DNA of 64,000 nucleotides from a bacterium (GTDB lineage Bacteria > UBA8248). Below are positions 1 through 64,000 of the stretch, one piece after another; positions within the stretch are counted from its first letter, which is position 1; each line of letters starts with the position of its first letter. Location of the stretch: the NCBI GenBank assembly GCA_965261085.1, contig OZ253442.1, forward strand, positions 3,904,001-3,968,000. The letters run 5' to 3'. The translations under genes and the position numbers were made by a program. Below the pieces are notes generated by a model, which worked only from the letters and a program-made list of their open reading frames with translations, was not told where the DNA came from and made no database searches.

Positions 1-869
1 GGACGGACCCGGACGCGCGGCTGGCGAGAACGGGCGGGGGATTCGAGCCGAGCTACAAGCAGCACGCTGTGGTGGACGACACGCGCGGGGTGGTGCTCGA
101 CGTATCGGTGACGGAGGGTACGGTGAACGAGCGTGAGGTGCTCGAATCGCAGGTGGAAGCGGTATGCGAGGTATCGGGGCGCGCGCCCGCGATGGTGACG
201 GCGGACTCTGGCTACGCCTACTCGAAGGTCTACGCGGCCCTGGAGCGCCGGGGTGTGGCCGCGCTCATTCCGGCGAAGAGGGAACCCTCGCAGAGCCGTG
301 TTCCGTTGCGCCTGTTCCGCTACGACGCGCGGCACGACATCGTGAAGTGTCCGCGCGGCAAGATACTGAGCCCCCGTCGGCCCGCAAAGGGGGGGCGTTA
401 TTATCGTTCGAAGACCCGTGATTGCGCGGGCTGCGCGCTTCGCGAGGATTGCCTGCCGAAGGCGTGGTCGAGCAAGGTGGTGTTGGTTCCGCATGCGTAT
501 CCGGCGCTGTTGCGCGCGCGCCGGCGCCATGCGCGATGGAGGGAGGAGGAGCGGCGGATGTACCGGCGTCATATGTGGCGCTCGGAGGGCTACCACGGCG
601 AGGCGAAGACCTGGCACGGGCTTGCGCGCGCGGTGCGGCGCGGTCTTGAGAACATGAAGATACAGTCCTACCTGACGGCGGCGGCGATCAACCTCAAGCG
701 GCTCTCCGCCGCACTTGCTGCAAGGTTATTCGCCCTCTGGAGGGCCTGGTCGGCCCGGGAAGAGCCTCTGTGCGTCCATCGCGGCCTCGCAAGCTGCGCG
801 GGCTTCCTGTCCGCCGCCGCGTGACCCTCCATACCGCCCGCTCCCGAAACCGGGTTATTCAACAACCCC
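1..869 (+). mobile_element. IS1182-family insertion sequence, 3' part (cut by window start)
   Basis: Transposase ORF followed by right terminal IR GGGTTATTCAACAACCCC (852-869), whose reverse complement matches the left end at 63847 at 17/18 positions. Confidence 0.88.
3..824 (+). CDS. IS1182-family DDE transposase, 5'-truncated
   Basis: Frame open from position 3: TDPDARL...YKQH, ADSGY, CP.G and CxxCxxRxxC motifs, RxxxxEG..GEAK..HGL.RA..RG C-terminus. Confidence 0.9.
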   Translation, partial: TDPDARLARTGGGFEPSYKQHAVVDDTRGVVLDVSVTEGTVNEREVLESQVEAVCEVSGRAPAMVTADSGYAYSKVYAALERRGVAALIPAKREPSQSRVPLRLFRYDARHDIVKCPRGKILSPRRPAKGGRYYRSKTRDCAGCALREDCLPKAWSSKVVLVPHAYPALLRARRRHARWREEERRMYRRHMWRSEGYHGEAKTWHGLARAVRRGLENMKIQSYLTAAAINLKRLSAALAARLFALWRAWSAREEPLCVHRGLASCAGFLSAAA

Positions 870-928
870 AATGCGGGAGTATTTGTGTTTCTTACTCTTT
901 CATCGGTCGCGTCAAACCCTCGCTCATC

Positions 929-948
929 GGGGCTTTTTCAACAGCCCC
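929..948 (+). repeat. Orphan IS1182-type right terminal IR
   Basis: GGGGCTTTTTCAACAGCCCC, ending 79 bp after the IS right end; same motif as 3439-3456. Confidence 0.7.
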
Positions 949-988
949 TCTATAGGCGGGGTCCTGGCCTTCCGTTTACACAGGAGAT

Positions 989-2098
989 ATGTTCATGCCG
1001 ATTCAGGAGATAACGGTTTGGGATACCGCCGTGGAAGTTACCCAGCAATCCAGAAACCGCTACGGGGGCGCATCCATACTCGAGAGAGTCGTGGTTCGCC
1101 TCACGAACGATGACGGAAAAGAGGGCTGGGGCGAGGCGGCGCCATTGATGTACATCACCAAAGAGACCGGCTCGGAGATGACGGCCAGACTCAGGCAGGC
1201 CGCTCCCCGGATACAGGGAAAAGAGGCGGATGAGTTGCTCGCCACGCTCGATGAGACGGTGGATTTCAAGGGCATGGGCGCCGCGCGCACAGCTCTGGAA
1301 ATCGCCGCCATCGACCTGGCCGCCAAAACCAGCCAGACGCCTTTCTCGCAGGTCTTCGGCGGGCACAAGAGAAACACCGTCACGCTAGACGGCCCCATCG
1401 GTCTCCTCCCTTATGACGAGGCCATCAAGAAGGCGGAGACGCTTGTCGATCAAGGCGTGCGCACCCTCAAGGTGAAATCGGGCGTCGACATGGAGGCGGA
1501 CGCCGAGCGCATCGTCAGGCTGCGCGAGCGATTCGGCCCGCAAATCAAGCTGAGAACGGATGCGAACGGCGGGTTTTCGCCCGAGGAAGCCCTGCGCTTC
1601 ACGGACAAGATGGTCGAGATCGGCCTCGAACACTTCGAGCAGCCCGTGCTTCCCACTGAGGAGAAGTGCATCGAAGTGTTCCGTGAAATTCGCGCCCGGG
1701 GCATGCAGGTCGCCGTGGATGAGTCGCTGTTCTCCATCGACAACGCGCGCCGCCTCGTCGATGCGGAGGCCGCCGACGTCGCCGTCATCAAGATCGCGAA
1801 ATTCGGCGGCCCGAGAAACGCCTGGGAGGTGGCGCGGGTTTTCGACGCCGCCGGGAAACCCGCTCTCTTGAGTTCGCCCTACGAATCGTATATCGCCAAA
1901 TCGGCGGGGTTCGCCCTCGCCCTGTCACTCGAGACCGCGGACAGGGCGCACGAACTCGCCCATTTTCTCGATGAGGAACCATACGCCGAGTGGAGCCACT
2001 CCATTTCAGGCGGTGAGTTCACACTGGCGGATGCCCCCGGACACGGAGCCTTGGGGCTCCCCTCCCGCGTCGAGAAGATAGCGAGAACCACGGTATAA
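989..2098 (+). CDS. Enolase-superfamily enzyme (muconate cycloisomerase/dipeptide epimerase subgroup)
   Basis: GWGEA, KxK (TLKVKSG), metal ligands DAN/EQP/DES, second Lys in IKIAKFGG; RBS CAGGAG upstream. Confidence 0.88.
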   Translation: MFMPIQEITVWDTAVEVTQQSRNRYGGASILERVVVRLTNDDGKEGWGEAAPLMYITKETGSEMTARLRQAAPRIQGKEADELLATLDETVDFKGMGAARTALEIAAIDLAAKTSQTPFSQVFGGHKRNTVTLDGPIGLLPYDEAIKKAETLVDQGVRTLKVKSGVDMEADAERIVRLRERFGPQIKLRTDANGGFSPEEALRFTDKMVEIGLEHFEQPVLPTEEKCIEVFREIRARGMQVAVDESLFSIDNARRLVDAEAADVAVIKIAKFGGPRNAWEVARVFDAAGKPALLSSPYESYIAKSAGFALALSLETADRAHELAHFLDEEPYAEWSHSISGGEFTLADAPGHGALGLPSRVEKIARTTV

Positions 2099-2120
2099 CG
2101 GAACAGAACGGACCCTTTAC

Positions 2121-3056
2121 TTGCTCAGGAGAATGAATGCGATGAGTCTCCCCACAAAGGTCGACATCGTCGAGGTCGGCACGCGAGACGGCCTCCAGAA
2201 CGAAAAGCAATACATCACGCCGGAGGATAAGATAAAACTTCTGGACACCATCACCGACGCCGGCGTTCGCCGCATCGAGGTGACGAGTTTCGTGAGTCCA
2301 AAACACGTCCCCCAGATGAGAGACGCACAGGAGGTTCTCGCAGGCTGCAAGCGCAACCCGGATACCGAGTATGAAGCCCTGGTTCCCAACGTCCAAGGCA
2401 TGGAGCGCGCTCTCGCGTGCGAACTGGACGGCGTCATGTTGTTCGTCGCCGCCAGCGAGACGTTCAACCAGAAGAACATACGCGCGAGCCGGGAGGAAAT
2501 GCTCGGGGTGGCCCGCGAAGTCGCTAAAATGGCGAAGGGAGCGAACTTGAAACTCAGAGGCGGCGTGGTCGCCACTTTCGGCTGCCCGTATGAGGGGCGC
2601 ATCTCGTATCAAGACGTGGAGTGGGTGGTCGGCGAATACGTGGACATGGGTTGTGAGGAAATCGGCCTGGCCGACACCGTGGGCATGTCGAACCCGGCCG
2701 AAATCAAAAGGCTCACTGAACATATACGCAACAAATTCCCCTCCGTCCGCTACGCGCTTCATCTCCACAATACCAGGGGATCCGGCCTGGCCAACCTTCT
2801 GGCGGGCCTGGAAGTCGGCATCGATACGTTCGACACCTCCATCGGCGGCCTGGGCGGTTGCCCGTTCGCACCGCGCGCCACCGGCAACATCTCGAGCGAG
2901 GACACGATCAACATGCTCCACGAGATGGGGATCGAAACCGGAATCGACCTGCCGAAACTACTCGAGGCCGTCGCTCATGCGGAGAAAATCCTCGATCGCC
3001 AACTGCCGGGGCAACTCCTCCACGCCGGAATCCCGGAATGGGAAATGGCGTCCTGA
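2121..3056 (+). CDS. Hydroxymethylglutaryl-CoA lyase family (DRE-TIM metallolyase)
   Basis: EVGTRDGLQNE, LADTVG, HLHNTRG, GGCPFAP; true start may be ATG 2133 or 2142. Confidence 0.92.
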   Translation: MLRRMNAMSLPTKVDIVEVGTRDGLQNEKQYITPEDKIKLLDTITDAGVRRIEVTSFVSPKHVPQMRDAQEVLAGCKRNPDTEYEALVPNVQGMERALACELDGVMLFVAASETFNQKNIRASREEMLGVAREVAKMAKGANLKLRGGVVATFGCPYEGRISYQDVEWVVGEYVDMGCEEIGLADTVGMSNPAEIKRLTEHIRNKFPSVRYALHLHNTRGSGLANLLAGLEVGIDTFDTSIGGLGGCPFAPRATGNISSEDTINMLHEMGIETGIDLPKLLEAVAHAEKILDRQLPGQLLHAGIPEWEMAS

Positions 3057-3182
3057 AGCGACTCCAGTGGATGGCGCATGAGCACTCCCGAGATTCTCGA
3101 CGGGCCACCCCGCCCCTCCCTCCTCGATAATTTTCACTCCCCCCCCTTGAGGGTCATTGGCAACTGATGAAAAAAGAATAAC

Positions 3183-3264
3183 CACTCCCCCCTTGAGGGG
3201 GAGTCGGTGAGCTAAGGGCTTAAGCCCGCAAGCGAACCGGTGGGGGGTCAATCCCGACCAAGGC
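3183..3264 (+). repeat. Structured 82-bp REP-like repeat, copy 1 (partial extra copy at 3135-3153)
   Basis: CACTCCCCCCTTGAGGGGGAGTC...GGGC-TTAA-GCCC...GGTGGGGGG; colinear copy at 63765-63846. Confidence 0.85.
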
Positions 3265-3456
3265 GGGGTTGTTGAAAAAGACCCCTTTCTAGAGAGTAGA
3301 GGGGACACCCCTTTCGACTGGTAAAAGCAACCCCCCTGTCCCCCCTTGTCAGGGGGGCTTTTCTTCCACCCCCTCGTCGGGGGGCATCGCCTTTACCCCC
3401 CTGACAAGGGGGGACAGGGGGGTTGCTCCCTTGACAAAGGCTTTTTCAACAGCCCC
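3265..3456 (+). mobile_element. 192-bp non-autonomous IS1182-type MITE
   Basis: Ends GGGGTTGTTGAAAAAG / CTTTTTCAACAGCCCC match the IS1182 TIRs; flanked by direct repeat AAGGC (3260-3264, 3457-3461); no transposase. Confidence 0.88.
3326..3427. repeat. Perfect 32-bp inverted repeat pair inside the MITE
   Basis: AGCAACCCCCCTGTCCCCCCTTGTCAGGGGGG (3326-3357) and its exact reverse complement (3396-3427). Confidence 0.92.
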
Positions 3457-3522
3457 AAGGCGGGAGGGATTGTGTTGTCTCCCCCCACTCCGGTCGGCTA
3501 CATACGCCGAATCACGGAATCA

Positions 3523-3541
3523 GGACATTTTCAACAGCCCC
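3523..3541 (+). repeat. Orphan IS1182-type right terminal IR
   Basis: GGACATTTTCAACAGCCCC, ending 85 bp after the MITE right end. Confidence 0.6.
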
Positions 3542-3680
3542 CGAAGGCAGGGAATGTCGCAGAAGCCGATCTCTTGGCGGCTTCTGCGCCGGTCGGCAAC
3601 TCCTCCCCGCCACGCCGGTTTTTCTTACTAAAATCCCGCCCGGCTCTTTCGGAAACACTTGACTTTGGGGCCCAAAGCTG

Positions 3681-3697
3681 ATTGTATGCAATATACA
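3681..3697. promoter_or_regulatory. Candidate GntR operator upstream of the decarboxylase operon
   Basis: ATTGTATGCAATATACA: near-palindrome ATTGTATGCAAT overlapping TGTAT-N5-ATACA, between TTGACT (3659-3664) and the RBS. Confidence 0.5.
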
Positions 3698-3713
3698 CTT
3701 CAGGAGACGCGCA

Positions 3714-5276
3714 TTGCCGCCCGATCCGAATCGACAAGACCCGATAGATGAACTTAAAGCGCTGACCTCCAAGGCGCAGGCGGTCGGCGGCGAGGCTTCG
3801 AAAGAGCGCCAGCACAAGCAGGGGAAGCTGACCGCCAGGGAGCGGATAGAACTTCTGCTCGACCCTGAGAGTTTTTCTGAAATCAACCTTTTCGTCGAAA
3901 CGCGCGCAACGGATTTCGGGATGGATGCACGGCGCTCCCCGGGGGACGGCGTAGTTACCGGCAGCGGATACGTGAACGGCCAGCTCGTCTTCGTGGCCTC
4001 ACAGGATTTCGGCTCCCTCGGCGGCTCTCTGGGAGAGATGCACGCCGAAAAAATCGTGAAGATACAAGAACTCGCCATGAAGGCCGGCGCGCCCATCGTC
4101 ACCATTCTCGATTCGGGCGGCGCGCGCATACAAGAGGGCGTTCTCGCGCTGCACGGCTACGCGCGCATCTTCCAGCGCAACACCCACGCATCGGGCGTAA
4201 TTCCCCAGATATCGGTGATTCTCGGCCCCTGTGCAGGCGGGGCCGTCTACTCGCCCGCCATCACGGACTTCGTTTTCATGGTCGATGGGTTGAGCAAGAT
4301 GTTCATCACCGGGCCGGAAGTCATCAAGGCGGTGACGGGAGAAGACGTATCCGCCGAGGAGTTGGGCGGCGGCGCGGTGCATAGCTCGACGAGCGGGAAC
4401 GCGCATTTTCTCGCCAAAGACGAGCGCGAATGCTTCGAGATGGTGAAAAAGCTGCTCTCCTTCCTGCCGTCGAACAATCTCGACGACCCCCCGACCTCCG
4501 AAACGCCTGAATGGCCGCCGGATGAGAACCCCGAGCTGGACGACATCGTCCCGGCGGAGGCCACACGAGCCTATGACGTTCGGGACTTGATCTCCAATGT
4601 TTTCGACGATGGTGATTTTCTCGAGGTTCACACCGATTTCGCCAAAAACATCGTCGTCGGGTTCGTGCGCTTGAGGGGGAAACCCATCGGCGTCGTGGGA
4701 AACCAGCCCACGCACTTGGCCGGCGTCCTGGACATCGACAGTTCGGATAAGCTCGCCCGCTTCGTGCGCTTCTGCGATGCGTTCAACCTCCCCATCATCA
4801 ACTTCGTGGACGTGCCCGGCTATCTGCCCGGCACGCAGCAGGAATACGGAGGCGTCATCCGGCATGGGGCAAAAGTGCTCTTCGCCTACAGCGAGGCGAA
4901 CGTGCCGAAAATCGCCTTGATCGTCCGCAAAAGCTATGGCGGCGCCTACATCGCGATGAGCGGGTTCGGCCTGGGCTACGACCGCGTTCTCGCATATCCG
5001 TTCGCCGAGATCGCCGTGATGGGTCCCGAGGGCGCCGCCAACATCATTTTCAGGCGCGAGATTAGCGAAGCCGATGATCCCGACAAGGTACGCCAGGAAA
5101 AGATAGAGGAATACCGGAGCCTTTTCGCCAAACCCTATACGGCCGCGAAACAAGGGCTCGTGGACGCCGTCATCGAGCCGCGCCACACGAGAGGCGCGCT
5201 CATCCGCGCCCTGGAGATGACCGCCCACAAGCGAGAAGACAGGCCGCAGAAAAAACACGGAAACATTCCGCTGTAA
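3714..5276 (+). CDS. mmdA: Acyl-CoA carboxyltransferase subunit (methylmalonyl-CoA decarboxylase alpha / PccB family)
   Basis: GKLTARERI, DSGGARIQEG, GPCAGGAVYSPA, DVPG, KKHGNIPL; TTG start after AGGAG; adjacent to OadG, biotin carrier and OadB genes. Confidence 0.85.
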   Translation: MPPDPNRQDPIDELKALTSKAQAVGGEASKERQHKQGKLTARERIELLLDPESFSEINLFVETRATDFGMDARRSPGDGVVTGSGYVNGQLVFVASQDFGSLGGSLGEMHAEKIVKIQELAMKAGAPIVTILDSGGARIQEGVLALHGYARIFQRNTHASGVIPQISVILGPCAGGAVYSPAITDFVFMVDGLSKMFITGPEVIKAVTGEDVSAEELGGGAVHSSTSGNAHFLAKDERECFEMVKKLLSFLPSNNLDDPPTSETPEWPPDENPELDDIVPAEATRAYDVRDLISNVFDDGDFLEVHTDFAKNIVVGFVRLRGKPIGVVGNQPTHLAGVLDIDSSDKLARFVRFCDAFNLPIINFVDVPGYLPGTQQEYGGVIRHGAKVLFAYSEANVPKIALIVRKSYGGAYIAMSGFGLGYDRVLAYPFAEIAVMGPEGAANIIFRREISEADDPDKVRQEKIEEYRSLFAKPYTAAKQGLVDAVIEPRHTRGALIRALEMTAHKREDRPQKKHGNIPL

Positions 5277-5291
5277 AATAAGGATTTCTCT

Positions 5292-5612
5292 GTGGATACA
5301 TTCATGCCCGGAATTCTGCTGACGATCATCGGCATGGGCGTCGTCTTCGCCTCTCTGATCATCTTGATGGTGGTCATCCAGCTTCTGGAGAGATTCTTCG
5401 GCGCCGGGCGGCGGGAGAACGACAAGAACGCGAAGGTTGCGAAGGCCTCACCGGAAAATGAGGATATGGATATCGTCCTCGCAGCCGCCGCCGGATATTT
5501 TCTGGAAACGGAAGGCCCCGAGATTCACGTTCCCCAGGTCCGCCGCGGCGCGAATTCCGTTTGGGCGCGAACCGCCCGTCTGGGACATCTCAACCAGCGG
5601 AGGCGGCGTTGA
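5292..5612 (+). CDS. OadG-family membrane anchor subunit (decarboxylase delta)
   Basis: N-terminal TM helix IIGMGVVFASLIIL, AAAA segment, C-terminal SxW..xR motif; operon position. Confidence 0.8.
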   Translation: MDTFMPGILLTIIGMGVVFASLIILMVVIQLLERFFGAGRRENDKNAKVAKASPENEDMDIVLAAAAGYFLETEGPEIHVPQVRRGANSVWARTARLGHLNQRRRR

Positions 5613-6016
5613 AGAATTTTCATCTGACCATCAACGGGAAACGCTACGCGGTGAGCGTCGAGCGCGACCCCGTCTCTAATGACCTCGATATCACGGTAGA
5701 CGGCCAGACGCATCGCGTCGGGGTGGAAGAAGAGGAGAAAGCCGCCTCTTCCGCTCCCCGTCCGTCCGCCGCGCGCAGGCCCTCACCCAAGCCGGTGAGC
5801 GCCGGCGGGAAAATACTGGCCCCCCTGCCGGGCGTGGTCTTATCCGTCGAAGTGGCGCCGGGCGATGCGGCGCGCGCCGGGGATACGCTTTTGGTGCTCG
5901 AGGCGATGAAGATGGAAAACGTGATTTCGGCTGATTCCGATTGTACGATTCAGGCGGTTCACGTGCAAAAAGGCGACAAGGTGGAAGCTTCTCAACTTCT
6001 GATGGAGATTTCATGA
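5609..6016 (+). CDS. mmdC: Biotin carboxyl carrier subunit
   Basis: EAMKM biotinylation motif, APLPG, Ala/Pro linker; TTG start overlaps the upstream stop. Confidence 0.88.
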
Positions 6017-7137
6017 GCAGCTTGTTTTCCTCTGTCGCCGATTTCATCTCCGTCACCGGCTTTTCCGCGCTGAACGCCGGGGACGTCCTCATGCTCGGCA
6101 TCTCCTGCCTCCTGCTCTACCTGGCCATCCAGAAAGGTTTTGAGCCCCTGCTCCTCGTGCCCATCGGATTCGGCATGCTGCTTTCGAACCTCCCTGAAAC
6201 CGGCATTTTCGATGAGGGAGGCCTCATCCGTTATTTCTACTTCGGGGTAAAGGCCGGAGTGTTTCCGCCCCTGATCTTCATGGGCATCGGCGCGCTGACG
6301 GACTTCGGCCCCCTGCTGGCGAACCCCAAGACATTATTGCTGGGCGCAGCGGCGCAATTCGGCATCTTCGCTACGCTGCTCGGGAGCATATTCCTGGGCT
6401 TCAACCTCTCTGAAGCCGGCGCCATCGGCATCATCGGCGGCGCGGACGGCCCCACGGCCATCTACACCGCGTCCAAACTGGCGCCTCATCTGCTGGGCCC
6501 CATCGCCGTGGCCGCCTACAGCTATATGGCGCTCGTGCCGCTGATACAGCCCCCCATCATGAAGGCGTTGACTACCAAGGAGGAGCGCGGGCGGGAGATG
6601 ATGCAGCTCAAAGAGATCGAGAAACCCGTTCGCATCCTCTTTCCCATCATCACGACGCTGCTCACAGGCCTCCTCCTCCCCTCAGCCGCGCCCCTCATCG
6701 GGATGCTCATGCTCGGAAATCTCTTCCGCGAGTGCGGGGTCGTCGAAAGGCTCCTCAAGACTTCCGAGGACGCGCTGCTCAACATGGTGACGATATTCCT
6801 CGGCGTCTCCGTGGGCGCTTCGATGACGGCCGAGACTTTCCTCAAATGGGAGACCATCGGCATCCTCTTGCTGGGCTTCATCGCCTTCAGCATCGGCACG
6901 GCCACCGGCGTGATCTTCGGCAAGATAATGGCCGCGTACAGCCGCACGCCGATCAATCCCCTCATCGGCGCCGCCGGCGTGAGCGCGGTTCCCATGGCCG
7001 CCCGCGTGGTGCAGAAAGTGGGCGCCGATGAAAATCCGGGTAATTTCCTGCTCATGCACGCGATGGGTCCCAACGTGGCCGGCGTCATCGGCTCGGCGAT
7101 TGCGGCCGGCGTGCTGATATCACTCATCCAAACCTGA
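6013..7137 (+). CDS. mmdB: Na+-translocating decarboxylase beta subunit (OadB/MmdB)
   Basis: [44 protein letters not shown]; ATGA overlap with upstream gene. Confidence 0.93.
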
Positions 7138-7152
7138 TGGAGCGACACTTTC

Positions 7153-8343
7153 ATGGCTGGACCACTCGAAGGAATCCGGGTAGTCGACCTGACGCGAATT
7201 CTCGCAGGTCCGTATTGCACGATGATGCTGGGCGATATGGGCGCGGAGATCATCAAGGTCGAAAATCCCGACGGCGGGGACGACACCCGAAGCTGGGGGC
7301 CCCCTTTCTTGAACGGCGTGAGCACGTACTTCATCTCGATTAACCGGAACAAGAAAAGCCTCACGCTCAACCTCAAAGATGAACGCGGAAAGGAGCTTCT
7401 GCGGGATTTGATTCGCAAAAGCGACATCATGGTGGAGAATTTCAGACCAGGCACACTGGATAAACTCGGGTTTTCCTGGGAGGAAATCCACCGGATCAAC
7501 CCCGCGATGATATTCGCCTCACTGTCGGGCTTCGGCCAGACCGGCCCCAGAAAAAGCGAACCCGGCTTCGACGTGGTCATCCAGGGAGAGGGCGGGCTGA
7601 TGAGCATCACGGGCGAGCCGGACGGCCCGCCCAACAAGGTGGGCGCATCCGTCGCGGACATCACGGCGGGTATGCTCGCCGCCCAGGGCATTCTGCTTTC
7701 CCTCTATCATCGCGAGAAAACGGGCGTGGGCCAGATGGTCGACATCGGGATGCTCGACGGGCAGGTGGCCCTGCTCACCTACCATGCGAACGGCTACTTC
7801 GCGACCGGAAAGATTCCGCCGAGGCGGGGGAACAAGCATCCCTCCATCACGCCGTATGAGACGTATTCGTGTAAGGACGGATACTTCAACCTGGGCGTGG
7901 GCAACGACAGCCTGTGGCGAAGATTCTGCGACGCGATGGGGCTGGGGGAGATCAAGGAAGACCCCAAATTCGCCGTCAACAAGGACCGGGTGGACAACCG
8001 CCTGGAGCTGGAGGAGATTCTCGACGCCATCTTCGCAGAGAAGACGGTGGAAGAAACGCTCGATGGCCTGCGGGGAGCGGGGGTTCCCTGCGGCCCGATA
8101 AACAACCTCGCGCAGGTGCTGAGCGAGCCCCAGGTTCTCGCGCGCGAGATGGTGGTGGACGTCGACGTGCCCGTCGCCGGCCCCACGAAGGTGACCGGCG
8201 TGCCCATCAAGTTATCCGAAACCCCGGGTAGCGTTCGGACTCCTCCACCCACGCTGGGTCAGCACACCGAAGAGGTGCTCGAATCCGTTCTCGGAATGGA
8301 TGAGGCGCAAAGAAACGCCCTTCGCCAAGAAGGCGTGGTATGA
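7153..8343 (+). CDS. Class III CoA-transferase (CaiB/BaiF)
   Basis: GIRVVDLTRILAGP, GDDTR, NRNKKS, ENFRPG, catalytic Asp in VADITAG, PPTLGQHT. Confidence 0.93.
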   Translation: MAGPLEGIRVVDLTRILAGPYCTMMLGDMGAEIIKVENPDGGDDTRSWGPPFLNGVSTYFISINRNKKSLTLNLKDERGKELLRDLIRKSDIMVENFRPGTLDKLGFSWEEIHRINPAMIFASLSGFGQTGPRKSEPGFDVVIQGEGGLMSITGEPDGPPNKVGASVADITAGMLAAQGILLSLYHREKTGVGQMVDIGMLDGQVALLTYHANGYFATGKIPPRRGNKHPSITPYETYSCKDGYFNLGVGNDSLWRRFCDAMGLGEIKEDPKFAVNKDRVDNRLELEEILDAIFAEKTVEETLDGLRGAGVPCGPINNLAQVLSEPQVLAREMVVDVDVPVAGPTKVTGVPIKLSETPGSVRTPPPTLGQHTEEVLESVLGMDEAQRNALRQEGVV

Positions 8344-8424
8344 GGCTTGAGCATGAATACCTTCGGGCGCTTCTCTCCGGCGCCGGGCCGTTGAAACTCC
8401 GTAAGGCGTCGTCTGGGGATTGAG

Positions 8425-9132
8425 ATGCGGATACCGGGCGTTCAGATCGAAAAACCCAAATCCCTGAGCAAAATGGTGTCGGAACAGATAAAAGACGCCA
8501 TTCTTAGCGGCATCTTCCAGCCTGGAGACAAGCTGGTCGAGACGACGCTGACCGAGTCGATGGGCGTGAGCAGAACGCCGCTTCGGGAAGCCTTCCGGGA
8601 ACTCGCCGCGGAAGGCTACATCACCATTGTCCCGCACAAGGGGGCGCACGTGAGCCTCGTGAGCGAGGATGAGGTGTTGGACATCTACGCCATCACCAGC
8701 GTACTCGAGGGCCTCGCCACGCGACTCGCGACCCCGAACCTCCACGAGGGAAGGGCGAACGAAAAGCTCCATGGGTTTTTCGAGCAGTTGAAGCGCCACC
8801 ATGAGCGCGGCGAAGTGGATGCCTACTGGGCGGCGAATCGCGATTTTCATCGCCACATCACGAGCGCTTGTGAAAATTCAAGACTCCAGGGGCTCATCGG
8901 GAACCTTCGGCAGCAGATTATGAAGACCCGCGTGGTGACGCTCCACGCGCCCGGGCGGCTCGGCGGCTCCATGGCCGAGCATGAGGAAATACTCCAGGCC
9001 ATCCTTGGCGGCGACGGGAGAACCGCCGAACGCCTAGTGATCAGGCATCTGGAAATTCAAGGAAAATTCGTGCTGGACCTCATCAAGAAATCACCTGACA
9101 ACGCAAGCGTCCCGGCCGCAGAACACGACTAG
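8425..9132 (+). CDS. GntR-family regulator (FCD domain)
   Basis: GVSRTPLREAF winged HTH; N..FH and EH..I motifs of the FCD domain. Confidence 0.92.
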   Translation: MRIPGVQIEKPKSLSKMVSEQIKDAILSGIFQPGDKLVETTLTESMGVSRTPLREAFRELAAEGYITIVPHKGAHVSLVSEDEVLDIYAITSVLEGLATRLATPNLHEGRANEKLHGFFEQLKRHHERGEVDAYWAANRDFHRHITSACENSRLQGLIGNLRQQIMKTRVVTLHAPGRLGGSMAEHEEILQAILGGDGRTAERLVIRHLEIQGKFVLDLIKKSPDNASVPAAEHD

Positions 9133-10244
9133 GAAAACACCTCGCGCACGCTTGCGCTCTCGATCCCCAGGGCTTTCGCCACGCCCGCGTGCGTGATGCG
9201 CCCCTCCGCCACGTTCAGCCCATTGGCGAGGTGCGGATTGCCCATCATGGCTTCTTTGATACCCGAGTTGGCCAACTCCAGGGCGTAGGGCAGCACGGCG
9301 TTCGAGAGCGCGATGGTGCTCGTCCGGGGGACGACCCCCGGCATGTTCGCCACCCCGTAGTGGACGACGCCCTCTACGACATAGGTGGGATCCGAGTGAT
9401 AGGTGGGCCGTATCGTCTCCACGCAACCACCCTGGTCCACCGCTACGTCGACGATGACGGCGCCGGGGTTCATCTCCCGCAGCATCTCGCGCGAAACCAG
9501 AACCGGCGTGCGTCCCCCGGGCACCAATACGGCGCCGATGACCAGATCCGCCTCGCGGAGAGCCTCCCGAACGGTGAAGCGCGTGGACACCAGAGTCTTG
9601 ACCCGGCCGTCGAAGATATCGTCGATATATTCGAGACGCGCGTGATTGATGTCGAACACCGTGACGCCCGCGTGCATGCCGACCGCTATTTTGGCCGCGT
9701 TCTTTCCCACGATGCCCGCTCCGAGGATGACCACGTTCCCACGGGGAACGCCCGGCGCACCGGCCAGCAGAACACCGCGCCCGCCCAGGTTTTTCCCCAG
9801 ATACTTGGCGCCTTCCTGCACGGCCATCCTGCCGGCTATTTCACTCATGGGCTGTAGAATGGGTAAAACGCCATCGGGAGAAGTCACCGTCTCGAAGGCG
9901 ACGCTGTAGGTTCCGCTCTCCACGAGCGCGCGGGCAAGGGGCTGGCAGGCGGCCAGATGCAAAAAGGCGAACAGAATCTGTCCCTCGCGCATCAGCGGAA
10001 ATTCTGATTCCAGGGGTTCCTTGACCTTGAGAATCATCTCCCCATCCGCCCAAAGTTCCTCCGCGGATGAAACGACCCGCGCGCCCACCGCCTCGTATTC
10101 CTCATCCCCGATGCCGGCGTCGAGTCCCGCTCCTTTTTCCACCATCACGGTGTGGCCCGCCTCCGCGAGAGCTTCTACGGCGCCGGGCGAGAGGGCGACG
10201 CGGTATTCATCCTGTTTGATTTCCCTGAGCACCCCGATTTTCAT
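9129..10244 (-). CDS. ald: Alanine dehydrogenase
   Basis: EIKQDEYRVAL, KVKEP, FLHLAA, PMSEIAGR, GAGIVG, DQGGC, VANMPG. Confidence 0.95.
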   Translation of the reverse strand: MKIGVLREIKQDEYRVALSPGAVEALAEAGHTVMVEKGAGLDAGIGDEEYEAVGARVVSSAEELWADGEMILKVKEPLESEFPLMREGQILFAFLHLAACQPLARALVESGTYSVAFETVTSPDGVLPILQPMSEIAGRMAVQEGAKYLGKNLGGRGVLLAGAPGVPRGNVVILGAGIVGKNAAKIAVGMHAGVTVFDINHARLEYIDDIFDGRVKTLVSTRFTVREALREADLVIGAVLVPGGRTPVLVSREMLREMNPGAVIVDVAVDQGGCVETIRPTYHSDPTYVVEGVVHYGVANMPGVVPRTSTIALSNAVLPYALELANSGIKEAMMGNPHLANGLNVAEGRITHAGVAKALGIESASVREVFS

Positions 10245-10696
10245 GAACCGTCCGCCCCCTCTTCCACAACATGAAACGTGCTCTCCGCCTCGGCGACGGC
10301 CCGGCCGTCTTCCGCCCTGGTCGCTTTTCCTTCCAGGACGACGAACCTGCCCTTTTTTTTCTTCAACTTCCCCTCGATCAACAAAGGAGTGCCGACCGGA
10401 AGGGGGTCGCGATAGCGGATTTCGCTTCTTGCCGAATAGGCGCGAATCCCTTTGAGGAAAAGCCAGTTCGCCATGACGTCATCGAGAACGCTGAATACGA
10501 TGCCGCCGTGGGTGACGCCGTCGTAGCCCTGGTGGACAGGCTTCGGCGTGAACTCGGCGCGGCAGACGTCGCCATCGAGCCGGAAAGTGATTTTCAAGCC
10601 AATCGGGTTCGCGGGTCCGCATACGAAACAACCATCCGCATCCAGGCGTCCTCTTGAATCAGACAATAGCTCGGTCTCCATTTCCGTATAGAGCAA
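10241..10696 (-). CDS. PaaI/hotdog-fold thioesterase
   Basis: CFVCG..NP.GL, HQGY.G..HGG, LDDVM; start may be 10681. Confidence 0.85.
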   Translation of the reverse strand: MLYTEMETELLSDSRGRLDADGCFVCGPANPIGLKITFRLDGDVCRAEFTPKPVHQGYDGVTHGGIVFSVLDDVMANWLFLKGIRAYSARSEIRYRDPLPVGTPLLIEGKLKKKKGRFVVLEGKATRAEDGRAVAEAESTFHVVEEGADGS

Positions 10697-10699
10697 AAC

Positions 10700-10730
10700 A
10701 AAAAAAGGAGAGCCTCAGCGGCTCTCCTTT
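10700..10730 (-). terminator. Intrinsic terminator after rplQ
   Basis: AAAGGAGAGCC/GGCTCTCCTTT stem with a U-tract on the minus strand. Confidence 0.8.
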
Positions 10731-10755
10731 CGGGAGTCTCTCATATCCGGTCCCC

Positions 10756-11178
10756 CTACCCTTCCCCTTGCGCCTCTTTTCTCTTCTGGCGTCGCTCCCG
10801 TTTCTCTGCTTCTCTCGTGGTGTCTCTGTCGATCAACTCGAGAAGCGCCATGGGCGCGGCATCTCCCTGCCGCGGAGGGAGGCGCAGAATTCGGGTATAG
10901 CCGCCGGGCCGCTCCGCATATCTCGGGGCGATGGCTTCCATGAGTTTGGCGACCGCAGCGGGGGTTTTAAGATAAGAGGCGACCTGCCGCCGCGCATGGA
11001 GCGTTCCTTTCTTGCCCGTGGTGATGATGCGCTCGGCGTGGCGGCGAACCTCCTTGGCCTTCGCCAGCGTCGTTCGCACCCTCTCCTCGTCGATGAGAGA
11101 AGTCACCATGTTCCTCGTCATCGCATCGCGATGTTTCGAGGTGCGTCCCAGTTTTCTTCCATGCCATCTGTGCCGCAT
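10756..11178 (-). CDS. rplQ: 50S ribosomal protein L17
   Basis: MRHR..GRKLGR, RPGGYTRI. Confidence 0.97.
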   Translation of the reverse strand: MRHRWHGRKLGRTSKHRDAMTRNMVTSLIDEERVRTTLAKAKEVRRHAERIITTGKKGTLHARRQVASYLKTPAAVAKLMEAIAPRYAERPGGYTRILRLPPRQGDAAPMALLELIDRDTTREAEKRERRQKRKEAQGEG

Positions 11179-11189
11179 CTATCTATGTC

Positions 11190-12209
11190 CTATTCTTGTA
11201 CGGAATCATCCTGGCCGCTCAAATCGCGCGGCGTGAGATTCATATAACTCAAATCCATCCCGAGGGACAAACCCATACCCGTGAGGATATCACGAATTTC
11301 ATTCAAACTCTTGCGCCCAAAGTTCCTCGTTTTCAGTAACTCGGCTTCGGTTTTTTGCACTAACTCGCCCAGCGTGCGGATACGCGCGTTTTTCAGGCAA
11401 TTATAGCTGCGAACCGAAAGCTCGAGCTCCTCCACGCTTCTGCTGAGACTCTCCACTATTCTTTGCTTGCGCTCATCCACCTTGGGCGCCTGGGGCTCAT
11501 GCTCTTCTTCGAAGTTGATGAATATCTGGAGATTGTCCTTTAGTATCTTCGCCGCGTGGGCAACCGCATCCACGGGAGCGATGGTTCCGTTCGTCTCCAC
11601 GTCGAGAATCAGCTTGTCGTAGTCCGTAATGTCACCCACCCGGGTTTTCTCCACCTGGAAGGTGCAGCGGCGGATGGGAGAGAAGATGGAGTCCATCGGG
11701 ATGAACTGAGGGCCGAGGGACAAATCCACGTTTCTCTCCGCAGGAACGTAGCCGCGACCGATGTTCGCCACGAGTTCCACCTCGATTTCCACCTCATCGT
11801 TCATGGTGGCGATCTCAACCTCGGGGGTCAGCACCTTCACACCCGCAGGGGCTTCGATATCTCCCGCCTTGAATACGTCGGCGGAACCCGAATGCCGATA
11901 ATGCATATGAATCGGGATAGTTTCCGACTCCACGTCAATGACGACGTCCTTAAGATTCAGGATGATTTCCGTCACGTCCTCCATGACGCCCGGAATACTC
12001 GAAAACTCGTGAAACACTCCCTCAATGCGCACACCCGTGAAAGCGGCTCCCTGCAATGAAGACAAGATCACACGGCGGAGCGCATTGCCCAGCGTAACGC
12101 CAAATCCGCGCTCCAAGGGCTCAGCGACAAAACGGCCGAAAGTATCGGTCAAACTTTCCGGCTGCGGTTCCAGGCCAGTGGGTTTGACCAGATCAGCATT
12201 GGCTGTCAT
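11190..12209 (-). CDS. rpoA: RNA polymerase alpha subunit
   Basis: [38 protein letters not shown]. Confidence 0.98.
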
Positions 12210-12276
12210 TTCTATTGGTCCTCCGTTCGGCGGTTGACCACTTTTTGAAACAAGTTGGTCGGATCGAATTCGTCAT

Positions 12277-12909
12277 TTATTTGGAATACAGTTCCACAAT
12301 TTGTTGCGCGTTGATGTCAAACAGAGACTCAATCAGAATGGGTGGCTCCATAACACGCGCTTGAAGATCGGCGTGATCCACGTCGAGCCATGCGGGAGCA
12401 CCGCGCACTTTCCCTTTCTCCACGCTTTGGACGATCAGCGCATTCTTCTTGCTTTTCTCTTTTATCTCGACGACATCGCCCTTGCTCACGACGAACGCCG
12501 GGCGATTCACCTTCTTGCCGTTCACCCGAACGTGGTTGTGAATCACCAGTTGACGCGCCTGATTGCGCGAATCCGCGAAACTCGCCCGGAATACGACGTT
12601 GTCGAGCCTGGATTCGAGCAGTGAAAACAGGTTGTCGCCGGTGACTCCCTTGCGCCGCGCCGCTTCTTTATAATAAAGCCGAAACTGCTTCTCCAGCACG
12701 CCGTACACCCGGCGCGCCTTTTGCTTCTCACGAAGCTGCAACCCGTATTCGCTCACCTTTCCCCGCGTACGCGCCGCGCCATGCTGCCCCGGCGGAAAGC
12801 TCCGTTTATCGAAAGAGCATTTATCACCAATACAGCGATCACCCTTCAAGAAGAGCTTCATCCCCTCTCTTCGGCAAAGCCGACAAACCGAATCCTTGTA
12901 TCGCGCCAA
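12277..12909 (-). CDS. rpsD: 30S ribosomal protein S4 (Zn-type)
   Basis: CRLCRREG..LFLKG.RC, LESRLDN, IVELYSK. Confidence 0.98.
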   Translation of the reverse strand: MARYKDSVCRLCRREGMKLFLKGDRCIGDKCSFDKRSFPPGQHGAARTRGKVSEYGLQLREKQKARRVYGVLEKQFRLYYKEAARRKGVTGDNLFSLLESRLDNVVFRASFADSRNQARQLVIHNHVRVNGKKVNRPAFVVSKGDVVEIKEKSKKNALIVQSVEKGKVRGAPAWLDVDHADLQARVMEPPILIESLFDINAQQIVELYSK

Positions 12910-12934
12910 AATTCAAACTCCCTCTTGCCTTGAC

Positions 12935-13336
12935 CTAGACCCGACGCCGCTTGCGCGGACGACAACCATTGTGGGGAATAGGCGTTACGTCACGAATGAG
13001 ACTCACCTCGAGTCCCGCCGCTGCCATCGAGCGAATCGCCGCTTCCCGGCCGGAACCGGGACCGCTCACGTATACTTCCACCGAAGTCACGCCCAAGTCC
13101 AACGCTTTTTTGGCGACATCCGTAGCAGCCATCTGCGCGGCGAAAGGCGTGCTTTTTCGAGAACCCTTGAAGCCTTGTCCGCCGGCCGTCGCCCAGCAAA
13201 CCACATTCCCGCCCGTGTCGGAAATCGAGATCATGGTGTTGTTGAAGGTCGCCAAAATGTGAGCCTGCCCCTTGCCGATGGCTCTACGCTCACGACGGCG
13301 CTTTCCACCGCGCTTTCCCCTGCCCACTTGCGCCAA
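12935..13336 (-). CDS. rpsK: 30S ribosomal protein S11
   Basis: [20 protein letters not shown]. Confidence 0.98.
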
Positions 13337-13374
13337 TTGAAATCTCCTGCCCTATGAGAGACGAAATCAAAAAA

Positions 13375-13749
13375 TCAGTTGTCCTTTTTCTTTGCGCCCA
13401 CCGTCTTGCGCGGTCCTTTGCGGGTGCGCGCGTTCGTGTGGGTTCTTTGCCCGCGAACGGGCAATCCACGGCGGTGCCGAATGCCCCGGTAGGTGCCGAT
13501 GTCCATCAATCGTTTGATGTTCATGGTCACCCTGCTCCTCAAGTCCCCCTCCACCGCATAGCCACGCTCGATAATCTCGCGCAAGGCCTGCACCTCGGCT
13601 TCGGTGAGGTCCTTGACCTTGGAGAAGGCATTGACTTTCGCTTCTTCCACTATCTTATTCGCGGATGTCCGCCCGATTCCATAGATATACGTCAAAGCGA
13701 TGTTGATGTTCTTATCATTGGGAATATCCACTCCGGAAATACGGGCCAT
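13375..13749 (-). CDS. rpsM: 30S ribosomal protein S13
   Basis: [25 protein letters not shown]. Confidence 0.98.
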
Positions 13750-13779
13750 TCGCGTTCTCCTTTATTTCTTTATTGCCCC

Positions 13780-13893
13780 TCAGCCTTGTCGCTGTTTGTG
13801 CTTGGGGTTCGAACACAAGACGCGCACGATACCCTTGCGGCGGATGACCTTGCACTTATCACACATTGGCTTGACGGAACTTCTCACCTTCAT
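13780..13893 (-). CDS. rpmJ: 50S ribosomal protein L36 (not in ORF track)
   Basis: Hand translation [37 protein letters not shown]. Confidence 0.96.
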
Positions 13894-13922
13894 GGCCTGA
13901 CTCCAAATCTCACTTGAAATAT

Positions 13923-14210
13923 CTACTTATACCGACTCGTGATCCGCCCTCTCGTCAAATCGTAGGGGGATAGTTCCACCTTGACATTGTCCCCAGGGAG
14001 AATCCGGATGAAGTGCATCCGCATTTTCCCCGAGATATGGGCCAACACCTTGTGGCCTCCTTCGAGTTCAACGCGAAACATCGCGTTCGGCAGAGGCTCC
14101 ACGACGATTCCATCCACCTCTATCACGCCTTCCTTGGGAGCCCTCTCCTCGCGCTCTACCTGATCGCGCTTCCTCTGCTTCCTGCTTCCCTGTCGACGAG
14201 GTCTCCTCAT
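13923..14210 (-). CDS. infA: Translation initiation factor IF-1 with basic N-terminal extension
   Basis: [30 protein letters not shown]; ATG overlaps map stop. Confidence 0.93.
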
Positions 14211-14959
14211 GCGGCCAAGCTCAGAATATCCGGGCCGTTTTCGGTAATGGCGACGGAATGTTCAAAATGCGCGGAGAGTTTTTCGTCCGCCGTAACAACT
14301 GTCCATTCATCGTTTAAAACCTTCACGTCATGAACGCCCATGTTCAGCATGGGCTCAATCGCGAGAACCATGCCCGCCTTCAACTCCGGCCCCGTGCCGG
14401 GTTCGCCGAAATTCGGAACCTGGGGTTCTTCGTGAAGATTCGTTCCCACCCCATGCCCCACATAGGAGCGAACCACCGAAAAGCCGGCGCTTTCCGCGTG
14501 CTTTTGCACGGCATGTGAGATATCAAACAACCGGTTGCCCGGTTTCGCCTGCTCGATTCCCTTGAAAAGCGACTCTTCACAACATTTCAACAATTTTTTC
14601 GCCTCGTTATCAACATTGCCCACTGGGAAGGTCACCGCGTGATCTCCATAATAGCCATACAATTTCGCCCCAACATCCACACTGACGATATCCCCCTCCT
14701 TGAGCTTCTTCTCGGAGGGCACCCCATGAACCACCTCTTCGTTGATCGAAGCGCATATCGTGTGCTGATAGCCTCTGTACCCCTTAAAAGCGGGTATCGC
14801 TCCTTCCCCGCGAATAATCCGTTCCGCCAAAGCGTCCAACTCCAGGGTCGTAACGCCCGACCGAATCGCTCTTTTGAGTTCCGCCATGACGCTCATCACC
14901 ACTCGGTTACTGGCTCGCAAACGCTCTATTTCTTTTCGTGAACGAAGGATAATAGCCAT
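14207..14959 (-). CDS. map: Methionine aminopeptidase type I
   Basis: [33 protein letters not shown]. Confidence 0.97.
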
Positions 14960-15588
14960 TAAGTAAGTACCTGGGCAATACCTTCCTCCACCCTCCGCGT
15001 GATTTCCTCGAAGCTACCCTCACCGTCGATTTCCGCGAGCTTGCTCTTTTCGCGATAAAACGCCACCAGCGGTTCGGTATGCTCTTCATACACCCGCAAG
15101 CGCCGAAGCACGGTGCTTTTCATATCGTCCTCGCGCTGGTAGAGGTCTCCCGCGCAGTCGGAGCAAAACGAGGTGTCCATGTGGGGATACACGGCGCCGC
15201 ATTTCTTGCACGTGAGCCTCCCCGCCAGACGCGACACCACGGCTTCACTCGATACGTTGAAATAGATAACCACATCCACGTCTTCCGGCAAAACCCTTTC
15301 CAGCGCCTCGCCCTGTTCAATCGTCCTGGGGAAACCATCCAGGATGAATCCATTATCGCAGTCCGCTCGGGAAATACGATCCTTGATAACCGATATGATG
15401 AGGTCATTCGGTACGAGATGGCCCTTGTTGATGATGTCCCCCACCTCCTGACCGAGCAGCGATTTGTCCGCCACCGCCTGGCGCAACATGTCTCCCGTCG
15501 AGATTTCGGGCACCTGCAGGGATTTCGAGAGCGAAGCGCCCTGGGTGCCTTTTCCCGATCCCGGAGGGCCTAGAAGAATAATTTTCAT
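14959..15588 (-). CDS. adk: Adenylate kinase (Cys4 LID)
   Basis: GPPGSGKGTQ, LDGFPRT, CKKC...CSDC, QREDD. Confidence 0.97.
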   Translation of the reverse strand: MKIILLGPPGSGKGTQGASLSKSLQVPEISTGDMLRQAVADKSLLGQEVGDIINKGHLVPNDLIISVIKDRISRADCDNGFILDGFPRTIEQGEALERVLPEDVDVVIYFNVSSEAVVSRLAGRLTCKKCGAVYPHMDTSFCSDCAGDLYQREDDMKSTVLRRLRVYEEHTEPLVAFYREKSKLAEIDGEGSFEEITRRVEEGIAQVLT

Positions 15589-15591
15589 TTG

Positions 15592-16910
<1,319 letters not shown>

Positions 16911-16914
<4 letters not shown>

Positions 16915-17423
16915 TCGCTTTTATCCTCCGGCTTCACGGCGAGGGCCACGATCTCGACGCTGCCGCCTGCGCTCTCGATTTTCCGGCGAGCCGATTCGCT
17001 GCATTTTTGAACTTTGAGGTGAATCACGCGATCCACCTCGCCCTCGCCCAGGAGTTTGACGCCGTCTTTGGCTAATTTCCGAACCAGGCCGGCGGCATGG
17101 AGGATACCAGCGTCAACGCTGGCGCCCGGCGCCAGTGCACCCAAACGGCCCACGTTCAACTCGGAGAACTTTTTTTTGAAACGATTGCTGAACCCGCGTT
17201 TCGGCAAGCGGCGCTGGAGCGGCATTTGTCCACCCTCGAAACCCACCTTTCGGCTATAGCCGGAACGCGATTTTTGCCCCTTGTGCCCACGCCCCGAGGT
17301 CTTGCCACTGCCGGAACCCGTTCCGCGTCCTACGCGCCGCCGGGAATTCACCGCCCCCTTCGGGGAGGACAAATCGCCCAGGCCCGTAAATGAATCTTCT
17401 GGCTTCTTATCGTTCTCGGACAT
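16911..17423 (-). CDS. rplO: 50S ribosomal protein L15
   Basis: [33 protein letters not shown]; start moved to ATG 17423. Confidence 0.95.
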
Positions 17424-17437
17424 ATGAATCCGGGGAA

Positions 17438-17626
17438 CTAGGCCCCCTCCTCCACTTCTAAGAGATGCTTGATCTTGAACACCATGCCGCGAATGCAAGC
17501 GTTGTCCGTCTTCACGACCGTTTGGTTAATCCGCCTCAGACCCAAGCCATGCAAAACAGCGCGCTGCTTCACACTCGAGCCGGAAGTGCTCTTTCTCAAG
17601 GTGATTTTAATCTTATCCTGCGCCAT
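17438..17626 (-). CDS. rpmD: 50S ribosomal protein L30
   Basis: [25 protein letters not shown]. Confidence 0.95.
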
Positions 17627-17634
17627 CTTTTCCT

Positions 17635-18273
17635 CTATTCTTCTTTCGCGACGTCATCTTTGGCGTCGCCGGCCTCGCCATCCACGGTATCGCCATTCAC
17701 CGCCTCTACATCCGCAACCTCGGCATCTTCCGCTTCTCCGGCTTTTGCGGTGTCATCTTCAGTGCCGATCCCCCTGAGCGCGAAAACTTCTTCCCTGGTG
17801 CGCAGCGAGGACAAACCCTGCAGCGTCGCCTTGGCCGCGTTGTGCGGGTTATTCGTGCCGATGCACTTCGTCAATATGTCACGCACCCCAGCGACGTCCA
17901 GAACCGCGCGCACGGGACCGCCGGCAATGACGCCCGTTCCCCGCGCCGCCGGCTTGAGCAGCACGCGACCTGCGCCGTATTTGCCCATCGTTAGGTGGGG
18001 AATGGTCTCACGATCGAGGGCCACCTTCACCATCGACTTTCGGGCTTTCTCCACGCCCTTGCGAATGGCTTCGGGCACCTCGTTCGCCTTGCCCATCCCG
18101 ATGCCGACCTGCCCTTTTCTGTCGCCGACGGTCACCAAAGCGCTGAAACTGAAGCGCCTGCCGCCCTTCACCACCTTGGCCACGCGGTTCACGTAAATGA
18201 CCCGGTCGATGAATTCCCGCTCCTCGGGTTTCTCAGGCTCTCTGCCCCGGCCTCTTCTTGCCTCTCGCGCCAT
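17635..18273 (-). CDS. rpsE: 30S ribosomal protein S5 with acidic C-terminal tail
   Basis: [23 protein letters not shown]. Confidence 0.97.
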
Positions 18274-18653
18274 CAGAAACTTACCCCCGTATCTCTCACG
18301 CTATCGGCCAGCGCCTTCACGCGGCCATGGTAGAGATAGCCGTTGCGATCAAAAACCACTTTTCCCACACCCTTGGCCTTCACGCGAACGGCCAGCAGTT
18401 TGCCGACGATGACGGCGCCCGCCACGTTGCTCCCGCCCGCGTTTTCAGCGTCCTTCGCCTCGGATGCGAAATCCTTTTCACGAGAGGTAGCCGCAGCCAG
18501 CGTTTCGCCCGAAACGTCATCTATCGCTTGGGCGTAGATGTGCGCACCGCTCCTGAAAACCGTCAAACGCGGACGCTCGCTCGTTCCGCGACTCTTCTTC
18601 CGGATTCTCGTCTTTCGCTTGAGTCTCGCCTCAAGCTTGCTCAGTCGACCCAC
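18273..18653 (-). CDS. rplR: 50S ribosomal protein L18
   Basis: [27 protein letters not shown]. Confidence 0.97.
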
Positions 18654-18670
18654 TTCTCAAACCTCCCGCG

Positions 18671-19216
18671 CTACACGCCGGCCTTGCCGACCTTGCGGCG
18701 AACGGTCTCGTTCGCATAACGGATGCCTTTACCCTTATACGGCTCGGGGGGCTTCACCCTACGGATTTCAGCAGCCACCCAGCCCACCATCTGCTTGTCG
18801 ATGCCCTTCACCTTGATCGCCGTTCGAGTGCGGTCGCTCTGCACCTCGAAGGTGATGCCCTCGATCGGTTCGATGCTCACCGGATGTGAATATCCCACGT
18901 TCAGGACAACTCCCTTGTTCCTCTCCTCCACGCGGTATCCAAGGCCGATAATCTCGAGTTCCTTCTCGAACCCCTTCGTCACGCCTTCGACCATGTTGGC
19001 GATCAGCGAGCGCGTGAGGCCGTGCAGCGATTTATCCTGGCGGGATTCGCTGATTCGCGAAACAATGATGTTCTCCCCATCTATCTCCACCTTCGGCCTA
19101 TAGTGCAACTCGCGCTCAAGTTCACCCAGAGGCCCTTTGACGGAGATGTGGCGCCCATCGATCTTCACTTCTACGCCCGAGGGTATGGGAATCGGCATTT
19201 TTCCGATGCGTGACAT
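18671..19216 (-). CDS. rplF: 50S ribosomal protein L6
   Basis: MSRIGK, PPEPYKGKGIRY. Confidence 0.98.
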   Translation of the reverse strand: MSRIGKMPIPIPSGVEVKIDGRHISVKGPLGELERELHYRPKVEIDGENIIVSRISESRQDKSLHGLTRSLIANMVEGVTKGFEKELEIIGLGYRVEERNKGVVLNVGYSHPVSIEPIEGITFEVQSDRTRTAIKVKGIDKQMVGWVAAEIRRVKPPEPYKGKGIRYANETVRRKVGKAGV

Positions 19217-19226
19217 TCAAACCACC

Positions 19227-19628
19227 TCACCAAATTTCACAAAGAACTTCACCGCCCACACCCAGGTTTCTCGCTTCCTCGTCCGTCACCACGCCTCGCG
19301 ATGTCGTCAGGATGGCGATTCCCATACCATTGAGCACCTTGGGAACCGACTCCTTGTTCACGTACACCCGAAGGCCGGGCTTGCTCACGCGCTTGAGGCC
19401 GATCAACACCATCTTGCCGTCCTGAGGCGGTTTGAGTTCCACCTTGATCCGCGTCTGCCCCGTCGGGCCCGGTTCGATGTCGTATCCTTTGATGTAGCCC
19501 TGGGATTTCAGGATTCCAACGACTCGCGCCTTCAAGTGGCTACCTGGAATCACAAGGCTTTCATGACCCGCTCGCACCGCATTGCGAATGCGCGTCAGAA
19601 GATCGGCAATGGGATCAGTCATGCTCAT
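19227..19628 (-). CDS. rpsH: 30S ribosomal protein S8
   Basis: MSMTDPIADLLTRIRNA, SKPGLRVY; start moved to 19628. Confidence 0.97.
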   Translation of the reverse strand: MSMTDPIADLLTRIRNAVRAGHESLVIPGSHLKARVVGILKSQGYIKGYDIEPGPTGQTRIKVELKPPQDGKMVLIGLKRVSKPGLRVYVNKESVPKVLNGMGIAILTTSRGVVTDEEARNLGVGGEVLCEIW

Positions 19629-19644
19629 ATTCTTTGGTCTCCGT

Positions 19645-19830
19645 CTACCAACTCGACTTCGTGACTCCCGGAATATCGCCCTTGAGCGACAATTCACGGA
19701 AGCAGATTCGGCAAATCTTAAAACGCCTCAAGTAACCTCGCGGACGCCCGCAGCGTTGGCAGCGGTTGTACGCCCTAACACCGAACTTGGGCGTCTTCTT
19801 CTGTTTCGCAATCAAGCACTTTTTCGCCAC
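19645..19830 (-). CDS. rpsN: 30S ribosomal protein S14, Zn-binding type
   Basis: GTG start, 61 aa, RCQRCGRPR...CRICFR...KSSW. Confidence 0.96.
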
Positions 19831-19841
19831 AATATTTCCTC

Positions 19842-20393
19842 TTAAGTCACCCGGAAGGGAACGCCCAACTCGCGGAGCAGCGCCCTGCCCTCTTCGTCCG
19901 TGTTCGCCGACGTGTTCAGTACTACCCCGATGCCTCGGGATTTCTCCACCTTGTCGATATCGATCTCGGGAAAAATGACCTGCTCGCGAATCCCGAGGCT
20001 GTAGTTTCCGCGGCCATCGAAGGACTTTGAACTCAAGCCCCTGAAATCGCGCACGCGAGGGAGAGCCACGTTCACCAGGCGGTCCATGAAATCCCACATC
20101 CGCGCGCCACGAAGCGTCACCATTGCCCCGATGGGCATCCCTTCACGCAGCTTGAAATTCGCAATGGATTTCCTCGCACGAGTGATGACGGGCTTCTGAC
20201 CCGCGATGTTCGTCAACTCGGCGACGCCATTCTCAAGAGTCGCCGCATTTTGGACGGCCTCTCCGAGTCCCATATTCAACGTGACTTTCATAAGCCGTGG
20301 AATCTGCATGACGTTGGCGTATTCAAACTCCTTGCGGAGTTTTTCCATGATTTCGCCACGATAAAGCTGCAACATTCTAGACACATACGCCAT
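19842..20393 (-). CDS. rplE: 50S ribosomal protein L5
   Basis: [23 protein letters not shown]. Confidence 0.98.
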
Positions 20394-20416
20394 TTCGATT
20401 AAAATCCTTCTCTCGC

Positions 20417-20767
20417 CTACACCGTATCGAGTAATTCGCCGCTTCGATGCGTCACGCGCACATGCGCGCCGTCTTCGAGCCGCTTTCTGCGAACCCGCGA
20501 GGGTTGGTTGGTCTTCGGGTCCACGGGCATGACGTTGGAAATATGAATCTTCCCTTCCCGCTCCAGGATGCCCCCTTGCTGATTCCCCTGGCTCGGCTTC
20601 GTATGACGCTTCACCATGTTCACCTTCTCGACGATCACGCGGTTTTCATCCTTGAACACCTGAAGCACTTTGCCGGTCTTGCCCTTCTCGCGGCCGGTGA
20701 TCACCTGAACGATGTCGCCCTTTTTTACATGCGTTTTCTTTGAATTCGAACCCATCTCGTTCCTCAC
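20417..20767 (-). CDS. rplX: 50S ribosomal protein L24
   Basis: KKGD.VQVI.G..KGK.GKV, IHISNV; start may be 20755. Confidence 0.96.
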
Positions 20768-21132
20768 AAAACCTCTGGGGCGAGCGAAACGATGCGCATG
20801 AACCGCTTGCGTCTCAACTCGCGAGCCACGGGCCCGAAAATGCGCGTCCCCAACGGTTCGCGCGCGTCATTGATCATGACGACGGCATTGTCGTCGAAGC
20901 GAATATAGGTGCCGTCTTCTCGTCCGGTCTCCTTGACGGTCCGAACGACGACGGCGCGCCTGACTTCCCCTTTTTTCACGGGACTATTCGGTACGGCTTC
21001 CTTGATCGCCACGACGATGATGTCGCCGATCCGAGCGTATCGGCGTCGCGTGCCACCCAAGACTTTAATGCACTGGGCTCGCTTCGCCCCCGAATTGTCT
21101 GCCACGCTGCACATCGTTTCGACCTGAATCAT
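20764..21132 (-). CDS. rplN: 50S ribosomal protein L14
   Basis: [27 protein letters not shown]. Confidence 0.98.
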
Positions 21133-21144
21133 TTTTCAGTTTCC

Positions 21145-21405
21145 CTACTTCGAGCGTTCAATCACATCCAGAAGACGCCAGCGCTTCCCCCGGCTCAACG
21201 GTCTCGTTTCGATGATGCGCACCCTGTCTCCCGTATTGAGGGCGTTTTCCTCATCGTGGACCAGGTATTTCTTGCGCCTGCGCACGACGCGCTTGAAGGT
21301 CGTATGCTTGAAGAGACGCGTCACCTCTACGGTGACGGTCTTGTCCATCGCGTCGCTTACGACTTTTCCTTCCCGAACCTTCCGCCTGCCCTGAACCTGA
21401 CTCAT
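21145..21405 (-). CDS. rpsQ: 30S ribosomal protein S17
   Basis: GKVVSD.MDKT, ETRPLS..KRW. Confidence 0.97.
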   Translation of the reverse strand: MSQVQGRRKVREGKVVSDAMDKTVTVEVTRLFKHTTFKRVVRRRKKYLVHDEENALNTGDRVRIIETRPLSRGKRWRLLDVIERSK

Positions 21406-21627
21406 CTACGATCCCTCTCCTTCAGCGCCTGCGGTCCGCGCGCCTTCGCGTTCATGCTTTGAAGTCAAAACCCGCGCCAAATCTCGCTTCATAAGTCCGA
21501 TGCGCGCCGTGTTATCAAGTTGGGCCGTCGCCTTGCGGAAGCGCAGGTTGAACAACTCCTGACGTAATTCCTTCTCCTTGAACCCGAGCTCATCATCGCT
21601 CAGTTCGAGGACTTCGCTGTATTTCAC
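21406..21627 (-). CDS. rpmC: 50S ribosomal protein L29
   Basis: ELFNLRF, QLDN, DLARVLT. Confidence 0.95.
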   Translation of the reverse strand: MKYSEVLELSDDELGFKEKELRQELFNLRFRKATAQLDNTARIGLMKRDLARVLTSKHEREGARTAGAEGEGS

Positions 21628-21640
21628 ACCATCATCCCCC

Positions 21641-22048
21641 TCAGGAAGAGGTCACAATCCTGGTTTTGCACGGCAGCTTCTGGGCGGCCAAGCGAAGCGC
21701 TTCGCGGGCGACGTCATCGGCGACGCCGTCCATCTCGTAGAGAATTCTGCCGGCGCGCACCGGCGCCACCCAGTACTCGGGCGAACCTTTGCCCTTGCCC
21801 ATGCGAACCTCGGCCGGTTTCTTGCACATGGGTTTATCGGGGAAAAGGCGAATCCAAATCCGCCCGCCACGCTTGACGTGGCGCGTCATGGCGATTCGGG
21901 CCGCCTCAATCTGGCGCGCCGTGATGTGCGTCGTCTCCAAAGTCTGAAGTCCGTAGGAGCCGAACGAAAGCGCCGAACCGCGCTGGGCCTTTCCGTTCAA
22001 ACGCCCCTTCTGCATCTTTCTGAACTTCGTTCTTTTCGGTTGCAGCAT
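21641..22048 (-). CDS. rplP: 50S ribosomal protein L16
   Basis: [18 protein letters not shown]. Confidence 0.98.
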
Positions 22049-22068
22049 ACCTCGCTCCTAAGCGCCTA

Positions 22069-22731
22069 TCACGAACCCAGCGTCTGAGAAGGCGTTCTTC
22101 TCGTTTGCCGGATCATCTCGCCCCTGAATATCCACACCTTCACGCCGATGATTCCGTATGTCGTCTTGCCTTCGGCGAATCCATAGTCGATGTCCGCGCG
22201 AAGGGTCTGAAGCGGCACACGCCCCTCCCTGTACCACTCGGTTCGCGCAATCTCCGCGCCTCCGAGTCTTCCGGAACACTGAATCTTCACACCCTTGGCG
22301 CCGAAACGAAGGGCCGAGGTCACCGCCTTTTTCATTGCGCGACGAAAGGCGATCCGACGCTCGAGCTGCATGGCGATGTTCTCCGCCACGAGTTGGGCGT
22401 CCATCTCGGCCTTGCGCACTTCCTTGATGTTCACGTTCACCTGGTTGCCGGTGAGCTCTTGCAGATCCGCCTTGAGCTTGTCCACCTCCGCGCCGCGCTT
22501 TCCGATGATGATACCCGGCCGAGCCGTCCAGATGTTGATACGCGCGCGCTGGCTGGCGCGTTCGATCTCCACTTTGCTCACGCCCGCATGCGAGAGACGC
22601 TCCTTCACGTATTTGCGGATGCGCAGATCGTCCAAAAGCAAGTCGCCGTAATTGTGCTTGGCGAACCAGGAAGAGTTCCAGCCTCTGGTGATGCCGACCC
22701 GAAAACCGATGGGGTGAACTTTTTGACCCAT
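22069..22731 (-). CDS. rpsC: 30S ribosomal protein S3
   Basis: [24 protein letters not shown]. Confidence 0.98.
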
Positions 22732-22740
22732 TTTTATCCC

Positions 22741-23076
22741 CTAATTCGCTTCGCCGATATCCACGCGTATGTGACAACTTCTGTGCTTGACGGGGCCGAT
22801 GCGCCCCCGCGCCCGCGCGCGGAACCGCTTGAGTGTCGGCCCTTCGTCTACCCGAATGATCTTCACGATGAGGCCTTCGGGATCGTCGTGCTCACCCTTG
22901 TCGGTGGCGTTCGCAAGCGCGGAGAGAAGAACCTTCTCCACCACCTTGGCCGATGATCGCGTGGAAAGACGCAAAAGGTTGAGGGCGTCCGCCACCCGCT
23001 TGCCGCGAATCATATCCGCTATCTGGCGCGTCTTGCGCGGCTTGGCGCGGTAATACTTCAAAATCGCCTTGGACAT
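22741..23076 (-). CDS. rplV: 50S ribosomal protein L22
   Basis: PRK.R..AD.IRG, VDEGPTLKR..RARGR. Confidence 0.96.
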   Translation of the reverse strand: MSKAILKYYRAKPRKTRQIADMIRGKRVADALNLLRLSTRSSAKVVEKVLLSALANATDKGEHDDPEGLIVKIIRVDEGPTLKRFRARARGRIGPVKHRSCHIRVDIGEAN

Positions 23077-23113
23077 GTCATTCCCTTGCCTGTTTTGCCT
23101 TATCCACCAAAAC

Positions 23114-23398
23114 CTATTTCAGTGTGACCTGCCGCTTCGTCATTCCCGAGTGTGAGCGGAACGTACGAGTGGGAGAAAAATCTCCGAGTTTAAAGCCCAC
23201 CATGTTCTCCGTCACGTATACGGGTATGAATTTCTTGCCGTTGTGCACGGCGAACGTATGACCAACGAAATCCGGGATGATGGTGGAGCGCCTCGACCAG
23301 GTCCTGATCATCCTCTTCTCGCCGCTCTCGTCCATCGCCTCCACTTTCTTGCGAAGGTGAGCATCTATGAATGGACCCTTATGAAGAGAACGTGGCAT
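23114..23398 (-). CDS. rpsS: 30S ribosomal protein S19
   Basis: [19 protein letters not shown]. Confidence 0.98.
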
Positions 23399-23424
23399 CG
23401 CTATCCAATCTCCCTAAAATCCGG

Positions 23425-24255
23425 CTACCTGGATTTTCTTCGCCGCACGATAAATTTAGAAGAAGGCTTACCCTTCTTGCGCGTCTTGTACCCTTTCGTC
23501 GGCTTGCCCCACGGGGTCACCGGGTGCCTGCCGCCCGAACTCTTACCCTCACCACCGCCCAGGGGATGATCCACCGGGTTCATGGCCACGCCGCGGACGT
23601 TCGGTCGACGGCCCAGCCAGCGCTTGCGTCCCGCCTTGCCGAGGCTCACGTTGCTGTGGTCGGAATTTCCAACCTCGCCTATCGTGGCGTAACAAGACAG
23701 ATGAATCATGCGGACCTCACCGGAGGAGAGCCGGAACTGCGCATAGTCGCCCTCTTTCGCCATGAGCTGGGCGCTCACGCCCGCACTCCGGGCGATTTGT
23801 CCGCCGCGCCCGGGCTTCATCTCGATGTTGTGGCACGTGGTGCCCAGCGGAATTCGCTCCACGGGCAGCGCGTTGCCGGTGCGAATCTCCGCGTCCGGTC
23901 CGGAACTGATGGTCGCACCCACTTCCAAACCATCGGGCGCGATGATGTAGCGTTTCTCCCCGTCGAGATAGACGATGAGCGCCAATCGCGCGGAGCGGTT
24001 CGGGTCATATTCGATCGAACGCACTTTTCCGGGCACGCCAGTTTTTTCTCGCCGAAAATCCACCACCCGGTAACGGCGCTTGTGACCTCCGCCCCTCTGG
24101 TATGTGGTGATGCGACCCCGGTTGTTTCTTCCACCGGATTTCGACATCCCTTTCGTCAGGGACTTCTCTGGCCGATCCGTCGTGATCTCCTCTCGCAGGA
24201 GAACATCCTGGAATCTCCGCCCTGGGGAAGTCGGCTTGTATTTTTTCACCGGCAT
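23425..24255 (-). CDS. rplB: 50S ribosomal protein L2
   Basis: [30 protein letters not shown]. Confidence 0.98.
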
Positions 24256-24272
24256 AGCGTGCGCCTCAAAAA

Positions 24273-24560
24273 CTAAGTAGATTCAAAAAATTCGATCGTG
24301 TCGCCTTCGCTCAACGTCACAATCGCTTTTTTCCATCCTGGCTTGGTGCCCTTAAAACGGCCCATGCGGACGCTCTTTCCGGGCACCCGCATCGTGTTCA
24401 CGTTCAGCACCGTGACGCCGAACAACTCCTGCACCGCCTTTTTTATCTCTATCTTGTTGGCTCCGACGGCAACCTCGAAGACGACCTTGTTCGCCTCCTC
24501 GGTGCTCGCGATGCTCTTCTCCGTCACGCAGGGTCTACGGATGATAAATGTGTTCTCCAT
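24273..24560 (-). CDS. rplW: 50S ribosomal protein L23
   Basis: [24 protein letters not shown]. Confidence 0.97.
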
Positions 24561-24563
24561 GCC

Positions 24564-25202
24564 CTAGCCCGCCAATCTTTCCGAGATGCCGCCGAGCGCG
24601 TCCTTGGTGCAAACCAGGTGTTCGTGGCCCATGATGTCATATACGTTGAGACCTTCGGGCCTCACCGGCTTCGCGCCCTTGATGTTTCTCGTCGCCAAAT
24701 CAAAATTCCGCTCACCCCCATCATCCACGATTAACGCCTTGCGCCCCAGATTCAGGTTCTCGATGACTTCCGCCATGAGGCGCGTCTTCGGCTCGGGTAA
24801 ATTGAGGTCGCGCACGATGAGCAGTTTCCCCTCTTTCCACTTCAAATTAAGAGCACTCCTCAACGCACCGCTTTTCATCTTCTTGTTCATCTTCTGGCTG
24901 TAATCGCGCGGTTTGGGGCCGAAGGTGATTCCACCGTGCCGCCATATGGGGGATTTGACATCGCCCGCCCGCGCGCGTCCCCCGCCCTTTTGCTTGAAGG
25001 GCTTCGCGCCCGTGCCGTGCACTTCCTTGCGCGTCAGCGTCGAATGCGTGCCCGCGCGCCGCGCCGCGAGTTGCGCCTTCACCATCTGGTGAATCAGGTG
25101 CATCTTAACCTGCCCGTCAAAAACAGACTCGGGCAAATCCATCTGCTCCACCACCTGTCCTTCGAGGTCATACACATCAATCTGAGGCATCTCGTTCCTC
25201 AA
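24564..25202 (-). CDS. rplD: 50S ribosomal protein L4
   Basis: R.GTH, KP.KQKG.GRAR.G, FGPKPRDY; start may be ATG 25190. Confidence 0.96.
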   Translation of the reverse strand: MRNEMPQIDVYDLEGQVVEQMDLPESVFDGQVKMHLIHQMVKAQLAARRAGTHSTLTRKEVHGTGAKPFKQKGGGRARAGDVKSPIWRHGGITFGPKPRDYSQKMNKKMKSGALRSALNLKWKEGKLLIVRDLNLPEPKTRLMAEVIENLNLGRKALIVDDGGERNFDLATRNIKGAKPVRPEGLNVYDIMGHEHLVCTKDALGGISERLAG

Positions 25203-25915
25203 TTTCCTCGTGCGGCCCGCTTGGAGGCCTTCAGAGGATTCAGGCTCCTGGCCTGCTCTTTCGGTTTTTCCAGACCGCCCCTGTTGCCCTTGACGCTTTT
25301 GCGCAGAACCAGAAATCCATTGTTCGCTCCGGGCACGGCGCCTCTGAGCAGAAGCAGATTATCCTCGGGGATGATATCCACCACCAAAAGCCTCTGTGTG
25401 GTGACCTTTTCGCTCCCCATGTGACCTGGCATTTTCTTGCCCTTGATGATTTTCGAGGGATACGCCGAAGCTCCCAGCGAACCCGGCAGGCGATCGAACA
25501 TGCCACCGTGGGATGCCGGCCCGCCAGCGAATCCATGACGCTTCATCACGCCGGCGAAGCCACGGCCCTTGCTCGTGCCCGTCACATCCAGGCGATCGCC
25601 GCGATCGAAAATCGTCACGTCGAGGAGGCTTCCAGCTTCGAGTTCGGCGTCCCCATCCTCCAGCGGCACTTCCCTGAGGTAGCGAAAAGGCTGTGTACCC
25701 GCTTTTTGAAAATGCCCCAAGGCCGCTTTCGAGAGACCCTTTTCCTTTCGGGGCATATACCCGAGTTGAGCGGCCGCATAGCCGTCGTTCTCCTCGGTCT
25801 TCTTCTGCACGACGGTGCAAGGGCCCGCCTCGATCACCGTCACCGAAATCGCTCCGCCATCCGGCGAGAACACCTGGGTCATCCCGATTTTTCGGCCAAG
25901 TAAAAATTGCATCAC
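25199..25915 (-). CDS. rplC: 50S ribosomal protein L3
   Basis: GRKIGMTQVF, SKGRGFAGVMKRH, GKKMPG.MG. Confidence 0.97.
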   Translation of the reverse strand: MMQFLLGRKIGMTQVFSPDGGAISVTVIEAGPCTVVQKKTEENDGYAAAQLGYMPRKEKGLSKAALGHFQKAGTQPFRYLREVPLEDGDAELEAGSLLDVTIFDRGDRLDVTGTSKGRGFAGVMKRHGFAGGPASHGGMFDRLPGSLGASAYPSKIIKGKKMPGHMGSEKVTTQRLLVVDIIPEDNLLLLRGAVPGANNGFLVLRKSVKGNRGGLEKPKEQARSLNPLKASKRAARGN

Positions 25916-25925
25916 ATCATCCCGT

Positions 25926-26234
25926 CTAGTTTAGCTTGATCTCGACGTCCACACCGGCGGCGAGTTCCAGCTTCATGAGCGCATCCACCGTCTGCTGCGT
26001 GGGCTCCATGATGTCCACGAGCCGTTTGTGCGTCCGGATCTCGAACTGCTCTCTCGATTTCTTGTCAATGTGCGGGCCGCGCAGCACCGTGTATTTGTTA
26101 ATGGAAGTGGGCAGCGGCACCGGCCCTACCAGCGAAGCGCCCGTCCGCTTCACAGTATCGACTATCTCGCCTACCGATTGGTCAAGGAGACGATGATCGT
26201 ATGCCTTCAGTCGAATCCGAATCTTCTGACTCAT
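25926..26234 (-). CDS. rpsJ: 30S ribosomal protein S10
   Basis: [29 protein letters not shown]. Confidence 0.98.
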
Positions 26235-26259
26235 TTTTTCCCGCTATCCTTCCATCGCT

Positions 26260-27438
26260 CTACTCGACGACCTCTGTGACGACACCGGCCCCCACCGTGC
26301 GGCCGCCCTCGCGTATCGCAAATCGCAACTCGCGCTCCATCGCTATCGGCGTGATCAACTCCACATCCAGCGCAACGTTGTCCCCGGGCATCACCATCTC
26401 ACGTCCCTCCGGCAGCGTCACCAAACCCGTCACGTCCGTCGTACGAAAATAAAACTGCGGCCGGTACCCGTTGAAAAACGGCGTGTGCCGACCACCCTCT
26501 TCTTTCGTCAGTATGTACACCTCGCCCTTGAACTTCATGTGCGGCAGTATCGAGGCCGGCTGCGCCAGTACCTGCCCGCGCTCTATCTCGTCTTTTTTCA
26601 CACCCCGAAGCAAGACCCCCACGTTGTCACCCGCCTGGCCCTGGTCCAGAAGTTTCCGGAACATCTCAACCCCCGTCGCCACCGTCTTGCGAGTGTCCGT
26701 GATGCCCACTATCTCCACCTCGTCCCCCACGTTCACGATCCCCCGCTCCACCCGGCCCGTCGCCACCGTGCCACGGCCCGAAATCGAGAACACGTCCTCC
26801 ACAGGCATCAGGAACGGCTTGTCCACGTCCCGTAGCGGCTCGGGGATATAACTGTCCACCGCATCCATCAGAGCGTCTATCGAGGATGAGTCCGTCCCCT
26901 CCAAGGCCCGCAGCGCGGAACCCGGAACCACCGGTAGGTCGTCGCCCGGGAACTCATAGGTCGAGAGAAGCTCGCGCACTTCCAGTTCCACCAACTCCAA
27001 AAGCTCCTCATCGTCCACCATGTCCACCTTGTTCAGAAAAACACAGATGTAGGGAACTCCCACCTGACGAGCCAGCAAGATGTGCTCGCGCGTCTGCGGC
27101 ATCGGCCCGTCCGCCGCCGATACCACCAGTATCGCCCCGTCCATCTGGGCAGCGCCCGTTATCATGTTCTTCACGTAGTCCGCATGGCCCGGACAGTCCA
27201 CGTGCGCGTAGTGGCGCTTCTCCGTCTCGTACTCCACGTGCGCCGTCGCTATCGTGATGCCACGCTCGCGCTCCTCCGGCGCCTTGTCGATCTCGTCGAA
27301 CCCGATCTCCTCCGCCATCCCCTTCTGCGCCAGATGCTTCGTGATCGCCGCCGTCAACGTCGTCTTCCCATGGTCCACGTGTCCTATCGTCCCTACGTTC
27401 ACGTGCGGCTTCGTGCGTACAAACTTCGCCTTCGCCAT
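26260..27438 (-). CDS. tuf: Elongation factor Tu (str-operon copy)
   Basis: [27 protein letters not shown]. Confidence 0.99.
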
Positions 27439-27509
27439 GGCTTACCTTCTCCTTCTGATGAAAATTTCAAAGAGGGCGGCTCACGCCCGCCCTCTACAGA
27501 AATACCAGT

Positions 27510-29615
27510 CTATGCCGTTTCGACTGCCGTGCCTGCGTTTTTCGTCATCAATTCCTCGGCAAGCTGCCGCGGCATCTCTTCATAGCGACCAAACTGCATC
27601 GTATAAGTCGCTCTACCTTGAGTCATCGATCGTACGTCGGTCGCGTAACCAAACATTTCTGAGAGCGGAACGGAGGCGTTCACCACCTTGGCGCCCGCCC
27701 TGTCTTCCATCTCGCGAATCCGGCCGCGCCGGGAAGTGAGGTCTCCCATGACGTCCCCGAGAAAATCCGCAGGACATACCACTTCCATATCCATGATGGG
27801 CTCGAGGAGAATGGGTTTCGCCTTCTTCACGGCCTCCCTGAAGGCCATGGAACCGGCGATTTTGAAAGCTATTTCCGAACTATCGACCTGATGGAACGAA
27901 CCACCGAAAAGCGTGACTTCGATGTCGAGCAACGGATATCCGGCCAAAACACCGTTTCCCATCGCTTCCCTGACGCCATTCTCGACCGCTGGTATGTATT
28001 CTCTTGGAATCACGCCGCCCACAATCTTGTTGACGAACTGAAAGCCGCCGCCGGGAGTGAGCGGTCTGATGGTGATCTCCACGTCCCCGAACTGCCCCCG
28101 TCCTCCGGATTGGCGCACGAAACGACCGCGCGCGGTGGCTTCGGCCCGAATCGTTTCCCGATAGGCGACCTGGGGTTTACCCACACTGGCTTCCAGCGCG
28201 AATTCCCGAAAAAGCCTGTCCACCAGAATCTCGAGGTGCAACTCACCCATACCGGAGAGGATGGTCTGCGCCGTTTCCTCGTCCGAACGCACACGGAAGG
28301 TCGGGTCTTCGGCCGAAAGCCTCGCCAGGGCGTTGCCGAGCTTATCCTGGTCGGATTTCGTCTTCGGCTCGATGGCGATGGAAATGACGGGTTCGGGGAA
28401 ACTGATGGTTTCAAGAAGGATGGGGTGAGCAGGATCGCAGAGGGAATGACCTGTCTTAGCCTGCTTGATGCCCAAGGCGGCGACGATGTCGCCCGCATGG
28501 GCCTCCTGTATCTCCTCGCGCTTATTCGCGTGCATTCGCATGAGGCGTCCTACGCGCTCCTGCTTGCCGGTAATCGTGTTCGACACGAAGGTACCGGATT
28601 TCAGCACGCCGGAATATATGCGGATAAATACCAGTTGGCCCACATAAGGATCCGTCATCACCTTGAAGGCCAGCGCGCAAAGCGGGTCCTTGTCCGAGGG
28701 CGCCCTTTCCTCCGGTTTTCTGCCCAATTCCAAATCTTCATCTGACAAGACGGCCTGAACCGGAGGGATATCGAGGGGAGAGGGGAGATAGTCGACGATG
28801 GCGTCGAGCAGAAGCTGAACGCCTTTGTTCCTAAACGCCGACCCGCATACGACAGGAACAAATTCGCCCGAAACCGTGCCCTTGCGAACCGCGGCCCGAA
28901 TTTCATCGGGAGAAATCTCATCGCCTTCCAAGTATTTCTCCATCAACGAATCATCGAACATCGAGAGCGTGTCGAAGAGCTTTTCTCTCAAATCATCCGC
29001 TTCGTCCCTCAAATCCTCGGGCACTTCCGCCTCTGAGTAGGATGCGCCCATCGGGTCGTCGAACACCCGCGCCTCCATGGTCACGAGATCCACCATGCCG
29101 GTAAAGTGCTCCTCCGCCCCAATCGGGACCTGCAGCACGAGCGGGTTCGCGGCGAGACGCTCCCGCACCTCCTCCACAACCCTCTGGAAATCAGCGCCCG
29201 TTCTATCCATCTTGTTGACGAACACGATGCGGGGCACGCCGTATTTCTCCGCCTGACGCCACACCGTTTCGCTTTGCGGCTCCACGCCGCCCACGGCGCA
29301 AAACACCGCCACCGCGCCGTCGAGAACGCGCAGGCTTCTCTCCACCTCGGCCGTGAAATCCACGTGGCCGGGCGTGTCGATGATATTGACGACGTGATCG
29401 TTCCAGGCGCAGCGCGTCGCCGCAGACGTGATGGTGATGCCGCGCTCTTGTTCTTGCGCCATCCAATCCATGGTGGCCGCGCCGTCATGCACTTCACCCA
29501 TTTTATGGGTTCTTCCCGTGTAGAACAGGATGCGCTCGGTCGTCGTCGTCTTGCCGGCATCAATGTGCGCCATAATGCCGATGTTTCTGGTTTTTCTGAG
29601 CGCTTCGCTGGACAC
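27510..29615 (-). CDS. fusA: Elongation factor G
   Basis: [25 protein letters not shown]; GTG 29615 follows GAGGGAAGGA. Confidence 0.97.
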
Positions 29616-29634
29616 GTTCAATCCTTCCCTCGGC

Positions 29635-30102
29635 CTACCAACGATAGTGGGCAAAGGCTTTGTTCGCCTCTGCCATACGGTGCGTGTTTTCTCTAAGGCG
29701 AACGGCGCCGCCCGTATCGTTCGCGGCGTCCATGATCTCGGCCGCCAGGCCGTTCGCTATTTTCCTGTCCCGACTCCGGGCGTTCTGGATGATCCAGCGG
29801 ATGCTGAGCGCTGTACGCCTGTCGGGCCGTACTTCGACGGGCACCTGATAGGTGGCGCCTCCCACACGTCTGGAACGAACCTCGAGAGCGGGTTTCACGT
29901 TGTCCATGGCGCGCTTGAACACCTTGATGGGGTCTTCCTTCATCTTCTCTTCCACCACGTCCATCGCCCCATAGAACACGCGTTCCGCCAGACTCTTCTT
30001 CCCCTTGAGCATCAAGGAGTTGATGAACTTGGTCACCAGCCGGTCGTTAAACTTCGGATCCGGCAAAACGGCTCTTTTCGTGGCTCTTTTTCTTCTCGCC
30101 AT
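29635..30102 (-). CDS. rpsG: 30S ribosomal protein S7
   Basis: [24 protein letters not shown]. Confidence 0.98.
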
Positions 30103-30144
30103 GGAAAATGAATCTCCCTACTGAATCTCAAACGAGAATACTGC

Positions 30145-30519
30145 CTACCTCGGCTTTTTCGCCCCATATTTAGAGCGCCCATTGCGGCGCGCTTCCACAC
30201 CCACGCTGTCGAGTGTCCCCCGGACGACATGATAGCGAATACCGGGCAAGTCCTTTACGCGTCCACCGCGAATTAAGACGATGGAGTGTTCCTGAAGGTT
30301 GTGGCCCTCGCCCGGGATGTAGGTGGTCACCTCCATCCCGTTGGTGAGGCGCACGCGCGCAACCTTTCGGAGCGCCGAGTTCGGCTTTTTGGGCGTCGTC
30401 GTGTACACACGCACGCAAACACCACGCTTCTGGGGACAATTGCGCAACGCCGGACTGTCGGTTTTCGTCTGAATCCGCTTGCGTCCCTTGCGTATTAATT
30501 GGCTAATCGTCGGCACCAT
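30145..30519 (-). CDS. rpsL: 30S ribosomal protein S12
   Basis: [17 protein letters not shown]. Confidence 0.98.
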
Positions 30520-30717
30520 TCACTCCGAATCATGAGAAAGCCGCCCCGAAAAATCATGCTCTTTCGAGACCAGAGCGTTCTTTGCCCTCATCTCGGGGCC
30601 TTTCATTTCGTCTTCGGCTGAATCCCGAGATGGGGCAGCCAAATATCTGTAATTATTTCAATTACTTGCAAGGTTTCGCGACTTCAAGAACCATACGCTC
30701 CAAACAACGAAGCGGCG

Positions 30718-30745
30718 ATTATAGCCCGCTACGCGTTCTTGTCAA
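30718..30745 (-). promoter_or_regulatory. Sigma70 promoter of the str operon
   Basis: Minus strand TTGACA-N16-TATAAT, both hexamers consensus. Confidence 0.8.
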
Positions 30746-30781
30746 CCTCGGACGCTCAAAAAAATGCATATTTTCAAGGGG

Positions 30782-34933
<4,152 letters not shown>

Positions 34934-35017
34934 TTCAACCCTCCTTGGGAGTAGGTGCGTCATCCCTTGGGCGACGGTCGATGGAACCGCCAAACAAACA
35001 GGCTCAAAAATTCAGGT

Positions 35018-38000
35018 CTAACTCGGCGCCTCGCCGCTCTCAATCAACTCGACATCGAGAGCGAGACTCTGAAGCTCCTTCATCAGCACGTTGAAGGACT
35101 CGGGCAGACTCGCCTCCAGCAAGTTCTCTCCTTTCACGATGGACTCATAAATCCGCGTGCGGCCGGAGACGTCGTCGCTCTTCACCGTCAGTATCTCCTG
35201 CAGCGTCTTGGCGGCGCCGTAGGCCTCGAGCGCCCACACTTCCATCTCACCGAGGCGCTGTCCTCCGAACTGCGCCTTGCCGCCGAGAGGCTGCTGCGTC
35301 ACTAGAGAGTAGGGGCCCGTGGAGCGCGCGTGAATCTTGTCGTCCACGAGGTGGTGGAGTTTGAGCATGTAGATCATGCCCACCGTCACCTTCTGCTCGA
35401 AGGGCTGGCCGTTTTTGCCGTCATACAACTGGGTTTTCCCGTAAGGCGGCAACTTGGCCTCGTCCGTATAGCGGACGATGTCCTGCTCCGTCGCGCCGTC
35501 GAACACCGGCGTCGCGAAATGCTTGCCCAGCACCTTCGCGGCCCACCCCAGGTTCGTCTCCAGTATCTGGCCGACATTCATGCGCGAAGGCACGCCGAGG
35601 GGGTTGAGCACGATCTCAATGGGCGTGCCGTCGTCGAGATAGGGCATGTCCTCCTCGGGAACGATGATGGATACGACGCCCTTGTTGCCGTGGCGGCCCG
35701 CCATCTTGTCTCCCACCTGGAGCTTGCGCTTCATCGCCACGTAGACTTTCGCCATCTTGAGAACGCCGGGGGGAAGTTCGTCACCGCGCTGAAGCTTGGC
35801 TATCTTCTCCTGCAAAATGCTGTCGAGCAATTCCACCTGCTCGCTCGTGTGATCGGACATGGCCGTGATCTGCTCGAGCAGTTCCTTCTCGACGGGCAGG
35901 TTCAGGAGGTTGACGCCGCTGAAACTCGCGAGACCCTCCGCATTGAGTTCCTCCCCCTTGGCGAAGAAACTCTCGCTCGTTCTGGGGTGGACCACATCGT
36001 CGAGGGCGCGCTGCCCGATGAGCAGAGAGCGGATTCTCGCGTCGCCCTCTTCGAGCAGAATACGGATTTCATCCCCATAATCTTTCTCCAGCCTGTTGAT
36101 CTCCGCCTCCTCGAGCGCGAGCATACGGCTGTCCTTCGTCGCGCCTCGCCTGGAGAAGACGCGAACCTCCACGACCGTCCCCTCGATTCCCGGAGGCACC
36201 CTGAGCGAGGAATCGCGAACATCGCCCGCCTTCTCGCCAAAGATGGCCCGCAGGAGTTTCTCCTCGGGGCTTAGCTGTGTCTCTCCTTTGGGCGTGATGC
36301 GCCCGACGAGCACGTCTCCCGGGTTGACTCGCGCGCCCACGCGAACGATGCCACTCTCATCAAGGTCGCGGAGAGCTTCTTCGCTCTGATTCGGGATGTC
36401 GCGTGTAATCTCCTCGGGGCCCTGTTTCGTGTCGCGCGCCTCGATCTGGAACTCCTCAATGTGCAAGGAGGTGTAGATGTCTTCTTTCACCACCTTTTCG
36501 GAGATGACGATGGCGTCTTCAAAGTTGTAGCCGTTCCAGGGCATGAAGGCGACGAGCATGTTTCTGCCCAGAGCGAGTTCACCCTGGTCGGTGGAGAATC
36601 CATCCGCGATGATGTCGCCCTTCTTCACCTCCTGACCTACGTGTACGATGGGCTTTTGGTTGATGCAGGTGTTCTGGTTCGAGCGGCGATATTTCACCAG
36701 ATTGTGGATGTAGACGCCCTCCTCGGCCACGTTGCCGGCCTGCTCGGTCGCGCGAATCACGATTCTGGTCGCATCCACGCTTACCACCCGGCCATCGCAT
36801 TGCGCGATGACGACCGCGCCCGAGTCCCTCGCCGCGATCCCTTCCATGCCGGTGCCGACGTAGGGCGCCTCGGGCCGCAGCAGGGGAACCGCCTGGCGCT
36901 GCATGTTCGAACCCATGAGCGCGCGGTTCGCGTCGTCATTCTCCAGGAATGGAATCAGAGAGGTGGCCACGCTCACCAACTGCTTGGGCGAAACGTCCAT
37001 GTAGTCCACCTGCTCGCGGGGCACCATGATGAACTCACCGCTCGTCCTCGCCGAGACGAAATCGTTGACGAGGTTGCCCTTATCATCAACGGGCGCGTTC
37101 GCCTGGGCAATCTTGTACTTGTCTTCATCGATCGCCGAGAGCCATTCGACGGATTCGCCCACGCGACCGCTCACCACTTTGCGGCAGGGCGTCTCGATGA
37201 ATCCGTACAGGTTCACGCGCGCATACGTGGAAAGACTCGCAATCAGCCCGATGTTCGGGCCCTCGGGCGTCTCGATCGGGCATATGCGGCCGTAGTGGGT
37301 GGCATGGACGTCGCGCACCTCGAAACCGGCCCGATCGCGTGTCAACCCTCCGGGTCCCAGGGCCGAGAGCCTGCGCTTGTGGGTGATCTCCGAGAGGGGA
37401 TTCGTCTGGTCCATGAACTGGCTCAACTGGCTGGAACCGAAAAATTCCTTCACCGCCGCTGTTATCATCTTGGAGTTGACCAAATCGCGCACCAGAAGAT
37501 TGTCCATATCCTGGATGCTCAGTCGTTCGCGAATGGCGCGCTCCATGCGCACGAGACCGACGCGGAACTGGCTTTCGAGCAACTCGCCCACGGAGCGCAC
37601 GCGCCGGTTGCCAAGATGATCGATGTCGTCCACCGTGCCCTGGCCGTGGCGAAGCTCGATGATGTAGCGAACCGTGGCGATGACGTCGTTGAGCGTCAGG
37701 GTTCTCTGATCCAGCGGGAGGTTCAGGCCAAGCTTCGTGTTCAGCTTCAGCCGCCCGATGCGCGACAAATCGTATCGTTTCGAATTGAAGAAGAGATTCT
37801 CGAAAAGCAGCCGCGCCGTTTCCTTCGTCGGCGGATCACCCGGGCGCAGGCGCTTGTAGATTTCAACGAGAGCGTCTTCTTGCGTCTCGCATTTATCCGA
37901 CGTCAGGGTGTCGCGGATGGTCCTGTCCGCGCCGACGCCGGAAACGTAGAGAATCGCCAGCTTGGGGATTTTCTTATCGCGCAATGCGGCGAGAACCTCA

Positions 38001-39064
38001 GACGTGATCTCAAGGTTCGTATCGAAGAGCACCTCGCCGGTTTCGGGATCGGGCACCGGCTGGGCCAGAATCCCCCCGGCGACTTCCTCATCCTTGAGCT
38101 CTAAGATCTCCACACCCGCGGCCTGAAGCTTCCGAAGCACGGCGCGCGTGAATTTGCGCCCCGCTCGCAGAACGAGTTCGCCCGTCTCGGGGAGGACGAT
38201 ATCCTCGAAAATCCTCTGGTTCACCATGAGCTCGGAGAGTTTCTTGTAGTAGGCATCCCTCTTCTCGTCGTAGAAGAGTTCCTCGCTCTGGTAGAAGGAA
38301 TTGAGAATGTCGTCCTTGTCCAGGCCGAACGCGCGCAGCAGGATGGTGACGGGAAGCTTGCGGCGCCTGTCGATCCGGACGAAGAGCAGTTCCTTGCTGT
38401 CGAACTCGAAATCCAGCCAGCTTCCCCGGTAGGGTATGAGTCTGGCCGTGAAGGCCGATTTCGCGCTGGGCTTCGCCTTGTCCGCGCTGAAGAAAGCGCC
38501 GGGCGAGCGGTGCATCTGGCTGACGACGACGCGCTCCGTACCATTGATGATGAAGGTGCCGTTGTCCGTCATGAGGGGAATTTCCCCCAGATATACCTTT
38601 TGCTCCTTCACCTCGCGGACGCGGCGCTCCTTGGTATGCTCATCATGCTCATACACAGTGAGGCGCAGCATGACGCGCAGGGGCGCGACATAGGTCATCC
38701 CTCTCTGGCGGCATTCATCGGCCTCGTGTTTTTGCCGGCAGAAGACCTCCACCCCGTCATCGTCCTTCACGCCGGGGCTGCCCAGACCGGGGTATTCGTT
38801 GCCCTTCGACTCCCAGATGCCTATCTCATAACCCAGATATTCGAGCGTTACGTTCTCGGGCGCATCGGAGATGGGGAAGACGCTGCGAAACACGCCCTCG
38901 AGCCCCTCGTCCGTGCGACGCTCGGAGGATTTCGTTTCCCATTGGAGGAACCGCTCGTAGGAAGAAAGCTGAATGTCGATTAAATTCGGAATATCGATAA
39001 CCGCAGGTATTGAGGCGAAATCCTCACGAACCCGGCGGCCGCTCTTGCCATTTTTCACATTCAT
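35018..39064 (-). CDS. rpoB: RNA polymerase beta subunit
   Basis: [33 protein letters not shown]. Confidence 0.98.
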
Positions 39065-39158
39065 GCTGGCTCACCTCAAGAAAGTAGGGGCGATACAAGT
39101 AAAGCGCCGAGCCCGCCTCGAACAGCAAGGAACAGGCCATTGGCATCCCGGGTGAGCC

Positions 39159-39542
39159 CTATGTGATTTCCACCTCCGCGCCAACCGCTTTGAGTTTATC
39201 GGCAGCAGCTTCGGCATCTGCCTTTGGAACCGCCTCCACGACGGCATGGGGTGCGCTTTCCACCAAGTCTTTCGCCTCCTTGAGACCAAGGCTGGTCAAC
39301 TCGCGGACGGTCTTGATGACCTTGATTTTTTCCGAACCATAGGCTTTGAGGGTGACGGTGAATTCGGTTTTCTCCTCCGCCGCTTCGCCCGCGTCGCCGC
39401 CGACCGCCATTCCCGCTCCCGCCATCATCATGGGCACGGCTGCAGTCACGCCGAACTTCTCCTCTAGCTCCTTGACGAATTTGCTCAACTCCATCACCGT
39501 CATGTTTTCAATGAAATCGATTACTTCTTCTTTGGTCGCCAC
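39159..39542 (-). CDS. rplL: 50S ribosomal protein L7/L12
   Basis: [26 protein letters not shown]; GTG start at 39542. Confidence 0.96.
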
Positions 39543-39652
39543 AATTCGCCCTTTCCTCGCATTCGTAATAAACAATCGGCCAGGTCATGACCATTTTATT
39601 TTGGGAAATTTCGCTGTTTGCCCCCTTCTAAGGGCATACAGCTACATTACAC

Positions 39653-40213
39653 TTATTCTTTCTTTTTGGCAATGGCATCGACAACATTTATGAACTGGGA
39701 AATGACGCCGTTCAGAACTCTCGGCAGACCTGCCACGGGAGCTTGCAAGGCGGAGAGCAACATCGAGAGCAGCACCTCACGCGAGGGCAAGTCTGCAAGC
39801 GACTCCACCTCGGCGGTTTCGAGGAATCTGCCGTCCAGAACCCCGCCCTTGATCTCGCCGGCGGACTTTCCCTTCACGAAGTCCTTGAGTATCTTCGCGG
39901 GCGCCGCGGGGTCGCCGTCTGTCGTCACGATGGAAATCGGCCCGACGAGCCTTCCCCGCAACTCCTCGAAATCCGTGCCCTCCACCGCCCGTTCGGCGAG
40001 CGAATTCTTGACGACGGAGAGCCGAACGCCGGCCTCGCGCGTCTGTCGCCTCAGGGCCGTCATCTGCGAGACGCTCAGCCCGCGATAGTCGAACAACACC
40101 AAAGAGGTGCTCTCGTTGAAGCGATTCCGAAGCGCCTCTATCGCCTCGAGCTTATCGTCGCGGGGCGCTTTGCCCGTCGCCAGTCTCCCCTTCTCCACAA
40201 CTGCTGTCGCCAT
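39653..40213 (-). CDS. rplJ: 50S ribosomal protein L10
   Basis: DYRGL, VVKNSL, LADLPSRE.LL. Confidence 0.96.
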   Translation of the reverse strand: MATAVVEKGRLATGKAPRDDKLEAIEALRNRFNESTSLVLFDYRGLSVSQMTALRRQTREAGVRLSVVKNSLAERAVEGTDFEELRGRLVGPISIVTTDGDPAAPAKILKDFVKGKSAGEIKGGVLDGRFLETAEVESLADLPSREVLLSMLLSALQAPVAGLPRVLNGVISQFINVVDAIAKKKE

Positions 40214-40225
40214 TTCAGGGCCTCC

Positions 40226-40930
40226 TTATTTCAATGCCGCGAGAAGAGACTGGTGGTCTACCCGCACACCGGGCCCCATCGTGCTGGAAATGGTGAGGCC
40301 CTTGAAGTATACTCCTTTGCTCGCTGCCGGCTTCGAGCGAACGAGCGCATCCACGACTGCCGAGACGTTCTCGGAGAGCGCTTTTGCCTCAAAACTCACC
40401 TTACCGACAGGGGTGTGAATAATACCCGCCTTGTCCACGCGGTATTCCACCTTGCCCGCCTTGATCTCCCGAACCATGCGGCCCACGTCGAAGGATACGG
40501 TGCCGGACTTCGGGTTGGGCATCATGCCGCGAGGCCCGAGCAGCCGACCGAGTTTGCCCACGACGCTCATGACGTCGGGCGTCGCCACCACGCGATCGAA
40601 ATCCATCCAGCCGCCCTGAATCTTCTCGGCCAAATCATCCGCTCCCACGTACTCGGCGCCCGCCTCCTTCGCCTCGGCCACCTTCTCGCCCTTGGCGAAC
40701 GCGACGACGCGCTCTTCCTTGCCGATGCCGTTGGGCAGAACGACGCTTCCCCTCACCATCTGCTCCGCATGACGAGGATCCACCCCGAGCTTGGCGCTGA
40801 TCTCGACGGTCTCGTCGAATTTCGCCGACGACGTCTCCTTGACCAAATCCACGGCCTCGGAGAGTTCATGCAGTTTCTCCCGCTCGATTCGTTCGCGGGC
40901 ATCCCGATAATTCTTGCCGCGTTTGGGCAT
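40226..40930 (-). CDS. rplA: 50S ribosomal protein L1
   Basis: [27 protein letters not shown]. Confidence 0.98.
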
Positions 40931-40947
40931 TTTTTAACCTCCTCCAT

Positions 40948-40984
40948 CGTGGTTCGAACGACGCCCGACCCGGACGCCTCCCAC
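40948..40984 (-). promoter_or_regulatory. Probable L1-binding autoregulatory RNA element
   Basis: Minus strand GTGGGAG...ACCAC directly upstream of the rplA RBS, resembling the L1-binding helix. Confidence 0.5.
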
Positions 40985-41001
40985 CTTGGTTCAATAAAAA
41001 A

Positions 41002-41427
41002 CTATCCGCTGACCTCGATTCCCATGCTGCGGGCCGTACCCTCGATGATCTTGACGGCTCCGTCGAGGTCTGCGCTGTTCAAATCCTCTTTCTTGATCTC
41101 CGCTATCTCCTCGAGCTGTTTGCGCGTCACGCTGCCCACGCCCTCGCGCCCGGGTTCGGAGGATCCTTTCGCCAGGGCGGCTGCCTGCTTCAGGAGAGCG
41201 GAGGCGGGAGGACTCTTCATGATGAACGTGAAACTCTTGTCCGCGTACACCGATATCACGACCGGTATGATCGTGCCCTCCTTGCCCTGGGTCTGCGCGT
41301 TGAAGGCCTTGCAGAATTCCATGATGTTCACGCCCTGCTGGCCGAGCGCAGGCCCGACGGGCGGGGCGGGATTCGCCTGCCCGGCCGGTATTTGAAGTTT
41401 GATCATGCCAACCGCTTCTTTCGCCAT
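41002..41427 (-). CDS. rplK: 50S ribosomal protein L11
   Basis: [30 protein letters not shown]. Confidence 0.98.
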
Positions 41428-41550
41428 TTTACCCTCTCGGAGCAACCAAAGCCTGAATCTTCGCCCGGGCCTTGCCTCTCTCTATCTTCCCAGACGCCAC
41501 GAACACTGCGCGATGGCGCGGAGCCTCGCCTCCAGTGAACCTTTTCTCCC

Positions 41551-42078
41551 CTACACCTTCTCCACCTGGAGCATCTCCAGTTCCACGGGCGTCGCACGGC
41601 CGAAAATGCTGACCATGACCTTGAGCTTTCCTCTATCGGGGTGAACCTCGTCGATCTCGCCGGTGAAGTTCACGAAGGGCCCGTCTATCACCCGGATGTT
41701 CTCGCCTTTTTCGAAATCAATCTTGGGCTTGGGCTTCTCAGCCTCTCCACTTATCTGCTTCAGAATGTTTTCCATCTCGGCTTCGGAGAGAGGGCTCGGA
41801 GACGTTCCGCCCAGAAAACCCGTCACCTTCGGCGTGTTCTTGACGACATACCAAGTGTCCTCGTCGCACTCCATGCGGATCAGGATGTAGCCGGGGAAGA
41901 ATTTTCTAGAACTCGTCCCCCTCTTCCCGCCCTTTACCTTCACCACCAGTTCGGTGGGAACCACGATTTCGCCGAGTTTCTCCTCGTAAGTCTCCCCGCG
42001 AAACTGCTCTTCGATCGAACGCTTCACCTTGTTTTCAAAACCCGAGTAGGTGTGCACTACATACCAATTCATGGACAT
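41551..42078 (-). CDS. nusG: Transcription factor NusG
   Basis: WYVVHTYSGFE, FFPGY, IFGRATPVEL; start moved to 42078. Confidence 0.97.
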   Translation of the reverse strand: MSMNWYVVHTYSGFENKVKRSIEEQFRGETYEEKLGEIVVPTELVVKVKGGKRGTSSRKFFPGYILIRMECDEDTWYVVKNTPKVTGFLGGTSPSPLSEAEMENILKQISGEAEKPKPKIDFEKGENIRVIDGPFVNFTGEIDEVHPDRGKLKVMVSIFGRATPVELEMLQVEKV

Positions 42079-42092
42079 GCCGAAATCCTGGT

Positions 42093-42308
42093 TTAGAAGC
42101 CGAAATTGAGGAAATAGCTGACAGCCCGGGACAGCGCCAAATCGACGATACCCAGATATATCGCAATGATGAATACAAACACGAGAGCGACGGCGGTTTG
42201 AGACGCAGTCTGACGCATATCCAGCCACGTCACGCGCTTCGCTTCGCTCTGCACGTCGCGCAGAAAGCCGCGCCCCTGATGAATCCAGCCTACTACCTTA
42301 TTAGTCAT
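42093..42308 (-). CDS. secE: Preprotein translocase SecE
   Basis: E.KRVTW motif plus one TM helix; lies between tRNA-Trp and nusG. Confidence 0.92.
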   Translation of the reverse strand: MTNKVVGWIHQGRGFLRDVQSEAKRVTWLDMRQTASQTAVALVFVFIIAIYLGIVDLALSRAVSYFLNFGF

Positions 42309-42368
42309 CCATCCGCTCTCCGCAGCCGCTCCAGATGTTTTCGAACCAAGGTCCGGCCCCCGGGTTCA

Positions 42369-42444
42369 TGGCAGGCCAGGAGGGACTCGAACCCCCAACC
42401 GCCGGATTTGGAGTCCGGTGCTCTACCAATTGAGCCACTGGCCT
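42369..42444 (-). tRNA. tRNA-Trp(CCA)
   Basis: 76-nt cloverleaf AGGCCAG...CTCCAAA...GGTTCGAGTCC...CCA. Confidence 0.96.
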
Positions 42445-42482
42445 CTGAAAACCTTTATCCTGAAACGACCGCTTTATCCGCT

Positions 42483-43661
42483 CTACTCGACGACCTCTGT
42501 GACGACACCGGCCCCCACCGTGCGGCCGCCCTCGCGTATCGCAAATCGCAACTCGCGCTCCATCGCTATCGGCGTGATCAACTCCACATCCAGCGCAACG
42601 TTGTCCCCGGGCATCACCATCTCACGTCCCTCCGGCAGCGTCACCAAACCCGTCACGTCCGTCGTACGAAAATAAAACTGCGGCCGGTACCCGTTGAAAA
42701 ACGGCGTGTGCCGACCACCCTCTTCTTTCGTCAGTATGTACACCTCGCCCTTGAACTTCATGTGCGGCAGTATCGAGGCCGGCTGCGCCAGTACCTGCCC
42801 GCGCTCTATCTCGTCTTTTTTCACACCCCGAAGCAAGACCCCCACGTTGTCACCCGCCTGGCCCTGGTCCAGAAGTTTCCGGAACATCTCAACCCCCGTC
42901 GCCACCGTCTTGCGAGTGTCCGTGATGCCCACTATCTCCACCTCGTCCCCCACGTTCACGATCCCCCGCTCCACCCGGCCCGTCGCCACCGTGCCACGGC
43001 CCGAAATCGAGAACACGTCCTCCACAGGCATCAGGAACGGCTTGTCCACGTCCCGTAGCGGCTCGGGGATATAACTGTCCACCGCATCCATCAGAGCGTC
43101 TATCGAGGATGAGTCCGTCCCCTCCAAGGCCCGCAGCGCGGAACCCGGAACCACCGGTAGGTCGTCGCCCGGGAACTCATAGGTCGAGAGAAGCTCGCGC
43201 ACTTCCAGTTCCACCAACTCCAAAAGCTCCTCATCGTCCACCATGTCCACCTTGTTCAGAAAAACACAGATGTAGGGAACTCCCACCTGACGAGCCAGCA
43301 AGATGTGCTCGCGCGTCTGCGGCATCGGCCCGTCCGCCGCCGATACCACCAGTATCGCCCCGTCCATCTGGGCAGCGCCCGTTATCATGTTCTTCACGTA
43401 GTCCGCATGGCCCGGACAGTCCACGTGCGCGTAGTGGCGCTTCTCCGTCTCGTACTCCACGTGCGCCGTCGCTATCGTGATGCCACGCTCGCGCTCCTCC
43501 GGCGCCTTGTCGATCTCGTCGAACCCGATCTCCTCCGCCATCCCCTTCTGCGCCAGATGCTTCGTGATCGCCGCCGTCAACGTCGTCTTCCCATGGTCCA
43601 CGTGTCCTATCGTCCCTACGTTCACGTGCGGCTTCGTGCGTACAAACTTCGCCTTCGCCAT
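42483..43661 (-). CDS. tuf: Elongation factor Tu (tRNA-operon copy)
   Basis: Protein identical to 26260-27438. Confidence 0.99.
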
Positions 43662-43710
43662 GGCTTACCTTCTCCTTCTGATGAAAATTTCAAAAATTAT
43701 ATCTTTCGGG

Positions 43711-43737
43711 GGAGAGGAACCACTTCCTCTCTTTTTT
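43711..43737 (+). terminator. Terminator-like hairpin oriented antisense to the tRNA-tuf operon
   Basis: GAGAGGAA-CCAC-TTCCTCTC followed by T6. Confidence 0.4.
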
Positions 43738-43890
43738 GTCGTTCCCGAAAAATGCGCCTTTATACCCGCTCGACCGAAATCTTGTCTATAGCCAAAGGGG
43801 ATAATTGCGAACCCGAGAAATTCCAAGGCGTTTCGCGCAATTTACAGGATAATGCACGAATCTCGAAATTTCAATGAATTCCGCCTGCCC

Positions 43891-43966
43891 TGGAGCCCAC
43901 GACCGGACTTGAACCGGTGACCTCTTCCTTACCAAGGAAGTGCTCTGCCGGCTGAGCTACGTGGGC
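43891..43966 (-). tRNA. tRNA-Thr(GGT)
   Basis: 76-nt cloverleaf, anticodon loop TTGGTAA, encoded CCA. Confidence 0.96.
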
Positions 43967-44146
43967 TGGCTGAGTCACGGTCGTACGAATACCATTTGTT
44001 TCAGCCAGAGCAACCTCAGCGAACGATGAGCCCGGACATTCGTATCGGGCGGATAATACAGCTTATTTCGGCAAGAGCAACCCCGCGAGCCGAAATCCAC
44101 ACGAATGAAATCCATATCAAGAAAGGGCAAAAGCCTCGAATCATCC

Positions 44147-44222
44147 TGGAGCGGGAAACGGGGCTCGAACCCGCGACCCTCAGCTTGGAAGGCTGATGCT
44201 CTACCAATTGAGCTATTCCCGC
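44147..44222 (-). tRNA. tRNA-Gly(TCC)
   Basis: 76-nt cloverleaf, anticodon TCC, encoded CCA. Confidence 0.96.
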
Positions 44223-44268
44223 CTCTGAGTCCAAAGCGCCTGTCTTCGTCATCCGGGCGATTATCTTT

Positions 44269-44353
44269 TGGTGGGGAGGGGAGGATTCGAACCTCCGAAG
44301 GCTGAGCCGTCAGATTTACAGTCTGATCCCTTTGGCCACTCGGGAACCTCCCC
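44269..44353 (-). tRNA. tRNA-Tyr(GTA)
   Basis: 85 nt with long variable arm, anticodon loop CTGTAAA, encoded CCA. Confidence 0.96.
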
Positions 44354-44512
44354 GAAAACCGCCGTTCACCAAAAACTATTAAAAAAACCTTACAGAAACC
44401 ATCAATTCCCTGAACCCGCCGTATCCGCCGAATCCCGGACGGAGAAAACGGGAAACCCGGCGACCCTCCAGCCGGGTTCTCTCCAGCGAAGCTCGGGAGG
44501 CGCGTCCCGCCG

Positions 44513-44588
44513 TGGAGCTGGCGAGAGGACTCGAACCTCCGACCTGCTGATTACAAATCAGCTGCTCTACCAGCTGAGCTACGCCAGC
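44513..44588 (-). tRNA. tRNA-Thr(TGT)
   Basis: 76-nt cloverleaf, anticodon loop TTTGTAA, encoded CCA. Confidence 0.96.
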
Positions 44589-44603
44589 CAACAAAGGCGG
44601 GTT

Positions 44604-44632
44604 AAATTAGGCCCCCCGGCGCACCTTGTCAA
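44604..44632 (-). promoter_or_regulatory. Sigma70 promoter of the tRNA-tuf operon
   Basis: TTGACA-N17-TAATTT, then a GC-rich discriminator, 15 bp before tRNA-Thr. Confidence 0.75.
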
Positions 44633-44713
44633 CCCCCTTTATCACCTTTGAAGGGGGGAAAAGCAAGAAGCGCGCGCGAGTTTGCGATCCGCAGCAAGAA
44701 CCGCCATGTCGTC

Positions 44714-45577
44714 TCATACCAGTGAAACAATTTTATGTTTAATACCCAGCTTTTTAGCGAGCGCTTTCAAATCGCCATCAAGTGCCGTTTCAGTAACAAG
44801 CCATGAATCGACGGGCAGGCAGTCGTCTTGAGCCAAAAGAACGGCTCTGTATTTGACGCACTGATAAACTCCACGGCAAAGATCAGCCTCATTCGATTTC
44901 CTAGATTTGACTTCTATAGCCACAGTTTTTCTTTCGCCGTAGAGTACGACATCGACGCGGTCGCCCGACAGGAGTTCGACTTCCGTCAGAGAACTGAAGC
45001 TGTGAAATTCTTTATCGATCTGTTCCGGATTCTCTTTCACCCATAATCGCAGAGTTTTGTGGTTTTCGCCTTCACCCCCGCGCCCACGTCGCAACCCGCT
45101 CTTTTCTGCCTCTTCAGCGTAGAATAGAGTGGGTTCATAAGCCCTTCCGTAGACATTTTGATAGAGGCGTTCCCAATGAGAATAAGCATAAACCTCTTCG
45201 GTCGCCTCATTAACTACACGCTCCCAAAGATGGTTTTTATGGGCATCTTTCCCCCTCAGCCAACGTCTGTTGGGGAAGTGCTTGGAAAGCTGTATTTGCG
45301 CACCGCTGCCCGGTTTTCTCGTGTCTTTTCGAACAAGAAGCACGTTGAGCACAGGTACTGAAAGGTTTTGTTTGCGGATATTTTCCTGCGCAGCCTCCGC
45401 TATGGGTCCTATCCTTGATGCTCGGCCAATACTGCCAAAACCACATTCTATCTCTAACCGGTCTTTTGCTTCGCCGTAGATGAGTGTCCTTCTGTTGTTT
45501 GCTGCAGAAATCAACCAGCGAGTAAGAGGCTCAGTAGCGGCTCGGCTTGTCAGGTTTAAGTCAGTTGGTTCAATCAT
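44714..45577 (-). CDS. Putative PD-(D/E)xK endonuclease with uncharacterised N-terminal domain
   Basis: C-terminal E..H..L, GDRVDV...AIEVKS, RG.YQC.KY pattern; visibly AT-richer than its neighbours. Confidence 0.7.
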   Translation of the reverse strand: MIEPTDLNLTSRAATEPLTRWLISAANNRRTLIYGEAKDRLEIECGFGSIGRASRIGPIAEAAQENIRKQNLSVPVLNVLLVRKDTRKPGSGAQIQLSKHFPNRRWLRGKDAHKNHLWERVVNEATEEVYAYSHWERLYQNVYGRAYEPTLFYAEEAEKSGLRRGRGGEGENHKTLRLWVKENPEQIDKEFHSFSSLTEVELLSGDRVDVVLYGERKTVAIEVKSRKSNEADLCRGVYQCVKYRAVLLAQDDCLPVDSWLVTETALDGDLKALAKKLGIKHKIVSLV

Positions 45578-46341
45578 TCATCCGACTCTTCAAACGATTC
45601 CCCAGCGCGATTCGAGCGCATCCCGTGGAGCAGGATCGCCGCGGCGACAGAGGCGTTCAGGGAGGACACCACGCCCCCCTCGATGGGGATGCGCACGCGC
45701 GCGTCGCAATTCTTGCGCACCAGCGGCCGCACGCCCTTGCCCTCCGCTCCGATAACCAGCCCGCAAGGCCAGGGGAGTTCATCGACGCCCAAGACTTTCT
45801 CGCCGTGCGCGTCGGCAGCCAGCACCCAGTAGCCCGCCTCCTTGAGCGCAGAGACGGCCCGGACCAGATTCGTCACCCGCGCGAGCGGTACGACCTCCAA
45901 AGCGCCGGCTGCCGCCTTGGCCGCAACGGGCGTGAGGCCCACGGCGTTATCCTTCGGCCAGACGACGCCTCCCGCTCCCAGAGCCGCAGCACTCCTCAAT
46001 ATGGCGCCGAAATTTCTCGGGTCCTGCACCCCGTCGAGCAGCAGAATCGGAGGAGCCGCCGCCGGTTGCGCTTCTATGAGGTCTTCCAGCGCAAGAAGGG
46101 GTGTGGGCGAGACCTCCGCAACCAGGTTTTGATGCTGCGCGGTGGCGGCCTTTTTCGTGAGTTGTTTGAGATCGAGCGCTTCGATAGGAATACGCCGCGA
46201 TTCGGCGAGCCGCACCGCCTCGGCGGCCCTGCGGCTATGGCGTCCATCGGCAAAGAACAGCCGCTTCACCCGCTCGGGTCCGCGCTCCAGGGCCGCCAGC
46301 ACGCTGTGCGCGCCGCAGACGTATTCGGGCCCGGGCCTCAA
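45574..46341 (-). CDS. rlmB: 23S rRNA 2'-O-methyltransferase (TrmH/SpoU family)
   Basis: LDGVQDPRNFGAILRSA, IGAEGKG, SLNASVAA. Confidence 0.9.
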   Translation of the reverse strand: MRPGPEYVCGAHSVLAALERGPERVKRLFFADGRHSRRAAEAVRLAESRRIPIEALDLKQLTKKAATAQHQNLVAEVSPTPLLALEDLIEAQPAAAPPILLLDGVQDPRNFGAILRSAAALGAGGVVWPKDNAVGLTPVAAKAAAGALEVVPLARVTNLVRAVSALKEAGYWVLAADAHGEKVLGVDELPWPCGLVIGAEGKGVRPLVRKNCDARVRIPIEGGVVSSLNASVAAAILLHGMRSNRAGESFEESDE

Positions 46342-46475
46342 TTTTGCACTCTTCTACTCGGTGGAATGAGATGGATCATGCGGCGTTCCCTCCGGCCTCG
46401 GGCCATCTTGGCGCATCATCGAACTCTTGCTGATGGGCAAACCAAGGCATCGGGCCTCGCCCAACGCGGACATCA

Positions 46476-47936
46476 TCAAGTCCTTCGCTTCCAGAGGGTG
46501 CCGTCGGGGCCGTCTTCCAGGATGATGCCGGCCGACGCGAGTTCTTCCCTGATCCGGTCGGCCTCCGGGAAATCCCTGTTCGAGCGCGCCTGGGCGCGCC
46601 TGTCCAGCAACTCTTCTATCTCCTCGTCACCCAAGGCCCCGTTTTGGGCTTCCTCTACGTCTGAGAGCGATGCGCTCGCGGCGCTTCGGAACCACTCCTC
46701 GGGCGCATGGGCGAACAGGCCCAGAACCGCGCCCACCTCCTCGAAGACGCCGCGCGCAAGCCCGGCCGCCGATTCGGGCAACGCGCCCGCCTCGTTGATG
46801 AAGCCGTTTATCCGGCGCGAGAAATCGAACAGATACCCCAGGGCGCGCGCGGTGTTGAAATCATCGTCCATGGCTTCCGTGAACTGGGCGCGGAAGGCGG
46901 CGACCGCCTCCTCCACCCGCTCGCGCCAGCCGCCGGAATCCTCCCCGCCGCTCCGGGCGAGCCTGAGCCGCACGTTGTAGAGCCTGTCCAGCCCTTTTCT
47001 CGCCTCGCCCACCACCTGATCCGAATAATCCACCGGATGCCTGTAGTGCGTACCCAGCAGGAAATAGCGGATCACCTCGGCGGGGTGATCATCGAGAATC
47101 GCCTTGATGGTGAAGAAGTTCCCCTTCGATTTGCTCATCTTCTCGTGGTTGATCTGCACGAAGCCGTTGTGCACCCAATAGCGCACCCAGTCGTGGCCGA
47201 AGCAGCCCTCGCTCTGCGCTATCTCGTTCTCATGGTGGGGAAACACCAGGTCCTCGCCCCCGCCGTGAATGTCGAATCGCTCACCCAGATAGCGGCTCGA
47301 CATGACGGAGCACTCGATGTGCCAACCGGGACGGCCTATCCCCCAGGGACTCTCCCAATCCGGCTCGCCGGGTTTCGCCGCCTTCCAGAGAGCGAAATCG
47401 AGCGGGCTGCGCTTGCCCTCGCCGGGCTCTATGCGGTGGCCCGCCTCGAGTTCTTCCGTATTGCGGCCCGAGAGCTTGCCGTAGCCCGAGAATTTCGCGA
47501 TGTCGTAATAGACGTTCCCCGCCATCTCGTAGGCGATTCCCTTCTCGATGAGCTTCTCGATCATCTCGATCATGCCCCCGATGTTCTCCGTGGCGCGCGG
47601 GGCGGCGTCCGCCCGCTGAACTCCGAGCTCATCCATGTCGACGTAGTATTCGCCAATAAACTTTTCTGTCAGTTCGCCGATGGGGATCTTCAGACGCCTG
47701 GCTCGGGCGATGATCTTGTCGTCCACGTCCGTGAAGTTGCACACGAAGCGAACCTCGTAGCCCCGGTATTCGAAATATCGGTGAATCACGTCGAAGACGA
47801 TGGCGGCGCGCGCATGCCCAAGATGACAATGGTCGTACACCGTCACCCCGCAGACGTACATCTTCACGCGCCCCGCTTCTAAGGGCTCGAAGGGCTCTTT
47901 TTTTCTCGTCAACGTGTTGTATAGCCGAAGACCCAA
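46476..47936 (-). CDS. cysS: Cysteine--tRNA ligase
   Basis: YVCG.TVYD..HLGH, GRPGWHIECS, FPHHENE, KMSKS. Confidence 0.98.
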   Translation of the reverse strand: MGLRLYNTLTRKKEPFEPLEAGRVKMYVCGVTVYDHCHLGHARAAIVFDVIHRYFEYRGYEVRFVCNFTDVDDKIIARARRLKIPIGELTEKFIGEYYVDMDELGVQRADAAPRATENIGGMIEMIEKLIEKGIAYEMAGNVYYDIAKFSGYGKLSGRNTEELEAGHRIEPGEGKRSPLDFALWKAAKPGEPDWESPWGIGRPGWHIECSVMSSRYLGERFDIHGGGEDLVFPHHENEIAQSEGCFGHDWVRYWVHNGFVQINHEKMSKSKGNFFTIKAILDDHPAEVIRYFLLGTHYRHPVDYSDQVVGEARKGLDRLYNVRLRLARSGGEDSGGWRERVEEAVAAFRAQFTEAMDDDFNTARALGYLFDFSRRINGFINEAGALPESAAGLARGVFEEVGAVLGLFAHAPEEWFRSAASASLSDVEEAQNGALGDEEIEELLDRRAQARSNRDFPEADRIREELASAGIILEDGPDGTLWKRRT

Positions 47937-48029
47937 ATGATTCTCTCCAGTATGCTCGCGGATGAGGGGGTGAAAAATATGTTTCAGGCTTCGTTCGGGC
48001 AGAAATTTGTCATGCCCCGCCGATGGGCG

Positions 48030-48512
48030 TCAAGGAGACTCCACGCTTATCGTGCAAACCGCCTGCGCCGCGACGCCCTCCTCGCGCCCCACGAAGCCGA
48101 GCCCCTCGCCCGTCGTCGCCTTGATTCCCACCCGATCGGGCGGAAGCCCAAGAATGGAGGAGATGACTTCGCGCATTTCAGGAATATGGGGGGCGAGCTT
48201 CGGTCTTTGCGCCACGACCACGGAATCCACGTTGTTCGGCTTCATGCCCCGCTCGGCAAGAAGCGCCACCACATCCGCCAGGAGCTTACGGCTGTCGGCG
48301 CCGCGATACGCCTCGTCCGTGTCGGGAAAGTGCGCGCCGATGTCGCCCAGGGCCGCCGCGCCCAACAATGCGTCGATGACCGCGTGGATCAGCGCATCGG
48401 CGTCGGAGTGTCCGATCAGACCCCGCTCGTGGGGAATCTCCACACCGCCGAGTATCAACTTGCGATCCGCCTCGAACCGGTGGACGTCATAGCCTATGCC
48501 GACGCGAATCAA
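48030..48512 (-). CDS. ispF: MECDP synthase
   Basis: GYDVH, GHSDAD, GDIG.HFPD, KATTGE. Confidence 0.97.
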
Positions 48513-49273
48513 GCGGATATTCCCTCTTGAGCATGTTTTTCAAGTTGCATCAATCGCGCCGCGCGCTCCATGTCCCCGAGCGTCGTCACCTTGATGTTCT
48601 GCGCGCTTCCTTCCACGAGCTTCACCCGAACGCCGATGGCCTCCAGCAGAGCCGCCTCGTCGGTTCCCTCGAAATCGTTTGCCTCGGCCCATTTCATCGC
48701 GCGCACAAGCAGTTCACGTTTCGCCACCTGGGGCGTCTGGGCGAGCCAGAGGCCCTCGCGCGGGCGCGTCTCCTCGATGAATCCCTCGCTATCTCCCATC
48801 TTCACCGTATCCACCACGCGGAGGGCCGCAATGCTCGCACCCGTCTCCGCCGCGCCTAGAAGGCATCTCTCCACCAGATCGGGCGTCACAAGGGGCCGCG
48901 CCCCATCGTGCACAACGACCCAGGAGACGTCATCCCCGAGGGCGGCGAGCCCGTTTTTCACCGAATCCTGACGGCGCGCTCCGCCTTCGACGACCTCGAC
49001 GGCCACACCCAAGCCATCGGGAAGATCGGGCGGGTCCGAGTCGGGAGGGACCGCTACGACGATCCGTCCGATGAGGCCCGCGCGTGCGATTCGCAAAAGA
49101 CAATGATGGAACAGGGGCTTCCCCACAAGACTTCTAAACTGTTTCGCCACCGCGCCGGGCAGACGCAAACCCCTGCCTGCGGCGGGAACGATGGCCGCCG
49201 TCTCATCCGGCTTCGGCAATTCGGGAGAAGAACGCGCGCTCTCAGGCGCCGGTTTGCGATAGTTCGGCTTCAT
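48509..49273 (-). CDS. ispD: MEP cytidylyltransferase
   Basis: [30 protein letters not shown]. Confidence 0.95.
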
Positions 49274-50321
49274 CTCGTATTTTCGTAAAAATCATCCGCC
49301 CGGCGGTGGTCTGCAGTACGCTCGTCACGGAGACGGGGATTTGCTCGCCGATGCGATGCTTCGCATGGTCCACCACCACCATGGTTCCATCGTCGAGATA
49401 GGCGACGCCCTGATTGTGTTCCTTGCCCTCCTTGATGACGAACACGCTCATGTCCTCACCGGGCAGAACGACCGGCTTCACCGCGTTCGCCAGTTCGTTG
49501 ATGTTGAGAACCCGCACTCCCTGGAGCTCGGCCACCTTATTCAAGTTGAAATCGTTGGTCATCACCTTGCCGCATATCTCCTTGCCCAGGAGCACGAGCT
49601 TGGTGTCCACCTCCTTCACGCGGGGGAAATCCGTCTCCACAATGTGGATGTCGAGGTCCTGGTTCTGCTGAATCCGCTGTAGGACGTCGAGGCCGCGGCG
49701 TCCACGGTTTCGTTTCAGGGAATCAGAGGAATCTGCGATCTGCTGCAATTCCTTGAGCACGAACTGGGGCACTACCATGGGACCCTCGATGAAGCCCGCC
49801 TCGCAGATGTCGGCGATGCGTCCGTCGATGATGACGCTGGTGTCGAGAATCTTGGCGTGATGGTGCTTCTTGGCGCTCGGATCTTGCTCTTCAGTAGAGA
49901 GAGGCGGTGAATACCTCTTGCCCGCCACCGACCCGAGAACGACGCCCAGAGCGCTGAGGAGCAAACCCATAGCGGCGGCGGCCAAGGGGCGGACGTTTTG
50001 CGGAAAAACCTCATCGATGAGAGCGCAGAGCAGCAAGGAGGCCAAAAGGCCGAAGAGCAGGCCGGCAGCCCCGCCGGCCAGAACGCCGATTTTGAGCTTG
50101 CCGAGTTCCCTCGCGAACGCCAGCAACAAAACGCCCGCCACAGCGCCTCCGGCCAAACCTGACATTCGGCTCGGCGCGAGCAAGGCTTCGGCGATCGCCG
50201 CGCCCAAAACACTGCAAAGAATGATAAAAAGAGCGCCCAGAATCAAGCCCAGGCGGCTCGTTCCTTCCTTTTTCTCCGGCGGTATCTTTTCCACCGGTAT
50301 CTTTTGGGTGGGTTCATTCAT
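49242..50321 (-). CDS. Membrane PIN/TRAM-domain protein (YacL family)
   Basis: TM helices, then [41 protein letters not shown]; upstream of ispD. Confidence 0.93.
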
Positions 50322-50523
50322 ATATATATCCCTCGCAATATCTCATACGATTAAAACAACAATGACATATTAAGATAACCTTGCTTCGTCATGGTTTCGG
50401 GCGGAATTCAAAACGCCTCAGGTGATGAAATGCCCGGCTCAGGACATGTCACCTCCGGCGTCGGGCAAAGGGCGAAAGCGAATCAGGCGCGTGGTCCCCA
50501 AAATGAAGACATATGAAAAACGA

Positions 50524-51009
50524 TTACTCTCCTTCCAGAATGAAATCCCCGCTCTTTCCACCCGTCTTCCTCGTCAGCCGGATTCCCGAGAGCACCATAT
50601 CCTTGTCCACCGCCTTGCACATGTCGTAGACGGTCAGGCCCGCTACGCTCACGGCGGTCAGGGCTTCCATCTCTACGCCCGTTCTGTCGTGCGCGCGCAC
50701 GGCTGCCTCGATGCGAAGCAGGCCGAGCGGCTCATCCGCCGAGAAGTCTACCTCTACACTCGATATGCGCAGCGGATGACACATCGGGATGAGGTTCGCG
50801 CACTGTTTGGCCGCCATGACGCCGGCGATGCGCGCCGTGCCCAGCACGTCGCCCTTGGGCAGGCCGCCGGTGAGGATGAGGCTCAGGGTTTCGGGCGCCA
50901 TCTCCAGACGACCGCGCGCCACGGCCTCGCGGCGGGTAATTTCCTTCTCCCCGACGTCCACCATCCTGGCGTGGCCCTGCTCGTCGATATGTGTGAGTTC
51001 CTGGGGCAC
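50524..51009 (-). CDS. moaC: Cyclic pyranopterin monophosphate synthase
   Basis: [34 protein letters not shown]; GTG start at 51009. Confidence 0.96.
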
Positions 51010-51368
51010 CGATAACGCCTCCCGGCAGACCAAGTGGAGCGGACGGTTCCACCTTTTGGGACAAATTACATGGGATCATCATACAACAGGAGCGTGAAAC
51101 ATCAAAGGAAAAGAAACAAGGGGTTTTGGAGGTGGGGAGTGTTTAGGCATCACCTTGGGAATAGCTATTAGAGAGAGGATTGGCATTGACTCTTGAAATG
51201 CGCCATTATTAGAAAAACACGAGGTGGAGTTAATATAAGAAAGCGAGGGCGACTACATAAGTCATATCGCGCCGCCGTTTCTGATAATTAGGTGGATGAA
51301 CTCCGCGCCGAGAAGATGACAGAACTCCTCGGCAGTGGCACCATGACCATTGTGGAGGTAACGGTGTG

Positions 51369-52364
51369 ATGGCACAAGCGGACCTAATTATCAAGCTGAT
51401 TAAAAGCGCGAGCAACGCTGACCAAGTTGCTTTCCAAAAGGCAGCAGAGGATTTAATCGCGGAAGAAAAACGTAAAGGTCACCGCATTCTAGCGGATAGG
51501 ATGTATAAAGCACTGCGTCCTGCGCGCAATGGCAACGCCAAGCAGACTATAAATAGAGCACAAAGGCCACAGGACGAATTGTTTTATGAAATCATTCCTG
51601 AGCGGGAACTCAAGGGGCTGTTTTTGCCTCCCATTGTTGAAGAACAGATACGCGAAGTGATTGAGGAACAACACCGCTCGGAATTACTCCATTCATACAA
51701 CTTAAAAGCGAGACATCGCCTCCTATTTACGGGGCCACCAGGCAACGGAAAAACCACTCTTGCGGAAGCTCTCGCTTTTGAATTGATGTATCCGTTGATC
51801 GTAATCCGTTATGAATCCCTCATCGGGAGTTACCTAGGTGAGACATCAAGCCGCATCAAAAATGTTCTCGAGTATGCAAAAACCCAACGCTGCGTATTGT
51901 TCTTCGATGAATTTGAAACCTTGGGGAAAGAGCGTGGCGATACCCGCGAAACAGGAGAAATAAAGCGCATCGTCAGTTCCCTGCTGTTGCAAACAGACGC
52001 ATTACCGGATTATGTCGTGTTGGTGGCAGCCAGTAACCACCCTGAACTATTAGACAGGGCCGTGTGGCGCAGGTTCCAAGTGAAAGTGGAGCTTCCCCGC
52101 CCCAGTCGCAAGCAGTTGTGCGTGATGATTGATTCAATTACAAAACGCTGCGGAACAAATTTTGGCTACGCTGCCGAAACGCTGGCAAAAGCCTTATTGG
52201 GCAGCAGCTATGCGGAAACCGAGCAGTTTTGTCTGGATGTTGTGCGCCGCGCTGTATTGTTGCATCAAAATGACAATGCGAAAAAAATCACTGAACGCAA
52301 ACTCAAGCAGTTGAAAGCTCAAGTAGGACCTGCTTCAAATGAAGAATCGATAAATGGCGGATAG
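51369..52364 (+). CDS. AAA+ ATPase, IetA-like
   Basis: Walker A GPPGNGKT, Walker B LFFDEFE, ASNHPELLDRAVWRRF; RBS GGAGG; overlaps the S8 gene by 11 bp. Confidence 0.88.
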   Translation: MAQADLIIKLIKSASNADQVAFQKAAEDLIAEEKRKGHRILADRMYKALRPARNGNAKQTINRAQRPQDELFYEIIPERELKGLFLPPIVEEQIREVIEEQHRSELLHSYNLKARHRLLFTGPPGNGKTTLAEALAFELMYPLIVIRYESLIGSYLGETSSRIKNVLEYAKTQRCVLFFDEFETLGKERGDTRETGEIKRIVSSLLLQTDALPDYVVLVAASNHPELLDRAVWRRFQVKVELPRPSRKQLCVMIDSITKRCGTNFGYAAETLAKALLGSSYAETEQFCLDVVRRAVLLHQNDNAKKITERKLKQLKAQVGPASNEESINGG

Positions 52365-55134
52365 GCTTCCACTTTTAATCTTCCCCCAACCCAGAGCATT
52401 CAGCCCACCCGGAGGTCGGGGGTTCCCACCCCGAAAACCTCACTACCCCGGCCATGCTCGACAAATCGAGCGGGTGAGTGAACAACTTGCTCAGTTGGAA
52501 GAGGACTTCTCCCGCTATAAAGCTATGGTCAGCGAAGGTGTGGCCGGACTTGAACCGGAAACAGTGCTGGTTATTGAAATTGTCGGGAGAGTCGAAGATT
52601 TCAAACAAGCGATTGACAATACCGATGGACTGGAATGGCTCGGAGAATGGGACATTGAGGAAATCGAGCCTGATGAAGATTTTTATGAAATCCCGACAAT
52701 TGGTGTATCTTTTTTCAAGAACAAAATAAATATCACCAAAGAAAAATCAAAAGAAATCAAGAAAGCCCTCGAACAATGCGAAATTATAGATGATAAAGGA
52801 AATCTAATTACAGAGGATTTATCAAAACTATCATTGCCTGCTGATTTGGCATCCCTTGAGAACGATATCGTCGACAGTATAACCAACGCCCTTAAAGATA
52901 AGTCGCTGGATGGCCGATTATTTCTGTCCATGGTCAATCAACAAGGCATGGATGAACTATTGTCGCTCTGGAAGAAGCAGGAACAAGAACGGCAGGTCCC
53001 GGCCAAATGGCGTGATGTTTTCAAATGTCTGAAGAAAATCAGGCGCTGGGGCATAAAAGAAACTTTGATTGAAACGGGTATGAAAGAATACTTTGAAAAT
53101 TTCCTGGACGATCAAACAGCCAGTTTTCAAGTTGAATGTTTTTACCACCAGAATGAGGCTACGCGCAGAAGAGTTGAAAGCAACATAAACCAATTGATAA
53201 GTGATTCCGGTGGTGAATTGCTCAGCCCTTTTATTGATATGCCCGACATTGCATTTCATGCTGTAAAGGCCCGCTTGCCTGTTGCTCAAATCAAAGCATT
53301 GATGGAAAAAACGGAAAAAGAAACAGAGAATCCACATCTTTTTATCTACCCAAATGTAATGTATTTTCGGCAAACGGGACAAAACATTATTTCCACCGCC
53401 GAGGGTGATGGAGAGGAAGCAGAATATCCCCAAACAGAAGCGGAACAGCCACCTGTAGCCGCTATTCTGGACGGCGCACCCAATTTGCAACATAACGCAT
53501 TAGAAAATTTCATTGATTTTGATGACCCCTTTAATTTGACGGAAAAGTATCTGCCGGGTGAACGCCGACATGGAACGGCGATGGCCTCACTGGTGATTCA
53601 TGGTGATCGCTCAGATGAGACAACCAGCCCGATTCTCAGCAAAGTGCATCATGTGGTAATTACGCAGCCAAACGAACAGAGAAGATATTTAGGCGAGAAG
53701 GATGAACATTTCCCCGAAGACTGCTTCTTCGAAGACAGAATAGAGCAGGCTGTGCGCCGTATATTAGAGGGTGATGGCCAAGTGGAAGCCCTAGCACCTA
53801 CCGTCAAGATCGTCAATTTGTCCCTGGGTGATCCAACTCGCCTGTTTATTCATACGCCCAGCCCCTGGGCAAGATTGCTCGACTGGCTCTCATGGAAATA
53901 TCGTGTTCTGTTTTGCGTCAGCGCCGGCAATTATACCGGTAACTACGACTTCGGCATTCCTTATTCTGAATATCTAGGGAATAGAGACGAAGAAAAAAAA
54001 CGCCTATTACTGCAGGCTATACAGAACGGGTTATCCGAGAGACGCTTACTTGCCCCCGCAGAGTCTATCAATGCACTCACCGTAGGCGCCTTGCACCAAG
54101 ATGAAAGTGGGGATGACTATCATTTGGGACAGCGAGTTAATTTGTTGCCAGACAACAACTTGCTAAGCCCGATATCGCGTTTGGGCCACGGTTTCAGACG
54201 ATCTGTTAAACCTGAAATTTACTTTCCGGGTGGACGGCAGCTATATTCGAAACCCCTTTTATCAACCGACAGTAACTTTGGCATCGATAACGCCACCAGG
54301 GAGCCAGGCCAAAAAGTTGCGTATGATAGTGACCAACAAGGAGAATTATCCAGATATGTGTTTAGCAGGGGGACGAGTAATGCGACCGCTTTGGCAACAC
54401 GGACTGGTGTACTAATTCATGAGAGCTTGAGTCAATTAAACACCGAAAACCAAAGACGAATTCCTGACGATTCAATGGCCGTGCTAATAAAAACCTTGTT
54501 AGTACATGGCGGCGTACAGAACAGAGAAGCCCAGCAAGCCCTCATAAACTTAAACAACCAGAGCAACACACGAAAATCAAAAACTGATTTGGCACGATAT
54601 CTAGGCTATGGGACAGTGGATATAGCGCGAGCATTAGGCTGCACTGAACAACGTGGGACCGTTATTGGATTCAGTGAAATAGGAACCGATGAAATTCACG
54701 AATACCGCTTCCCTGTTCCCGAGGAATTTGGCGGGCAGAAAACTTTTCGTCGCATGATAGTCACGCTTGCGTGGTTCACTCCCATCAACCCAAGGCATCG
54801 ATATCTCAGGGAAGCAAAACTAGAGATACAATCGAGCGAAAAATGGGGCGATACACCTTTGGAGCTTAATCGCACCGATGGCGATCATTATCAGGTTAAA
54901 CGCGGCACGGTTCAGCATGAGATATTAGAAGGGGAAGACCAATTAGCGGCGTTTCTAGAAGATGAAGAAATCGTTTTACGGGTTACCTGTAAAAAAGACG
55001 CTACCGAAAGTTTGGAAGATTCCATACCCTATGGCTTGGCTGTAACACTCGAAGCTGCTGAAGAAAGCAATATACCTGTCTACGAAAAAATCAGGGAACG
55101 ATTATCTGCACAAATAGTAATCCCTACATCCTAA
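52354..55134 (+). CDS. S8 subtilisin-family serine protease, IetS-like
   Basis: Triad AILDG / RHGTAMA / GTSNATA, oxyanion SAGN, NLSLG; no signal peptide; downstream of an AAA ATPase. Confidence 0.88.
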   Translation: MADRLPLLIFPQPRAFSPPGGRGFPPRKPHYPGHARQIERVSEQLAQLEEDFSRYKAMVSEGVAGLEPETVLVIEIVGRVEDFKQAIDNTDGLEWLGEWDIEEIEPDEDFYEIPTIGVSFFKNKINITKEKSKEIKKALEQCEIIDDKGNLITEDLSKLSLPADLASLENDIVDSITNALKDKSLDGRLFLSMVNQQGMDELLSLWKKQEQERQVPAKWRDVFKCLKKIRRWGIKETLIETGMKEYFENFLDDQTASFQVECFYHQNEATRRRVESNINQLISDSGGELLSPFIDMPDIAFHAVKARLPVAQIKALMEKTEKETENPHLFIYPNVMYFRQTGQNIISTAEGDGEEAEYPQTEAEQPPVAAILDGAPNLQHNALENFIDFDDPFNLTEKYLPGERRHGTAMASLVIHGDRSDETTSPILSKVHHVVITQPNEQRRYLGEKDEHFPEDCFFEDRIEQAVRRILEGDGQVEALAPTVKIVNLSLGDPTRLFIHTPSPWARLLDWLSWKYRVLFCVSAGNYTGNYDFGIPYSEYLGNRDEEKKRLLLQAIQNGLSERRLLAPAESINALTVGALHQDESGDDYHLGQRVNLLPDNNLLSPISRLGHGFRRSVKPEIYFPGGRQLYSKPLLSTDSNFGIDNATREPGQKVAYDSDQQGELSRYVFSRGTSNATALATRTGVLIHESLSQLNTENQRRIPDDSMAVLIKTLLVHGGVQNREAQQALINLNNQSNTRKSKTDLARYLGYGTVDIARALGCTEQRGTVIGFSEIGTDEIHEYRFPVPEEFGGQKTFRRMIVTLAWFTPINPRHRYLREAKLEIQSSEKWGDTPLELNRTDGDHYQVKRGTVQHEILEGEDQLAAFLEDEEIVLRVTCKKDATESLEDSIPYGLAVTLEAAEESNIPVYEKIRERLSAQIVIPTS

Positions 55135-55178
55135 CCTTCTAACAAGCAATCCTATATAGTATCTCCATCCGCCCCACC

Positions 55179-55733
55179 CTACAGCTTCGCGAGTGTGAGG
55201 CCCTGTTGTTTCTGGTACTTGCCCTTCTTGTCGGCGTAGGAGATCTCGCACTCCTCGTCGCTCTCGAAGAACAGCACCTGCGCGATGCCCTCGTTCGCGT
55301 ATATCTTGGCGGGCAGGGGCGTGGTGTTCGACACCTCGAGGGTGGCGAAGCCCTCCCATTCCGGTTCGAAGGGCGTGACGTTGACGATGATGCCGCAGCG
55401 CGCGTAGGTGCTCTTGCCGACGCAGACGGTGAGCACGCTTCTGGGGATGCGGAAATACTCCACCGTCTTGGCGAGGACGAAGGAATTGGGCGGGATGATG
55501 CAGGTATCGGCCTTGACGTGGATGAGCGAGCGCTCGTCGAAATTTTTGGGATCCACGATCGTCGAGTTCACGTTCGTGAAGATCATGAACTCATCGGCGA
55601 TGCGGATGTCGTACCCATAGGAGGAGACGCCGTAGGAGATGGCGCCATCGCGCACCTGTTTGTCCTCGAAGGGCTCGATCATGCCGTGCTCGCGCGACAT
55701 CTTCGATATCCACTTGTCTGATTTGATCGACAT
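55179..55733 (-). CDS. dcd: dCTP deaminase
   Basis: [42 protein letters not shown]; start moved to 55733. Confidence 0.96.
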
Positions 55734-56004
55734 CGCGTGAACTCCGTCTGGCCGGGCGCAGGGTAAAACCCGGATTCCTCCCGAAACTGCAAACCCGAAA
55801 ACGATGAATTCGCAATGTTTCGGGGATGAAATTCCCGGACATATAATATCTGGGGGCGAGAGGAGACCAACTCCCCCCACCCCCAGATGACCGCCCCTGT
55901 CCGCCCGAAACGGGGGCGATCCGACAAGCGCTTCTCCTGTTCGAAACACGAGAGATGCGCTTGGGATTCTCTCTAACCACCATGTTTCGAGGGAGATTAT
56001 ATAA

Positions 56005-56062
56005 ACACAAGATATAGTGCCCCGTCAACGATTTTTTTACTCAAAAACACCATTTGTTGTGG
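56005..56062. promoter_or_regulatory. Tandem NrdR-like boxes upstream of dcd
   Basis: ACACAAGATATAGTGC (56005-56020) and ACACCATTTGTTGTGG (56047-56062) against consensus acaCwAtATaTwGtgt; starts 42 bp apart. Confidence 0.65.
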
Positions 56063-56121
56063 ATAGGCCGTGCAAGTCCTGGGGATACCCAGGGGAGAAA
56101 CTGTGGAAAAAATGTGAATAG
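56058..56121. promoter_or_regulatory. Phased DnaA-box-like array
   Basis: TGTGGATAG (56058), TGGGGATAC (56080), TGTGGAAAA (56102), TGTGAATAG (56113) against TGTGGATAA; offsets are multiples of 11. Confidence 0.5.
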
Positions 56122-56146
56122 CGCGCGACGCCGGCCGCGCGCCCGT

Positions 56147-56995
56147 TTATCTGAACCGATCCGCATGCACCTTGACCTTTGCTCCCTCGCTTAAGCGCCT
56201 GAGCAGAGCCTCGTATCTCTCGCTTCGCTTGAGCTCTGAATAAACGAGCTTTACGTCGTCCTTGACGTCCTCATACTTCGCATCCGCAGCCCCTACGCGC
56301 TCGAGCACGCGAATCAACTGCCAGCCGACGGAGGTTCGAATCGGATCGCTCGGCTGGCCGATGGGCAATTTGAACGCCACGTCTTCGAGCGCCTTGTCCA
56401 ACGCTCCCCGCTCGGCGGTACCCATCATCCCGCCCGAGTCGCGCGTACCCTCGAAGATGGAACTATGCCTCGCCACCTGCGCGAAAGGCGTCCCTTTTCT
56501 CAATTCGGCGACGGCGTCCCACGCCTCTTTTTCGGTTTTAAGCACGATGTGGGCGAGGGTGACCGACTCCCTGCGGCGGAACCGCTCCTTGTTGGCGAGG
56601 AAAAAATCGCGCAACTGCTGCTCGGACGCTCCCGCCGCCTCCGCGTCGCGTCTCAGGCACTCCTCGATGACGAGCCTTCGCTTCAGGCGCTCGATCCGTT
56701 TTCGGATCTGGGGGGATCCATCTATTTTCTGGCGAACCGCTTCCTGATACAGGAGTTCCCCCTGCACGAGGCCTTCGAGGAACCGTCCCTTGTTCTGGCG
56801 AATGCGGATGCGCACGGCGGGAGCGAGTTCTCTGAGCCTGGCTTCAATTTCTCCCAAGGTGATTTTCTTCTCGTTCACCTCGATGACGACCTGGTCCAAA
56901 TCTTTCATGGAGAGGTCGCCTTTCTTGCTCGCCCCTTCGGCGCCAAGACCTCCGAACAACACGATCGCCGCGATCAGCGCAAATATTTTTTTCAT
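56147..56995 (-). CDS. Exported parvulin-type peptidyl-prolyl isomerase
   Basis: Signal peptide MKKIFALIAA; AHIVL, F..VA..SS, GG.MG, S.PIRT..GW.LI. Confidence 0.85.
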   Translation of the reverse strand: MKKIFALIAAIVLFGGLGAEGASKKGDLSMKDLDQVVIEVNEKKITLGEIEARLRELAPAVRIRIRQNKGRFLEGLVQGELLYQEAVRQKIDGSPQIRKRIERLKRRLVIEECLRRDAEAAGASEQQLRDFFLANKERFRRRESVTLAHIVLKTEKEAWDAVAELRKGTPFAQVARHSSIFEGTRDSGGMMGTAERGALDKALEDVAFKLPIGQPSDPIRTSVGWQLIRVLERVGAADAKYEDVKDDVKLVYSELKRSERYEALLRRLSEGAKVKVHADRFR

Positions 56996-57106
56996 ACCCG
57001 TCTCATTCCTCTTCACTGTGAATCCCGAAAACAATCTCGAAAAATCAACACTTAATATACCGGTAAACGGCGGCGAGCGAAAATTGTTTTTCCGGGCCGG
57101 ACATCC

Positions 57107-58069
57107 TCAAACAAAGTAAGCGAACATGAGCGTCAGGTAGCACCCGTATCCCGTAAGAAGAACGAGCCCCGCCCTGCGCCCCATGCCGCGCTTCCATAGG
57201 GCGAGAAGCAAAAACATAAGCATCAGTAAAAGCATGAACGGGAAATCCAGAACGAACGATTGCCGCTCGATACCCAAGGGAGTAATGAGGGACGCGCCGC
57301 CGAGAACCCATGCGATGTTCAAAACGTTTGCCCCCATTACATTGCCCACCGCCATATCTCCATGCCCCTGTAAAGAAGCGGAAACCGCCGTAATCAATTC
57401 AGGCAGCGAGGTGCCGACGGCCACGAGCGTAAGGCCGATAACCAGTTCGGGAACTCCCATGGCGCGGGCCAGATGCACAGCGTTCTGAACGAGCAGCACG
57501 CTACCAAGAACGACTGCTATTGATCCTGCGATGAACCGCAGTCCGATATGTTGCTTTTCCCGGTCCATCATCGCGCTACCGAAATCGAAATCCGCCCATG
57601 TTCCCCGCTTCATACTGAACCACAGAAAAACAGGAACCAAGGCGAACAAGGCCACGCCTTCCACCCGGTCGATTTTCCCATCCCAGCTCAGGAGAAGGAT
57701 CAACACGCCCAGCCCCAGCATGAAGAGTCCTTTCCGCAGGACGTCTTCTTTGGCCAGAGACACGGGCTCGATCAGGAACGCCACCGCCAGAATGAGCCCG
57801 ATGTTGCAGATGGTGGAGCCGATCGCGTTGCCGACGGACGTGGCCGGATGCTCCAGCCAGGCCGCGATGACGGAGACGCAGAATTCGGGTGCCGTCGTCG
57901 CCAGGCTCACCAGGGTGGCGCCGACGATTACTTTGGGAACCCCCGTGATTTCGGCGACCCCCACCGCGCCGTCTGTGAACCAGTCCGCCCCCTTCGTGAT
58001 AATGAGGAGGCTCACAGAGAAGAAAATGAAATTCATCCAGATGGGAAAACTCGCGAAATATGCTTCCAT
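57107..58069 (-). CDS. Calcium/sodium antiporter (YrbG family)
   Basis: Two alpha repeats ATTAPE/GNAIGS and GTSLPE/GNVMGAN. Confidence 0.92.
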   Translation of the reverse strand: MEAYFASFPIWMNFIFFSVSLLIITKGADWFTDGAVGVAEITGVPKVIVGATLVSLATTAPEFCVSVIAAWLEHPATSVGNAIGSTICNIGLILAVAFLIEPVSLAKEDVLRKGLFMLGLGVLILLLSWDGKIDRVEGVALFALVPVFLWFSMKRGTWADFDFGSAMMDREKQHIGLRFIAGSIAVVLGSVLLVQNAVHLARAMGVPELVIGLTLVAVGTSLPELITAVSASLQGHGDMAVGNVMGANVLNIAWVLGGASLITPLGIERQSFVLDFPFMLLLMLMFLLLALWKRGMGRRAGLVLLTGYGCYLTLMFAYFV

Positions 58070-58120
58070 GCTCGAGAAGCGTCCTTTATATGGCGCCGGC
58101 TCCGAATCGCAGGAGAGCGG

Positions 58121-58912
58121 TCACTTGCCCTGGAAACTGGGTTTTCGTTTCTCCAGAAAAGCGGAAATTCCTTCCTGAAAATCCAGGCTGGCGACCGTCT
58201 CGGCCTGCGCGCCCGCTTCTGCGCGAAGCGCCGTCGCCACGTCGAGGCCGCCTGACCCGCGAATCAGCTTCTTCGCCGCGCGAAGCGCAATCGAGGGACC
58301 CTCGGCGAGTCTTCGCCCAAGGGCGGTCGCTTCTTCCATGAGCGCGTCATCGGGATGAACCGAGCGAACCAGGCCGATTGCGAGCGCCGCCTCCGCGTCG
58401 ATGATCTCACCCGTCAATATCAACTCCAGTGCTTTCGCGCTGCCCACCACGCGGGGCAGGAAAAACGTGCCCCCGCAATCGGGTACCAGTCCGACCCGGG
58501 AGTACACCTGCCCGAACGACGCGCACGCGCCCGCCAGGCGGATGTCGCAGGCCAAAGCGATATCACATCCTGCGCCCACGGCGAAACCATGGACGGCCGC
58601 TATCGTCGGGCAGCGGACCTCATGGAGTCTCGCCAGGGATTTCTGATAGTCCGGCCAGAGGAATTCCTCCATCCGCTCGCCCGCCTGGATGCGCGCCTCG
58701 ATTTCCTTCAAGTCTCCGCCGGCGGAGAAAGCCCGCCCCGCGCCGCTTAAGACCATCGCGCGAATGTCGGGCTCGTTGCACCGCTCGCACACCTCGAATA
58801 AGTCTTGCGCCATTTGACGGTCGAGCGCATTGAGCGCTTCAGGGCGATTGAGCCGAACGAGGGCCAAACCGCCTTCTTCCTCGAAATCGATGGTCTCCCA
58901 CGCCATGATCAT
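58121..58912 (-). CDS. Enoyl-CoA hydratase/isomerase family
   Basis: LNRPEALNA, AFSAGGDL, GLVPD.GG, EGI.AFLEKRKP. Confidence 0.92.
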   Translation of the reverse strand: MIMAWETIDFEEEGGLALVRLNRPEALNALDRQMAQDLFEVCERCNEPDIRAMVLSGAGRAFSAGGDLKEIEARIQAGERMEEFLWPDYQKSLARLHEVRCPTIAAVHGFAVGAGCDIALACDIRLAGACASFGQVYSRVGLVPDCGGTFFLPRVVGSAKALELILTGEIIDAEAALAIGLVRSVHPDDALMEEATALGRRLAEGPSIALRAAKKLIRGSGGLDVATALRAEAGAQAETVASLDFQEGISAFLEKRKPSFQGK

Positions 58913-59112
58913 ATTCTCCCGTAATCACTATTGCCGATTGGTGTGGAAAAAGATTTTGCTTTTCCTTACAATATGGCATATCTTCCGAAGTTGGAAGGAA
59001 GACAATTGCTACGATCCGGGAAGTACACCGGATATAGTCCCGTTTGGTGCGGCCATCGCCCACCGGATTCCCGTATAGCTGCGAGCGCAGGAACTTGATT
59101 GAGGGGTGCAAA

Positions 59113-59736
59113 GTGGAATCGCCGGACACAGTCATCAAGATATATGATCGCTGGGGGAAATTCTACGACCTCGTCTTCAAGGACGTGTTCCACGAAGGCA
59201 GAAACGTCTGCGTCGACATGCTCGACATGCAACCGGGCGAAAAACTGCTCGAAGTGGGCGTGGGCACCGGGCTTTCCCTGCCGCTCTATCCGTCGACTGC
59301 CGAGATCATCGCCATCGACATTTCTTCGAAAATGCTGGAGAAGGCGAAAGAGAAGGTCGAGAAGATGGGCCTTCATAACGTCGAACTCTCCGTGATGGAC
59401 GCGCAGAATATGGCGTATGTGGACAACACCTTCGACTGCGTCACCGCCTGCTACGTGGTGAGCGCAGCCCCCGACCCGCACAAGGTCGTTTCGGAAATCT
59501 GCCGTGTATGCAAGCCGGGCGGGCGCGTCGTCTTCATCAATCATTTCAAAAGCCAGAAATTCCTGCTGGCCAAGTTCGAAGAGCTCATCAACGGCGTCTG
59601 CAAGAAATTCGGCTGGGAGACCACCCTGGACCTGGAAACCCTGCTCGAAGCGAACAACCTGATCCTCGAACGGCAGGAGCGTGTGAACATCTTTGACTAC
59701 TGGCGCGCGGTACTTTGCAGAAATCCCGATAAATAA
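59113..59736 (+). CDS. Class I SAM methyltransferase (PmtA-like phospholipid N-methyltransferase)
   Basis: Y.RW..YD.VF, LEVGVGTG.SL, MDAQ, KPGG...INHF; GTG start follows GAGGGG. Confidence 0.8.
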   Translation: MESPDTVIKIYDRWGKFYDLVFKDVFHEGRNVCVDMLDMQPGEKLLEVGVGTGLSLPLYPSTAEIIAIDISSKMLEKAKEKVEKMGLHNVELSVMDAQNMAYVDNTFDCVTACYVVSAAPDPHKVVSEICRVCKPGGRVVFINHFKSQKFLLAKFEELINGVCKKFGWETTLDLETLLEANNLILERQERVNIFDYWRAVLCRNPDK

Positions 59737-59799
59737 CGTCATTGGCCGCGTCCCGACCATCCCGACACGCCGCGTATCCGCCCGCGCATCTCTCCTGAG

Positions 59800-60708
59800 A
59801 TGAACCTCGGCCCGAACGCCTACGGCGTGCTGTTTGCTTCGGTAACCGCGGTTTCCTGGGCGGTGTTCACCTATTTCATCAAACGGGCGCTCACGGGCGC
59901 CCCCGTCCTCAAGGTCACCGCCGCCATGACAACCATAAACGCGGCGCTCGTGACGCTCATCGCCGTCTTCTTCATCTCGGTCGAGGATTTTTGGGGCGTC
60001 ACCGCGACCACCCTGACCTTCGCCTTCCTGGCGGGTTTTTTCCACATCGGAATATCGCGCTCGTTTTTCTATCGCGCCATCCACCGCATCGGCCCGAACC
60101 GCTCCATACCCATCGCGCTGACGTATCCCGTCATCACGGCGTTCGGGGCGTCCTTCATGCTGGGGGAGAAGCCGACGCTCTCCATCATCGCAGGTCTCCT
60201 GATTCTCCTGGGCGGCATCACGCTCATCGTTCAGGCCGAACCATCCCAATCGGCGGAATCGGACATTCACGGCGCGAGATGGAAGATGTTCGGCTGGATT
60301 TCCGCAGGCGTCACGGCGCTTCTGTGGGGCATATCCGCCGTGTTCTTCAAGAAAGCGTCCTTACACCTCCATCCACTCGCCACCGCTTCCGTCGCGCTCT
60401 GGGTGGGAGCCGCCACGGCTTTTCTCCTGGTGTTGTTCGATAAAGGCGAGGAATCGCGAGGCGCCATTCCCTCTTCCGCGTGGAGATGGATTTTCGCCGC
60501 AGGCGTATGCCAGGCGGTAGCCGTGCCGTTTTATAATTTCGCGTTCATCCACACGATGGCCGTCCGCGTCACCGCCATCGTCTCCGCCCAGCCGCTCATC
60601 GTCTTGCTGCTCGGCTGGCTCTTCTTGCGCGAGACGGAAAACATCACACCCCGGCTCGTCCTGGGCGCGCTCCTCACCGTGGCGGGCACCATCGTCGTCA
60701 TCACGTAA
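59800..60708 (+). CDS. DMT/EamA transporter
   Basis: About 10 TM helices in two repeats, LGEKP and FLRE motifs. Confidence 0.85.
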   Translation: MNLGPNAYGVLFASVTAVSWAVFTYFIKRALTGAPVLKVTAAMTTINAALVTLIAVFFISVEDFWGVTATTLTFAFLAGFFHIGISRSFFYRAIHRIGPNRSIPIALTYPVITAFGASFMLGEKPTLSIIAGLLILLGGITLIVQAEPSQSAESDIHGARWKMFGWISAGVTALLWGISAVFFKKASLHLHPLATASVALWVGAATAFLLVLFDKGEESRGAIPSSAWRWIFAAGVCQAVAVPFYNFAFIHTMAVRVTAIVSAQPLIVLLLGWLFLRETENITPRLVLGALLTVAGTIVVIT

Positions 60709-60806
60709 AATCCGTCGTCCCATTTTCCCTCCCCTCGCCGGGGTGCTACCCTTAGTCTGCGATCATCAGAAATTTTTCAGACCTCATCATAAAAAGGAGA
60801 ACGCCC

Positions 60807-61283
60807 ATGGGCGAAGTCATTCACGTCACCAAGGCCCGCATCGTCAAGGAACCGGGCAAGGGAATGAAGACGGCCTATCTCGACGCATTCCCTGATGATC
60901 CGATTCCCTACGGCATCCACGGGGGCATCAAGAACTTCTACAAGGCCGAACCCGAAGTGGAGCGGCCCGCCACGCTGGATCACCTGGCCGCCGCGGTCGC
61001 CGGCTGACTGACGGGCAACATGGGAGGCGCGCTGGATGCGCGCGGGATAAAGAGCAGCCCCGATAACCTGGTGGCGGAAGTGGAAGGCATCATCGAGAAC
61101 GTGGACGGCATCGCCCTGGTCACCAAGATCAAGGTTCATTACAAGTGCAGAATCCCCAAGGGAAAGCGAGAAGACGCCGAGCGCGCCCTCGCCGTGCACG
61201 AGAAAGGCTGCCCGGCCAGCCAGAGCGTGCAGAGGGGAATAGCCGTCGAATACACGGCCGAGTTCGAGGAAGTCGACGAATAA
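60807..61283 (+). CDS. OsmC-family protein with in-frame UGA (probable selenocysteine)
   Basis: ORFs 60807-61007 and 61020-61283 share one frame: ...LAAAVAG-U-LTGNMGG...KGCPASQS; SECIS-like hairpin follows; RBS AAAGGAG. Confidence 0.82.
61027..61043 (+). promoter_or_regulatory. Candidate bacterial SECIS hairpin
   Basis: GCGCGC-UGGAU-GCGCGC; loop begins 25 nt after the UGA with G at its second position. Confidence 0.55.
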
Positions 61284-61305
61284 GTAAAGTATCGATGTGA
61301 ACATG

Positions 61306-61349
61306 CAAGAAACCCCGGGAGCGCGAGACGTTCCCGGGGTTTCTTGTTT
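61306..61349 (+). terminator. Intrinsic terminator after the OsmC-family gene
   Basis: CAAGAAACCCCGGGA / TCCCGGGGTTTCTTG 15-bp stem, T-rich 3' side. Confidence 0.75.
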
Positions 61350-61446
61350 GTCGCGAACGGGACTGTGGGTTACACAGAACCGCCATTGTTCGTGGGGTTT
61401 GATGCCGGAATGACGGACAAAAACGATAATCCGTTATCCACCATCG

Positions 61447-61515
61447 GTAGGGGACGCATATATGCGTCCCTGCCTTTCTCCCACAAAACAAGGGTCGCAT
61501 ATATGCGACCCCTAC
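61447..61515. repeat. Inverted pair of GTAG-type REP sequences (REPIN-like)
   Basis: GTAGGGGACGCATATATGCGTCCCT (61447-61471) and inverted GTAGGGGTCGCATATATGCGACCCT (61491-61515). Confidence 0.75.
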
Positions 61516-61677
61516 ACAGAGAGGCGCAGGCTACTCACCTCAAAGGATCAATCCCGACCTCTACGAAGGCAATGGTGAGTGGGACCGAGTTCGAAGAAGC
61601 GGCGGACAGATGACCCGGGGGATTACCCGCGAAACTCCGGGAAGCGAGGTTCATGGGAGTTTCGACGGGGGGTTTTC

Positions 61678-63507
61678 CTACACGAACAAGAGCCCGTATC
61701 GATACCGCCTGTCGATCCACCAGGCCATGCACAGGGAGAACCCGACCAGGAGCGCAAGCCCGCCCGCTTGCTCCCAGGTGCCTACCAGCAGCGCGCCCAA
61801 GAGGAACATCAAGGCGAAAACGAACACGCTTATAGCCAGCCAGATGCCCGCAAGCGCGAATACGGGCGCCGAACGCGCATCCTGTCCGCGTATCGGGCCC
61901 CATGCCCCCGGTGGGCGCACTCTGGTCCAGAAATTTCTCAATACGTCTGCGCGCGCGGGCTTCGTGGTGAAAGTAGCGATCAGCATCACCAGAAAGCCGA
62001 CGCCCACCTCCGCAGCCAGCAATACGGGAAACGAGGGCGGCTTATCGCCCAGGTGGAGATAAGCGGCCGTGGCGCCTGCGGCCAGCATTCCTGAAATCTC
62101 CGTCCAGGCGTTCGTCCGCCACCACAGCCAGCGCAGGAGCACCGGAAGGCCGAGGCCGGCGCCCAAGGATATGTTGAACTTCCACGCCCACTCGATGCTG
62201 CTCATCTGCGCCGCCACGGCAAACGCGCAGAGCGACATGGCCAGAACGCCGAGGCGGCCGACCAGGACGACTTCGCGCGCTCCCGCTTTTTTCCGGATGA
62301 AGCGCGCATACACGTCGTTCACCAGATAACTCATCCCCCAGTTGAGATGGGTATCCACCGTGCTCATGAACGCGCCCAGAAGACCCACCATCACCAGACC
62401 GAGAACCCCCGCCGGCAGGAGGCGCCCCATCAGGAGGGGATACGCCGTCTCCCGGTCGGCCAGGATTTTCGCCTCCATCGTGCCGGGGAGGGCGTCCATG
62501 CCCTTGGGCACCAGAATCAGGCTCACCAGGCCGATGAGTATCCAGGGCCAGGGCCTCAGGACGTAGTTTCCCACCGTGAAGAGAAAAGCGCCCGCCTGGG
62601 CGTCCCTGGGCGTGCGCGCCGCGCACAGCCTCTGGCCGATGTAGCCACCGCCGTCGGCGTTGTTGTGCGCCCACCAGACCACGAACAGGTAGATGAGGAT
62701 CACCTGCGCCCCCGCCCATCCCGCGCCCTCGGGCGGGAGGAAGGAGAGGATATCCGCCGCGCCTTTCGCGCCGTATATCTCGCCCAGCTTCGCACTCATG
62801 CCCGACAGCCCGCCCACGGCTTCCACGGCGTACCAGGCGAACAGGCAACTGCCGGTCATCGCGATGACGAACTGGAAGAGATCGGTGAGAATCACCCCGC
62901 GGATTCCGCCTGCGCTTGCGTAAAGCGCAATCATCAAGACGAGCAGGGCGACAGTTACGCTCTCGTTCACGCTCCCCATCGTAAGGGCGGCGGGCCAGTT
63001 CCCCTCGATGGCCGCCCACAGGCCTGCGGGCAGAACCTCCTCCCATCTGAGGAAAGGCTCGGCAATCTTCGCCATGGCGCGGAACACCCAGCCCAGGACG
63101 ATTAGGTTCACGATGAGCGAGGAATAGATGGCCTTGAAGCCCCGCAGGAACGCGCCCGGACCCCTGCCGTAGCGCAGTTCGATGAGTTCGGCGTCCGTCA
63201 CCACGCCCGCGCGCCGCCACAGGGGTGCGAAAAAGACCGCGACGCCCACGTTGCCGATGACCCACGCCCACCAGAACCAGTTTCCCGAAATACCGCGCTT
63301 GGCGACGATGCCGGCCACGACGAGAGGGGTGTCGGAGGCGAACGTGGTCGCCACCATCGAGATGCCTATCCACCACCAGGGCAGGCTGCGCCCGGCCACG
63401 AAGTAGGAAGCCAGGCTCATCGACGCCGAGCGTGAGGTCAACGCGCCTACGAGCAGAGCGAACGCGATGTAGCCGAGGATGAGCGACCAGTCCAGAGTCG
63501 AGAGCAT
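61678..63507 (-). CDS. Sodium:solute symporter family protein
   Basis: YFVAGRSLPWW, SMVATTFASDTP, TDLFQF, QRL.AA, AFMST.DT.LNWG. Confidence 0.92.
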   Translation of the reverse strand: MLSTLDWSLILGYIAFALLVGALTSRSASMSLASYFVAGRSLPWWWIGISMVATTFASDTPLVVAGIVAKRGISGNWFWWAWVIGNVGVAVFFAPLWRRAGVVTDAELIELRYGRGPGAFLRGFKAIYSSLIVNLIVLGWVFRAMAKIAEPFLRWEEVLPAGLWAAIEGNWPAALTMGSVNESVTVALLVLMIALYASAGGIRGVILTDLFQFVIAMTGSCLFAWYAVEAVGGLSGMSAKLGEIYGAKGAADILSFLPPEGAGWAGAQVILIYLFVVWWAHNNADGGGYIGQRLCAARTPRDAQAGAFLFTVGNYVLRPWPWILIGLVSLILVPKGMDALPGTMEAKILADRETAYPLLMGRLLPAGVLGLVMVGLLGAFMSTVDTHLNWGMSYLVNDVYARFIRKKAGAREVVLVGRLGVLAMSLCAFAVAAQMSSIEWAWKFNISLGAGLGLPVLLRWLWWRTNAWTEISGMLAAGATAAYLHLGDKPPSFPVLLAAEVGVGFLVMLIATFTTKPARADVLRNFWTRVRPPGAWGPIRGQDARSAPVFALAGIWLAISVFVFALMFLLGALLVGTWEQAGGLALLVGFSLCMAWWIDRRYRYGLLFV

Positions 63508-63595
63508 GGCGCATTTCTCTACGAATGGGCGAGCTTCGGGCGCATCCTACAAGGAAAAGAAGATGCGATACAGCAAGCCCTACGTCTCACGACGC

Positions 63596-63626
63596 AAAAA
63601 CGCCCCGCAGCGCGTGCGGGGCGTTT
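63596..63626 (-). terminator. Intrinsic terminator downstream of the molybdoenzyme remnant
   Basis: AAACGCCCCGCA / TGCGGGGCGTTT stem with a U-tract on the minus strand. Confidence 0.7.
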
Positions 63627-63660
63627 CTGGCGAGGAGAATCTTGTGCTCGGTATGTTCGT

Positions 63661-63747
63661 CTAGGCCTGATCTCCGTTGGTGCGCAGGCGGCCAAGGACC
63701 TCCATGACGTGATCCGGCGTGATGGGGATGCGCGTGATGCGCGCGCC
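63661..63747 (-). pseudogene. 3' remnant of a xanthine dehydrogenase/CoxL-family molybdopterin subunit
   Basis: Hand translation GARITRIPITPDHVMEVLGRLRTNGDQA* fits the family's G.RI..LP.TP..V C-terminus; upstream part replaced by repeat and IS. Confidence 0.6.
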
Positions 63748-63764
63748 TCTTGAGAGCTTGAATT

Positions 63765-63846
63765 CACTCCCCCCTTGAGGGGGAGTCAGTGAGGTAAGGG
63801 CGCAAGCCCGTAAGCGAACTGGTGGGGGGGCAATTCCGAGCGAGGA
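63765..63846 (+). repeat. Structured 82-bp REP-like repeat, copy 2
   Basis: Gap-free alignment with 3183-3264. Confidence 0.85.
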
Positions 63847-64000
63847 GGGGTTGTTGAAAAACCCCTGACTCTATGATTGGATGTATGGATATTACGCGCC
63901 CGAGATGGGGAGGTCCCGAGATGTTGGGACGCAAGAACCGCGCCCAGATGGATTTGTTCATCACCGGATCGCTGGAGAGGTTGATTCCCGAAGATCACAT
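63847..64000 (+). mobile_element. IS1182-family insertion sequence, 5' part (cut by window end)
   Basis: Left IR GGGGTTGTTGAAAAACCCC followed by a transposase start. Confidence 0.85.
63921..64000 (+). CDS. IS1182-family transposase N-terminus (partial, not in ORF track)
   Basis: RBS GGGAGG; MLGRKNRAQMDLFITGSLERLIPEDH fits the L..LIP.DH start of IS1182 transposases. Confidence 0.82.
   Translation, partial: MLGRKNRAQMDLFITGSLERLIPEDH

Follow-up and report, generated by a model that had tools for sequence, protein, structure and literature searches.

A stretch of 64,000 nt from a bacterial genome (hereafter the window; C1:3904001–3968000 of the genome under study, G000) raised the question of how mobile elements come to sit at the same point of a dispersed repeat, and of what in that repeat their transposase reads. 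The first-pass annotation had described three insertions of IS1182-type elements into a structured repeat family, all at one position and in one orientation, and had proposed that a hairpin rather than the duplicated bases is recognized. Target choice by IS5/IS1182-type transposases is poorly understood, and IS1272, the only IS1182 case to have been studied, has been read as purely structure-driven. The question becomes testable in G000 and its relatives, where clean duplications mark more than 100 insertion events, empty sites are numerous and the target switches between lineages.

The 82-nt geometry that had drawn attention to the locus was reproduced: repeat copies start at 3183 and 63765 (both reading cactcccccc...), element tips lie at 3265 and 63847, each 82 nt further on, and an 81-nt alignment of the two 82-mers shows 87.7% identity (Table 1). 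The likeness between the sequences following the right ends of the first IS (870) and of the MITE (3457) amounted to 16 of 20 nt, or 58 of 87 aligned columns over around 85 nt, and excision of the MITE in silico restored a hairpin with 7-nt complementary arms, 4-nt spacers and a central 5-mer, as had been described. Next to each of the three elements in the window stands one half of a palindrome, and the central 5 nt of this palindrome are the duplicated target. Because the duplication lies inside the repeat, directly at the element tips, the events are insertions into the repeat. The claim of three events in one repeat family holds in that each tip abuts a palindrome half, but the first IS is not preceded by an 82-bp unit; its left flank consists of a MITE end and a short repeat variant. 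Nor does a single position in the 82-bp repeat describe the target, as this palindrome (hairpin B) was found in many contexts and relatives in sister genomes use the repeat's terminal hairpin. The hairpin loop, not the 82-bp offset, is the invariant of the insertion site.

Table 1 Mobile elements and repeat segments in the window (window coordinates unless marked as genome)
Feature	Position	Strand	Details
3′ part of a full-length 1,522-bp IS assigned to the IS1182 family	1..869	+	Whole copy at genome 3903348–3904869
Transposase ORF and right inverted repeat of the first IS	within 1..869	+	ORF up to 824; right inverted repeat around 852–869
Right copy of 5-bp target duplication, 4-nt spacer, right arm of split hairpin B	870..885	+	Duplication 870–874; matches left flank perfectly in the genome
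Hairpin-B half abutting a solitary 20-bp inverted-repeat-like unit	911..948	-	Half at 911–928, unit at 929–948 with tip facing right; sequence reading
Left remnant of CATT-stem-class hairpin B	3152..3158	+	Sequence reading; class present among empty copies; right half at 3542–3557
82-nt repeat unit	3183..3264	+	Terminal hairpin A 3184–3204, body, left arm of hairpin B 3249–3255, spacer 3256–3259, left duplication 3260–3264
192-bp MITE without ORF	3265..3456	+	Tips match IS tips over around 15 nt; perfect 5-bp duplication, 3260–3264 = 3457–3461
Right duplication copy, spacer and right hairpin-B arm, then end of another MITE type	3457..3541	-	Duplication 3457–3461, spacer and arm 3462–3472, tip at 3541; 21 BLAST hits
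Second copy of the 82-nt unit	63765..63846	+	Left hairpin-B arm 63831–63837, spacer 63838–63841, 5-mer 63842–63846; 87.7% identical to 3183–3263
5′ part, with left inverted repeat, of a variant IS (93% identity)	63847..64000	+	Right end missing; inverted duplicate at genome 775963–777383

The IS is 1,522 bp long, with tips identical at 17 of the first 18 nt and a single ORF encoding a transposase of 480 aa. This protein scored 356.1 bits against the NCBIfam model of the IS1182 family, NF033551 (cut-off 270), in agreement with the original assignment, and fell below the respective cut-offs of the IS5, ISNCY and IS4 models. Domains above Pfam cut-offs were PF05598 (DUF772) in the N-terminal part and PF13751 (DDE_Tnp_1_6) and PF01609 (DDE_Tnp_1) in the C-terminal part. 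The IS1182 family was split from the IS5 family, and its size range, which we take to be about 1.3–2 kb, accommodates the element. Judged by family model, domain make-up and the combination of inverted repeats with a single ORF, it is best classed as an IS1182-family insertion sequence. This DDE element has been active recently: BLAST recovered 21 full copies at 99–100% identity, which are hence recent, along with a 93%-identical variant in two copies that both lack the right end. Similarity of the variant at 63847 to the 1,522-bp IS ends near IS position 1411 of 1,522, with no right end after that point; the variant ORF continues beyond the end of IS similarity into unrelated sequence, and a segment of around 3.5 kb comprising truncated variant IS, gene fragment and full IS is present twice in inverted orientation (genome 773918–777383 and 3967847–3971312). 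A duplication flanks 18 of the 21 full copies (17 of 5 bp and one of 6 bp), with both target arms kept. The remaining three are chimeric through IS–IS recombination: at genome 773918, 2299527 and 3481852, the 5-mers to the left and right of a full copy are unlike, the arms there have opposite polarity and one flank is shared with other copies, all signs of exchange between ISs, for example by inversions or duplications.

To define the target across the genome, hairpin B was written as GT-stem7-GAyy-N5-rrGA-stem7, with a 7-bp stem and two pyrimidines and two purines beside the central 5 nt. Exact matches to the tip pattern number 145, rising to 182 when one mismatch is tolerated. When tips within 2.5 kb were paired, a perfect 5-bp duplication was seen at 40 elements (37 after removal of redundant ones). 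Hairpin B was present at 31 of the 40 duplication-flanked elements, and in all 31 the duplication was exactly the central 5 nt. Stems at these occupied sites start with CAA(A/T) and their complements end with (A/T)TTG, and the duplicated 5-mer has the consensus G-A-K-G-A. The two bases on either side of the 5-mer usually pair (CC/GG, CT/AG, GC/GC, GT/AC) and are flanked by GA/GA, so that the 5-mer forms the palindrome's apex. In exact register, a half-site was found at 91 of 182 tips versus 241 of 20,000 random positions (1.2%); of the other tips, 11 abut hairpin A, 2 abut a C-run hairpin and 78 were scored as ‘other’, many of these being near-misses of the strict half-site rule. Pairing at eight or more of 11 positions on each side of the duplication characterized 25 of the 37 rebuilt non-redundant sites versus 0.23% of random sites, and this palindromy signal appeared at shift 0 only, being lost when the assumed centre was moved by 1–4 nt. 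Among full IS copies, 19 of 21 abut hairpin-B halves and the other two abut degenerate look-alikes; the rebuilt sites match empty hairpin-B copies. By these junctions the element qualifies as a ‘type 1 association’ of a REP-targeting IS in the sense of Tobes and Pareja (2006), in which all or nearly all copies interrupt the repeat and the joined flanks rebuild it.

The proposed single orientation was not supported. At independent hairpin-B sites the left end of the IS lies beside the purine-rich arm in seven cases and is opposite in seven, one paralogous site has been entered in both orientations (1069706 versus 2088275), and the ISs at 772046 and 3636842, both in an 82-nt-type context, point opposite ways. 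Relative to replication, a hand count gave 11 co-directional and 10 head-on copies (skew extremes at 4.25 and 2.63 Mb).

Empty copies of the repeat, whose existence the original proposal required, were sought and found, at least 122 of them. A weight matrix (PWM) trained on occupied sites returned 122 hairpin-B sites at 25 bits or more versus none in a shuffled genome, with a motif of 27–31 bp, and a loose regular expression returned 45 uninterrupted copies versus 0–5 in shuffled genomes, 27 of the 45 with perfect stems. A generic census of any 7-bp stem with a 13-nt loop was dropped as unspecific (669 sites versus 334 in a shuffled genome). The stems of empty copies covary around a conserved loop (CAATCCC/GGGATTG, GAATTCC/GGAATTC, CGAACGC/GCGTTCG, CAGCCCC/GGGGCTG). 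Uninterrupted hairpin B follows some copies of the 82-nt unit, and near genome 763,400 there is an empty paralogue of the window MITE site itself, with the same arms, the 5-mer present once and 92% identity of the right-hand sequence over 85 nt. These copies bear on whether the arms might belong to the mobile element and move with it, as might be imagined from some MITE types whose ends contain a copy of the 82-nt unit or half a hairpin B and from the window host copies, which seem to lie inside older elements. However, the duplication falls between arm and tip in every case, so the arms do not travel with the insertions; arms and spacers differ among copies of an identical IS, and uninterrupted copies carry a single 5-mer. 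The related idea that most targets are carried inside MITEs was also rejected, as only 5 of the 122 empty hairpins fall within a tip-to-tip interval of 450 bp or less. We regard travelling arms as scarcely credible.

Beyond hairpin B, the 82-nt unit gave 114 BLAST hits in the genome, most of them over positions 1–65 and often as inverted pairs around 100 bp apart. Full copies of this family are composites of around 170–190 bp that form imperfect palindromes: hairpin A (ACTCCCCCC-TTGA-GGGGGAGT) stands at both ends, and the other parts are two internal modules, a stem GGTGGGGGG...CCCCCCACC and, in the middle, hairpin B or else AT-rich sequence. One composite (genome 706660–706860) is predicted to fold as single-stranded DNA at -55 kcal/mol (z -6.6). 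An Rfam search returned no family covering the repeat, the only hits in the window being five tRNAs, which form a cluster on the minus strand at 42369–44588 (Trp, Thr, Gly, Tyr, Thr). A search for a Y1/RAYT transposase (PF01797) found no match in the genome, whereas control genomes responded. We therefore call the repeat ‘REP-like’, noting that not every REP family has such a transposase; hairpin B has the palindrome size (20–40 bp), high copy number and dispersal expected of REP/BIME sequences. In two sister genomes, G002 and G021, hairpin B is of two fixed types (CAAACGC and CAAAACC stems) and occurs as dozens of pairs 61 bp apart on opposite strands, an arrangement that is either BIME-like or another composite repeat.

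The repeat copies that host insertions in the window seem themselves to lie within older elements of this kind; the insertions would thus be nested. Near-full-length copies of the 192-bp MITE number 14 in the genome, and 11 of these reach at least 95% identity. Short, ORF-less and multicopy, with IS-like tips and a 5-bp duplication, it is classed as a MITE derived from the 1,522-bp IS and would be mobilized by the transposase of that IS. The unit at 911–948 is probably the right end of an older MITE of around 295 bp that hosts the first IS, spanning genome 3903132 to window 948; its left tip lies at genome 3903132 and its flanks are near-duplicated. Likewise, the block at 3159–3541, in which the MITE lies together with the 82-nt unit and the hairpin of that unit, resembles an earlier insertion whose left end has been damaged. 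The tip on its right side, at 3541, is adjacent to a right half of hairpin B of the CATT class (3542–3557; left remnant at 3152–3158), several of the 21 BLAST hits to 3457..3541 are ends of 286–317-bp MITEs flanked by duplications, and joints in contigs from public runs are weakly consistent with an older insertion. A degenerate tip-like sequence is present at 3159–3176, and the left junction of the block lacks around 7–11 nt. Positions 3121–3160 hold a short repeat variant in which the left half of hairpin A is fused straight to hairpin B (cactcccc...ttgagg-GTCA...); the same fusion flanks insertions at genome 310418, 1608242, 2085196 and 3017031. Solitary 20-bp units, consisting of one inverted repeat (GGGG...CCCC) set against a hairpin-B half and 5-mer with the tip facing away, were seen at window 929–948 and genome 1608521, 3672430 and 3646942, and several of the 286–317-bp MITEs end in the same way; such units are either a MITE end with a captured half target or a footprint.

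Part of the region 2700–4100 was present in 17 public runs, mostly labelled as sponge metagenomes. Allele-bridging contigs were sought in four of the 17, where contigs fragment at the repeats and none spanned an empty or filled allele with at least 31 letters on both sides beyond the MITE-flank junctions; the short-sided joints in those runs probably come from paralogues. Hairpin repeats and nested MITEs explain the local clutter in assembly and annotation, and mark sites of IS-mediated rearrangement in these genomes.

What distinguishes used from unused copies of the palindrome? A tip lies at the exact distance from 32 of 122 good left halves. Where the left half was good, a pairing right arm was present at 18 of 21 distinct occupied sites versus 22 of 90 empty ones (p = 3e-7), counts that include paralogous and possibly non-independent sites. 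Both arms of the palindrome are needed for targeting, which, with insertion at single-nucleotide precision in the palindrome centre, upholds the original view that the determinants lie outside the duplicated bases. Three occupied sites with poor right arms (4–5 of 7 pairs), including that of the window's own IS (870..885), whose arms pair at only 5 of 7 positions, indicate that symmetry is not absolute. Stem sequence mattered as well. Under a stem-agnostic definition (186 empty sites, of which around 58 are expected by chance, and 20 occupied), CAA[AT] stems were occupied at 19 sites and empty at 42, whereas all other stems were occupied once and empty 136 times (p = 3e-10), a ratio that overstates intrinsic preference, insertions in genes having been lost. 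CAAA stems were preferred over CAAT (p = 0.006), and a loop class with TT/AT closing pairs was empty at 19 sites and occupied at none. The stems of used sites covary too (CAAACGC, CAATCCC, CAATTCC and CAATCGC with matching partners), although a reader of structure would tolerate the same.

These data can be set against a purely structural reading, in which an extruded cruciform or a hairpin of single-stranded DNA, formed at the replication fork for instance, is what the transposase binds before joining the element at the two loop–stem junctions regardless of sequence. Such a mechanism would match pathway c of the model proposed for IS1272, which targets hairpins without a sequence consensus according to PMC4923244 and PMC5678879; it would also account for the roughly tenfold rise in occupancy conferred by a pairing partner arm, for the use of all stems with compensatory partners within the CAA class, and for the finding that, within the clade, no fewer than three unrelated palindromes have their apical 5 nt duplicated. 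However, stems of other classes with identical geometry and loop (GAAT, CATT, CGAA, CAGC, CAAG, CAGT) were empty at around 60 sites and occupied at none. The genome has 86 intact copies of hairpin A and 60 hairpin-C-like sites, yet none of the 21 full IS copies lies in one and only small MITEs were found there, even though hairpin A is the stabler structure: its predicted single-stranded folds gave z-scores of -2.4 and -3.8 (window copy 3184–3204: -10.9 kcal/mol, z -3.8), whereas those of four empty hairpin-B copies (z -0.06 to -1.24) were no better than shuffles. The absence of a replication-direction bias also speaks against it. Together with the consensus of the duplicated 5-mer, these observations run counter to the proposal that a hairpin is recognized rather than bases. 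They argue for recognition that is not purely structural and may combine symmetry with arm sequence; recognition by structure alone, the main rival reading, we consider unlikely.

The same counts address survivorship, that is, the possibility that the element has no preference beyond a weak Y-N5-R rule and that hairpin repeats are simply the only neutral landing places. The hairpin sites within the window do lie between ORFs, and partnerless half-sites are often in unique sequence that is possibly coding. Selection, however, cannot account for all 31 motif-borne insertions falling on the central five positions of the motif, nor can it exclude hairpins A and C and non-CAA hairpin B, which would be equally intergenic; the copies are 99–100% identical and hence recent, and where a good left half is joined by a pairing right arm, 18 sites are occupied and 22 empty. 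Survivorship as the whole explanation is highly improbable.

Relatives of the transposase at 73–80% identity were detected in 13 of 22 congeners searched and in two genomes of the same class, and their junctions were read at 74 copies in 11 genomes, sampled from those listed. Perfect 5-bp duplications flank 49 of the 74 copies. Halves of hairpin A or hairpin C abut 66, and hairpin B none; the duplications are TTGAG/CTCAA of hairpin A at 26 copies and TTGTC/GACAA of the C-run/G-run hairpin C at 13. Hairpin B is nonetheless available to these relatives, with 38–87 strict matches in each of five sister genomes searched versus 32 in G000 (reversed-pattern control, 0), and the CAAACGC type is abundant in the five sister genomes and nearly exhausted in G000. 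Another lineage of the IS, the third (73% identity), represented by a degraded copy at G000 2401687–2403219 and by copies in two class-level genomes, sits in the palindrome CCG-ATGAT-CGG (general form CCG-N5-CGG). It interrupts an ORF (genome 2400600–2404200) with homologous flanks in the two class-level genomes; the flanks of the ORF (HDLRHSFAS...GESLPM / GKLLGH...TTARYAH) resemble box II of tyrosine recombinases, and a Pfam search of the flanking gene fragments gave no hit. As relatives use hairpin A or C and never B, target choice is lineage-specific. From these junctions, the clade appears always to cut at a palindrome centre, the palindrome differing by lineage. It is possible, albeit doubtful, that this IS1182 clade (73–93% identity) has switched its target among at least three unrelated palindrome families while the 5-bp cut stayed on the palindrome centre throughout, with specificity residing in a small, swappable part of the transposase that would contact bases around one helical turn away from the cut. 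If true, the clade would form a natural series in which to map, and perhaps re-aim, target selection of IS5/IS1182-type DDE transposases, and MITEs carrying a target would seed new landing sites for kin elements.

The lineage comparison also weighs on tip mimicry, in which the palindrome resembles two abutted inverted-repeat ends, so that the end-binding domain also selects the target, as in IS30 and some IS3-family elements. Compared by eye, the IS tip (final 12 nt) and the preferred arm (the 12 nt leading to the cut) agree at 6 of 12 positions in register (TCAA-type and CC motifs), CAAA matches one position better than CAAT, in parallel with the order of occupancy, and in the relatives the T-rich flank and C run of hairpin A match 10 of 15 nt of their tip. 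Nevertheless, the likeness is low and partly one base out of register, and the tips of the G000 IS and its relatives differ little, whereas their targets differ completely. We judge mimicry improbable.

The IS, and MITEs with the same tips, insert by 5-bp staggered strand transfer exactly at the centre of the REP-like hairpin B. We consider it probable that they do so by recognizing a symmetric target. In this model, the transpososome would read a two-fold symmetric target of around 27–31 bp with sequence determinants in both arms (CAA...TTG), 9–11 bp outside the cuts or about one helical turn away. The weakest part of the model concerns the state of the DNA: the target is most likely read as a duplex, and a transiently extruded or single-stranded hairpin may contribute. 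With targets that are intergenic repeats, as in the window, insertions would be tolerated, accumulate and nest in one another.

Symmetric targets centred on a staggered cut are familiar from other DDE elements, including IS231 (GGG-N5-CCC), the IS30 hot spot and Tn10, whose palindromic consensus sequences, like the target described here, fit a two-fold symmetric transpososome acting on duplex DNA. Unlike in these systems, the determinants in G000 reach around 13 bp on each side, and the target is a dispersed repeat with more than 100 copies. The closest relative in behaviour is IS1272/TnSha1 of staphylococci, also of the IS1182 family, which according to PMC4923244 and PMC5678879 targets inverted repeats or hairpins and enters the same site repeatedly and in both orientations. 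As described there, IS1272 deletes all or part of the stem-loop, makes no target duplication and shows no primary-sequence preference, whereas the G000 IS keeps the palindrome as two halves, generates a 5-bp duplication, uses a single repeat family and is sensitive to stem sequence. Stem-loop replacement of the IS1272 type was not seen for the G000 IS, given the duplication at 18 of 21 copies and the retention of both arms. The model in PMC5678879 does include a ‘loop-only duplication’ pathway that matches the pattern in G000, and both papers cite a review according to which some IS1182 members target palindromes.

REP-targeting elements provide the second comparison. IS1397 and ISKpn1 of the IS3 family, found in the palindromic units of enterobacterial BIMEs, are likewise DDE-type ISs specific to resident extragenic palindromes. 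They insert into the loop with a short duplication. They differ from the G000 IS in family, in having two ORFs with a frameshift and in the RAYT association of their REPs, no Y1 transposase having been found in G000; experimental evidence that the transposase sets their specificity is cited in PMC1525189. The REP-specific ISs of the IS110 family encode DEDD recombinases and lack both typical inverted repeats and the duplications left by staggered cuts, whereas the G000 IS is a DDE element with inverted repeats and a 5-bp duplication. Target choice in the IS110 family is guided by RNA. All or most copies of its members IS621, ISPpu9, ISPpu10 and ISPa11 lie, as here, at one REP position (PMC1525189, PMC12288879). 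The survey by Tobes and Pareja (PMC1525189) describes REP targeting in five families (IS3, IS110, IS4, IS256 and IS5) and lists no IS1182-family case. ISRm22, ISNm1106 and ISRm5 (IS4, IS5 and IS256 families) are REP-associated there, as the G000 IS is associated with its REP-like repeat, but the IS5 member shows only a partial association (4 of 7 and 7 of 14 copies), compared with 19–21 of 21 for the G000 IS. A literature search over titles, abstracts and passages returned no report of an IS1182-family element in REP-like repeats. Hairpin targeting by IS1272 and REP-targeting ISs were thus known already, and the G000 IS adds a clear further example.
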